The notes: generated by a model not told the origin, from the sequence alone. Positions 1 through 62,616 are shown, counted from the whole stretch's first letter. The stretch: 62,616 nucleotides of DNA, filler included, from Basidiobolus ranarum (GCA_040143965.1; 15 parts of 15 records of this genome joined end to end with filler, not necessarily neighbours in it); one strand, 5' to 3'. Translations and numbers: made by a program.

Positions 1-1354
1 GTAAACATACTTTATATGAACACTTACTCTGCCTGTTTCTAACGTCGGTTTCACTTTTATTCAAGCTATTACCCATAACAGAATCGTAACTATCCTGACT
101 TCCCATCACATCTTTAGCAAAAGTTTTGGCCGTCTCGCTGTATCCATGGTGAACCATATAAGAAAGAATCAGCTCGTTGAGGATACTTGGTAGGTTATTT
201 TCGGAAGAGATATTGTTATGTTGAGGAACAACTTGAGATAATTGAGAGATTGGTGGGATGGGAGTCGCATTGATGAAATTCCATAACTTGGTTTTCTCTT
301 CCTACATGTGCAAAAATTTAAGAAAGGGTTCATACAAAGCTGAATATCCATTTACTAACCTTCATATAGTGTTCTATATCAAATTTAAAACGTCTTTGGC
401 CAAAATTCACTTCCACCTGCTCTCCTGGTGTTCTAAAACCAACAGAAGGGTATAGAGCTCCTTTTAAGTCTCTAAAAGCTATGCCTACAGTAGATAACCA
501 GTGTATCAGTATCTAACACAATTTCGAATTCGATTAAAAAATAGTAGTATACCAAGGAATACACCATTCTTTGTGTAGAAAGCTGAGCCATCACGGAAGT
601 TTACACAACAACCAATAACATCACCGGTAGTATACATAGGTCCATATGGTTTTCCAGTACCAGAACAGCAAAAGGAGTGGCCATCGTCACCGTGGTATCC
701 CCAAGAACTAGGATCCCAACCTGGGAGACGACTCAAAGATACTCCATGAGCAGAGAAACCAATCCCAATATATCTGTAAAATGTACTATTTAGCCCTTGG
801 TCGTATATAGTAGCGTTGAGATTTAGATGCTTACCCATCTCTTCCTTTACTGATAATGTCAACCTCAAAATAAAATAGACCACATTGTGGAGGCATAGGA
901 TGATTAGCTCTAACCGCAGCAGCGTCATTATCAGATTTACCAGTTCCTGTAATATAACATGCATTGTCATTAGCTCATCCTATGAAGTGACTCATACACA
1001 ATTTGTTATCATACCAATATAGTTGACTTTAATACCATCAGTAGATAGCTCCAAAAGTGCGCATTTATCCTTGCCATTCCAGGAAGTAGGAAGCTGTGGA
1101 AGGTCTATTTGGTTGGGATCGACGGCAGGATCGCCATATGCGGTCTCCAGCATCTCAGCATAAGCAGTGTCTTCTAAATATTTAGCGAGCTTTGGACGTA
1201 CAGCTGGATTACGCACAGAGGTGACGATGGGAGAACTGGAAATACTGGGACGAACAGGTGTAGAAGTGGCAGAAATTGAACGAGAAGACCCAAAACTAAA
1301 ACCTAAGGGTTGGGAGGTCGCTCTTCTTGAAGATGTACCCGTGGAGTTGGTCAT
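1..1354 (-). CDS. RANBP9: RanBP9/RanBP10 (Vid30/Gid1)-like SPRY + LisH protein, multi-exon, 3' end outside the window
   Basis: Splicing out 1014-947 and later GT-AG introns gives [11 protein letters not shown]...[34 protein letters not shown]...[19 protein letters not shown] (SPRY), then [19 protein letters not shown], and the LisH-like [17 protein letters not shown] near 120-170. Confidence 0.88.
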
Positions 1355-1773
1355 ATGTAATATAACGTTTAGTTAAATCTATATGCTTTGTCAAAGTTAG
1401 ATGGTTGTCGTTATTAGGGCGAATATTCTCTGAGAAAAGATTGAGACCGCTTACGGAAGAGGATACAATCTACGGCCTTGATAAAATGCAGCCCCAAATT
1501 GGCTCGTTGTTTAAAAATTAAGAAATCATGAACCTGTTATGTTTATATAAAAATTTATATTTGCAGTAAATTAGATGGAACTTATAATTACTACTATTAT
1601 AGTATTTTATGGTCAAACTTGCTAGTATAATTTTTAACTGATCGGCTATTTAGAATTGTGTTTAAATCAAACATTACATCCTAACCCTGAAAAAAAATCC
1701 TTTTTTTTATTAATATTACAAATACTACAAATGTTGAGAACATCGAAGCCGTTCATTTTTCCAAACAGCTAGA

Positions 1774-2388
1774 ATGTCTTCCGACGACGAACAAATTCCA
1801 CAGTATCCTCCTCGGGCCCGCCCTAACATTCTCATCACTGGTACTCCCGGAACCGGTAAAACCACCACTTCAGAGTTGGCGGCTATGGCCACCGGTTTGG
1901 AGCATATTAATGTTGGACAATTGGTTAAAGAAAAAAGCCTTCACGATGGTCGTGATGAAACTTTCGATTCCTATATCCTAAATGATGACAAAGTAAGTCA
2001 AGTATTATCTCATCTCCAGAGAATATCAACCTAACCCACATCATTTTTACATTAGTTATGCGATGAGCTTGAGGATCGTATGGGTCAAGGTGGTTATATT
2101 GTTGACTTCCATAGTTGTGACGTTTTCCCTGAACGCTGGTTCGACCTTGTTGTTGTTTTAAGAGCCGACAATAGTGTTTTATATGATCGTTTAGTCAAGC
2201 GTGGATACAACGAAACCAAAATCACCGAAAATGTCGAATGTGAAATTATGCAAGTTGTTTTAGACGAAGCTCGCGAAGGATATCGCCAAGAAATTGTTGT
2301 CGAGTTAAATAGTAACTCTATTGAAGAAATGGAGGAGAATGTTGATAGAGTACGTCAATGGACTGAAGACTTTATTCGTACCCACTAG
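1774..2388 (+). CDS. FAP7: Adenylate kinase 6 / Fap7 (18S rRNA maturation ATPase), 2 exons
   Basis: PNILITGTPGTGKT Walker A, VDFHSCDVFPERWFDLVVVL and ENVECEI motifs. Intron 1993-2055 (GTAAGT...CTAAC...TAG) joins the two ORF-track pieces in frame. Confidence 0.95.
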
Positions 2389-2698
2389 ATATCCTGATCT
2401 TGCCGAAACTTCATATTGCAATTAACATTCTGGCTTGTAATCCCGTAATACACAATAAATCACTTTATCTGACAAGCAATAGATCCCAGGTGTGTTTCTG
2501 GTAGAGTGTTCTCCACCGAATTATATCTCAATGACTAACATTCGTACTATCAAAGATTATGGATGACAAATATGGTCTCTGACATTAAGCAAGATTGCTC
2601 TTTCGACGTGATATTTCCAGCCATCTAGCAATAGATTATTGGATATGTAAGCCAAGCAGTCTATGAAATAATGTATTGGTTTTGAAATCAAATGCCAT

Positions 2699-3124
2699 TT
2701 AATTATCCTCAACAACATCAGTTTGAAGGCCCTTATAAGAGGTTACAGGAACGAAGGTAACATAAGTGTAAAGTTTTTCCTTAGCATCTTCATCATCATT
2801 ACGTTTACGGGCAAGACGAACACGGATACGACGTTGAACGTTGCGAATTCCGTGGCTCCAGACTTGCTTGTTTACAGAAGGATCCAAGCGGACATCGGTA
2901 GTACCCATGTGCTTAGCGGCGAAGGCCTTGATGGCTTTCACGGCAGTAGGCGCCTTTTTCTTGAATTGGCTATAAAGTATTCCAACAATTAGAACGTACT
3001 TCAATGCCATAATCAACTATAGGACTTACCGATCATGGATCAGCTTGTGAAGGTGAATAGTATACTCTCTGGTAACAACGTCAGAGAGAGTTGAACGTTT
3101 AGTACCTTTTTGTTCTTTGGCCAT
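2699..3124 (-). CDS. RPL31: 60S ribosomal protein L31 (eL31), 2 exons
   Basis: [32 protein letters not shown], intron 3029-2970, then [17 protein letters not shown]...[31 protein letters not shown]. Confidence 0.96.
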
Positions 3125-3758
3125 GTTCTATTAAAGATGGATGAATAAAAAACCAACCGAGATAAAAAGAATAAAGTACGATTCAAATTGACAAATACTA
3201 TTAACAAATATTAACAAGGGTTACCAATAATAACAATTGCTTGGATAGGAAACAACAAGGAGAAAGGCACACCAGGGGCAAATAAATTAATTAATTCAAT
3301 CTACTCTGGCATGCTTGAATGCGGCTTTTCAACCAATGAGCGGGCAGACATTATTCCTGAGATTCCTCTTGATCGTTAGCAACTAACTCCACAATGCTTA
3401 AATAATAGACCTTCAATTCTATCCTGAATATACCAGTCACTCGATGCAGCACCACCTGGTATGTATTATGTTTTATGCATTAGGTAACATGGCGACATCT
3501 GGACTGTATGGACATTTTTACAACTGATCGTTAGTAAGGCCTTTATTTCGAAATATTCAACATTGCACGAAAAAGATGTAGTGTCAGCGAAATCAGGATA
3601 TAATTAATGAACATAAAAAGTGAGAAGATGGGAATCCTAATTTTGGGTCCAACATGTGGCAGCTATACATATGAATGGAACAGTTCTAATTGTATAATCG
3701 AGATCTGAATGATGAACTAGTAGGCATAGCAATCTGCATATTATTGGTCAAACGTAAT

Positions 3759-4094
3759 TTAAGGCTTATGGGTAGGATTGCTAGTAAACTTTAGGTAGAA
3801 GTTCACACATACAGCAAAGAACAGAACGATTACTAGGACGACAGGACCAAAGCGATCATCATAGGGTCCAGCTCTTCTTTGACGGATTTGTTCGGCTCTC
3901 CATTGATATAGAATCAACGAGTAAATCATGACACCCATAGAGATCAGCGTGAAAAGAACACCGGAGATTTGACCAACGCTATCACCAAAGTTCAACAAAC
4001 CAAGGGCGAGGCCTCCAAGAACAATGGTGAAATGTATCCAAGAAAGAAAAGTTCGCTCATTGGCAAAGAACACTTTGGGCTCAAGACGTACTGG
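3759..4094 (-). CDS. VTC1: Vacuolar transporter chaperone, Vtc1-type three-TM (DUF202) domain, 5' truncated by contig end
   Basis: [19 protein letters not shown]...LLNFGD...GPYDDRFGP motifs with three hydrophobic segments. It could instead be the C-terminus of a longer Vtc paralog. Confidence 0.8.
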
Positions 4095-4194
4095 NNNNNN
4101 NNNNNNNNNNNNNNNNNNNNNNNNNNNNNNNNNNNNNNTTAATTAATTAANNNNNNNNNNNNNNNNNNNNNNNNNNNNNNNNNNNNNNNNNNNN
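4095..4194. other. Artificial contig-joining spacer (N44-TTAATTAATTAA-N44). The same spacer recurs at 8288, 12477, 16666, 20850, 25033, 29215, 33397, 37577, 41755, 45932, 50107, 54278 and 58448
   Basis: Identical 100-nt blocks with stops in all six frames. The intervening segments fall from 4094 to 4069 nt without ever increasing, i.e. size-sorted contigs. Confidence 0.98.
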
Positions 4195-4289
4195 ACTCTT
4201 CCTTTCCTTTAACACAAACATATTCTTCTTGTCAGAACAGAAAGATAATAAAGACTCTTATTGCAACTTTATGATTGTTTTTGAAACTG

Positions 4290-5234
4290 TTAAAGTATTG
4301 CAATACCATCCTTTCCATCAAGGCCGTTCTTACCGTCGAGGCCATTCTTGCCATCTTTACCATCTTTTCCGGGAGGACCAGGGACAGGGATGATAGTTGT
4401 AGTAGGCTTTGGTGACGGTTCAGGTTTTCTGTAGGCTCTGGCAATCATGTGTGCGTCGGACTCAGCTTCTTCGTTTTGAAGTAGTTGACGTCTGGCTAAG
4501 GCAGCAGCATCTTTTCCATCCTTACCGTCTTTTCCGTCCTTGCCATCTTTTCCGTCTTTACCGTCCTTTCCTGGAGGTCCATCTTTTCCATCCTTTCCAT
4601 CTTTACCATCTACACCATCCTTGCCGTCTTTTCCATCTTTTCCATCCTTTCCATCTAGGCCGTTCTTTCCATCAAGGCCGTTCTTGCCATCTTTACCATC
4701 TTTTCCGGGAGGACCAGGGACAGGGATGATAGTTGTAGTAGGCTTTGGTGATGGCTCAGGTTTTCTGTAGGCTCTGGCAATCATATGAGTATCAGACTCA
4801 GTTTCTTGTTCGTTTTGGAGTAGTTGACGTCTGGCTAAGGCAGCGGCATCTTTTCCGTCCTTACCATCCTTTCCGTCCTTGCCATCTTTTCCGTCTTTAC
4901 CATCCTTTCCTGGTGGTCCATCTTTGCCATCCTTTCCGTCTTTTCCATCTACACCGTCTTTACCGTCTTTACCATCTTTCCCATCCTTGCCGTTAAGCCC
5001 ATCCTTGCCATCTTTGCCGTTTAATCCGTCCTTGCCATCTTTTCCCGGTGGTCCCGGTACTGGTGATGGTTGCGGAGAAGGGATGGGAGAAGGATTTGGA
5101 CGATACGCTCGAGCCTCTAGATTTTCATTGGATTTTACTACATGAAAGTTACTATTGCTGTTATTTTCAAGGACGGCACCGCTAACTAGAGTAGTGGCGG
5201 TAAGAAATAAAGCTACCAAAGCAAAGGATTTCAT
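4290..5234 (-). CDS. Secreted collagen-like repeat polyprotein A (KEX2-processed repeat protein-like): 2 complete and 1 partial (Gly-X-Y)23 units
   Basis: Signal peptide MKSFALVALFLTATTLVSG, pro-region ending NLEAR, then repeats of Pro-rich head + (GXY)23 + AAALARR + acidic spacer ending MIAR. TATAAATA on the - strand at 5464-5457. The 3' end may continue through an intron at 4306-4207. Confidence 0.9.
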   Translation of the reverse strand: MKSFALVALFLTATTLVSGAVLENNSNSNFHVVKSNENLEARAYRPNPSPIPSPQPSPVPGPPGKDGKDGLNGKDGKDGLNGKDGKDGKDGKDGVDGKDGKDGKDGPPGKDGKDGKDGKDGKDGKDGKDAAALARRQLLQNEQETESDTHMIARAYRKPEPSPKPTTTIIPVPGPPGKDGKDGKNGLDGKNGLDGKDGKDGKDGKDGVDGKDGKDGKDGPPGKDGKDGKDGKDGKDGKDGKDAAALARRQLLQNEEAESDAHMIARAYRKPEPSPKPTTTIIPVPGPPGKDGKDGKNGLDGKNGLDGKDGIAIL

Positions 5235-5732
5235 GATTGGTATAGCGGTATTCGAGACTTGGAATATTCAAAGTGGCAGTAATCAGTTCAATTTAAGTGT
5301 TTCGTTTATAGTATACGAAGACCAGTTGCTTATACTAATGGCGGCAGTAACCAGTAGTGGAGTAAGCAATGTTAGGATGATTGAAAGTCTAGTGAGTTCT
5401 ATGTAGATATAAGGGGAGCTCTTTTATTGATGTTCTAGTAAATGACCACTTACTGGTATTTATAGGAAGTGAAATGGTTTCCCCCTTGAAGTTATTGTTA
5501 ATTTAGGTTCTCCTCTGTAGATGCCATTAGTTGATATGCAATAGTGTTAGAGATTGTTTGTTCAGGTGAGATATAACAATTAGGCTAGATAATTGTTGGT
5601 CGGAGATCAATGACGATCATCCTCGTTAGGTTGAAGAGTATATATGTAGTATATTTGGACAGTGCAACATATTCAGTGAATATCCGATGTTTAGGTTAAG
5701 TGCCTTGACATTAAACACTCATTTTCAATTCA

Positions 5733-5796
5733 AGTGATTATTTGCTTCATTTCAGATAAGTGGTAATTTGCTTCATTTCAGAGTGGTCATTTGCTT
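5733..5796. repeat. Short imperfect tandem repeat (~23-26 nt, about 2.6 copies; core ATTTGCTTCATTTCAG)
   Basis: agtgattatttgcttcatttcagata / agtggtaatttgcttcatttcag / agtggtcatttgctt. Confidence 0.6.
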
Positions 5797-5893
5797 GGTA
5801 TATTTAGAATCGAGGTTAAACGTTTATTTTCTAATTTCTCATACAGGCATGATGAAGTTGATAGTATATAGGAGCGAGACACAAGTAATGACT

Positions 5894-6118
5894 TTAAATG
5901 CAAATGGTAATGACTTCCATGATACTTGGAATAGGGATTGACAGTGGTTCAGCACAGTAAGTTCCATCATCAGCCATCTTTAAATCATCAGCCTTGGGGT
6001 ATGGTCTTCTATAAGGTGGATTGGCTCGTTCTATCAAATGCTCACTCTTTGCAGTGTCGAGTACTGCTGACTGAGTAAATCCAAGAGAAAGGGCAAACAG
6101 AATGTAAAGTAATTTCAT
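5894..6118 (-). CDS. Small secreted prepro-peptide (74 aa, 2 Cys)
   Basis: Signal MKLLYILFALSLGFTQS, pro-region AVLDTAKSEHLIER (compare AVVE...EHLEAR in the neighbour), predicted mature part ANPPYRRPYPKADD...YCAEP...ITICI. Confidence 0.7.
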   Translation of the reverse strand: MKLLYILFALSLGFTQSAVLDTAKSEHLIERANPPYRRPYPKADDLKMADDGTYCAEPLSIPIPSIMEVITICI

Positions 6119-6852
6119 GACGAATATGAATATCAGAATACAAGATCATGTTACTGCCAATGATTATATAGAGGTCGTTTGGAAAACATATCCGTAACCT
6201 TGCTGTTCCCCTGAAACACACTTGTTGGAAAGAAATCTAGCAACATCTGTCTATCTTCACCCCTTGCAAGGTCGACTATTGATTATCATTTCAACTCCCT
6301 TATTGCCATCATTTTCCAATGCATTGTTGATCCCAAATTGTAGATCCTCATGTATTACATATTCAGATCTCCCTCTTTGACCTGCTTGCTATTGATTCTA
6401 ATCGGTTAGATTACCACATAAAATCTCTCCTTGCATTGACCAAATTAAACTCTAGTGAACAATGGTCAATGTAGTTCCCAATGGATTAAGTAGCACAAAA
6501 TCAGAACCACTTCGCTGTTGATCGGAAGACAAATCCAGTAGAAGGTGTAAGGGGCGCCTAAGATTAAGGAGATTCCTCAAAAGCGATGTCAACAAATATC
6601 ACATTGAACCACGAGGATATGACATAAATCAATCTTTGAAACCTTCTTAACCCACTTTTTCCACTGATATAAATAGTCCAAGAGATTCGTATTCATAAAG
6701 ACTATCGATTCACAATATTACTATCAATAGAAGTAGATTTTTTTCTTACTTTCTTTGATATATCCTCATAGATTCCCAATCCTCTTATAGATAATACCTT
6801 GACAGTAATACTGTTGAATAGAAAACAAGGGTTCATCTCGGAATTGAATACC

Positions 6853-8287
6853 ATGAAATCTTTCGCCTTGCTAGCTCTGTTTCTTACCGCTACAACTTTG
6901 GTTAGTGGTGCCGTGGTGGAAAATGACTTGGGTAACAATCCATTTCAGATAATAGATTCTAATGAACACTTGGAGGCCCGAGCTTACAAACCGCTCCCTT
7001 CACCAATGCCTACTACAACTATCATCCCTGTTCCTGGTCCTCCAGGAAAAGATGGTAAAGATGGCAAAAATGGCCTTGACGGTAAGAATGGTCTTGATGG
7101 AAAGGATGGAAAAGATGGTAAAGACGGTAAAGATGGTGTAGACGGTAAAGATGGGAAGGATGGTAAAGATGGGCCTCCAGGCAAGGACGGTAAAGACGGA
7201 AAAGACGGTAAGGACGGAAAAGATGGTAAAGACGGTAAAGATGCCGCTGCATTAGCTAGACGTCAACTACTCCAAAACGAAGAAGCCGACTCCGATGCAC
7301 ACATGATTGCCAGAGCTTACAGAAAGCCTGAACCATCACCAATGCCTAGTCCAACAAGCAGTCCAGTCCCTGGTCCTCCAGGAAAGGACGGTAAAGATGG
7401 AAAGGACGGCCTCAATGGTAAGGATGGGCTTAATGGAAAGGATGGCAAAGATGGGAAAGACGGCAAGGATGGTGTAGATGGTAAAGATGGAAAGGATGGT
7501 AAAGATGGGCCACCAGGCAAGGACGGTAAAGACGGAAAAGATGGCAAAGATGGAAAAGACGGTAAGGACGGAAAAGATGCTGCTGCCTTAGCCAGACGTC
7601 AACTACTCCAAAACGAACAAGAAACTGAGTCTGATGCACATATGATTGCCAGAGCCTACAGAAAACCTGAACCATCACCAAAGCCTACTACAACTATCAT
7701 TCCAGTCCCTGGTCCTCCAGGAAAAGATGGTAAAGATGGTAAGAACGGCCTCGACGGCAAAAACGGCCTTGACGGAAAGGATGGTAAAGATGGAAAAGAC
7801 GGCAAGGATGGTGTAGATGGTAAAGATGGAAAGGATGGTAAAGATGGGCCACCAGGAAAGGACGGCAAAGATGGTAAAGATGGCAAGGATGGAAAGGATG
7901 GTAAGGACGGAAAAGATGCCGCTGCCTTAGCCAGACGTCAACTACTCCAAAACGAACAAGAAGCCGAGTCCGATGTACACATGATTGCAAGAGCCTACAG
8001 AAAACCTGAACCATCACCAAAGCCTACTACAACTATCATTCCAGTCCCCGGTCCCCCAGGAAAAGACGGTAAAGATGGTAAGAACGGCCTCGACGGCAAA
8101 AACGGCCTTGACGGAAAGGATGGTAAAGATGGAAAAGACGGCAAGGATGGTGTAGATGGCAAAGATGGAAAGGATGGCAAAGATGGACCTCCAGGCAAGG
8201 ACGGTAAAGATGGTAAAGACGGCAAAGATGGAAAGGATGGTAAAGACGGGAAAGATGCCGCTGCCTTAGCAAGACGTCAACTACTCC
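6853..8287 (+). CDS. Secreted collagen-like repeat polyprotein B (KEX2-processed repeat protein-like): at least 4 (Gly-X-Y)23 units, 3' truncated by contig end
   Basis: The likely start is ATG 6853 (MKSFALLALFLTATTLVSG), not TTG 6799. Repeat period 333/339/339 nt. LARR and LEAR/MIAR bound each unit. TATAAATA at 6668-6675. Confidence 0.92.
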
Positions 8288-8387
8288 NNNNNNNNNNNNN
8301 NNNNNNNNNNNNNNNNNNNNNNNNNNNNNNNTTAATTAATTAANNNNNNNNNNNNNNNNNNNNNNNNNNNNNNNNNNNNNNNNNNNN

Positions 8388-8879
8388 TTAACTTCCAGAA
8401 ATTGTAATGATCTCTATCAAGCTTTTCAACATTTGAGTTAATAAAAGGGGTAGTAGTGGTTTCTGTCACGCTGTAAAGGTTAGAACACAGGGCTCATAAC
8501 CTGTTGGCAAAATATGGGCTGTTTGGAGGAACTTTCGACAAGTGGCATTTTGAATAGCTTCATGAGATAATTGTTTATTGTCCAGAAATAAAGCATTTAT
8601 ACTTTTTGGTAGAAATACAGAAAACTAACACTGGGGTTGTGTTCAGAACATTTGTGGGAGTAAAATGAGCTATCTTTGGGGCAATTTGGATGAGTTTGAA
8701 ATTTCCAATATGGAATTGCTAATTCTCACATTATTCACATATATATATAATATAAGTTCCAATTTTCAGCTAAGTGATATTTGACTAAGTAATGTTAACT
8801 AACTTATATGAGATATATGAAATAGTTAGATGTATTAAGATAGAGATAACAAATATGACAAAGGCAATAAACTTCAACA
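8388..8879 (-). mobile_element. Copia 5' LTR (family 1, 8879-8502) + PBS (8501-8489) + start of gag
   Basis: LTR TGTTGA...CCAACA, immediately followed by GGTTATGAGCCCT (Ty5/copia-type half-tRNA-iMet PBS) and gag-like NVEKLDRDHYNFWKL. The LTR is homologous to 15072-15446. Confidence 0.85.
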
Positions 8880-11750
8880 CTATTTACCTAATTTCTACAC
8901 TTTCACTCAACTAATTATTATGCTTTCTCTTAAATCAAACTTATATCTTAATAATTAAAATTATACATTAGCTAAAGGCTTGGTTAAGCTGTCAGCAATT
9001 GTTTCTTCAGTAGGGCAATAGAGAAGTTCTATTATAGCAATCTCTATTGCTTCTGTAACAAAATGATGCCCAGTATCTATATGTTTTATTCTAGCATGAA
9101 ATCTAGGGTTTTTAGCTAATGGACTTGTTCTCTGTGATAGTGCCAGATTGTGCTGTATATATCATATTGGATAAAATATTCTAACATTTATGAGGCACAA
9201 TTTGGCACTATCCATCACCCTCTGGCATGATCAATTTCAATCACATTTACTTTAATACATTGATCCAAGGTCCAATAAATCCTGGCACAATGGAACCAGT
9301 CCAATGTATAAAACTTTAATTATCTTCAAATACAGTAATAGCACATTTTTGCAAGTATTCTAAGTCTATAAGTAACTTCTTAACCACATAGCTTGTTGGG
9401 TAGTAGCAGAGGCAGCCATGTACTCTGCTTCTGTAGTGGAAAGTGCTGTGGTTGGTTGCGTCTCACTATACCAAGTTATGGCCCCATTACCATAGGGAAA
9501 AGTGTACCCAGTTGTTGAACTTCAATCATCAAGATTTCTTCCCCAGTCTGCATCACTGGACCCTTGAAAAGTTTGTGCATCAGGAGAGGCAGAGTATTCC
9601 AGAACCAGATCTACAGTTCCTCTCACATACTGGAATATTTGTTTCCTGCAGTTTTGCACTCCGATCCTGGATTTTTGAGATATTGCCTGATAGTTTCCAC
9701 TGCCACAGCAATGTCTGGATGTGTTCCAACCATTGTATACATTAAACTACCCATCATGGATTGAAAAGGGAACTCCTGGCTTTGATTTGAGTCATTTTGG
9801 GTCAAATAGGATGATATTTTAATCAAGTTTGTATTGAGATCCATTCAGGTTGATGCAGGCTTGCTATTCTCCATATTGAGGCATTTTAGGATACCTAGGA
9901 CATATCTACACTGGTTCAACAAGAAATTCTTCTTGAGTTTATCTCTCTTGATTTGGATTCCAAGAAAATAACTTAATTCACCCATATCAGTCTTCAATAT
10001 TGTTTTGACAAGCTGCTTTGTGTCTGATTAAGTGTTTCTAGATTTTTTGTGGCTATGATCAAGTCATCAACATCTAGTGCCAAGATAAGGATGCTATTTC
10101 TGATTGTTTTGATGTTTATATTGTGATCTTCCATACATTTTTGGAATTCTTGTGATTCCAAATAGGTATCTATCTTGTTGTACAATGCCCTGGGTGCTTG
10201 CTTGAGTCCTTATAGCAATTGTTGCAGTTTACAGACCATATAATGGTGTTTTGGGTCAACAAATCCATCTGGTTGCTCCATATAGATCTCTTCTTCTAGA
10301 TTTTCATTTGGAAAGGCTGTTTTTACGTCCCTTTGATGTAAATCAAGGTTACAGATGGATGAAAGTGCCAGGATTGATCTAATGGAGCTAAACTTTGTTA
10401 CTAGAGCAAGAGTTCTATGAAAATCAACTCCTGGTGTCTGGGAATAACCTTTTGCAACTGATCTTGCTTTGTACCTTTCTATGGTTCCACCAGCTTGGTT
10501 TTTGACGTTGTATACCCATTTGCAACCGGTTGGCTTTCTCCCTGATGGTAGAGGGTTTAAAACCCATGTTTTGTTGTCCCAACCTGAAGGAAACTTATCA
10601 GACATTGCTTTTGGCCTTAATTTTGATTCTGGATATTCCAGAGCTTGATCTAGAGTCTGTGGCTGCTCACAGAGTGCTGCATAAGCATATACATCATCAT
10701 TGGAAGTGTTCCACCAGTTTCCTGGCATATTACTTCTTTTCAATGAGCTTCTGAGACCTGAATCCTCCTCTAATGTAATTGAGACTGATATTTCAGTTCA
10801 ATAGGGCTCATATACAGCTGAAAATTTTTCGGACACCTTCAGAATAGTGCTGATTGTGTTTCTAGATCAACGACTGTGATATGAGGTGCAAAATTCTCTT
10901 ATTCACCAAAAATTACATATCTCCCTTAACTAACTTCTGATCTTTGGTATCAAACACTCTGTAGGCCTTAGATATGACACAGTAACCAAGAAATGTGCAT
11001 TTTCTGCTTTTGGGATCCAATTTAGAGTGTCTTTGCACTGGAGTTAGGCACTATGCTGTGCAACCAAGGATTCCAAGATGATCCACACTTGTTTTTGATC
11101 CATACAGGGTGTGAAATGGAGTGGCATTTTGTAGCAATCTTGTTTGGCATCCGTTTTTGATATATACTGCAGTGGCAACAGATTCAGCCAACTTTTGGTA
11201 ATCTAACTTATGATCATGTAACATTGATCTTACCATCTCTACCATAAGCTTATTAGCACATTCTGCAACTCCATTTTGCGGCTGAATATAAGGTACAGTA
11301 GCTTGTTGCTTAATTCAATGTTTAGAACAAAAACTAGTACAGTCTTTTGAGCAGTATTCTCCACCATTATCATTACTGAATACCCTTATTTTTTGTGCTG
11401 ATTCTTTCTCTACTTTTGCTTTGTAGTGTTTGAATGTAGCTAAGGCTTCCAATTTTGTTTTGAGAAAGAATACCCATGTATATCTTGATTTGTCATTAGT
11501 AAAGGTCAAAAAGTACCTTTTCCCACCTAGTGCAACATTTTTCATGGGCCCACATTGGCCAAAATGAATCAGGGCAAAATTATGAGTGTGTTGGTTCTCT
11601 CCACAGCTTGAAAATGGCTGTCTATGATGTTTACATATAAGAAACCTTCACACAGATCCAATTTGGTGATATTTCCAATTTCTAATCCTGCAACAAGCTG
11701 ATATATATTGATATATGCTGCAAAGCTCCTGAATTAATGTACCATGTTTC
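8880..11750 (-). mobile_element. Degenerate Ty1/Copia pol (integrase, reverse transcriptase, RNase H) plus the first 20 nt of its 3' LTR
   Basis: Integrase GGKRYFLTFTNDKSRYTWVF/DNGGEY and VEMVRSML; RT GCKWVY..K....IERYKARSVAKGYSQTPGVDF, LHQRDVKTAF, LDVDDL; RNase H NPRFHARIKHID. Many stops and frameshifts. Confidence 0.93.
9121..9302 (-). mobile_element. 182-bp MITE, copy 1 (TIR GGACTTGTTC, 3-bp TSD AAT), inserted in Copia RNase H
   Basis: Ends ggacttgttc...gaaccagtcc flanked by AAT on both sides. Homologous to three other copies in the window. Confidence 0.85.
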
Positions 11751-11835
11751 TTAGTTTTCTTTAGTGGTTATTGATAAGGCAGACATAGATAGATGATTCC
11801 TATTAGTGCTTGAAGACAAGCACCTTTTGCAATTT

Positions 11836-12476
11836 GTTACGGAAGAAAATATAGAGCCCTAGGGACCATCATAAGCTATCCATGCCTTTCACAAGAGGCT
11901 GAGGAGAGCACTCTCTACACTTTGTGTACACCTCAGATACTCTGCATGGAGGCAAATGCAATCAGCCACAAATGTCCAAAATGCTTGGGAAACACTTGAG
12001 GGACTATATGAGACTAAAGGTCTGGTTGATAGGCTATATCCTGGGCAAATATTATTCTCTATTCATCTGAATTCTGATGATATATGCTTAATCAATTATA
12101 TTGGATAAAAACTATGGTAGGTCAGCTCTCATCCATTGGGGTATATCTAAACAAAGATGACTTAGTCAAGACACTACTTAGGAGCCTGGCAGATGAGTTA
12201 GGGAACCACTCAATTGCCCCAGAATGCAGATCAGTACCATTAACAATGAAATATGTTCCAGCTAGGCTTTGGAATGAGGAATGAAGGAGATCTATTTCTC
12301 AGCATAATAAGGCAGAACAGGCATTTTTTGGAGCTATAAAATGTCCAACAGGCATCATAATAGTACCCTTAATATAAAATCAATCATCTGCAAGTATTGA
12401 AGAAAACCAATCCATATTATTAAAGATTGCAGAAAAAGGATTTTTGCTGAAGAGCAAAAATCTGAACAAGCATATT
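11836..12476 (+). mobile_element. Degenerate Copia gag fragment, opposite orientation to the adjacent pol
   Basis: MVGQLSSIGVYLNKDDLVKTLLRSLADE (gag UBN2-like) and a zinc-knuckle remnant. Nucleotide similarity to 35606-36240. Confidence 0.75.
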
Positions 12477-14603
12477 NNNNNNNNNNNNNNNNNNNNNNNN
12501 NNNNNNNNNNNNNNNNNNNNTTAATTAATTAANNNNNNNNNNNNNNNNNNNNNNNNNNNNNNNNNNNNNNNNNNNNTGACACCAGATTGCCAAGAAGGGA
12601 TGGCACAGTAGATATGATGTCATAATCTAATAATAGAAGAGTTCCATATGCAGTGGATCAGTATGCCGAGATCAGAATCATGACACAAAGACCACCAAGT
12701 TTACTGATGGCAGGAGTGTCACCAATACATACAATGCTATTAGCTTTAATAAGAAATTCACCCATCTGAACCCCATTAGACAACCATTCAGATTCCACAA
12801 TCAAAGGCTCCAAGAAGCAATCTATAAGCACTGGTGATGTAGGTCCAGATATGATGGATAGCATAAGAATATTTTGACTCTTATACCATTCAGAAAGAGG
12901 AAGATTTAAGTTAATTAAAATTATTGGCCAGCAAGGCTTTCCAACCGTATATTTGTTTAGCAAGAAACCATCCAGAGCCAATGCAAATGCATGATCATAC
13001 TTGTTCACCAAGAAACCTTGACTTTTCAGATTCTGGTAGTGATATTCATCAAGTATATTGGTACTACCATCAGCTTTATGGTGAGTACCTTAATAGTAGA
13101 TCAATGAGCTATATTTGGGTAATTTCATCAAAACTTTAAGACAGGGAATCAACAGTATGTAAGACAAATATGAACAATATTTACCTGATTCAGTGATTGC
13201 CAATTGCATGCAAACAGTACATGAGTTCAGGTTTTTCAGATTGCCAGTGAAGCTAAACAACCATTTGGACATGAAGGGAGTTTAACTACTGAAGGATTAT
13301 ACATATGATGGACAAGTGTTTTCCACTTGTACCAGGTCTGTGGCAAGCAACAGTTGCCAATTAACTGTGGTAAATGTGTAAGAAAGCCAATAAATATCTG
13401 GTTGCTAAGATTGGATTCAACTCTCAACTCCTCAATATTCAAAGCTGCTTCCTTTACTGTAAGTGTTATCTTAGGTATAGCTCATCAATGTCATCAGCTG
13501 ATTCTGAGATGGTGTCACAGATGATTCATCAAGGGATTTACAAGATATCTCTGGTTATTAATTGCAACTTTAGTTTATTATAAGCTGTTTCTAACCAATT
13601 TGATTACACTAAGTTTAGCATCTAAAAATTTCAATGCCATTCAAAAAGTGTTCAAAACCTAAGTCAAAATTGGCTTCCAAGCCAAAGCCTGCTGGCACAA
13701 AAGGAAAAAACCAGCAGGAACACAGGACTTAATTGATGAGCAGTCTAGCAATCTACTAACCACTTTGGAAGGCATTACCATGCTGGAAACTAACTCAAGT
13801 AATGATGAAGCATTAATCAACTTACCAGATGTGTTCCTTTCCAATAATAGTGCAAGTGAAGAGATGGTAATACCCCAATTATGTAGTACATCAATAGTTA
13901 AGCAAAGTTCAACTAACACACAGTCAAGACCATCAACTTCCAAAAAGGCTACTTTGCACACTATTGAACAACTCTCCACAGAAAATTTGGATAGAATTAT
14001 TACAACAAGAGAATTGCAGGCAAACACCACAGCAATTTATATGTGATCAAAAGTAAAAGCTACAGAGTTACTATACAGGCTATAAAAGGTAATAATGCTG
14101 CAATATTGCAATTAATGCAGCATTTGGAAACAACTAGTCAACAGTTAGAAAGTCACTCAACACTGATAAAAGAACTTTAGAATGCTGCACTTGACCTACA
14201 GCCACATGCTCCTCCCTCTGTCCATTCTCATATGGGATTTCAATCCATCCCATACCATACATATGATTGTCACCATGACAATCTAGCAGTGTAGAATATG
14301 TGTTGAATCATTAAGCCTACACAACATCCTGTAATTGCTTGGACATATGAAAGTAGAAAACATATAGGAAAACTGGCAAACCAAAAGACTCTGAATGTTG
14401 GAGCTGCAATCACTTGCTCTGACAATGAGTGGTTTAACATTTTGGAAACTGTGCGGAATCTTGCCCATAATCATCTGGATTTGAGCTAATTTTGGAAAAA
14501 CCAAAAACCAGGTGTTACTGTGAAGGTTCTTGGCTTGTTTCATGTTGCCTATCCTGGGTTCTTGCCAGCAAATGGCAATTGGCCTAGTATAGTCCTATTC
14601 ATG

Positions 14604-14785
14604 GGACCAGTTCCATTGTGCCAAGATTTATCACACCTTGAATCCATATATTAGAGTAAATGTGATTGAAATTGCTCATGTCAGAGAGTGATGGATAGTG
14701 TTAAGTTGTGCCACATAAATTTTTGAATAGGTCATCCAATAAGATATATGCAGCACAATATGGCACTATCACCAGGAACAAGTTG
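14604..14785 (+). mobile_element. 182-bp MITE, copy 2 (TSD ATG)
   Basis: atg[ggaccagttc...gaacaagttg]atg. The empty site (ctattg ATG aaacat) is visible in the paralogous transposon on the - strand near 20590-20605. Confidence 0.85.
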
Positions 14786-15071
14786 ATGAAACATCTCAAA
14801 AATGCACACAATTATCAACTTGGAAAAGAAAGAAAAGCAGCTAAAGAAGTACTCAAGGAGCGGGAAGTTAATAAACCCAAGGAAAGAGCAAAGGAGCCAG
14901 TGAGTTTAGGCTTTACCATCCCACTTACCTAATCCTTCACATCATTACAATGATCTGCATTTCTGAAGTCAGATATACTGGCAAAAAAGCTTAATTTCTC
15001 CATGGAACCAGGTTCACCAGTTGGAAGAGTACTAAATTTGGAAGTTTATCAAACACCTGGCACCTCTCAAC

Positions 15072-15446
15072 TGTTGAGGTTTATTGTCTTTATCATATTT
15101 GTTATCTCTATCCTTATAGATCTAACTATTTCATATATCAAATATAAGTTAGTAAACATTTCTTAGTCATATATCACTTAGCTGAAAGTTGGAACATATA
15201 TTATATATATATGTAAATAATGTGAGAATTAGCAGTTTCATATAGGAAATTTCAAACTTGACCAAATTGCCCCAAAAATAGCTCATTTTACTCTCACAGA
15301 TGTTTTGAACACAACCCCAGTGTTAGTTTTCTGTATTTCCACCAAGATGTATAAATACTTTATTTCTGGACAATAAATTATCTCACAAAGCTCTTCTCAA
15401 CCCCACTTTTCTAAAGTTCCTCCAAACAGCCCATATTTTCCCAATA
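15072..15446 (+). mobile_element. Solo LTR, family 1, with 5-bp TSD TCAAC
   Basis: tcaac[TGTTGA...CCAATA]tcaac. Matches 8502-8879. The empty site ggcacctcTCAACaagcc is present in the paralog near 20310-20326 (-). Confidence 0.88.
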
Positions 15447-16765
15447 TCAACAAGCCAAAACACCTACAAATAAAAGTCATGGCTCTCCAACCTCAACTGG
15501 TACTTTTCAAAGTGTTGAAATTTGCCCCAAACTTAAAGGTAAGCAAAAAGCCACACAAACACCACTAAGCACCCTCAGTAGTATCACACTACAAGGACAC
15601 ATGAAAATAGTAAAAGTGCTTGAGCAGTATTTTCAAAAGTATGAGAGGAAAAACACAGTGCAGGTATGCACAAAGTAGCTTCAGAAGAAGAACATTCAAC
15701 TTGACACTCAGTCTGATGTTGACCATGCAGATATCTGGGAAGAATGCAATACAGAGTGGCACAAGATTACAGGGTATCTGCCAGATAGCTGGAAGAATAT
15801 TGATTCAGCAACATTAATACAATGGTGGGCTTTGATGCTTATATTGATACAAGCTTGTGTTAGATATGAGCTAAACCTTGGGTATGAAGAACTCTGTAAA
15901 ATATTCAGGAGAATATATCAAAGACACTGGGAATTTATAAGGTGACAAATTAGCATTCAAGTGGTAAATGTGTAAAATTTGAGTTAGGTTTTTTGCACAT
16001 GTGTTGATCCATAGTTTGCTGAGATTGTAGCCTATCATGAGCAACTATTTTGCAAGATCTTGATATTTCACTCTTGACACTGAAAAAATTGATTAATAGC
16101 AAATCTAACTTGATGATTTTATGATGGTAAGTAAACAGTCAATCGCAAATGTATTAAAATTGTCATGGTCTTCCTACAATAACAATCCCCAAATTTCTGT
16201 CAGGGAATAATACTGTGTATCTCAATTTATCTCACCAAGAAGTTTGTCTTGCAACTTTCCTAGAAATAATGTCAGATTATCACATAAAAAATTAGCCCAA
16301 ATTTAGAGAAACTTACTCTATGTACATGGATTGGGTTTTGTTACTGTTATTGTGCTCACAAAATGCAAAAACCTGTGAACACATTCAAAAGAGCTCTTTG
16401 TGGGAAGGTTAATATACTCTGGAGTTTCCTTAACCCATTGTATTACATCCATCACTGATTTTGCTGATATATTGTTAATCAGATTAGCATATGATAATAA
16501 TAACAATTTTACATGAAGCATTATTTCACCGCAGGTGCATGCCATCAGGAACTGGCAGAATGTATAACAAAGACCCATAATTTCTAAGTGTTATGAAAGA
16601 TGCAGCAGGGAATGTATTGAATTCTAGCATGTATTTAGTCCATCTTCTCTAAACCTGTAATAAAGNNNNNNNNNNNNNNNNNNNNNNNNNNNNNNNNNNN
16701 NNNNNNNNNTTAATTAATTAANNNNNNNNNNNNNNNNNNNNNNNNNNNNNNNNNNNNNNNNNNNN

Positions 16766-19700
16766 ATGTCAAAGTATTAATCTTCATATTTCGAATGTGT
16801 TAATGATTTCCAGCAATTTTCACAAAAATATAATTTTTGAATGGCAAATTACTGGGTTTACTGTTGTAGGAATTGAAATTAATAAGCATGTCTTCATGTA
16901 GAAATTTTTGGCTTTGTACTCCTGCCATAATGAAAATCAAAAAATACAAAAATCTTGTTGTGTTTAGTCTCTACATATGAACATACTTGACTGATGAGAC
17001 ATAACTCAACAACATCAATATTCTGGACTTGTTCCATTGTGCTAGGATTTATTGGACCTTGGATCAAAATAATAGAGTAAATCTGATTGAAATTGATCTT
17101 GCTGGAGGGTGATGGATAGTGCCAAATTGTGCCACATAAATTTTAGAATACTTTATCCATTATAATATATACAGCACAATCTGACACTATCACAGACAAC
17201 AAGTCCACTTTAACAGCAAACTAATGGTGAAAAAATTGCTGAACATCTAAAATTTTGAATAGCACTGACACTTGGCAAATAGCTGACTCTTGTTACCATT
17301 CACAATGAGAATAAGCTTGTGGATTCTGGTATGTTTCCACAAAGACTTCAGCCAATATATCCTCAGCTTGCAGTCAGTAATATTCTGCCACAAGTAGTTG
17401 TGTCATTTCTTAAATAGATTACCCCATGGCTAAACCAATAATACTGCATATCTCAATCTATCTCACCAAGAAGTCTGTTTTGCAGCTTTCTTGGAAGTAC
17501 CATCAGATTATACACAAACAAATTAGTCCAAATTATAGAGATACTTACTCTATCTCCATGGATTGGGCTTTGTTGCTGTTATTGTACTCAAACAGTGCAA
17601 AAACCCATAAGCACATTGAAAAGAGCCCTTTGTTGGAAGATGAATATACTCTGATGTCTCCTTAACCCATTACATTACATCCATCCCTGATCTTGCTGAT
17701 ACATTTTTAATCAGATTAGTATAGAGTAATACTGATGATTTCACACAAGCATCATTTCACTGTAGGTGTGCTCCATTAGGAGTTCCCCAAATGTATAGCA
17801 AGGGACTATAATAATATAATTTCCATAAAGCATACAGCCAATATATCCCAACTTGCAGTCAACCAATGTCCTGCCACAAGTAGATGTGTCATTGCTTGAA
17901 TAGAATACCCCATGGCTAAAACAATAATACTGCATATCTCAATCTATCTCACCAAGAAGTCTGTTTTGCAGCTTTCTTGGAAGTACCATTGGATTATACA
18001 CAAACAAATTAGTCCAAATTATAGAGATACTTACTCTGTCTCCATGGATTAGGCTTTGTTGCTGTTATTGTGCTCAAACAATGCAAAAAACAATGAGCAC
18101 ATTGAAAAGGGTCCTTTGTTGGAAGGTTAGTATACTCTGGAGTCTCTTTAACCCATTCCATTAGATCTATCACTGATTTTGCTGATACATTGTTAATCAG
18201 ATTACATATGGTTATACTGACTATTTCACATGGAACATCATTTCACCACAGGTGCACTCCATTGGGAACTCCCAGAATGTATAGCAAGGGTCAATAATCT
18301 CTAAGCATTGTGAAAGATGCAGCAGGGAATGTATTGAATACCAGCATCCATTCAGTCTATCTTCTTTAAACCTGTAATAAAGTGTATCATATCCAATTAC
18401 AAAATATTTGCACAGTTGCTGTATCTGGCTGACATCTGCCAATGTGAGTGGATGCCATAAGAATATATTAACAATATTGGCAAACAACTCCCTATGTTGC
18501 CAATACTTATCAGGCAGAAATCTTTTCAAGATATCACTTGAATATATACAAATCCAATACTTCCAGTTTGTTGAAATTCAAACTTTGATCCTATCTTGAA
18601 TGGCTCATTCATATTGAATATTCCACTATATAGCTGGGCAAGGAGTATTGGAATGTTGTTGAATAGTATGTGCATAGTGCCTAATGGGAAGCTCTGGCTC
18701 CAGCTGATCCCCTTTAGCAATATAATCATAGGCTTACAGCTAATACCAAGTTTGATGTTAGACTGACTATTTGGTGAATTGATATCAGTGATCATGTTGA
18801 AATCTGACCAGGCACTTGATGGTAAAATCATGGAGTTTAGTCTTGCATTTGGATTGTAGTAATGTACAGGCCTGATAGAGTAGACTCCATTGATTTGACA
18901 AATTTTACAGCAAGATTGTGCATTGTGCTTGCAAAAACCTCCAAGTTTACTGATGAGAGGAGTGTCTCAATACATTCAAGGATATTAGCTTAAATAAAAT
19001 ATTTACTCATCTGAACCCCATTAGATAACTGTTTAAATTTTGCAACCAAAGGCTCTAAGAAGCTATCTATAAGCACTTGTGATTTAGGTCCAGATATGAT
19101 GGATAGTATCAGAATATTATGACCCTTATACCATTCTGGAGGAGGAAGGTTCAAGTTGATTAAAATTATTGGCCAGCAAGCCTTTTGGACGGTATATTTG
19201 CTTAGCAAGAAACCATCCAGATCCAATGCAAATGCATGATCATATATGTTCTCAAAGAAACCTTGACTTTTTTTTAGATTCTGGTAGTAATATCCATCAA
19301 GTATATTGGTAATACCATCAGCTTTATGGTGAGTACTTTGGTATTGTATCAATGATCTATATTTGGGTGATTTCATCTAAACTCTAAGACAGGGAATCAA
19401 CAGTATGTAAGCCAAATATGAACAATATTTACCTGATTCAGTCAGTGTCAATTGTGTGCAAACAGTGCATGACTTCAAGTTTTTCAGATCACCAGTGAAA
19501 GTAAAAAAACCATTTGTACCTGATGGTAGTTTATTTACTGAATTATAAGTCATACAACTCCCTATCAGCAATTTGAGGATTGTAATTGTAGGAAAGCTGT
19601 CACAATTTTAATCCATTTGGGATTGACTGCTTACTAACCATCATAAAATTGTCAAGTTAGATTTGATTTTACTTAATTTTTTCAGTTTCTTGAGTGAAAT

Positions 19701-20849
19701 TTCAAGATCTCACAAAATTGTTGTGCATGATTGGCTAAAATCTCAGAGAACTATGGATCAACACATGTACAAAAAACATAACTCAAATTGTACACAATTA
19801 CCACTTGAATGCTAATTTGTCACCTTTGAAATCCCTAGTTTCTTTGATATATTTTCCTGAATATTTTTATAGAGTTCTTCATACCCAAGGTTTAATTCAT
19901 ACGCAACACAAGCTTGTATCAACATCTCCATCAAAGCCCACCATTGTATTAATGTTGCTTACTCAACATTCTTCCAGCTATCTGGCAGATACCATGCAAT
20001 ATTGTGCCACCCTCTATTAAGTTCTTCCCAGATATCTGCATGGTCAACACCAGACTGAATGTCAAGTTGAATGTTTTTCTTCTGAAGCCACATTGTATAT
20101 ACTTGCACTGCATTTTTCCCTTCATACTTTTGAAAATACTCCTTGAGCACTTTGACTACTTTTGTACATCCTTGTAGTGTGATACTATTGTGGGTGCTTT
20201 GGCTGTTTGTGCAGTTTTTTGCTTTCCTTCAACTTTGGGGCTAATTTCTACACTTTGAAAAGTACCAGTTGAGGTTGGACAGCTGTGAGTTTTATTTGCT
20301 GATGTTTTGGCTTGTTGAGAGGTGCCAGGTGTTGGATAAACTTCCATAATTAAGCACTCTTGCAACTGGTGTATCTGGTTCCATGGTGAAATTAAGCTTT
20401 TTTGCCAGTATATCTGACTCTGGAAATGCAGATCTTTGTAATGGTGTGAAGAATTTGGTAATTGGGACAGTAGAGCCTAAACTTGGTGGCTCCTTTGCTT
20501 TTCCCTTGGGTTTACTAACTTCCAGCTTCTTCAGTACTTCTTTAGCTGCTTTCTTTCTTTTCCAAGACGATTATTGCATATATTTTTGAGATGTTTCATC
20601 AATAGGCCTATACTAGCCCCATTGCCATTTGCTTGCAAAAACCCAGGATAAGTCACATTAAATAAGTTAAGAATCTTCAGAGTAATGCCTGTTATTTGGT
20701 TTTTCCACAATTGTCTCAAATCCAGGTGATTTTGGGCTAGATTCCACACAGTTTCCAAAATGTTAAACCACTCATCATCAGAGCAAGTGACAGCAGCTCT
20801 GACATTCAGAGTCTTTTGGTTTGCCGGTTTTCCTATGAGATTTCTACTT
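16766..20849 (-). mobile_element. Degenerate CACTA/EnSpm-like transposon, second copy (tnp2 + DUF4218-like + second ORF), with an internal ~490-bp tandem duplication (~17350-18260)
   Basis: DLDGFLLSK...WPIILINLNLPPPEWYK...SGPKS..IDSFLEPLV; FPLGTMHILFNNI; SIHSLLHLSQCLEIIDPCYTFWEFPMECTCG. Confidence 0.82.
17025..17206 (+). mobile_element. 182-bp MITE, copy 3
   Basis: ggacttgttc...caacaagtcc, flanked by tct/act (3-bp TSD with one mismatch). Confidence 0.8.
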
Positions 20850-20949
20850 NNNNNNNNNNNNNNNNNNNNNNNNNNNNNNNNNNNNNNNNNNNNTTAATTA
20901 ATTAANNNNNNNNNNNNNNNNNNNNNNNNNNNNNNNNNNNNNNNNNNNN

Positions 20950-21340
20950 TGATGCAGGTTTTGACCCTTGTTTCAGTGCATGGAGCTTGGTGGCTCAAGT
21001 TCTTTCCTTATCTGCATTTGCAAATGTAGCTTCCAGTTCAGCAAGAAAGGCAAGGAAGTTTGAAAGAAGTGAAGATTGACTTTCCACCAAATGAGTAAAT
21101 CAAGGTAGAGCTGTTTCCAATAATACTGCTCCTACTAGGCCCACTTTTGTTTGGTCACAGGGGTAGCAATGGGGACTTAACTGTATGATGAGTTTTACTT
21201 GGTTGATAAAACCATGACAGTTTTGGCAAGTGCCATCAAACTTATTTGGTAAGGAGATCTTGGGTTCAGCAGTTGGATTTGCTGGATAGTTGGGTGGAGC
21301 TGGATTCTGTACTTGAGCAAGCGAAGCACAAAGTTTTTGA
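20950..21340 (-). mobile_element. Ty3/Gypsy gag remnant
   Basis: The reverse strand reads EPKISLPNKFDGTCQNCHGFINQVKLII...QTKVGLVGAVL, a retrotransposon-gag capsid-like N-terminus, followed by stops. Confidence 0.7.
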
Positions 21341-22789
21341 TAGACCTATTTTCATTAGGTGCTAATTTTTAAAAATGGATGATTTAAGACATGCAAAGTA
21401 TGTAGTGCAGGAAAAGCTCACCCAGACATTAGAGTTAATATGGAGAGTTACTCAAGCTAACAATTGAAGTGCAGAAGTCAAATGTTTCTTTAAAAAATAT
21501 GGCCTGGGAATGCACCCAATACACAAGGATACTATTTGCTGATTATAGAATACCTTTGCTGATTTATGTAATATTACCAACTCACAAGCATATGAAAGGA
21601 TGGGGCCCAGGCCACATTCCTGTTGATACAAATAATAGATACATACAACCAATATGTTTATTCAGTAGCTGTATATTATTACACTATTAGGATACATTGA
21701 AATGTATGGACTACACTTGTACTTATAAAATTGACACCTTATGGTCTAAACTGAATGAGCTAATGTGTTTAATGTACATTGCTTGCTGAATTCCATGTAG
21801 ATATGAATGCTGACAAGCATCTCATCAAAAGACATTTGTACTTGTTCAAACTGGTGCTTCCTTGATACCATACAAGTTGCATCTAGGCTTACCGCAAGAA
21901 GGAGCTCACACACGCCCAATGCCCGATACATCAATGGCTCAATCAGTTTCAGATTTGGAAATATCGAACTAACAATATATTATTTAAAGGGACAAGTTCC
22001 ACTGGTGCGATACATAGTTATTTCTTAGATTATAACAAGTGCAGTGTCTCAAATATCGCTGTCGACTGATACTCAAAACCATTCATTCAACTCAAGTGAT
22101 TGGTTTGAAAGCATGCATTAGTGTCAAAATAAGTAACAGTTGAGTTATTATACATATTAACCTATGCGTTAACATGTCTTGGCCAAATTCTCGTCCATCA
22201 TATATAAATATACTAATAATATTGTTTGGTTTGAATCATCTGTCACTCCTTATGTGCAATACAAATGATACGAATAATACCAGGTAAGGGTAAGGAACTT
22301 CATTCTGACCAAATCAAATCTTCATCGAATCCTGTTATAGCACAATCTGGTTAGCCATATCCACAAGCATACTATTAGCACTATTGATCCCAGCATTCTA
22401 AATTCAAATCAGGTTCAAAAACCTTGTCTCGGATTCATGCATCTGAATATTACATTTGTACTAATTTGGCATGAAAAGATGGTATGTATGCTCTACAATG
22501 CTATCGATACATTAATATATTAGCGTTTGTTAGCACTCATGTTAAGTCTTGATTTGCCGCAAGAATGAGCATGTACACGTAATATTCCATTATTTTCCCT
22601 CATACACTCAGTCATTCTACTATATGAAGAAAGTGCCTCTCTTCTACTGCTTTTGGTATACATGTGCTCTTTCAACTCACTTTATTGACGTGGCCAAATA
22701 TCTAGCACAAATAATGCCCACATGCATCTCTAAAAGGATGCATGAGACCTATATATATAGAGGATCTCAGAATTACCGAGAATAATTTG

Positions 22790-24260
22790 TAGGCACAATT
22801 TGATTACTTCTTCGGTTTAATATACACTATACAATGGCTCCGATCATATCAAAAATAGTGACTACAGGAATGACTGCAATATCAGCAATGGCTATAATCG
22901 AGACCGCGATAAGCATATTCATATCTAGGCTTCCCAAGAGAAAGGCAAAATCCGACTGCTTTCACGCTATCGCATCCGAATAACTTGGTTCCGAAAGTAT
23001 TCTAGAAGTTGAAGTATGTTAGCGAAAGACACTTCATTATAAATGAGTGATTGAAAAGATAACTCAGAAACAAAGAGAGTGAGATAGGAAAAGAATAGAG
23101 CTTTATTTGTGTAGATTTAGCACAAATGGAGCTGCGCGATACTAAGCTTATCCTCTAACATTGTTACTGAGTGTGCATGCTAAACATTCACCAGTTCTTA
23201 TATAGATTGAATATAAGTTCAATTGAGTGTAATGTACAAATGATAAAATGAAACCTCACTCAGTTGCAGTTCTAAGCCCATTCCTCAAAATGCGCATCAT
23301 CTAGTAAGGTTTAATACCGACTATATCTGCCATGCGTTTTTATAAGGTTTAATTTGTATGAGAACAAATCTCAGTTGCTCGTCATCGAAAATAGTGGTAC
23401 CATCTCATCGTTCAAAGCTATCACTGATTCACGTGGAACACAGGATTAAATTTTGACTTGAAATATTATGTTCTGCTTGGTTCATAACTGAAAGGAAACA
23501 AATATTAGCTACTTGATACATTGATGCATCCAAGCTCAGCAGTTTTTATTATCCTCATTGCTGTTGAGTACGTGTCTATATCAATACTTCACATCCATCC
23601 TATATTTTGTACATATGGCGCTTAGGCATTAGAGAGAAAAAGTTATAGACCTTCGAAGAATATATAGATGGGAGTGGAGCAACAAATTTCAATTACGCTA
23701 CTATACAGCAAAGAGCCAGTTTCAATACTGCAGGTGTTGCAGTAAATACAATAATCGTCTGTCACTACTATGCCATAAGAGTAGCAGCCGAATGTAAAAT
23801 ATATAAAACATCAATCATTACAACTAGTGTATTTCCACCTTTGGAGTAAATACCCTGAAAGTCTACAGAATAATTGCAACCTGTGATTTACCATTCTCAG
23901 TGCAAATCTGTGCTGCCATAGAATATGGTTTGAGGCCAACTATCAATGACGATTAAATACTCAATATCTTATGCTCATCTGAAATTACTCAACAGCATCT
24001 AAAAGCAAGAAAAAGATACATTTCAACAATACATATAGTTTGCTTCGTACCAAATTTTGTAAATAGAGTCTGATGATAGAATTTGTTGATTCACCCGGAA
24101 TGTAAGGGAATAAGCACATATTTTCCGAGTAGCATTTTCTTTCAACAAACGGTGGAAAATGCCCAGCAGTTGAGATTTCATAGAGCCTTTTCATTGCCTG
24201 GATATCCGAGAAATATGTATAAATAATCAGTGATACTAGTTGAAAAAGTAGAAGTTTCAT
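22790..24260 (-). pseudogene. Possible multi-exon gene or pseudogene for a secreted or membrane protein, function unknown
   Basis: Signal-peptide-like start MKLLLFQLVSLIIYTYFS at 24260, a Cys-rich segment near 23650-23840 containing a stop, and a hydrophobic segment (MLIAVSIIAIADIAVIPVVTIF) near 22830-22930. Exon structure unresolved. Confidence 0.3.
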
Positions 24261-25469
24261 ATATATGTAGACTGCTGATATTGCAATATATTATGGAGAT
24301 AAATCCAAAAGAGACGATTAGTGCTATAAAAAATCACTGAGTTCAATATATGATAAAAACATTAGTCTCACATCAGCTTTTATGTGCTAATTACACATGA
24401 TTTATGACATATTACTAATGAGTAGTAATTTGAATGATCGGATACTAATAGTCCATTAACATAAATCCAAAATATTCAATCTGGCTAGCATGCTCTATTC
24501 AATGTGTAATCTAGGCTGTATTCCTTTATATCCGAGACACCACGATCTTCTATACTCTGTAAAGATACCGGGCATGCCTATGCTTGGTTAAATACTATTT
24601 GTTAATGGAAGCCCTAGCACGGGCCTGAATCATGGAAAACGATCTTGGCTTTGGGTAATTCTGTCACCATACAATAAAGACTGATGAATGAATATACTAT
24701 TGTACACTTATATGGGTAATTTTGAATGGAAGATTGAGACTATGCGATTATTGTACTCTGTCTAATGAACTGACATGTCCGCTATACACAACACACACTC
24801 CAATGTAATGGCAAAAATTGAGCATTTGTTTGGTTATTGGTGTACTTATTCATCGAAGATTCGACATACAACGCGTAGTTCATAAACACAAAGACTGTTG
24901 CTAACACAACAAGAATATTATTAAACTAACCGGTTCAACATACTGGATTTTACTCGATTTAGTCTTTCATTTATTTGAGATTATAAAACTAGTAATAGGT
25001 AGAATCACAGGCATCGCAGATACAGTCGTAGTNNNNNNNNNNNNNNNNNNNNNNNNNNNNNNNNNNNNNNNNNNNNTTAATTAATTAANNNNNNNNNNNN
25101 NNNNNNNNNNNNNNNNNNNNNNNNNNNNNNNNGCTTTCTAGCCTCTTGTCTCTGCTTCCAGTCCTTGTCCTATTCCTTATTGTAACAGTTTGATCAGACT
25201 ACCCACACTTGCCTGTAGGACTCTGTTCATACCTGTTCTCCAACCTTGAAACCCCGCATGGTTGACTTCCCTCTAATTACCCATCTTTCCCAAGCTTCTC
25301 TGCAAAGGCAAAGGTACCTTCCACCTTTGGATAATTGGTCTAAGTGCATACTTGCCAAGGCACCACTAGTTAAGTTTATATTAGTTTTTGATCAAAGAAG
25401 TTTTAGCACTTGATTCATATCCAAGGATGTTAACATGTGCATATTCTTTTGTTAAGGCACCAATCATTT

Positions 25470-28400
25470 TTTCAACAGAAAGTTGGACATTACATTGTGA
25501 TGCCCAACAACAAGAATTTGAGAATTGTAATTGTAAGAGAACCATCACAATTTTAATACATTTAGGATTGACCATTTACTTACCATCATAAAATCATCAA
25601 GGTAGATCTGATTAAATCATTTTTTTCAGTTTCAGGAGGGAAATTGAAAGTTCATGCAACATAGTTGCACATGATTGGCTATACTCTTAGAAAGCTATGG
25701 ATCAATATATGTGTGAAAAACATCACTCAAAGATCACACATTTATCACTTGAAGACTCATATTTAACCTTCAAAATCCTAATTCCTTTTCTATATTCTGC
25801 CCAATATTCTTATAGAATTCTTGATACCAAAGGTTTAGCTTATATCCAACACAAGTTTGTATTATTATCTCCATCAAACACAACCATCATATTAATGTTG
25901 CTGAATCACCATTCTGCCTGCTATCTGGCAGATACCCTGCAATATTGTTCCACTCTGTATTACGTTCTTCCAGATAGCTGCACAGTCAACACCAGACTGA
26001 ATCTCTAGTTGAATGTTCTTCTTCTTAAGCTACTTTCTGCATACTTGCACTGCATTTTTCCCTTCATACTTTTGAAAATACTCCCGAAGTACTTTGATTA
26101 TATTTATACATCCTTGCGCTGTGACACTACCAAGAGTGCCTCTTGGCGTTTGTGAGCTTTTTGCTTGCCTCTAAGTTTGGGGCTAACTTCAACACTTTGA
26201 AAAGTACCAGTTGATGTTGGAGAGGCATGAGTTTTATTTGCTAGTGTTTTGGCTTTTTAAGAAGTGGCAGGTGTTGAATAAATGTCTATATTCAGCACAC
26301 TTCCAACTGGTGTACTTTGCTACATGGTCAAATTAAGCCTGCTTGCCAGTTTATCTGCTGGTGTATCTGACTCTGGAAATACAGGTCATGGTAATAGTGT
26401 GAAGAACTTGGTAAGTGGGACAATAGAGCCTAAACTCATTGCTTCCTTTACTTTTCACTTGGGCTTACTAACTTCATGCCCCTTAGGATAAAGTAAGTAT
26501 TAACAGGAGTGCACTGCAGTTGCCCAGGTTAGAAGCAGTACATGCTGATTTGCTTCTGTTATTTATGTTGTCTCCTTGATAATTCTATAGAAGGAACTTT
26601 GCTTCAACCTCTGCACTGGGTGGGTTAGTTGGATCCTGTGGAAGTTCCTCTACCTTGGACCAAGTTTAATAGTTGGCAAAGTAGCCATTTTGGTAGTTGA
26701 TGTTCTGGATGGTGTTTCTGTTGAACTTTGCTCAACTATTGAATTACTATGTAATTGGGGGATTACAATCTCTTCACTTATATTATTGCTAGAAATCCAC
26801 ACATCTGTCAAACTGTTCAATGCTTCATCATTACTTGGGTCAGTTTCCAGCATGTTAATGCCTTCCAAAGTGGATGGTGGATTACTAGACTGCTCATTAA
26901 TTAAGTCTTCTGTTTTGACTGCTTTTTTTTTCATTCATGCCAGCAGGCTTTTGCTTGGAAGCCAATTTTGATTTTGAATTCTTTTTGAATGGCATTGAAA
27001 TTTTCAGATGGTAAAATTTGTGTGGTGAAATTGATAAAAAAATACTAATATTAAACCAAAATTGCCATCCATTACCATAAATATCTTATAAATCCCTGAT
27101 GACTCATCTGTGACACTGTCTCAGAATCAGCTGATGATATTGATGGGCTACACCTAGAGTACCATCCTTATGTAGGAGGTGTTCTGATTTCTACAATATC
27201 CTTCTCATGATGCAACACAAACATTTTAAGAGATCCTACTATTATTGTCACAAATTCTTATGACATGAAAGCTGGAGGCTTCATAAAAAATATAATCACA
27301 AGAACCTTCACCATACAAAGTAACCAGCAGCATCAAACCAGGTGAATATCAACAGTAAAAAGTGCACAAAATCAACTTTAGTTTTGCCCACTGAGCCCAT
27401 TGGCTTTGTTTTGCCTCAAAGTTTTGGAAGCACTGCCAAGAGTCAAGATACCATGGAGTTACCACACTCATATGAACAGAATGCTACAGGTAGATATGCT
27501 ATTTTGGTCAAACCAGTAAGACCAGACAACTTTGAGGACATGCTGCTAAATGTTGACCTTTGTTATTTCAGTACCAATGGTAGTATATCAGAGGTTGAAA
27601 ACCAGACAATGGTTTTGCTACAAACTCTTTGTTATTGGCCTGCATTAGTCATTTCATAGCACTTTCAGTACAGGAAGCAGCTTTGATTATTGAGGAGTGG
27701 AGAGTTCAATCAAATTTTAGCAACCATGTATTTTTTGGTTTTCTTACACTTTTTCACAGTTGATTGGCAAATATTGCATGCCACAGACCTGGTACAAGTG
27801 GAGAACACTTGTCAAGCATATGACATCTAATCTTTCAGTAATTGAACTAGCATCATGTCCAAATGGATGTTTGGCTTTCACTGGTGGTCTGAGCAACCTG
27901 AAATCATGTACTGTGTGCACACAATTCAAAATCACCAAATCAGGTAAATGTTGTTTATATTTGGCTTACATACCTTTGATTCCCTGTGTTAAAGTTTGAT
28001 GAAATCACCCAAATATAAATCATTGATCCAATACCAAAGTACTCACTCTAAAGCTGATGGTTTTACCATGATACTTGATGGATATCACTTCCCAAATCTG
28101 AAAAGCCAAGTTTTCTTTAAGAACATATATGATCATGCCTTTGCATTGGCTCTGGATGGTTTCTCACTAAGCAAATATACTCTTGGAAAGCCTTGCCAGC
28201 TAATAAATTTAATTACCCTTAATATTCCTCTTGTGAATGGTGTAAGAGTCATAATATTTGATACTATTCATCATATCTTGACCTAACTCACCAGTGCTGT
28301 TAGATAGCTTCTTGAAGCCTTTGATTGGGGAGTCTACATGGTAATCTAATGGGGTTTGAATGAGTGAACATTTTATTAGAGCTAATATCATTGTATACAT

Positions 28401-29214
28401 TGGTGACACTCCAGTCATCAGTAAACTTGGAGGTTTTTGTAGGCACAATGCATCATCTTGCTGTAGATTTTGTCAAATCAACGGATTTTACTCTAACAGG
28501 CATCTGCAATACTACTAACAAAATACAAAACAAACTCCACAAGTTTACTGTCAAGAGCCCAGTCAGATGTCAACATGCTCACTGATATCAATTCACCCAA
28601 ATGTCAGTCTAATGTCAAACCTGGTATTGGCCTTTAATCTAAGACTATATTCCTCAAGTGGATTGGCTGGATCCAGAGCTTCCCATCAGGCACTATGCAC
28701 TTACCATTTGACAACATTCTGATAGTACTTACTTGGCTAAATAGCACAAAATTTGATATGAATGAGCCATTAGACATGGTTCAAAGCTTGAATTGATTGG
28801 GAAAATGCTTGAAAATGTTATAATACCATCATTCTTTACCAGGATTACTGTTAATATCCCTTCACCTAGGTGTTTATTCAAATGCAAGACTGAAAGTATT
28901 GGATTTTTATATAATCAAGTAGAATCTTGAAAATATTCCTGCCTGATAAGTATTAGCAAAATTGGGAGTTGTTTGTGGATATTGTTTATATATTCTTATG
29001 CATCAACTCACATTGGCAGAGCATATGCAGATACAGCATCTGTTCAAAGATTTTCTAATTGGATATGATAAACTTTGTTACAGGTTTAAAGAAGACACAC
29101 TCAATCTATGCTGGTGTTCAATACATTCACTGCTGCATTTTTCACAATGCTTAGAGATTATAGGCTCTTGCTATACTTTCTGCAAGCTCCTAATTAAGTG
29201 CGCCTGTGCTGATA
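25470..29214. mobile_element. Degenerate CACTA/EnSpm-like transposon, third copy: second ORF on - (~25470-27000), tnp2 on + (~27660-29214)
   Basis: SCPNGCLAFTG..NLKSCTVC, YLAYIPLIPC, ALALDGFS, SIHSLLHFSQCLEIIGSCYTF. Colinear with 12577-16150 in reverse orientation. Confidence 0.8.
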
Positions 29215-30098
29215 NNNNNNNNNNNNNNNNNNNNNNNNNNNNNNNNNNNNNNNNNNNNTTAATTAATTAANNNNNNNNNNNNNNNNNNNNNNNNNNNNNN
29301 NNNNNNNNNNNNNNTCTAGTTACGTAGCTCACAACATAATATTGCTGGTTCAACATATTTCGAGATTTCTTAGAAATGTGTGCTAATTATTGAAAAGTAT
29401 ATACAGTGATGCTATGGCCCTAGAAATATCATGATGGTGTATGGTCCACACCAAAATAGATTGTGTGTTAGTGATGGAGGACATCAGTGATCTATGAAAT
29501 CCACTTCAACCGCTAACAAGGTTCCTTTACCATCAAATAATTCAAAGTGAGAATCCACTCATGCACTTCTGGTAGGAGATTCGGATTATGGCAGGTAGTA
29601 TTCATAAACACTATGTATCTGTACATGTATCCATTGTATGTCGAATCAAGAGTTGTCAAGTATTTTGATGTAATGAACGCTGGTTTTCAGCCGGATTCTT
29701 CACCTCTCTCCCCATATAACTGTATAACTAATAGAAGTAGCTATTTACAATTTGAGGTTATTACAGCTGAATCGTGGATTATTTCTTCATTTATATTAGC
29801 TCAAAGCTTGTTTGATAAACTACCCTGATTATAGCTGATTTAGACTAGTAACCTGTTGACACATGTATTAATATTTAGTCAGGCTATACTCCTATGTCTC
29901 GGAAGGAAAATTAACGACTATACTGATTCCAATCTATGTGGTTGAAACAATCATGGTAAAGCTGCTACATCAGGCTTCAAAGTTGTGACTTGGTTGGATA
30001 TAGCTCGAGGATATAAGTTAGATTTGATGTCCGAATTTCTCACTCTTTCTTTCATACCATATTAGGCAAAGTATTGGTTTACAAAGTCAATTAGAGTT

Positions 30099-31182
30099 AT
30101 GCTTGCAATCAAAGTACTGTTATGTATGATGACTTTCATCTTCCTACCTATCATCAGCATGGCCAAAAGGCTTCCAAACCGTTCAAGACGAAATAACGCA
30201 TACCAACAGCCTGTGGGTAAGTGGTTTAGTAGGATAATGATCATTATGCTTGAGAATACGGACTACGATGTTGCTTTGGAGGATCCTTACTTCACTCAAC
30301 TGGCTCAGGATGGGATGTTACTCGATAATTACTTCGGTGTAACCCATCCATCAAAGGGTAATTATATTGCTCAAATTTACGGCTCTTATGGGGATTTGAG
30401 AGATGATGGGCCAACAACGTAAGTAGCCCTTTTTGGAATTTTTACAAGAACCAATGATACTCACCACTATCAATATTTCCCGAACTGTTCTTACACTTTC
30501 TGCACATAGATTTCAGGGAGAGAGTCTAGTAGATTTGTTGGAAAATAGCCATCTTACCTGGAAGGCTTATCAGGAGGATTATCCCGGGGACTGTTTCCTT
30601 GGAAATACTGATATGTATTTTGAAAAGCATAATCCATTTATTAGCATGAGAAATATCAGGTGAGTTCAAGACAATCCTTTGTTGTTCATATTGTAAATTA
30701 GCCCATACCAATGAATCCCCTTGAAAAATAGAACCAACTTGGAGCGATGCGACCAAATTGTGAATGGAGAAGAACTGGAGACTGACATATTACTCAATAC
30801 ACTTCCTAATGTAATCTACTACACACCTAATACTTTAAATGATGGTCATGATACGGGAATCCAATACGCATCAAAGTGGTTACATGATTTTCTGGAGGAA
30901 AAGCTTGACGATTCAAATTTTATGGAGGATATGCTAGTAGTTGTCACCTTCGACGAAAGAGGTAGTTTTGAGACTCTCGACGATCCGGATAACAGAGTGT
31001 TAACCATATTGTTGGGTCCGCCCGTTGAGGAGGAGGATTTGATGCAAGTTACTGACAGTACGGAGTACGATCATTATAGCTTGTTACGAACAATAGAAGA
31101 GAACTGGTCATTAGGGACACTTGGTAGAAACGATTCCACGGCTATTCCATTTCAGAATTTAATCCCACTTATTTCAGGATAG
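30099..31182 (+). CDS. Secreted phosphoesterase-family acid phosphatase (PF04185-type), 3 exons
   Basis: Signal peptide; GKWFSRIMIIMLENTDY, GVTHPSKGNYIA, LTWKAYQEDYP, EKHNPF, NDGHDT, VTFDE, YDHYSLLRTIEENWSLGTLGRND. Introns 30419-30509 and 30660-30731. Confidence 0.92.
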
Positions 31183-31991
31183 TATAGAAGGCAATTTAAC
31201 TGTATGTAATCATTACAAATCACCATGCACATTTAGGAAACTAAAATTCCCTGTTGGATATTTTTCCATTTCATTCAGGTTTTTCTCAACTATTCATATA
31301 TGTAGATTGCGAAGCTCTCCATGTGTAATTGTTGAAGTATCATACTTCGTTTAAGACATATCACATTTGATATATTAGATGTTCAGCTTGAAGTTATTTA
31401 TCATGCTGAGTTATATATGCTTTGCAAACCAAAAAATTAGCCAAGAACAGAGTCAACATGATTTTGGTAAAGAGGAGGTGGCTTTGATATTGGAAATAGC
31501 AGGAATTTGCTATGTTACAGCTAAGAAATGGGCAAGTCTTGAATTGTAATAAATATGATTCACTAAAGCATTCTGAATACTTGGATTAATAAATATATTA
31601 TAACAGACTTTGCATATTCTTGCCAAATGACTAGTGTATAATGCTTATTGGGCTGACACAGTTTGATAGTTAATTAGTAGAAGTGATAATTGCTAATTAA
31701 GCACCATGTTAACACTAACATTTAGCAAGATAGTTAGCTACAGGGAAAATATCAGATACTATGAGAATTTGGTTAAGGGAAATATGGTTGTTGATGTCCT
31801 GATTCTGATCCATCATATCTGTAACCTTTTGTTATTAGATTATGACAACATATCTACTGCTCCTCCCTTTCTTAGCAATCATGTGCTGAATCATTATAGT
31901 TACCACATATTTAAGTCATGTTCTTTAGAACATTTCATGAAACTCAGTCACTCATTTTATCCTGATAATTGTATATTATATACCCAATTAC

Positions 31992-33210
31992 TGCTGAAAT
32001 TAGCATTGCCTAAACACCTATATAGTCATATATAGTTTAGTACTTAGTTATATTATATTTCACCAAGATATTATCCATTATTCCCAATCAGAATTTACTC
32101 AGTATATTTTTACCAACTTAGAAGTTCTCAAAGGTATAGATTTTTCAAGCTTGGGCTTGAGGCCCCAAACTTTGCACACATGTCTCTGGGATCTTTCTTA
32201 GCACATTCTACACATTACTTTGCTTACATCTTGACAAGACTATACATGTCAACATTCTACTCAATAAATTAAAAAGTGAAAACCACCAATTCCTCTAATT
32301 CTCCAAACCACTTCCAACAGGCTCCCAAATACTTTAGCAGGTTATGAGCCCCAAGCTTGCACTATCTGTAATGTCTACTTCTTGAATTTGTGGAACTTTT
32401 CCCTCTTCTGAAAAATTGGATGGAACCAATTATCAAATTTGGAAAATTAAAATGAAAATGCTGCTGCAAGAAAAAGGTCTTTGGGACACTGTTGTAGGAG
32501 ATGAAAACAATGCAAAACTATCTGAAACCAAAGTTTTAATCCAGGTTATAAAAGAACAAAGTGCCTTTAACACAATTTGCCTTAATGTTAAAGACAAATT
32601 GCTAATTCAATGTTCAAGAGCTAAAACTGCCAAGAAGGTATGGAAAGCCTTGGAAGACACCTACCAAACAAGTTCTGCTGCCAACAAGATGTTTCTAAGA
32701 AGACAATTCTTTAACTTAAAGATGAAGCCAGGAGAAGACATTAAATTACTAATTAATAGAGTCACTATTATGGGAGGATCTTGACATAATGGGGGTGGAC
32801 TTTGTGTATTAGAAGCAATTTATGATAGTGTGCTTTAGTTACTTTATTCTTAACAGTACATGGTGACTTCTATAGTAGAAAAGTAAATCAATTGTTTGAG
32901 ATATTTAGGAGTTTGTGTAATAAGATATAATAGATAAGTGGGGGTAATAAGACATACTTGTTATATAGATATAGAGACATTGCTATTTAGAATATAGGGG
33001 ATATAGATATGTTGCTTTCTATTTCTGATATATGTATCATACTAAAGCCAACTAAGATGTGGAATAAAGATTAATAATCCAACAACTATTATAGTGGATG
33101 AAATGGAATGCATTGGAGTAACTACTACCGATCAAGATATCATAGTTACAGTCCTGAGTAGCCTCCCACACAGGTTTCAGAGCCTGGTAATGGCTCTAGG
33201 ATCAAGAACT
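31992..33210 (+). mobile_element. Copia 5' LTR (family 2, 31992-32339) + PBS (32340-32351) + interrupted gag
   Basis: 348-bp LTR matching 48181-48528; PBS GGTTATGAGCCC; gag EKLDGTNYQIWKIKMKMLLQEKGLW...LRRQFFNLKMKPGE. Gag resumes after an insertion as IVDEMECIGV...VLSSLP. Confidence 0.88.
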
Positions 33211-33396
33211 GTTGGATAATTATTCTTTATTCAACATCATAGTTAACTTTAGTTATGATACAAATATCAGAAACAGAAAGCAACATATCTATAGCCCCTA
33301 TATTCTAAATAGGAATATCTCTATATCTATATAACAAGTATGTCTTATTACCCTCACTTATCTATTATATCTTATTACACAAACTCCTGAATATCT
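32806..33396. repeat. Two oppositely oriented copies of another LTR-like repeat (~32806-33084 and 33210-33396) inserted in Copia gag
   Basis: ...gacatacttgttatatagatatagaga...aatccaaca is the reverse complement of tgttggataatt...tctctatatctatataacaagtatgtc. Confidence 0.65.
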
Positions 33397-33496
33397 NNNN
33401 NNNNNNNNNNNNNNNNNNNNNNNNNNNNNNNNNNNNNNNNTTAATTAATTAANNNNNNNNNNNNNNNNNNNNNNNNNNNNNNNNNNNNNNNNNNNN

Positions 33497-33872
33497 TTAA
33501 CAGCTAGCTCAGGGCTCCTAACCCAATAAAAATGTTTGGGGATTTTAACGTGTTTTGGACTAGATTTGAATTTGTGAATTAGACACTTAGGTTTCATTGA
33601 ACTGAGTATGTCCTGTTTATAGCTTACTATGAAATAAGACTATTGAATGTGCCTAAATCAAAACAAATACGCCTGTAAATCATGGGTGAAAATTTGAGAT
33701 GATTGAGAAGATTGGAGAAGATGGTGAAAATTGGCAAAAGTGATGTAATTGATATTTCTATTAATTAGGGCAATAAATGCACCTGTTTGAGCAGCAGAAT
33801 TGTATCCTTAATGATCAAAATATGAATAAAGTAACTACCAAATGATGAGTTGCTATTTACCTAATTTCAACA
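33497..33872 (-). mobile_element. LTR-like sequence beginning TGTTGAAATTAGGTAAATAG (same start as the truncated LTR at 8899-8880)
   Basis: Shares a 20-nt terminus with 8899-8880. A purine-rich tract precedes it on the - strand. Confidence 0.55.
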
Positions 33873-33889
33873 CAGCTCACTTCAAACTT

Positions 33890-34750
33890 GCTTGATTGGA
33901 TTCAGCTCTGTGCTAGGAGTAGACCAGTTCTGAAAAATGTCCAAGGGGTTACTGCTCTTTCACCACTTTTTATAACCACCTTTCTGACAAGTTACTTTGT
34001 CTTCCTGGAAGGCTTACCTCCTTCCTTTGGAACAAGATAGCTCCTTATACCATGGAAAGAATTTTTGTAGCAAACCATCAATACCAAATCTTGGTTCATG
34101 ATACCATCAGCTAAAGCTAATGGGTAATAGCTGCCAGCCCACAACCAAGACCAAATCTTTGCAATGCCTCCACCAAGCTTAACAGTTCTTAGCAGGTGAT
34201 ATCTCTTGTAATGTGTACCTTCCTTTCTCAAAAGTTTAGCTTGCCATTGTTGCTCAACATACAAAATCTTGATTCATCTGACAAGATTATGACACTCTGT
34301 TGTTTGTTGGCCCAGTTGAAAAGTTTTTTGGACCAATCATATCTTTTTTTCTGGGTATCAGAGAGCTTAGGTTTGCTTTCAAGAGAGAAGTAGTGAAATC
34401 CCAACTGCTAGATCTATTCTTTTATGGTTGAGTGCCAAACAGTTTACACATCAAGCAGAGTTTGTCTTCAGTACTCTCAATTTTCAAAAAGAATCCTATT
34501 TGATAATGCTCTCCAAGTATCTCTTACACATGCTCATTTCTGCCAAGGTGGTACCAAAATAGTTTCAGCTATTATACAATTGCATCTTGCAGAGCTATGT
34601 GCTTCATTTAAATTATGGTCAAAATGTCATGCTGACTTATTCCATGCTGCTGCAAGTAGAAAATTTTAGTCAACTACATTTCTTTTACTTCTTGTTCTGA
34701 TCTTTTTAGATCTTGCAATCTTGTGTTGAGAATTCCAAGAGTGTTGCTTA
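33890..34750 (-). mobile_element. Tc1/mariner transposase remnant
   Basis: The reverse strand gives WANKQQSVIILSDESRF and TVKLGGGIAKIWSWLWA, degenerate versions of the Tc1 FSDESKF and TVKHGGGSVMVWG motifs. Confidence 0.72.
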
Positions 34751-35605
34751 TATTGTGACCTAAAGAAGCAGCTTGAAGTAGCAGTGAAGAGGTGAGAGAT
34801 ATGCTTAAATTTTGGAGTTTACAAAACATTATTAACCCCTACTGTATAATCCATACATTCCTAAATATAGCTCTGATAAAGATCCCAATCTAAATGATAC
34901 AAATTATTAAAATATCTTGATGATAGGCTGATCATATAGATAAGCTATGACCAGCAATAATACCAACTGAAATATGTAACTAAGTAACTAAATACACTCT
35001 CATAGTTGGGAATTTTTTATCTCAATGCATGGCATCACTGCCTGTTCACCAGTTTTGGTTAGCATCATTTACCTGGTATGTTTTCTGCTACCTTCAAGCT
35101 TATTGAGTTATTGAGCTTTCATTGCAATAACTTTGCAGTGTAGTTCTGATTTGAGATGGTGTTTCCATCCTTTCTGAGCATTTATGTCCTTCAGCTTCTA
35201 ACTGTTTCATTAATGGTAGGCTTGTCCAATATTTGTCCTATAGAGCATGTAATCATCTGTTATTCTTGAAGGTGCAGCTCAATGTGATGCAACATTTGCT
35301 TACATATGCCCTTGCAACTGCCTGTATTACATAATCATCCACTAAGCACACTTTCCTTACTTGAATTTGTTTTCATCTGGATAATCATATTTTCTACATT
35401 GCCATATGCTAGGGAGAAATAAACTTTGTTATATATTATCTTGATGCTTAGTAGTTGCTTTATTCATTTTCTCACTGGTTTGTACTCATCTTGACATTCT
35501 GAAGCTAGTCTTCATTGCTTCAATCAAAAGGCAATCAATTAGATCACTGATTGCCAATTCCACTAATGTCAAAATTAGATCAATAGCACCTCTTTACTTG
35601 ATCTG

Positions 35606-37576
35606 TTATAGGAGAAAAAATAGAGCCAAGGGACTACCGGAAGCTATCCTTGCTTTTAACAAGAAGCCAAGGAAAGCACTCTCTAAACTTTGTCTACATC
35701 TCAGAGACTCTCAATTGAGGAAAATACACTCAGCCTAAAATCTCCAAACTGGTTGGGAAACACTTCAAGGACTATATGATACTAAAGTCAGGCTAATAGG
35801 CATTATTCAAGATGAAAATTAGTCTCAATTCAGATGAATTGTGATCATTTTATGGCTAATCATATAAAGTGAATACAAGCTGTGGTAGATCAGCTCTCAT
35901 TCATTAGAGTACCTCTAAATGGAGATGAAATGGCCTTGCCACTATTTGAAAACTTGCCAGATGAGTTTGAGAATCTCATAATTGCCTTAGAGTCAAGATC
36001 AGAGCCATTAGCAGCAATACATTGGTGCTGGGCTTTCAATGAGGTATTAAGGAGATCTAATTCTTAACAAAATAGTGCAGATCTGGAATATTTTGGAGCT
36101 GTTAAAGTCCAACAGGCTTCTATAATGATGCTCCTAGTTGGAAATCAATCATCTGCAAGTGTTGCAAGATACAATGCTATTTTGTCAAAGATTGGGGAAA
36201 AAACATTTGCCAAAAAGCTAAAATTAGAGCAAACACATCATGTAAGCACTGTTTGGGATCATCTATTTCTGCGTGCCCCATCAGTAGCCACCAAGCATGA
36301 CTTAGAAACATGGTACAGTGATTCAGGAGCTTCCCAGCATATGTTCAACATGAAAGATTGGCTTTCGAGCTTAAACCCTTCTAAAGAAGGAACATCTACA
36401 TAGCAGATTACTACACACTAGATGCTGCTGGTAAAAGCACTGTTGTGCTTAGTTTACACCAAAATTCAGCTACACCATCTGCAAATTTGGATGATATACT
36501 CTATTTACCAAATATAGGCCAGTATCTACTCTCAGTAAGCCAGGCAACTGCTCATGGACTAAACTCTGTGTTCAGCAAGGCTGGATGTGCTTTCACAGAT
36601 CAGAAGAATATTAAATTAGCAACTTAGATTTAAGTGAAATCTTTGCAAGTTAGATATCAACAGATTGAGTTCTGTGCATGCAAAACTTAGCCAATACCAA
36701 TGAAATAAGCTGTCAACATGATCTAGAAGATTAGGCCACATTAGGGAAAAAAACTATCAAAATGACACAAACTCAGCTTGTTCAGGCTTAGAAATTGAAA
36801 ATATCACTAAATTGCACTGTTTTGAGGGTTACATATATGGAAATCATCAGAAACAACCACTTTCAAGCTCTGCAGAGATCAAATCCACACAGATGTATGT
36901 CCCCATACATTCTGACCTTTGTGGCCCACGAAAAATGTCTCACGAGATGTCAAATGGTATTTTAAGATCTGTTTTGATGAGAAAGCAAGATATTCTTGGC
37001 ACTTGTTCTCAAATCAAAATTTGAGGCTTTAATTATGTTCAAGCACTACAAAGTAATGGTATGCAAAGAAGCAGCATAAACAAAAGGGTGAGGAGGAGTC
37101 ACAATGGTTGAAAATATTGCCATGAGCACTTTGCTAGTTTTTGTTCCAAACATGCAATTAGGTGACAAACTACTGTAACTTGTGCTTCACCGCAAATGAA
37201 CTTGCTAAGTGTGCTAATGAGACCACAGTAGAGATGGGTATATAACAGTTACATGATCAAAACCTAAATTACAAACATTTGGCTGAATCTGTCTCCACAG
37301 CAGTTTGATATCAAACAAGATCACTAAAAAGATTGCGGCAAAATACTTCTCCATTCTAGGCCATGAAAGGATCAAAATCAAGTAGGGATCTTCTTAGGAT
37401 CTTGGGTTGCTCAGCATAATGCCAAACTCCAGCTCAAAATGCTTTGGATTAGAGCCCAAAAGCAGTAAATACCAATCTCCTGGCCACTGTCATATATTCT
37501 AGGCATACAGATCATTTGATACCAATCATCTGAAGTTAATCAAGTGCAAAGATGTGATTTCTGATGAAAAAGCTAA
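35606..37576 (+). mobile_element. Degenerate Ty1/Copia gag-protease-integrase
   Basis: LPDEFENLIIALE (gag), WYSDSGASQHM (protease), DILYLPNIGQYLLSVSQ, CFEGYIYGNHQKQP, IHSDLCGP (integrase). Confidence 0.88.
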
Positions 37577-38005
37577 NNNNNNNNNNNNNNNNNNNNNNNN
37601 NNNNNNNNNNNNNNNNNNNNTTAATTAATTAANNNNNNNNNNNNNNNNNNNNNNNNNNNNNNNNNNNNNNNNNNNNATATAGATATACTTCGCGTTGTCA
37701 GAATGTGCCAATTGTTCTCACCTGACTGGTGAAGTATTTAATTAGAGTGAGAATTGGTCAAAGGTAGGGTTAGGAAACTTTGATTGCCTGAGCGCATCTA
37801 TATTGGCTGGCTAGGAAGTCATAGATGCTTCTTGTACTGATTGTCATGTGAAGCAAACCAATGACTGAGAAGCAAGTGAAATATTTTATTACTATATTTC
37901 TCAAACCACTCTCAGAGAGCTGTATTGATAGGTTTAATTTGTGTATATTATGTAGGAGAATTAAAAGAAATTATTCTCTGCAACATAACTCCACTTGCAT
38001 AAGTA

Positions 38006-38335
38006 TGTTAGGGTGTTTTGGGAGCTTGTTGGAAGTAGTTTGTAGAACTAGACGAATTGGTAGATTTCACCTATTGATGTATTTAGTTCAAAGCTGACAT
38101 TTATAGTTTTGTCAAGATATAAACAGACCAACATAAAGAATGTGCTAAGGAAGGTCACAGAAACGTGTGTGCATAGTATGGGGCTTCCTACACAAGTCTG
38201 AAAAATCTATATATCCAAGAAATTACAAGTAAACTCCAATTGAGAATAAAGGGTAATATCTTAGTGGAATATGGGATTACTAAAGACTAAGCTATGTATT
38301 ACTATATAGGTATTTAGGCAATGAGCATTTCAACA
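38006..38335 (-). mobile_element. Diverged LTR, family 2
   Basis: tgttagggtgttttgggagcttgttggaag...gcatttcaaca, homologous to 48181-48528. No TSD retained. Confidence 0.75.
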
Positions 38336-38337
38336 CA

Positions 38338-38912
38338 TACACCATTGCTCAAAACTGATTCATATTTTTGCATGCATTTTTTCAAATGAGAATATCTCAT
38401 CATTCATTGCATGTTTTGATGTACACTGCTTAGGTGCACCTTTAGTACAATGATGGCTGAAAAGCAACATTTTCCTCATACATATAAAGTTAAAATAGTT
38501 GTCAATATGTGAAATGTTAACATATTGAACTTTTGCTATTTGGTAAACTCCTGTAAAACATTTATTGATTGTGAGAGACTTATTTGGTGTTAGTCAGTAA
38601 GGTCCATATGGGATATGTAGTGACCATAGCTAAAGCCATGATGTTGAAATTTTTGGTTCTTATATAATGTAGAATATAGAAATATAGCTGATAATGTATG
38701 ATGCTCAAAACTGATACACTCGCTGCACTGAATACAAGTGTGTGTAATATTGCCACGATTGATGGAATCACCTTCATAACATGAAGAACTATCATTTGGG
38801 CTCTGTTTAAGCAGTGCGACAAATAGCACATTAAAACATGCAGTAAATGGCGAGATATTGTCATTTGAAAAAATGCATGCAAAAAAATGAATCGGTTTTG
38901 AGCGAGAGTGTG
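38338..38912. mobile_element. Non-autonomous DNA transposon (~575 bp) with ~85-bp imperfect terminal inverted repeats
   Basis: tacaccattgctcaaaactgattca..tttgcatgcattttttcaaatga.aatatctc is mirrored by gagatattgtcatttgaaaaaatgcatgcaaaaaaatgaatcggttttgagcgagagtgtg. Confidence 0.7.
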
Positions 38913-41411
38913 TTTTTGGAATTAGTTCTGAGTAATAAATCAATTACATAAGTAACGAACTTGAGCAATAATATCTAAAGCAATCTACCTGGATGCCATG
39001 CTGCAGATCAAACTTGAATCAGTCAGTTGTAGGTTTAGTGATAGAGAGTGTGAATTATAATAGACAGTTTGGTTGAATTGAAAATAAGTATTTATACTGA
39101 TGCTATATCCGAAGAAACATAACCAGTATTGAAGATCTTTGAACATTCCAGATTCTATCCAAAATAGAGATTAACTTTACATTTAGTAAATAAGCATTAA
39201 ACATGATAGCATTAAACGCGATATATAGATATTTTTAGGTGCTCAACTCTATTTCAACGCATGGTCATATGAAAATGTTGATTTCTTTAATTAGCAACAT
39301 TTACATTCCACTCAGTCAATGCGACTCATGCGTGATAAACTTCAAGATATGGAAGGGGACGTGATTTCCAAAAATCCCCTTTTTGCTGGCAAATGTAACA
39401 TACATTTAGTTGCGGTCAAGTTCTGAGAAGCATGGTAAATTCTTTAAGCCCACTCTGGTTTCCTAAAACAAAGCAGCCGAATTGTTACCCAAAAGTTCGA
39501 TGAGACAGTCTAAACTAGATTTAACTGGAAATAACATTTGACAAAAGCACAGTGTCTTTTGTAACTAAGCGATGGATATGATACATTCCTCAATGGTCAC
39601 TCATCGGTAGCGCCAAATATGAAATCAAGAAGATGTCTACGAATGACTGGAATTAAGTGATATGTATGGAAAAGATCTCACGAAGATGTAAAAAACTTAC
39701 AGAATCTTTGATGGCTAGTGTACGAAGTGTTCTGTCCTTATTCTCAACACCCTCCCGATCTATCTTAAATACTAACGCTCTAACCACTGCATTCTTTGAA
39801 TGTAAATGTATGTTCCGCGATACACTTGGCACTGCTTGTAATGAGCAATATTTCCCATTGCACGCACTAAATAGCCATGTGGTATGTATATCGAAGACCG
39901 AATGATAACCCTAAGACCGAATGATCGGAATGAATGTATATATATAATATAAATATAGATTTCTACTACACGAATATTATCCCAATTACATCACTGTTTA
40001 AGTATCTAGTGTTAATTATACGATCTTGAACTTTTATATATACTCATCTCCAAATACATCGAAATCTTGTATTACACCGCAGGAAAGAAATTCGTTTGTT
40101 GCTTTCAACGTAGTGATCTGAAAATATTTATTAAGCCAAGTTTCAAGACATCTAGGTTTGTTTGGTTATGTCATTTGTATCTTTTAAAGTAGCACCTACC
40201 TTTGAAATACGAAAAAACTTGTTGGGATAATCTAGTATATATTTGAATTGCCATGTTTTAATCGGTATAGATTCTGCATTTTAAGCGTACCTTAAACTTT
40301 AGTAATTTGAGTTGTAGATTGGTAGTAGTGAGATAGATGCAAAAGTGAACACCACCGAACAGCATTGATTGCTGAACTAATCAGGAGAGACTCATTTTAT
40401 CTACATACTACCATGCTGCATCGTACCTTCAATACTTATGTAACAGTAAACTTGGGGCACAATGAGTAGCGTGCCCAAATGTCACACTAATTATTTTTTG
40501 CATGAAGATTAAGGCGCAAGGGTATGAAAGGGAAAGAGTAGTTCTGGAAATGTTGAAAGGAAGAGAGTAATTGATATTTACAAAATTACTTGTAAACCAT
40601 ATAGTCTAATGCAAAAACCAAACGAGGTAGATGTAGAAAGGTATAGATGTAGGCATATTGATGGGTAAAAGCAAACCTACCATATTTGAAGCATGGCGCG
40701 TGCTTAGTCCACCAAATGAGATTCATATTCGTTACCATGTGTATAAATATATACGTGAACTATCCAGAAGTGGCGTATCAATGATGAAGAACTAGGGATT
40801 TCAAGTAACAAATTAAGACTGCCATCTATAGCTTGCTGTCAATGGATAGCATAGTATAGGCATGACCAGAATTAATGTGGTGTAAGGTACTTTTACCTGG
40901 TTTGGTGATGCAATGTAATGTGAATTTACCTAATTTGAACATCTGGTGTTGAACAAATCATTACAGTTATCCGGTTTTCTGTTTTAACCTTTGTGATTAT
41001 CGAATTCACATCTATAACATGGAGTTGAATACCTCCCACTGATGATAGTATACAACATAGCAGTAGATCAGCAGTCTGTACCTCTTTCCCCAGCCTATAG
41101 TGTGAAGTAAATAAAATACTGATACAAGCCCTTCGCAGCATTCACCTAGTTTTTGTGTAACATGAACCTGGCTCTACCAGCATGTGAGTGTTAAAAATCC
41201 CTCTTTTTGTTATTATTAAGGTACTAAATTTTGTCTGTAAACCCACTAGTTATGCTCAAAATAGGTAAGTCATCCTGAGCCACTAAAGTGGCTGTAGTGT
41301 ATCTTTATTAAAAGCCGTATACTAGTATCTCCCGTTTTCTGGGAGATAGTGGGATGCATGAGGGAAACTACAATGCATCACTATTACAATGAGTGCGTAT
41401 TCGAATCAAAG

Positions 41412-41754
41412 TTAAATATGAATCCAGAAAGCGAAGGCAGAAGTCAAAAGTGCCATAGCTGAACTAGATCTTACTACAGAAGCTGGGTTTGATTTGCCCT
41501 TCGCTTGAACATCAGGTACAGCAGAGCTAGAAGGTTGAGTTCCTGCAGATGAGGCAGTTGGAGAAGAAGTTTGCTGCGCATCAGATGATACAACTTGAGT
41601 AGCAGAGGATGTAATAGCAGTAGAGGATACAGCTGAGGTGGCAGGAATGGTAACATTTTCGGAGGGTGGGTTGCTTCGGTTCTTGTACATGGGGAAACGA
41701 TTGCCAAGGCAATCATTCACAGTGACAAAATGGTAACCCTTAGCCTTGATTCCA
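41412..41754 (-). CDS. C-terminus of a GPI-anchored chitin/polysaccharide deacetylase-like protein, 5' truncated
   Basis: IKAKGYHFVTVNDCLG (typical end of the NodB/CE4 domain), a Ser/Thr/Ala stalk, and a GPI-like signal SNPASVVRSSSAMALLTSAFAFWIHI. Confidence 0.78.
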
Positions 41755-43007
41755 NNNNNNNNNNNNNNNNNNNNNNNNNNNNNNNNNNNNNNNNNNNNTT
41801 AATTAATTAANNNNNNNNNNNNNNNNNNNNNNNNNNNNNNNNNNNNNNNNNNNNAACTAAATATCATAAAATACTTTTTGTCAACCTAGGCCTAAACTCT
41901 AATATACCTCTTAAATAACTAAACTCGAAAATAAACGGAGATTCTTTTCATACAATTTGTCTACAAAAGTGTAGTCATATTAAATCAAATGTAGGTAAAA
42001 CCACCGCTATATTGTTTAGTTTGTGATCATATTCTTAAATTTAATATATGTGGGATAGTAAGAAAGCCATTGAATTCAAAAGAAATACGCTTTGATATAT
42101 TTGTTACACTATTGTTACATAAATTTATCGTTCCGCACATGTGTTTCCACATCCAATCAGGTAATGTTCCCGATACATTGTTACTAGTTATTAATCCAAT
42201 GCTCTCCTCCTGTATCACGATAAAATTTCCACAAATGATTAAAATTACTTGCAATTTGAAATAACATTAGCCGAGGCTGCAGCTTTATTATCCGCGCGTG
42301 TCGTCACTTGTAGGGAACTTTTCCACAGTCGTTTGACCTAAATTATTTTCACATTGCTAAATAATGAGTGAACATTTTTCAAATTAATAAGTCAGTGTTT
42401 GACATGCCAACAAATATCAAAGTAGTAAATCATAATGTAGGTACAATTAGGCGCTAAACTAATTATTTGTAGCACATACAACTTCTAGCATCAAAGGGAG
42501 AGAGAAAAGTGGTGTGACCAATGAGAAAAGGTCACCAGGGAGGAAGGCATGTCTCTAACGGGTCAGTAAAAAAAGGGGATGGGATTCCTCAGTGCTTTAA
42601 TAGCATCCCTACCCCAGATTAAACTGATACCACTTTTTTAACGGCCATCAAAAGGTAAGTCTTGCTTTCCCTGTCATGTTGCGTGGTACCATGTCCACTT
42701 TGACGAGTCCCACTATGGCAGGGACGTTATTTTGAAACCATTCATCCTTTGCATTCCGTATGTATATTTTGTCATAGCAATTTCAACTTATCACATGTCC
42801 AATTCTAGCTCTAACTCTGACCGATCATCTAATTTTCCCTATTTGTCATCGCCAACTCATTTGTAAAACAATGTTGAGCCATATCTCTAACCTATCTGAT
42901 TAATATCAGTTCGTCAATGGTATCCATTAACTCGTCCTTCATTCCTTGCTACCTCTTCATTTTCATTTTGAAATTGATTTTTGGGAACTACTATTCATTG
43001 CTAAACT

Positions 43008-43313
43008 TCATTTCCGTATGTTTGGTATGGATCTATTTATATCTGTGAGCCAGTTCCTACATTCTGTAGCCGTCATTTCCTCCCCTACCTCTCTACTACT
43101 GCCACCACCATTTCCTCCGTAATTTTCACTACTGCTACCACGTCCTTCTAATTCACCTCTACCGAGACCGCACCCACTATAACTATTGGTGTAGGCTCTA
43201 CCACCGCCTTCACCGGAGTAATCATTGGTATTGCAGTCACGTTTGAGAACGGCAGCGTCTGTCATGGCCAAAACTGAAACCGTCAACAAGATTTGGAGAG
43301 ATGTAGGCTTCAT
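43008..43313 (-). CDS. Small secreted Gly/Ser-rich protein with a Kex2 KR site (possibly truncated or a pseudogene)
   Basis: ATG 43313: MKPTSLQILLTVSVLAMTDA-AVLKR-DCNTNDYSGEGGG...GGNGGGSS. Confidence 0.55.
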   Translation of the reverse strand: MKPTSLQILLTVSVLAMTDAAVLKRDCNTNDYSGEGGGRAYTNSYSGCGLGRGELEGRGSSSENYGGNGGGSSREVGEEMTATECRNWLTDINRSIPNIRK

Positions 43314-44402
43314 ACTGAAGATAAAGCCCGAATTAGTGAACCCATGTAGGGAATCAGGCCAGCCATTGATAGTCGTTGGAAGTCTCAAGTAAGCATGGCC
43401 TCAGTTGAACTCAGGAGCTGCGTCTAGGGACGGTGGTATCACATGCTGATGCCAGGTAAATATAGCAGCGTCTCCGGAAGATCACTCACTACTCTTGAAA
43501 ATGCATGGTTTGAGAGAGGAAATCAAGCTCCCGGATAATTGGAGCACAATCGGCTTGTAGAATATATTATCCTTTCTGCCTACTGGAATTGTCATTCTAC
43601 CAGTCAATGAGAAAGCATAATGAAAGCATAATCCAGGCTCAGGAGAGAATCAAAAACCAAGGCATAGGGATCATCGAAATCAGTATGAATCAGATGATAA
43701 CGAACCAGAGTGATCCATTGCTTCAACGACACTTTTACCGCATATGGAATAGTTGTAAGGAGTATAGGCGAGTGATTGTTTCGTATGCTCATCAATGTTC
43801 TTGCCACTTCAAAAACCATTGTGGTGGGCTCAAACGTGCTACGTAATATACAACTAAGAATGCGTGTGGTGAAACACAGGAGGTTGTCCAAAGATTTGTT
43901 AATTCAACATATTGAGAGCGGCCCTAAACACTGCTGGTCTTGAGGTCCGGGGTAATAAAGAGTCCCTTTCCACTACGAAACATAATATTTTTGGTTGGTT
44001 TGAATATGTATGCCAATTGCTTTGTGATTAGTTTTTCTGGAAACAAGCTTAATAAACAAATGATTAGCTATGATTCGTTCACACCCAATCGCGCCGCTGG
44101 AGTCATGATTATTCCTCTGATGAGTTTTCTTTGGGTTAGTTTTCGGTTGATCATTACTACTTTGCTATCTTAGAATCGTTTGTTACCTTTTTTGTACAAC
44201 TCATCTGAATCAGAATATTCTGGTATCAGATGAGACTAAACCTTACCCCGCTAACCTTTTCTCCAGGAAAAAACAGGCGGAGAATTGGTCTGGGTTCATA
44301 TGCAAAGAGCCGGTGGATGGACCAGTTGTGCTAATAGTTCATTGAGTTCAGCTGTATAGGACCAGAAGAGCCTTCACTAGTGGACTATAAATGGTTACAT
44401 TG

Positions 44403-44470
44403 CTACCCGTATAGCTGTTCTACCCATATGGCTGTTCTACCCGTATAGCTGTTCTACCCATATGGCTGTT
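44403..44470. repeat. Minisatellite: 17 bp x4 in A-B-A-B order (34-bp higher-order unit x2)
   Basis: CTACCCGTATAGCTGTT / CTACCCATATGGCTGTT alternating. Confidence 0.9.
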
Positions 44471-45000
44471 GATTCTATAATGAATTGGGTTACGTCTACT
44501 CAGCATACTCCAAGAAAATCAAACCTTTGTGATGGAATCATGAAAGTATATGTAAAACCAATGATTCACAATACCTTGGGCAACATATTACAGCTCTTGA
44601 GAAACATCATGTGAAAGAATGAAGCATCATAGCAGAACCAATAATACTCATGCTTATTCCGCTAAAACCATCATTCTTGATGTGATACAATACCAGTTTG
44701 ATGGAGTTAGATCCAGTAATGTCTACGCTTACAGCCAATACTGGTGGAAGATGCTCGGATATTGAGGAAATAGATCGTAGTATTTGCATTCTAATATAAA
44801 GGAATAAGTCATTGTGCAACTCCAGATAATATCTGGTGGCTGAGTAGATTTATGTAGAGTATCTTCAATACAATTTCTTGATCTTCTCCCGATCCTTCTC
44901 TCGATCAGCTTGGCCTCAAATCATCTCTTTTAATAAGCTCCGATTTCCTTTTTTCAAATCCATAGTCTTAAACTTCTTCCTTCTCCGCACAAAAACTGCC

Positions 45001-45931
45001 ATGAACCTCTCTGAAATCATCTGGAACATAGTGGTCCTCTCATGGGACGCCGCCCTCTTCTTCCTCAACATCATCCTGCCCAAACGCAAAGTTGGCCATG
45101 TCATTCCCAAGAACGCCAAAGGTCATGGAGGAATCTGGCCCGAATACGTCTCTCCAAAAGAAGGAGACTCACGTTCCGCCTGCCCAATGATAAATGCAAT
45201 GGCTAACCACGGAATCTTACCGCACGACGGTAAAAACATCTCCTTCCGAGAACTAGGTGACAAAATCCGAGCTACCTACAACTTCTCTCCCTCATTCTGC
45301 TTCTTTGTCCCCAAATTTGCTGCTAACTTTTTGCATAGGTCTTATTGGTCTGGTCGGTTTGATTTGGCCGAATTGAGTCTTCACAATGCGATTGAGCACG
45401 ATGGTTCATTGACAAGACAAGATTTTGCTCTGCAGCCTGATCAAGGGAAGCCTGATCTTAAATTGGTGCATTCCTTGTTGGCCGAGGCCACTGGAGAAAA
45501 CGGAAAGAAAATGACGATTCCGGATTTGTCGAGAGCGTTGGCGAAGAGGAGAGTAGACGCAAGGGCTAGTAATCCTCAGTATACGGAGAGCTTTTTTCAT
45601 AATGTGTTTGGAAGTTCCAAGTAAGTCACATGATCGAACAGAGTGACAGCGGAATTCATTGACTTACATTACAAAATAGCTCATCAACAATGCTTACCAT
45701 CTTTGGAGGCAGTAAGGACGATTTAACCCCAATGCTTACCGAAGAAAAATTTCCACCAAATTGGGAACCTCGAGTGCGTGAACAATTTGGGTTGACAATG
45801 GCGAAATTCAACTTGACTGTTCTCCCAGTAGAGCTGGGGGTAAACACTAGGAAGTACGAAGCTGAGAAAGCCCGTGCAAAGGTAGGAAATTCAATTCCTG
45901 AAGCTCCTTTAGAGTATAATGACCTGATTTT
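45001..45931 (+). CDS. Heme-thiolate peroxidase (chloroperoxidase / short unspecific peroxygenase family), 3' end at contig edge
   Basis: GDSRSACPMINAMANHGILPHDG (Cys heme ligand; ACP variant of PCP) and IEHDGSLTRQD. Intron 45621-45679 gives FGSSNSSTMLTIFGG...WEPRVREQFGLT. Confidence 0.92.
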
Positions 45932-46537
45932 NNNNNNNNNNNNNNNNNNNNNNNNNNNNNNNNNNNNNNNNNNNNTTAATTAATTAANNNNNNNNNNNNN
46001 NNNNNNNNNNNNNNNNNNNNNNNNNNNNNNNATGAATGCATTTCTTTCCGAGATTGTTAACTGACGAATTTCCTTTACCGCTTGATTAAAGGAAGTTTAT
46101 AGTTGGAAATGAAATGAGTATTACTGATTAGTTTTGCTACCACACAATACAAACAATACTGTCGTAGTTTAATTGGGAATACAAGCAATCAATTTACTTC
46201 CATCCTAATCTTGAGCAAATACTACTACTTTCGCCAAGAGCATTAATGAAATCTGTTCTTACCATAACTCTATTCCGAAGGAGGATGAAGGTTGAAAATC
46301 TATGTAAGAACTCCGAATTTTGCTATTGTATTTGATTAAACTAGTATAAATATCACTGTCTATTCAAAATCCCGAAAATCAAATATTTTCTCCACTTTTT
46401 AGTTCTTTACAGTTTTTGTCATATCTATGTATATGTAACTAATCAATCACTTAGAGTAGGGTTAGGGTTAGGGATAGTTAATCATTTAGGCTTAGTAGGT
46501 CCAACTGTTGATCAGGAAAATTTCATCGACGCAACAG

Positions 46538-47129
46538 ATATTGAATGGCAGCACCACACTTTATATTGCTATTCTTGATATTCAAGAAGACTTGGGCCAA
46601 GAGGCTATCAGCACCTTAAAATCACTTTACAACGTAGAAGCCCAGTTCTACTTTGTAGACGTCCGGGACGAAGTCTCAGTTCAGCAAGTAATTGATTCAG
46701 TTGTTCGGGATCTAGGTTCAGTTGATATTGTTGTAAATTCCGCCGGTGTAGCTGATTTAGTTCATTCGGAAGAATATCCACCAGATAGGTTCCGTAGAGT
46801 GGTTGACATCAACTTGCATGGTTCTTTTCTTGTTTCTCAGGCTTGTGGACGTCAAATGATTAAGCAGAAACGTGGTGGTAGTATTATTTTTATTGCCTCT
46901 ATGTCAGGTTCCATTGTCAATTGGCCTCTTAGGGTTAGGGTTTGGTTATATGGACACTGCACTTAGCCGAGCTTATAGCACACTTTTTAATGAATGGTGT
47001 AGTCGTATACCTCAAGGTAGGTTGGGTGCACCAGATGAGTTATGTGGTGCTTGTATTTGGCTCGCTTCCAAGGCTAGGTCTTTCTGTACTGGTTCGGATA
47101 TCATTATTGATGGTGGTTATACCGTCTGA
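46538..47129 (+). pseudogene. Short-chain dehydrogenase pseudogene (D-arabinitol 2-dehydrogenase / sorbose reductase-like)
   Basis: IAILDI, VDV.D, DIVVNSAG, DINLHGSF, GSIIFIASMSGSIVNWP, then frameshifted GYMDTAL...RIPQGRLG.P.EL.G...DIIIDGGYT. Both the TGxxxGxG motif and the catalytic YxxxK are missing. Confidence 0.85.
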
Positions 47130-48180
47130 TAATATACTCGATTGTCATTTGGATGTAAGTTAACGTTGGACTTTATACTTCATTAAACTATGTGTAGGCA
47201 GCTGAAACTATAGAAGTAAATTATTTCTTGATTATCTTTTATTTTGAAAAATTCAAATTGTTGAATAGTAGTAATTGTGTGGATGATGGATACAAATCTT
47301 ACCAAGAGAGGGTACCTTCACAGTGAGTACGTTCAAAAACATTCTTTTGCATATCAGGTTACCAGGATTCAAAACACATGTCACATATTTAATCTATGTT
47401 TTGTATATTAATTTTATTACAGACTACCTGAATTTCTTATTATCTTGCCAGTAAGAAGGATTTCTACTGATTAGTCTTGGAGCAAATCCATTCTCATTCC
47501 CTAAATTACTTATTCTGCTTTTTCAATATTACCATGTAATAACAGATTGCAGAATCAAAAAAGAGATAGCGCCGTTATCTGCAATCAGCATTAGCTTATG
47601 CTTTGTGACCATTAGTGTTGAGTGGAATTAGTAAACGATTTTAACCTGGCCAGGAAAGAAATCTGTCATTTTCTTGATACAGGCAATATAATAATGCCAT
47701 AGAGCTATCAAATCTTGTATTTTATTTCATACGTTGGATGATTACTAACTATTGATAAACAGTATATATATTTGTCTCAATCTAATTAATAGTAAGCCTG
47801 GAGCATTAAAGGGCAGACAAATAATGTCTCTGTTAGTTTATAGCAGTAGAGTGCATATCCAGATATATGATATGGGTAATATACATATATATATATATAT
47901 ATATGTTAGAGGATCTAGTCATAATGGAATGTATGATGTATTCAGTGAGCTTGTGATACTATATTGGTTGCATAACTCATAGCACAATAAGCTGACTTTT
48001 GTATCAGAGAAGTTAATGTATTGGTTGAGATATTCAGTAATATATTGTTTAAGATTTTTAGGAGTTTTTTAATAAATTGTAATTTGTAATTGTGGGTAAA
48101 AGATATGCCAGTGGAATAGATAGAGAGATATCCCCAGTGAGAATGTAGGAGTTATAGAAAGAACAATTTTTGGTTTCTGA

Positions 48181-48528
48181 TGTTAAAGTATTTGGGAGCC
48201 TGTTGGAAGTGGTTTGGAGAATTAGAAGAATTGGTGGTTTTCACTTATTGATTTATTGAGTAGAAAGTTGACATTTGTAGTTTTGTCAAGATGTAAACAA
48301 ACTGACATGTAGAATATGTTAAGGAGGGTCACAGGCACATGTGTGCAAAGTTTGGGGCTTCTAGCACAAGTTTGAAAAATCTATATATCTGAGAACTTCT
48401 AAGTTGGGGTCAATATTCTAAGTAAATTCCAATTGAGAATAATTGATAATATCTTAGTGAATTATAAGATAACTAAGTACTAAGCTATATCTGAATATAT
48501 AGGTGTTTACGCAATGCTAATTTCAACA
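48181..48528 (-). mobile_element. Solo LTR, family 2, 348 bp, with perfect 5-bp TSD TCTGA
   Basis: tctga[TGTTAAAG...TTTCAACA]tctga. Reverse complement of 31992-32339. Confidence 0.92.
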
Positions 48529-49335
48529 TCTGATTTATGCATATTAACTGAAGTTGACCAAAATGTAGAGTTGCTGAACAAACCATAGGCTGAGATGTAA
48601 ATTAGAACAAATTCAAGTTGAGATGCATTCCAAGTTGAGATTGTTTTGTGAATCTTTCATCTAAAATGGGTCATTAACTTGTGCTGCATTAAATGATTTA
48701 TAGTAATCTTAATGGGTACATTTGGAACAAATCCCAATGTATGTTTTACTGAATGAGCATACATGGAAATGTTGACAACTTTTATGTTATTTTATTAAAA
48801 CAATAATCAGGTAGGATGGAGTACTTTAGAGCTTGACAAAAATTAGTAAAAATAGAGGAGCTGTCCCAAATAACATTGAATGAGAGGCACTGAAAAGCAC
48901 TCACAAAGCTCTGTAATATGAGCTAAATTTATGATAAAAGCAAAGTTAAATTATGAGAGTCTTATATAACTAGGACCAATAGATAAGTTATATAGTTTTC
49001 ACTGTAGTGAACTGATTGTAGGTACTAGTATATTTATAGTTTGCATGTTCAAAACATAAACATGGTTAACAGTTAAACCAATATGGATATTTGGAAATTT
49101 CATTCTTCCAGCAAGTCACATTGAATCCCAAGGTCTAGCTTACTTAATTTACATATTGATAACAAGGTGGGTAGTAAGTGCTAAGGAAATACATTTTACT
49201 TCTATAGGAGACAGGTAATCATTGGAATATTGCTAGATGAGACAAAGCCAGTGAAAGGTTGAATATCAAAATGATGATGTTGATGTGTGAGCCATTGTTA
49301 TTGATTATCAAAAAGATGTAGCTGAAGCATCTATA

Positions 49336-50106
49336 TGTTAAAGCATTTGGGAGCCTGTTGGAAGTGGTTTGGAGAAAGAAGGAAGTTGGTGGTTTTTGCT
49401 TATTGACTTTTTAAGTTGAAAGTTGACATTTATACTTTTGTCAAGATACAACAAACTAGCATCTAGAATGTGCTAAAGAAGGTTCCAGGAACATGTTTGC
49501 TAGGTTTGAGACTTCTACCATAAGTTTGAAAAAATCTATAAATCTGAGAACTTCTAAGTGTTGAAATTGGACTTGTTCCATTGTGCCAGGATTTATTGGA
49601 CCTTGCCTCAGTATGCTAAAGTAGTTCCAATTGAAATTGATCATTTCAGAGGGTGCTGAAATGGTGCCAAATTGTTCCATGTAAATTTTAGAGTACTTTA
49701 TCCATTTTGATATATACAGCACAATCTGGCTCTATCACTGGGAATGAGTCTGTTATCATGGCCTGAGCAACTATATCTTCATATATAGCTTAACACTTAG
49801 TTATCCAATATTTCATTAAGATATTACTCATTATTCTTAATTGGAGTCTGCTTTGAATATACTTGCCAGCTTTGAATTTCTCAGATAGATCGATTTTTTC
49901 AAGCTTGTGCTGGAAGCCCCAGACTTTGTACAGATATTACTGGGACCTTCCTAAGCACATTCTACATGTTAGTTTGCTTACATCTTGACAAAACTTTAAA
50001 TGTCAACGTTAAATGCAATAAATCAATAAGTGAAAACCACCAATTTCTCTAATTCTCCAAACCACTTCCAACAGGCTACCAAATACTTTAACAGGATACA
50101 AGTCCT
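49336..50106. mobile_element. Nested family-2 LTRs: a - strand copy (49336-49558) interrupted by a + strand copy (49559-50093), followed by a decayed PBS
   Basis: Both segments match 48181-48528. The inner copy starts TGTTGAAATT and ends TACTTTAACA, followed by ggatacaagtcct. Confidence 0.78.
49569..49751 (+). mobile_element. MITE, copy 4, inserted 10 nt into the inner LTR
   Basis: att[ggacttgttccattgtgccagg...gaatgagtct]gtt. Confidence 0.78.
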
Positions 50107-50206
50107 NNNNNNNNNNNNNNNNNNNNNNNNNNNNNNNNNNNNNNNNNNNNTTAATTAATTAANNNNNNNNNNNNNNNNNNNNNNNNNNNNNNNNNNNNNN
50201 NNNNNN

Positions 50207-50359
50207 CATAACTATCTGACTAGTTTGGGTGGCAGCAATCGACTCAATTCCGGCATTACTTGTAGCAATTGTACTAGCGTTGGAAGAAGGAGGAACAGCC
50301 ATACCATTGCTGACAATAATCATTGAGACCAAGGTAATTAGGAATGTTGAAGAAACCAT
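50207..50359 (-). CDS. Secreted Ser/Thr-rich protein, tandem paralog 3 (3' truncated by contig end)
   Basis: MVSSTFLITLVSMIIVSNGMAVPPSSNAST, nearly identical to paralogs 1 and 2, including upstream DNA. Confidence 0.75.
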
Positions 50360-51444
50360 GATTTCGTGTGAGTGTATTTCGATACCATCTTTGGATATTC
50401 TTGGTATTTTTATATAACAAAAAGAGATGATAATGTGGCCAATGTTGAAAGTAATAATGATAATATTCCTTGGCAACTGAATTTTGACTGGTAACTACGC
50501 ATTATCGCACTTCGCATAAGCATCAAGATATTCCAAATATTATCGTTTGATGTCTACCAAGGTTTGATACCAATCAAGTCTCGTATAAAAATAGATTCGG
50601 GGAAGTACTATAGGTTAGAGTTACCATGACAAATAGGTACCAAGCATTACCAACTCGAAATATTCTTAGGAGTTTTAACAGCTCGGCAAACTGATGATTA
50701 TATAGAATTGACAGCAGTCTAGTTGAGCAAATCATCCTCTCTTAATTGTTGGAATGCCCAGATAGGAATATCTACAGCTGAAACGTCTCGAATAGCTAGA
50801 CTATTCCATTTCACACTTCTCTTAACAGATCGGACACTACTACTCATCTATATTAAATTAAAAGAGTACGTGAAGCTAGGAAGATGGTGGCAACATAGAA
50901 CTTCGAATCAGTTGCATTGAGAAAGTCATCAACGAAGCATATTATTCTAAAGAAGCCCCGAATAGATAAGTCAAAACTTGAGCAAAGGATATCATTCTTG
51001 TTAGATGTAAGCGATATGTGATGGTTTTTAATGTTTATCTTTCTATTTATAGTGCTAGGTTAATACGGGGACACATAAGTGAGTTGGTAAAAGTTATTTG
51101 TACGATATGAGATAAACATAATTTGTATGATGGTTATTGTAAATAATCAAAACATTGGCCACTCAATAACGCCTTCGCGAAGACTCGCTTTGTACAACAA
51201 TATATATGAAAATCTAGAGCAAAGTCTTAGAGCAATCTTTGAATAGAGTTGAGCTTCAATCACTCCGTTTAAATTCATTATTATTGGACTTTTTTAATGG
51301 CTTTCCGATGAAGTTATCTCTATTTATCGAATAGAAGTCTTGTTTACAGGCAATCAGGCGTTTATTGATTCAAATGCAATAGTTACACTAAAAATTGGGA
51401 GAGCTGTCAATGTATTACTGAAACTATACATATCTTTTTTATGA

Positions 51445-52008
51445 TTATAGTACGCCAGTTACTTCGGAATTACGCGATGTAGTCTTCGATGTCGACCAAG
51501 AGCTACTACTCCACGAAGTAGTCCAGGCACCACCGACATTACCCGATGGTACTGTAGTAGGTGAACCCGTCACTTCACTTGGTGGAGAGCATTGTGATGA
51601 TGGTGTAGAAATGTTATTAGATCCGGTTGCTGATATGTCTGCATTACTAGGAGCAGATGAGCCGATGTCAGCACATGAGGTTACTGTTTGGGTTGGCCCT
51701 GAGGAAATGGAAGATTGTGATCCAGTTACCGAGGAACTCTCTGAGTTCGTTGACTGTGTACCTGACCCGACGGTACTGGAAGAATCAATGCTGCTAATTG
51801 AGCTAGATACTGGTGTAATTGTCTGTAGCGAGGCTGTATCTGATGATAGAACTGGCGTAACAATCTGACTAGTTGTGGTGACAGCAATCGACTCGGTTCT
51901 GGCAGTACTTGTAGCAATTGTACTATCATTGGAAGAAGGAGGAACAGCCATCCCATTGCCGACAACAATCATCGAGGCCAAAGTGATAAGGAATGTTGAA
52001 GAAACCAT
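51445..52008 (-). CDS. Secreted Ser/Thr-rich protein with Trp-rich tail, tandem paralog 2 (187 aa)
   Basis: ATG 52008 by alignment with paralog 1; signal peptide, mucin-like body, 2 Cys, C-terminal GGAWTTSWSSSSWSTS. Confidence 0.82.
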   Translation of the reverse strand: MVSSTFLITLASMIVVGNGMAVPPSSNDSTIATSTARTESIAVTTTSQIVTPVLSSDTASLQTITPVSSSISSIDSSSTVGSGTQSTNSESSSVTGSQSSISSGPTQTVTSCADIGSSAPSNADISATGSNNISTPSSQCSPPSEVTGSPTTVPSGNVGGAWTTSWSSSSWSTSKTTSRNSEVTGVL

Positions 52009-53476
52009 GATTTCGCTTGAGTGTATTTTGTTAACGTCTTTAGATATTCTTGGTACTTTTATATAACAAAAAGACATGACAATGTGTCCAAAGTTGAAAG
52101 TGACTATGACAAAATACCTTGGCAACTGAATTTTGACTGGTAACTACGCAATACCCCACTTAGCTACCAATCATGACTAACTTGAAATATTCTTTCAACC
52201 CACTAAGGAGTTTTAACAGCTCAGCAAACTAATGATTATGATTATATAGAATTGACAGCTGTCAAGTTGAGCAAATCAACCTCTCTTAATTGTTGGAATG
52301 CCCAGATAGGAATATCTTCAGCTGAAACGTCTCGAATAGCTAGACTGATCCATTTCACGCTTCTCTTAGCAGATCGGACATTACTACTCATCTATATTAA
52401 GTTAAAAGAGTATGTGAAACTAGGAAGATGGTGGCAACATAAAACTTCGAATCAGTTACATTGAAAAAATAACCGGCGAAACATATGGTTCTAAAGAAGT
52501 CCTGAATACAAAAGTTGAAATTTGATTAAAAGCTAATATTCTGATGGGGTGTAAGCAATATAAGATGTATTTAAAGGCTATCTTTCTATTTAAAGCGCGG
52601 GTAAAAGTTATATGTACGATATGAGATGAACATAATTTATAGCCAAAATATCGGCCTCTCAATAACCTTGGTTTCAATTCCCATTTACCACGAATTAATT
52701 CCCGATTTTGTTCCAATATTGATGGATGTTCTGATAACGCTGCATCAATTTAGGTCTTCATTATGCCTCCAAAAATGTGTCAATACGCCAGTATTCCAAG
52801 CTTTATACATGTACAGAATTTTCAACATCCACACTCATTTAACGAGACAGTTCCGAATGATTCAGCTTCAAGAGAATCGCTTCGTGATGGTTATCATTGT
52901 AGATATTTTAATCCTATTCCTCACTGATACAACCAAGCATTCCTATTTATTCAGAAATGGTAGTAGAGTGAAAAACTACCGCATGCCATATTTATTCCTA
53001 TTTCAGTGATTTATAACGTGGCTCCTGATCCGTATTAAATAGATAGCTAATTTTTTGAAGCCAGAAGCGGACTTAACTATACAGCATTCAGAGTATTCTT
53101 CTATTGTAGCACTCGATTTGATTTTTGCTCTTTCTTGAAATAACAAATTACACTGTAGCTATGCAGTGCAAAGTATAACATAAACTGCAATGGTATATGA
53201 GAAAATGTAGAGCAAAGCCTCAAAGCAACCTTTGAATAGGAAAGTGAGGATTCAACCAATCCATCATAAAGTCATTAAATAAGTCAAATAGTAATAAATT
53301 TTGACAAAATTCTCTTTATCAATCGAATGTAAGTCACGTTTCAAGCAATCAGATGTTTAGATGTCATGTTTACAAGTAATCAGGTGTTTATTGATTCAAA
53401 TGCAATAGTTACATTACAAGTTGGGAGAGCTACCAATGTATTACTGAAACAATACAGATCTCAATATGCCTTACAA

Positions 53477-54040
53477 TTATTGTACCCCAGTTGCTTTGGG
53501 ATTACGCGATGAAGTCCATGATGTCGACCAGGAGCTGCTACTACTCCATGAAGTAGTCCAGGCGCCACCGGCATTACCAGATGGTACTGCAGTAGGTGAA
53601 TCCGTCACTTCACTTGGTGGAGGGCATTGGGATGGTGTTGGGATACTATGCGATCCAGTTACTGATATGTCCGTATTATTGGGAATAGAAGTCCCAACCA
53701 CAGAACATGAAGCTACTACTGAGCTTGTTTCCGAGGAAATGGAAGATTCGTATACGATCATCGATGAACTTCCTATGTTGGTTGGTTGTGTTGCTGACCC
53801 GATAGCGCCAGAAGAATCAATGCTACTACTTAAGCTAGGTACTGCTGTGGTTGTCGGGAGTGAGGCTGTATTTGACGATAGAGCAGGCGTAACCATCTGA
53901 CTCGATGTGGTGGCAGCAATTGAATCGATTCCGCCAGTGCTTGTAGTCATTGTACCAGCATTGGAAGAAGGGGGAACTGCCATACCATTGCTGACAATAA
54001 TCATTGAGAGCAAGGTGATGAGGAGTGTTGATGGAACCAT
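53477..54040 (-). CDS. Secreted Ser/Thr-rich protein with Trp-rich tail, tandem paralog 1 (187 aa)
   Basis: MVPSTLLITLLSMIIVSNGMA signal; QCPPPSEVTDSPT; GGAWTTSWSSSSSWSTSWTSSRN. Confidence 0.85.
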   Translation of the reverse strand: MVPSTLLITLLSMIIVSNGMAVPPSSNAGTMTTSTGGIDSIAATTSSQMVTPALSSNTASLPTTTAVPSLSSSIDSSGAIGSATQPTNIGSSSMIVYESSISSETSSVVASCSVVGTSIPNNTDISVTGSHSIPTPSQCPPPSEVTDSPTAVPSGNAGGAWTTSWSSSSSWSTSWTSSRNPKATGVQ

Positions 54041-56486
54041 GTAGTTGTTCGAGTGTAATTTGTTAATATCTTTGGATTTTCCTGGTATTTTTATATGGAA
54101 AAAGAGATGACAATGTGGCCAAAGTCAAAAGTATTTATGACATAACTTGGCAACTAAATTTTGATTGGCAAGTATGCAAGATCTTACTTTGCATAAATAT
54201 CGAGATATTCCAAGTATTTTCATTTGCTGTATACCAAGATCCTATAAAATCTTAAAATACATGCTAAAAATCCCGACNNNNNNNNNNNNNNNNNNNNNNN
54301 NNNNNNNNNNNNNNNNNNNNNTTAATTAATTAANNNNNNNNNNNNNNNNNNNNNNNNNNNNNNNNNNNNNNNNNNNNACGTGTGCGTTACAAGGATATGG
54401 ACATTAGCCACGAGTGATTTGAGAAGCGGAACGTACCGTGGCTTCCACCCAATACCTGCGATTGAGCTTTTGACTGCTATAATCTTTAGAGGTGGTTCCA
54501 TAAAGAGAAGAAGAGAAACAGCAAATTGACCTCTTTTTTAGTTTACAGATAGAAAAGTTTGTTAAGCATGTGCTCTCAAAAAATATGACGAGTTATAGCA
54601 ATGAATTGCACAATTTGTCTACAATTGTTTTGTTCATTTATCTCATAGTCATCTTATTACGTTTGCTTAGGTAGTGGCTTAGCTCAGCTGGATTTGACAG
54701 ATTCATTTGTGACAAGGTACAAGAATGAATGCTAACATGAGAGTGTGATGGGTATATAATAAATGGTCATAAATGACGACGTTCTGTCTATATGCATATG
54801 ATTAACAAACAAAGGTGCCCACTGCTCTATAATCTCTAGATGAGGTTCCATAAAGAAAAGGAAGAGAAAAATTTATTATAACTTTTTCTTAAATACATCA
54901 CTGATATAGTCTTTTAGCAGAATATTTTTGTTTAATGATGCCAACAATAATGTCTGAAAAAGAACCGGGTTTTGTCTCAATAAGAGCAAATCATCTCATT
55001 TTTTGTGTTGTACACGTCTCAGAAGAAAAGGTGAATCGTCTAATTTTAATTTTCAGATCATCTCAAATTGGATTTCCAATCGTTTCATTTAGAGTAAAAC
55101 ACTGTATAGAAGTTTCCATATTATTAAATTGTTATCATGCTATTTGAGATCTACAGAATTTCAACCATTACGAATTATGCTAAGAGAATTTCCATACTCC
55201 CATACCCCCTCAAGTAGGTCACATGCAACTGGTGAGGTTCAGCATCATTGGCTAGAGGATGTTTGTAAAGCATTGAAAAAAAAGCTCAAGTTGCAGTGTA
55301 TGTGCACTCGCCCGTCTGTCCTGAAAAAGATAGGCGAGGTCCAAATGATCGCTCCTAGCTGCTGATTTGAACATTACTCAGGGTTGAGCATTCATTCGCA
55401 AGGTACTGCTGCTGTAAGGTGCTGACAAGCATGTTGGTAATATTGAATCAGGTTCTGTCTCCTTTATGCTTGAAGGGTCTAATTCATATCCAACTCTACG
55501 GCATGTAGCCAACCTCACCTACGCTGAACTCTGTTTATACAGAGTGGCAGTGCTTGATTGTAAAACTTTGTTAGTGACTCGGGTTTAATATTGGATCATA
55601 CAGCTTCTTGCATGTGGAAGCTTTTGTCGATGGTACAAATCAGGGCATCTGGTAATTTCCTATGTTCTATTCCAATTTTGTCGGTCATCAGCACTCCTGA
55701 AGCCAATGGAATCCCGAGTAGACGAATTAAAAAATCTTAAGGTTACGATTTTGTCGTCTCTCGTAGATATAAAAGTTTCCATATTATTAAATTGTTATCA
55801 TGCTATGTAAATCATCTATAGATAAATTGCCATTTGCATACATCCTTTGTTGATTTGACGGCAGCTTAAATATTTATTTATGTCATTTTGTGTTTCAATA
55901 AATGCTCATGTAAGAATTGAGTGGTTATGCCATTGCTTGCCGATACTAAATTATCACAATTGGACATTCTTAAAAGATAATTAATGTATTATTTGATTGG
56001 GAATTGTTAATAAACTTACGGATTGTTGTTTGAACGAACCAACTAAATATTGAAATAAAGAACTGCTGGATTCTGACTTTTCCATCAGCTCCTTGATTTC
56101 TTGAGCAACAATTCTGATACTGTTCTGTCCATTCTCTTTTCCTCTCTACAAATTTCTAAACGTCCTCCGTTTTGAAAAAATCTAGTTGGTGTAGCGTCAC
56201 CGCTATTCTTTATGGTTGTAATTGATTACAAACAAGCTGATTTTTACTGACCTAATTGTTTATTGTTTACTATCAAATACCTTTTTCTATTATCAGTCCA
56301 TTTATTAAGCGTGTTTTACCTCTCATACCACTAAAGTACACTCCTCTATTTCTCTCATTACTAGTCATCTTTTTAGCTCTACATAGTTAATTTTAACAGC
56401 CAGCAGCCTTTATTTTTCATTTCATTAGTCATTTTTTGCCACTTTGAGCTTTCCCACCCAGCTTTATATTTCCAATCTTCACCAGA

Positions 56487-58260
56487 ATGGCTCATCATTA
56501 TCACTCTGGAAGCTCTCATCAGTCATATCCTTCACCTACGGTTGTAGGAGTCCATTTTAGAGTTGGAAAGAAGATCGGCGAGGGTAGCTTTGGTGTTATC
56601 TATGAAGGTAAACTTTTGCCTTGTCTTTACACTTCATAAAATATCGTGAGCGTATTGTCGGATGATTTTTAACCCTTGTCCATTTATTTATAGGGGTTAA
56701 TCTTATCAATAACCAGCCTATCGCTATTAAATTCGTATCTTTTTTAACAGCATGAAAATCTACATGTCCGTTTCTTACATTATTGTAATATGCCTTAATT
56801 CGAAACAAACCATAGGAACCGCGAAAAACAGATGCTCCTCAACTACGTGATGAATTTCGAACTTATAAAATCATGGCTGGAACACGTAAGTAGGATATTT
56901 AATAACCTGCATGCCCACTCCTTAGTTTGACTTTTATGTGTAAAAAAGCGGGTATACCTGCTGTACATTATTTTGGACAGGAAGGAATGCACAATGTCCT
57001 TGTCATCGATTTATTGGGTCACAGTCTTGAAGACTTGTTTAATATCTGCCGAAGAAAGTTCAGTGTTAAAACTGTTGCTATCCTTGCAAAACAGATGGTG
57101 TGTGGCTTCCACCTGAATATCAAATTTTTCATGAGACTAACCATATATACGTGATAGATTACTCGAGTTCAAGCTGTACATGACCGTAGTTTAATATACC
57201 GTGATATAAAACCAGACAATTTCCTTGTCGGTAGACCTCACACGAAATATGCCAATTTTGTATACATGGTAGATTTTGGTATGGCAAAATTGTATCGTGA
57301 TCCCAAAACAAAGCAACATATACCATATAGAGAGAAAAAAAGCCTTAGTGGAACCGCTAGATACATGAGCGTGAACACGCATTTAGGACGAGGTCAGTAC
57401 TAAAAAAATCTGTCAAGTTGGTGGCTACTTTCAATAGGTATTAATATCATATATATCTTGTAGAACAATCCCGACGTGATGACTTGGAGTCACTCGGTCA
57501 CGTTTTCATGTATTTTCTACGTGGGTCGCTTCCCTGGCAAGGTCTCAAGGCTGCCACCAATAAACAGAAATACGAGAAGATCGGAGAAAAAAAACAGACT
57601 ACGCCTGTAAAAGAGCTTTGTGAAGGATTTCCAGGCATGTATCAGATATTGTTCTTGATTTTTGAAATGCTTGTTAATCCGGTGTTCCTTATGCAGAGGA
57701 ATTTGGTACTTATTTAACTTATGCCCGTAAACTTGGATTTGAAGAAACTCCAGATTATGACTACCTACGTGGTGTTTTTGATACTGTTCTTCAAGGTATC
57801 CAAGATCAAGACGATGGTGTCTGTGATTGGATGTCAGTAGATAATCGTGGTCGTCTTGAGGTAGTTTTCGTAAAATGGACTGTGTATGTCATGTATCAAG
57901 TAATAATTCTCTCACTTCGTATAGGGACATGATCAGAAATTACGCCCAGCCGATGTAGCACGACTCAATACTGCTAGAGGCACTACATCCCAGCGACATA
58001 GTGATCGTTATCATAGTCAACAAGGGAACCTTAGCCAGGAAGCATCTCGCACTTCACATCAGCTCAGCTCTAATCATCCTAGCCGCACTAGAATCAACCC
58101 TTCCGCTAGCCAACAATTTTTACACCCTAATAACAAGTATTCTAGTAGAGATGAGAACATACGACCTCAGAGGCAAAATCTAGCTGCACAATCTGCGAAC
58201 AAAAAAGGTTTCTGGGGTAGAGTTGGTGAATTTCTTATGTGTAGATCTTGCACTAGTTAA
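56487..58260 (+). CDS. Casein kinase I, Yck1/2 (CK1-gamma-like) type, multi-exon
   Basis: [97 protein letters not shown]. The C-terminus [17 protein letters not shown] carries Cys residues typical of lipidated Yck kinases. Confidence 0.95.
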
Positions 58261-59301
58261 GCTTCAATATCCGCTAGTTAATCTGTTTAACGACGACTTG
58301 TCTATCGTTCACGCCCACCTAATCACATAAATTTATCCATATCTTTTGCCGGTATCTTTCCCATTCACTCACTCAAGACGTTCAACTGTATCTCCAACAA
58401 TGTTCTTGGATTAACTTTCCAACATGGGGATTGTAATCTAACTAAATNNNNNNNNNNNNNNNNNNNNNNNNNNNNNNNNNNNNNNNNNNNNTTAATTAAT
58501 TAANNNNNNNNNNNNNNNNNNNNNNNNNNNNNNNNNNNNNNNNNNNNTATCCAATCCTCTGACGATACTTCAGCGCTGGTTTACTGAAATTCGATGTAAC
58601 ACGCAGTCAGTTCCATGTATTACATTCCCGTAGAGAATATTTTAAAATTTGTTTCGCACCCTTCTTGCGCATAATTCCATGTAATCCACCATTCCCACTC
58701 ACAAATATACCCCTTATCATCATTTGTATATCATGCTTTTTTTCTCAGTCTACGGAGTTGAATTTCTAACGTATGATAGTAATTCGAAGTAGACCTTCAC
58801 CGTTCTCGATCTTTCCAATCATTCCAACAAAATAATTTAATTCGCTAATTGAGGGTGGTATCGGGTGTTCTTTGCTGCCCTAGAAAAACCCGTAGTTTAA
58901 ATAGTTAATAAATAAGCAATTCTTTTACCCTGAAGCCACTGATAGTATTGTTGAAACACTTTTCTCTGTCTCTACCGCTAACTACCTACGTCAATCCTAT
59001 TCACTGTTTCAATAGTGTCTATACAAAGAAAAGAAGTTTCAATTTTGAAGAAAAATACCAAAGTAAAAGCCGCCTAAATGTTCTATTTGCAAATCACATG
59101 CGAGAGCATATTATTCGGGTAAATAGCAAACAAAATTTTGTTTAATCCTGAAAATATCAAATCAACAAAAAGACAAAATGGTTAAACAAAACCAAAATTT
59201 TCTCTGGTAATAAGCCACATACACAGTTTTCGAAATCCCATGCTATAGTATTCATTATATTTTATGTTTATAAATTTGAACCTTCTTTTCTCATCTACGA
59301 A

Positions 59302-60843
59302 ATGCCTTTATCCGCTATGTCCTTTTGCTCCAGTGGACCAAGTCGAAATATTTCGGGCAATGACGAGGCAGTACGCGGAACAAATGACGATGCAACGATT
59401 AGCAAACAGTAGTGTCTTTTTTCAACATTTTTAACTGCTTATTTAAGAGGAGACTTGTGTACATACCCTATTCTTAAAACCTTTAACCTTTAGTTCGGCC
59501 GTAAATCTGGGCTATTTGGAAGATAAATTTACGAAATATTTCGTCAAACGTGGAGCTCGTAGACCACCCATAATCAATCGGGGTAACCTATATTATGAAT
59601 ACATTTCTTAAGCCTCACGGTATTTCTTATCAACACACACTAAAATGAAGACCATCTATGCTGGCTGACATTGACGGCACTTAGGAAGCTATGTTCGTAC
59701 GCGTTGCATAGATAGTTTGATAAATTTATTTATAAATTGCTCGACGGATAAGAAGCAAATTGTTTCTTTAGGAGCTGGTTCTGACACACGATACTTTCTC
59801 CTCAAAGTAATATCCCTAGAAATGAATTTCAATGAAATAGGATATTCAGGTTACGAAGCTTATACCGAGAAAATGAAGAGCTAACCCAGTTTTTTAGGAA
59901 CAAAATATAAACCCACATTTGTATATTGAAGTGGATTTTCCCGAAGTTACCTCGAGAAAATTGGCTACAATTTACAAAAATCCGGAACTGAAAGGACTAC
60001 TCGATAAAGAGGCTACATTAGGTTAGTCAGCCGATTATTATGTTGTTGTAAACTATGATAATTCAAATTTGAAAAACATGTAGGTAATGGAGGAACGGAA
60101 TTATACTCTAAAGATTACCTTCTACTTTCCGGGGATTTGCGTCGATTTACTGAAGATCTGGTCCCCCGCTTACAAGAACTAGGCTTTGATTCCAGGTAAA
60201 AAAGGTATTTGTTGAGAAAATATCTAGTTCAGGGTACTAAATCTTTTATGAATGTATATAGTCTTCCTACGTTATTTCTCTCTGAGTGCGTACTCATCTA
60301 TCTAGATCCCACCTATTCGGATAAGATCGTTCAGTGGGCCACTAAAGAAGTTCTCAATAGCATGTTTATCACCTACGAACAGATTTTACCTGATGATCCA
60401 TTTGGACAAATGATGATTCGTAACTTGGAGGTAACTCACACAGTATATCTAGGTATATTTTACATGTATTTACTCCTATCCTTTAGCTACGCAATATAAA
60501 GCTACGTGGACTTCACTCCCATCCCAACCTGACTAGTCAAGAAGAAAGATATACACAAAAAGGATGGAAATTTGCTCAAGCTTTGGATATTCAAGAACTA
60601 CATGAGCATTATGTAACAGCAAGTGAAAAAGCCCGGTTCGTCACTAAATTATGTATATATATTTCTCTATATACTTCGATTAACATCACCTCCCACTTTA
60701 GAATCGCTAAGTTGGAATTTTTGGATGAGCTAGAAGAATGGAATCTACTCGCTAAACATTATTGTATTGCCTATGCTTTGAACTTCCCCGAAGAATTGAA
60801 GAATCACTCGATATTCAAAGATATATGCTTTAAGAAATTTTGA
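59302..60843 (+). CDS. PPM1: Leucine carboxyl methyltransferase 1 (PP2A methyltransferase), multi-exon
   Basis: DEAVRGTNDDATISK-SAVNLGYLED.F, RRPPIINRGSYVR, QIVSLGAGSDTRYF, EVDFPEVT, PTLFLSECVLIYL, YEQI.PDDPFGQMMIRNL, LEFLDELEEW.LL..HYC. Confidence 0.93.
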
Positions 60844-62616
60844 TTCCTTATACTACGTATGAATAAATCCTTTTCGAACTGAAAATCGTATATATGCATA
60901 TATAAAACAGCCCAGAATAACTTTGTGCCCTTCACTAACCCACGATTGGCTAGTTTCTACAGAAGTCAATCGAGAAAAGAGAAGGACATTCGTGGTATGG
61001 ATATTGGAAAGAGAAGAGTCGGTAATTAATATCTGTAAGTTAGGATTGACCGAGTAATCTGGATTCAATAAGGTATGGTATAGGGCTTCTTTACTATCAT
61101 AGCTACGTATACTTCAGATAAAACATAGGAACGATATCCAGATAATAATATTAAAGCTCGGCTTTCATATGCACGAGAGCCTTACATGCACAAATTGATA
61201 TTCTAGCGTAGTTAGTATTATGCCTCATAAAACGAACCATATCACGTTGTCTAGACTGAAGAATATTTTACATATGATTTTCAAAGTATCGGATGCTGGC
61301 AATGTCTAGTCATACAATATAGTAATTATTTATGGCTTATCTTTTGAATTTTCGAATATCAATGATTTAGTAGGATTATGCAGTGTCATTTGATGTAGCA
61401 CCGAGTCTTGCATGTTTCAACAATCATTCAGTGGAGTTACATGGATTCTCTGAGTCATCTTGGAACCAGTTTCTGGCATATCTTCTCACTGAAGGGATCC
61501 CTGCAAATGGCCAAGATGCGCTGTTAATAGGAATGATTATACTCAAAATTGATGACCAGCATCTCTGGTCGCCCCACCGCAGGATTATCAACTCGTGCTT
61601 GAACCATACGAAGATAGTGACTGAGTATGCCTGGATATAAATAGATCACCATGGTGCTTCATGTGTTTCATGTGTTTCACATCACAGGCATGGAATGTAC
61701 GATTGCTCACAAAATCCCAGAAATCCCATCAACCGAACGGGACCACCAGCCATTTTTAGGAATAATTGTTACTCGGGTTTTATTTATGGAATGAACAGGT
61801 GAAGATGGTTTGATAGAAATGTAGGATAATGGTTTCAAGTGGATATCGCCGACTGCCCAATGAATAGCGCATGATGGCCTTGGAATAAGTCTTCTTGCAT
61901 CCCCATCTCAGATATAAATTCTCCATGGCGCTTCGTAGATTCCCTGGGTTTCCGGTGGGTTGCCGTCTCCCCCAAGACGAAGGATGTCTTGCTCCTTGGC
62001 AATGCTCAGACTAATTACGGAATTAGATCGACTGAAGCATGTTCTATACGATATGGTCTCGTATAGGTTTACCACCTACGTGGTTAATTGGTAATCCTCA
62101 CAATGGTTGTGAGCGATGATTTCCCTGAAGAAAGCCTGGTGATTATAGATCCTCCAGAAGTTTGAAGACTGTCCCAAGTGTGGGCATTTCAGAAAGATAA
62201 TCAAGATGAACCTACTGAGAGTAGTCGTTCATAGGAAGATTCTACAGAGTGTAGAATGGTGATTGATCAGGAACGTGATTCGATACGTTCAAAGGATAAT
62301 CAGAAAGGACCTACCTAACGTAGCGTTCGTGTAATGAAGAGAATCTAGTCGGTGTAGTCATTCCCGAAGATTTGGATCCACCTACCTAGCGAAGGTGAAG
62401 CTGTGTCGTCCAGACGGTGCGAACAGGAAGTGTATTGATGCCGCATATTGTCTCATGGGTAGTCAATTGCTATGTTTCTCGTTGAGATTCTTTAGCTAGA
62501 GCAGCGTTCCTCGATCCAGTAAAGGTTGTTGAACGTGTGCTAGGTAATAAGTTGTTTATCGCGTCACGTTATGCTTCTGTTGTGAGAAGCAATAATTCGC
62601 TGCTACCATAATAAAT

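Follow-up and report, generated by a model that had tools for sequence, protein, structure and literature searches.

Can a fungal precursor laid out like a KEX2-processed repeat protein (KEP) carry a complete short collagen as its repeated cargo? This question is raised by two genes of Basidiobolus ranarum (GCA_040143965.1), here called gene A and gene B, which we analyzed in a window of 62,616 nucleotides, filler included, the window being the whole stretch of DNA under study.

Two divergent genes encode tandem collagen units

On the basis of the N runs and the TTAATTAATTAA linker, the whole finding lies on a single real contig. The sequence after position 8287 (N44-TTAATTAATTAA-N44) is an artificial linker, and the rest of the window consists of 14 other, unrelated contigs of 4,069-4,094 bp that are ordered by size; it is no genomic neighborhood of the collagen genes. 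Since the intergenic GC of the contig (0.362) is close to that of the remaining window (0.365), we consider the collagen locus native to the genome.

4195..8287, real contig holding the whole finding, 4,093 bp
4095-4194 and 8288-8387, artificial linkers bounding the contig
5234..4290, minus strand, gene A, 314 aa plus stop, Pfam Collagen E 2.3e-25
5235..6852, divergent intergenic region, 1.6 kb, contains a 74-aa ORF
6853..8287, plus strand, gene B, 478 aa, open to the contig end, Pfam Collagen E 9.9e-52

Gene A and gene B, which we read as diverged paralogues in divergent orientation, encode tandem collagen units, three full and one cut in gene B, two full and one cut in gene A. Both ORFs exist where the preliminary description had placed them (4290-5234, minus strand; 6853-8287, plus strand), but it had taken the two genes as whole. 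Position 8287 is the end of the contig and not of the gene, so gene B is incomplete, its number of units and its C terminus lying beyond this point. Gene A stops mid-unit: its third collagen tract breaks off halfway at ...GKDGIAIL-stop, 95 nt short of the other contig end, through a real truncation or through an assembly breakpoint. We considered a 20-nt "intron" near this stop and rejected it as too short.

The N termini of both products comprise MK, about 15 hydrophobic residues and V-S-G|A, which by eye, and on sequence only, is signal-peptide-like; a pro-region of 23-24 aa follows. A full unit consists of a Pro/Thr-rich head (18-19 aa), a collagen tract (69 aa), and a tail (24-25 aa, of which the cut unit B4 retains 10 aa). 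The parts are as follows.

5234-5178, minus strand, gene A, signal-peptide-like residues 1-19
5177-5109, minus strand, gene A, pro-region with terminal LEAR
5108-4773, minus strand, unit A1, 112 aa
4772-4437, minus strand, unit A2, 112 aa
4436-4293, minus strand, unit A3, cut, 48 aa
6853-6909, plus strand, gene B, signal-peptide-like residues
6910-6981, plus strand, gene B, pro-region with terminal LEAR
6982-7314, plus strand, unit B1, 111 aa
7315-7653, plus strand, unit B2, 113 aa
7654-7992, plus strand, unit B3, 113 aa
7993-8287, plus strand, unit B4, incomplete, 98 aa
7711..7917, plus strand, example collagen tract (unit B3), 69 aa, (Gly-X-Y)23 without interruption
7918..7992, plus strand, example tail (unit B3), AAALARR with a first putative cut following RR, then an acidic 18-mer (Gln start, MIAR end) with a second putative cut at MIAR; the next unit opens AY

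The previously described layout, a putative signal peptide, a pro-region ending LEAR and near-identical tandem units with basic sites, was found in both ORFs, as were units of 111-113 aa with a (Gly-X-Y)23 tract made mostly of GKD. In all six full tracts (Gly-X-Y)23 is uninterrupted and exactly 69 aa long; the 23 triplets of unit B3 are 16 GKD, 2 GPP, 2 GKN, 2 GLD, and 1 GVD. Where the collagen tract is complete (six units), the units share 87-100% protein identity, and the cut unit A3 falls to 72%. Tandem Repeats Finder reported a period of 339 nt, with 3.8 copies (89% matches, score 1995) and 2.0 copies (91%, score 1143). The matches of both genes to PF01391 Collagen (cutoff, 27.2 bits) are far above chance expectation, and a Pfam search of the two products returned nothing but Collagen above threshold. 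Matches to the PDB sit in the collagen tract alone, the best stretches falling within residues 15-90 for all 25 matches listed.

In the window as a whole, Rfam and tRNA scans gave no matches, and tblastn with gene B gave six high-scoring segment pairs, just one of them off the contig (E 5.4), hence no extra copies in the window. There were 76 inverted pairs; among the 25 longest, every arm falls within 4304-5063 or 6988-8287, i.e., within the coding repeats. We found no likeness between the two promoter sides of the intergenic region 5235..6852.

Very strong purifying selection on the collagen tract

We compared synonymous (pS) and nonsynonymous (pN) differences part by part in the 10 pairs among the five full units. 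The collagen tract showed a pS of 0.549 and a pN of 0.024 (ratio, 0.043), the tail 0.286 and 0.032 (ratio, 0.112), and the head 0.542 and 0.188 (ratio, 0.347). Codon position 3 accounted for 356 of the 402 pairwise differences. All 27 differences between B1 and B4 are synonymous (chance, ~4e-19 by a simple binomial), and A2 and B4 encode identical proteins at a DNA identity of 89.5%. As the units diverge by 5-23% in DNA, they are not collapsed copies, and as the differences are overwhelmingly synonymous, neutral decay is excluded. Purifying selection on the collagen tract is therefore very strong. The preliminary description had taken the acidic 17-18-aa segment as a spacer; it is more conserved than the head of the presumed product (omega, 0.11 versus 0.35), as would be expected of a functional element rather than of a discarded linker.

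Conserved junctions fit an expanded Kex2 motif

LARR is invariant in all six tails that reach this site, in both genes, with the RR codons being AGA CGT in all tails; MIAR is invariant in the five complete tails; LEAR closes each of the two pro-regions, and all units open AY. In LEAR, LARR, and MIAR alike, P1 is Arg and P4 is Leu or Met. Each unit has a single canonical dibasic site (RR, with an RR-to-RR distance of 111-113 aa), and the second border is AR with Leu/Met at P4 and is nondibasic. Kex2 specificity, in the passages of PMC8528282 that we draw on, comprises an invariant P1 Arg, a variable P2, and a P4 that favors Leu or other aliphatics, with LxxR as an expanded motif; Met is not among the P4 residues named there. 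The LEAR, LARR, and MIAR junctions fit this expanded motif as putative sites, and the reading of the AR borders as Kex2 sites relies on it. The earlier proposal of xxAR as a processing-type site is in this respect better founded than it had claimed to be, P1 Arg and P4 Leu/Met fitting LxxR. Moreover, PMC9769878 reports the release of peptides at a single Arg, as well as pyro-Gln N termini among basidiomycete KEP products. Read off the sequence, the pro-regions close with S-x-x-H/N-L-E-A-R, similar to the S-D-x-H-M-I-A-R that closes the spacers, so a degenerate spacer appears to stand before the first unit, an arrangement shared with alpha-factor-type precursors.

A homotrimeric triple helix is predicted for one unit

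When three copies of unit B3 were modeled together, ipSAE was 0.45, versus 0.02 for the best of three controls. Among proteins of solved structure, 21 of 30 one-chain pairs and none of 23 single chains attained the mark by which we read such models, a calibration made with two copies and not three; for eukaryotic proteins, 17 of 29 solved pairs attained it, but just 1 of 7 without an older solved relative. Contact agreement between runs was at least 97%, and partner pLDDT was at least 81. The modeled interface is parallel with a one-residue stagger and spans residues 12-90 of the 113 in the unit; both putative cut sites (94-95 and 113) fall beyond this stretch, as does the tail. The model supports the assembly of one unit as a parallel, staggered, homotrimeric triple helix, with the reservation that the score may reflect memory, because collagen triple helices are abundant among solved structures.

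No trimerization domain is evident in the unit. The tail was considered as a coiled-coil trimerizer; it has no convincing heptad register and is absent from the modeled interface, which makes this role less probable. In the sections consulted of two studies of streptococcal collagen, the Scl2.28 collagen domain ends in GKD-GKD triplets (PMC3391134) and the melting temperature of Scl2.28 at neutral pH is 35.6°C (PMC8968730), so a Lys/Asp-rich collagen free of hydroxyproline is feasible.

Searches for relatives of the non-collagen parts

A search with the linker, as the preliminary description had suggested, returned no described family. In a word-indexed search with tail and head, proteins of near length gave three matches at E ≤10 among 976 candidates, all of them unrelated collagen or phage-like proteins; none of 650 longer and none of 619 shorter candidates reached E ≤1. 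An exhaustive profile search of 1,835,955,588 representatives gave a sole match, a 1,656-aa repeat protein (P0007) in which 19 residues matched repeatedly, and which we judged spurious and unrelated. Back-translated scans gave 329 pattern matches in metagenome contigs, 248 in viral contigs, and 251 in prokaryotic genome contigs, with none confirmed in any of the three. By these comparisons, the non-collagen parts are without relatives in any library searched. The GKD tract is of low complexity, and similarity cannot settle a bacterial or phage origin.

Full-text searches of a limited literature library gave no occurrence of the string "GKDGKDGKD" and, among the papers listed, none on a natural fungal Kex2-type collagen array. 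The word "collagen" is absent from the main text of both KEP surveys (PMC6339444 and PMC7329392).

Relation to known systems

The two precursors share with KEPs (alpha-factor precursors, Ustilago Rep1, Candida Ece1, and dikaritin precursors) a putative signal peptide, a spacer-like pro-region end, near-identical tandem units, basic sites on either side of each unit, and perhaps trimming by Kex1, as far as KEPs are portrayed in the cited parts of PMC9769878 and PMC6339444. They differ in cargo, since alpha-pheromone peptides are given there as 9-24 aa (PMC6339444), whereas a 91-93-aa collagen chain, expected as a trimer, is predicted here; in sites, two of the three types here being LxxR/MxxR and not dibasic; and in spacing, since the RR-to-RR distance of 111-113 aa exceeds the 100 aa allowed in the 2020 survey (PMC7329392), a screening cutoff and not a biological definition. 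Kex2-processed pro-domain (K2PP) effectors, as outlined in PMC8528282, likewise have a disordered N-terminal pro-region that follows the signal peptide and ends in LxxR (here LEAR), but they are single-domain proteins with one cut, whereas the motif recurs here at every unit border.

Streptococcal Scl1 and Scl2 resemble the cargo in their Lys/Asp-rich collagen tract, which lacks hydroxyproline and contains GKD triplets, according to the cited portions of PMC8968730 and PMC3391134. They are bacterial, however, combine one long collagen domain with a V trimerization domain at the N terminus and a wall anchor, and lack both a repeat array and convertase sites. Neither a V domain nor a wall anchor was found in gene A or gene B, where Pfam gave Collagen only, the N terminus is a putative signal peptide plus a 23-24-aa pro-region, and the gene B sequence ends at 8287. 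Among fungi, Metarhizium Mcl1 and the secreted PF01391 proteins enriched in Entomophthora muscae are similar in being secreted or surface collagen-like proteins; E. muscae is also enriched in kexin-like peptidases (PMC11105155), and neither group is described as a cleavable tandem array in the accounts cited (PMC11105155 and PMC7348879), a distinction drawn from descriptions and not from sequences. Because the linker search found no relative, they are at most functional analogues.

The principle of one transcript giving many identical folded products, with furin/kexin sites at the unit borders, is known from nematode polyprotein allergens and profilaggrin, which are animal proteins with noncollagenous units. 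Kexin processing is also known for nematode cuticle collagens, whose precursors have a single unit. These systems share a principle with genes A and B and are unrelated to them in sequence.

Proposed processing and alternatives

We propose that genes A and B encode KEP-like polyproteins in which each repeat carries a complete short collagen, releasing hydroxyproline-poor homotrimeric mini-collagens together with acidic 17-18-mers, the cleavage being predicted from the sequence; we see the chances of this proposal as evenly balanced. The signal peptide would be removed at ER entry, and three precursor chains would align in parallel. The 69-residue (Gly-X-Y)23 tract and the last residues of the Pro/Thr-rich head would wind, as modeled, into a Lys/Asp-stabilized triple helix with little or no hydroxyproline. 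In the late Golgi, a kexin-type convertase would cut after the P1 Arg of LEAR, LARR, and MIAR, as motif conservation suggests, and by analogy a Kex1-type carboxypeptidase would trim the C-terminal RR. Each unit would thus yield a 91-93-aa chain of near-neutral to basic pI (~8), held in a rod of ~20 nm, and an acidic 17-18-aa peptide (pI ~4.1-4.4) whose N-terminal Gln could cyclize. The earlier interpretation as a cleaved mini-collagen polyprotein thus stands for the layout, the constraint on the tract, and the modeled homotrimer, whereas release and the triple helix are still predictions.

An unlikely alternative, with some features in its favor, is that the protein stays uncleaved as a modular fiber, secreted or wall bound, in which collagen helices would alternate with short helical or hinge-like linkers and O-glycosylated Pro/Thr-rich segments, the Arg residues being conserved for structure or charge. 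The strong conservation of the linker, above that of the head, would fit such a fiber, as would the presence of RR as the only canonical site and the missing C terminus of gene B, which may hold a wall anchor or terminal domain; Mcl1 is a surface coat protein of this general kind, not described as a cleaved array in the parts cited of PMC7348879 and PMC11105155. However, the junction with aliphatic P4, P1 Arg, and AY at P1'-P2' also closes both pro-regions, which a purely structural role would hardly account for, the tail has no coiled-coil register and lies outside the modeled interface, and exposure of RR or LxxR in the late Golgi normally leads to cleavage in fungi, as stated in the cited sections of PMC8528282 and PMC9769878. 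It is less probable still that the acidic 17-18-mer (Gln start, ...HMIA(R)) is a bioactive KEP core peptide for which the collagen is a carrier, a scaffold joining three precursors, or a second product. This peptide is conserved, is nearer in length to the 9-24-aa range given for alpha-pheromones in the part of PMC6339444 used here than the 91-93-aa chain is, and has Gln directly after RR, like several pyro-Gln KEP peptides of Agaricomycetes mentioned in PMC9769878. The collagen tract is nevertheless more constrained still, and its ratio of 0.043 and exact 69-aa length mean that it cannot be a mere spacer; moreover, the 17-18-mer has no relative in any library searched.

We regard it as highly improbable that the gene pair is nonfunctional, whether as an assembly artifact, a decaying pseudogene array, or contaminant DNA. 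Such an origin could be suspected from a short contig with both ends in or adjoining the repeat, from the stop of gene A mid-unit and the cut of gene B at the contig end, and from the absence of the exact gene A product from a collection of 15 billion proteins. Against it stand the 5-23% DNA differences among units and their overwhelmingly synonymous nature, the agreement of intergenic GC with the remaining window, the letter-for-letter match of the gene A product in the Protein Atlas (without a usable neighbor), and a neighboring ORF of the contig that is a deposited protein.

If the units are released as we propose, this would be the first KEP-type precursor with a folded, oligomeric structural cargo instead of a short peptide and, if true, a natural means by which a eukaryote makes short collagen rods of fixed length independently of hydroxyproline. 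It would bear on the folding of collagen-like proteins without a classical trimerization domain, on fungal surface coating (coat, adhesion, immune masking), and on recombinant collagen design. The case further shows where published KEP screens have a blind spot, namely, in the 100-aa length ceiling combined with a dibasic-only site definition. The released chains would likely serve as an extracellular coat, adhesive, or matrix component, which is the weakest step of the proposal. More tentatively, and less likely than not, the fungus may use the alpha-factor strategy for a structural biopolymer: three polyprotein chains would be zipped in the ER into a row of hydroxyproline-poor, Lys/Asp-stabilized helices, kexin would cut at LxxR/RR on both sides of the conserved acidic spacer to give many identical ~20-nm homotrimeric rods, and the spacer would act as a small C-propeptide that is removed or would be a further peptide product with a pyro-Gln N terminus. 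Collagen was reportedly described in fungal fimbriae by Celerin et al. in 1996; that genes of the present kind are its never-identified source is much less probable.

A small ORF between the two genes

The intergenic region holds one further ORF.

5894..6118, minus strand, 74-aa ORF, signal-peptide-like start, then ...HLIER|AN and YRR

Pfam gave no match for it. Its membership in the family as a third gene was rejected as unproven, the BLASTP match to the pre-pro region being insignificant (E 0.54). The ORF corresponds to an NCBI/UniRef protein deposited from a 4,093-nt contig and may encode an unrelated small secreted protein.

Gene and unit architecture

Two divergently transcribed genes separated by 1.6 kb share one contig and encode proteins built from tandem collagen units. 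Both proteins start with MK, a run of ~15 hydrophobic residues, and V-S-G|A, which reads as signal-peptide-like, and continue with a pro-region of 23-24 aa that ends in LEAR and leads directly into the units. The ORFs and unit parsing agree with the preliminary description, which had claimed divergent genes with such a start, a LEAR pro-region, and tandem units of 111-113 aa. However, the span of 6853-8287 that it gave to gene B had to be corrected: position 8287 is the end of the contig, where the ORF is still open, and the 4195-8287 contig does not fix how many units gene B has or what its C terminus is.

Features of the contig carrying the collagen genes
4195-8287, contig with both collagen genes, 4,093 bp, second piece of the window
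5234..4290, minus strand, gene A, 314 aa; units A1 (112 aa), A2 (112 aa), and A3 (48 aa, cut)
from 6853, plus strand, gene B, 478 aa, open; units B1 (111 aa), B2 (113 aa), B3 (113 aa), and B4 (98 aa, cut)

Each full unit comprises a head, a collagen tract, and a tail. The head (18-19 aa) consists of AY, one or two basic residues, and a Pro/Ser/Thr-rich remainder. The collagen tract, claimed to be (Gly-X-Y)23 with mostly GKD triplets, is indeed exactly 69 aa in all six complete cases and contains, in unit B3, 16 GKD, 2 GPP, 2 GKN, 2 GLD, and 1 GVD. The tail (24-25 aa) is AAALARR plus an acidic stretch, with Gln first and HMIAR last. Tandem Repeats Finder reported a 339-nt period (scores of 1995 and 1143), and Collagen was the sole Pfam family above the cut-off (E values of 9.9e-52 and 2.3e-25). 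The PDB matches were all generic collagens, with the best stretches inside unit residues 15-90 in 25 of 25 rows. No further copies of the collagen genes were found in the window.

Gene A stops partway through the collagen tract of its third unit (...GKDGIAIL), exactly where homology to the other units breaks and 95 nt short of the other contig end; the stop may be a genuine truncation or may mark a break in the assembly. The contig looks native rather than contaminant, because the GC content of its intergenic DNA (0.362) equals that of the rest of the window (0.365).

Selection on the collagen units

Among the six units whose collagen tract is complete, identity is 77-95% in DNA and 87-100% in protein, while the cut unit A3 compares with A1 at 61% and 72%, respectively. 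A2 and B4 are 100% identical in protein and 89.5% identical in DNA. The units are neither recent nor collapsed copies.

Nei-Gojobori counts for 10 pairs from 5 full units; pS could be inflated by conversion between 9-nt GKD repeats out of register, which would redistribute synonymous variants
Collagen tract: pS 0.549, pN 0.024, ratio 0.043
Tail: pS 0.286, pN 0.032, ratio 0.112
Head: pS 0.542, pN 0.188, ratio 0.347

Between the pre-pro regions (signal-peptide-like start plus pro-region) of the two genes, pS was 0.66 and pN was 0.14. Across 15 pairs of collagen tracts, codon position 3 held 356 of the 402 pairwise differences; variable sites amounted to 46/69 third, 6/69 first, and 2/69 second positions. 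B1 and B4 differed at 27 sites, all 27 synonymous. This pattern indicates that the collagen frame is right and rules out the shorter antisense ORFs as the coding frame. Despite the caveat about conversion, selection on the protein is required to account for the exact tract length, the constant placement of the non-GKD triplets, and the lack of frame damage. As far as the sequence tells, genes A and B are real and selected.

Putative cut sites

Three types of junction recur: LEAR/AY between the pro-region and the first unit in both genes, LARR/Q at the end of the collagen part in 6/6 tails reaching that point, and MIAR/AY at the end of the spacer (the acidic 17-18-mer of the tail) in 5/5 complete tails. 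In all three, P1 is Arg and P4 is Leu or Met. The pro-regions and the spacer are alike over their final eight residues, which gives the pro-region the look of a degenerate spacer; alpha-factor-type precursors are usually arranged with such a spacer before the first unit.

According to excerpts of PMC8528282, Arg at P1 is obligatory for Kex2; at P2 the enzyme favors Lys or Arg but accepts much variation, and at P4 it favors Leu or some other aliphatic residue, with LxxR serving as an expanded motif for searches. LEAR and LARR match LxxR literally, and MIAR would fit the P4 preference only if Met is taken as aliphatic-like. The RK of the commonest head (AYRKP) was rejected as a cut site: B1 has AYKP, A1 has AYRP, and Pro comes next. 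Excerpts of PMC9769878 describe the KEX2/KEX1/STE13 order of events, the release of peptides at a single Arg, and pyro-Gln N termini in several peptides from basidiomycete Kex2-processed repeat proteins (KEPs). The predicted spacer peptide would likewise begin with Gln.

Predicted products of unit B3
Rod chain with RR trimmed off: 93 aa, ~9.2 kDa, pI 8.1
Spacer: 17-18 aa, ~2 kDa, pI 4.1-4.4

Trimer model and collagen stability

A model of three copies of unit B3 gave an ipSAE of 0.45, versus 0.02 for the highest-scoring of three controls, a pass that may stem from solved structures memorized by the predictor, collagen helices being abundantly solved. In a calibration made with two copies rather than three, the mark was reached by 21/30 proteins solved as one-chain pairs and by 0/23 solved as single chains; on eukaryotes, it was reached by 17/29 solved pairs but by only 1/7 without an older solved relative. 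Three runs showed at least 97% contact agreement, with a partner pLDDT of at least 81. The confident interface, residues 12-90, is parallel, shows the stagger by one residue that characterizes triple helices, and comprises the whole collagen tract and the last head residues. The tail is excluded, so cuts at residues 94-95 and 113, as proposed, would fall on free ends. The model supports trimer formation by the unit rather than showing it.

Bacterial collagens lend independent plausibility to a unit poor in hydroxyproline. Scl2.28 is poor in proline and rich in Lys and Asp, has a melting temperature of 35.6 C at neutral pH that falls to 24.2 C at pH 2.2 (excerpts of PMC8968730), and has GKD-GKD triplets at the end of its collagen domain (excerpts of PMC3391134). 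Scl proteins have a V domain for trimerization; no trimerization domain was recognizable in the units, nor did the tail show a convincing heptad register.

Relatives and deposited records

A search with the non-collagen linker, as suggested in the preliminary description, returned no relative of the non-collagen parts in the libraries searched, a scope that excludes unannotated fungal genomes. A word-indexed search with tail plus head against 5.8 billion clusters, in near, longer, and shorter length classes, gave no credible match. An exhaustive profile search of 1.84 billion representatives gave one match, P0007; with representatives chosen at 50% identity, a relative could lie unseen within a cluster of generic collagens. 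This 1,656-aa protein has repeats of ~80-90 aa by eye, each with ...RELLKDSPE.P.D.HSLAR; it matched 19 residues of the query several times over and superficially echoes the spacer end ...HMIAR. We judged this unrelated protein spurious, a chance similarity amplified by its repeats. No relative was confirmed by scanning JGI metagenome contigs, viral contigs, or prokaryotic genomes.

The gene A product is present letter for letter in the protein Atlas and absent from the 15-billion collection. That collection does contain, as a deposited NCBI/UniRef protein assigned to a 4,093-nt contig, the product of a 74-aa ORF between the collagen genes (5894-6118, minus strand), which has a signal-peptide-like start, ...HLIER/AN, YRR, and a TATA-like word upstream. 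This ORF had no Pfam match, and its similarity to the pre-pro region of the collagen genes was not significant (E value of 0.54).

Proposed mechanism and alternatives

We give roughly even chances to genes A and B encoding polyproteins of the KEP type in which the repeated cargo is a short collagen. This reading is based on the architecture, the conservation of the sites, and selection, with the trimer model in support. The precursor would be secreted, whole precursors would trimerize in the endoplasmic reticulum, a kexin would cut them in the late Golgi, Kex1 would trim the ends, and the products would have an extracellular role. Because helix formation must precede the late-Golgi cut, the conserved tail may be a miniature removable propeptide, which would explain why its conservation exceeds that of the head. 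Both genes are incomplete or truncated in the assembly, and the biochemical steps are all ones that we infer.

Genes A and B have the layout by which KEPs are recognized, but their units exceed the 100-aa length ceiling of one KEP survey (excerpts of PMC7329392), and two of the three site types need the expanded motif. An uncleaved modular fiber is an alternative that we consider rather unlikely. Still less probable is that the acidic Gln-start peptide is the real KEP product and the collagen a scaffold or co-product; its Gln start would suit such a product, the collagen tract shows the lowest pN/pS ratio, and this account overlaps the mini-collagen polyprotein reading. The mid-unit stop of gene A might suggest an artefact or dead gene, an explanation that, set against the substitution pattern, we hold to be very improbable.

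The preliminary description knew of no KEP with a complete collagen repeat, and our literature search, with most subscription journals outside its scope, found no cleavable tandem collagen array described in fungi. The main text of neither KEP survey (PMC6339444 and PMC7329392) mentions collagen; their supplementary lists could hold such a protein. Excerpts of PMC7348879 and PMC11105155 present Mcl1 as a surface coat protein, and the latter reports enrichment in Entomophthora muscae of both secreted PF01391 proteins and kexin-like peptidases. Those PF01391 proteins are a lead, but, as the linker search gave no relative, they would be functional analogues at most and not members of this family by sequence. 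The anatomy and selection are striking, and the idea would surprise the fungal secreted-peptide and collagen-folding fields.

Other sequence in the window

The window contains 28 N runs of exactly 44 N each, paired around TTAATTAATTAA, and hence 15 pieces ordered by falling size from 4,094 to 4,069 bp. As these are joined contigs, gene order across the linkers is meaningless and linker-spanning features are artefacts; the rest of the window is unrelated sequence of the same assembly, not the neighborhood of the collagen genes.

Linkers and exon-sized ORFs
4095-4194, 8288-8387, 12477-12576 and so on, linkers N44-TTAATTAATTAA-N44
10210-10797, minus strand, copia-type reverse transcriptase, E value of 1.8e-29
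30715-31182, plus strand, Phosphoesterase family, E value of 2e-19
44848-45624, plus strand, heme-thiolate peroxidase (Peroxidase_2), E value of 2.4e-41

Besides the reverse transcriptase, the other pieces matched the Pfam families Peroxidase_2, Phosphoesterase, short-chain dehydrogenase, SPRY, and DUF202. In the protein Atlas, the peroxidase ORF fell near clusters scoring 0.92 and 0.91 whose known members are mostly Basidiomycota and a third, scoring 0.90, mostly Ascomycota. We take this as no more than a lead, with a fungal source probable; the three exon-sized ORFs give the sole hints to the kind of organism. Genes A and B are the only two ATG-initiated ORFs of at least 250 aa in the whole window, a scarcity that fits an intron-rich eukaryote.

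Two similar Ser/Thr-rich ORFs of 232 and 215 aa stop to stop (51445-52143 and 53477-54124, both minus strand) lie ~2 kb apart on one contig, each with a long antisense ORF. The former had no Pfam match; the pair could be paralogues in tandem that encode a mucin-like protein, either secreted or in the wall. Another ORF (43008-43400, minus strand), also lacking a Pfam match, has a hydrophobic N-terminal stretch followed by ...AVLKR/D and a Gly-rich body and may likewise encode a small secreted protein, here one that carries a dibasic pro-site.
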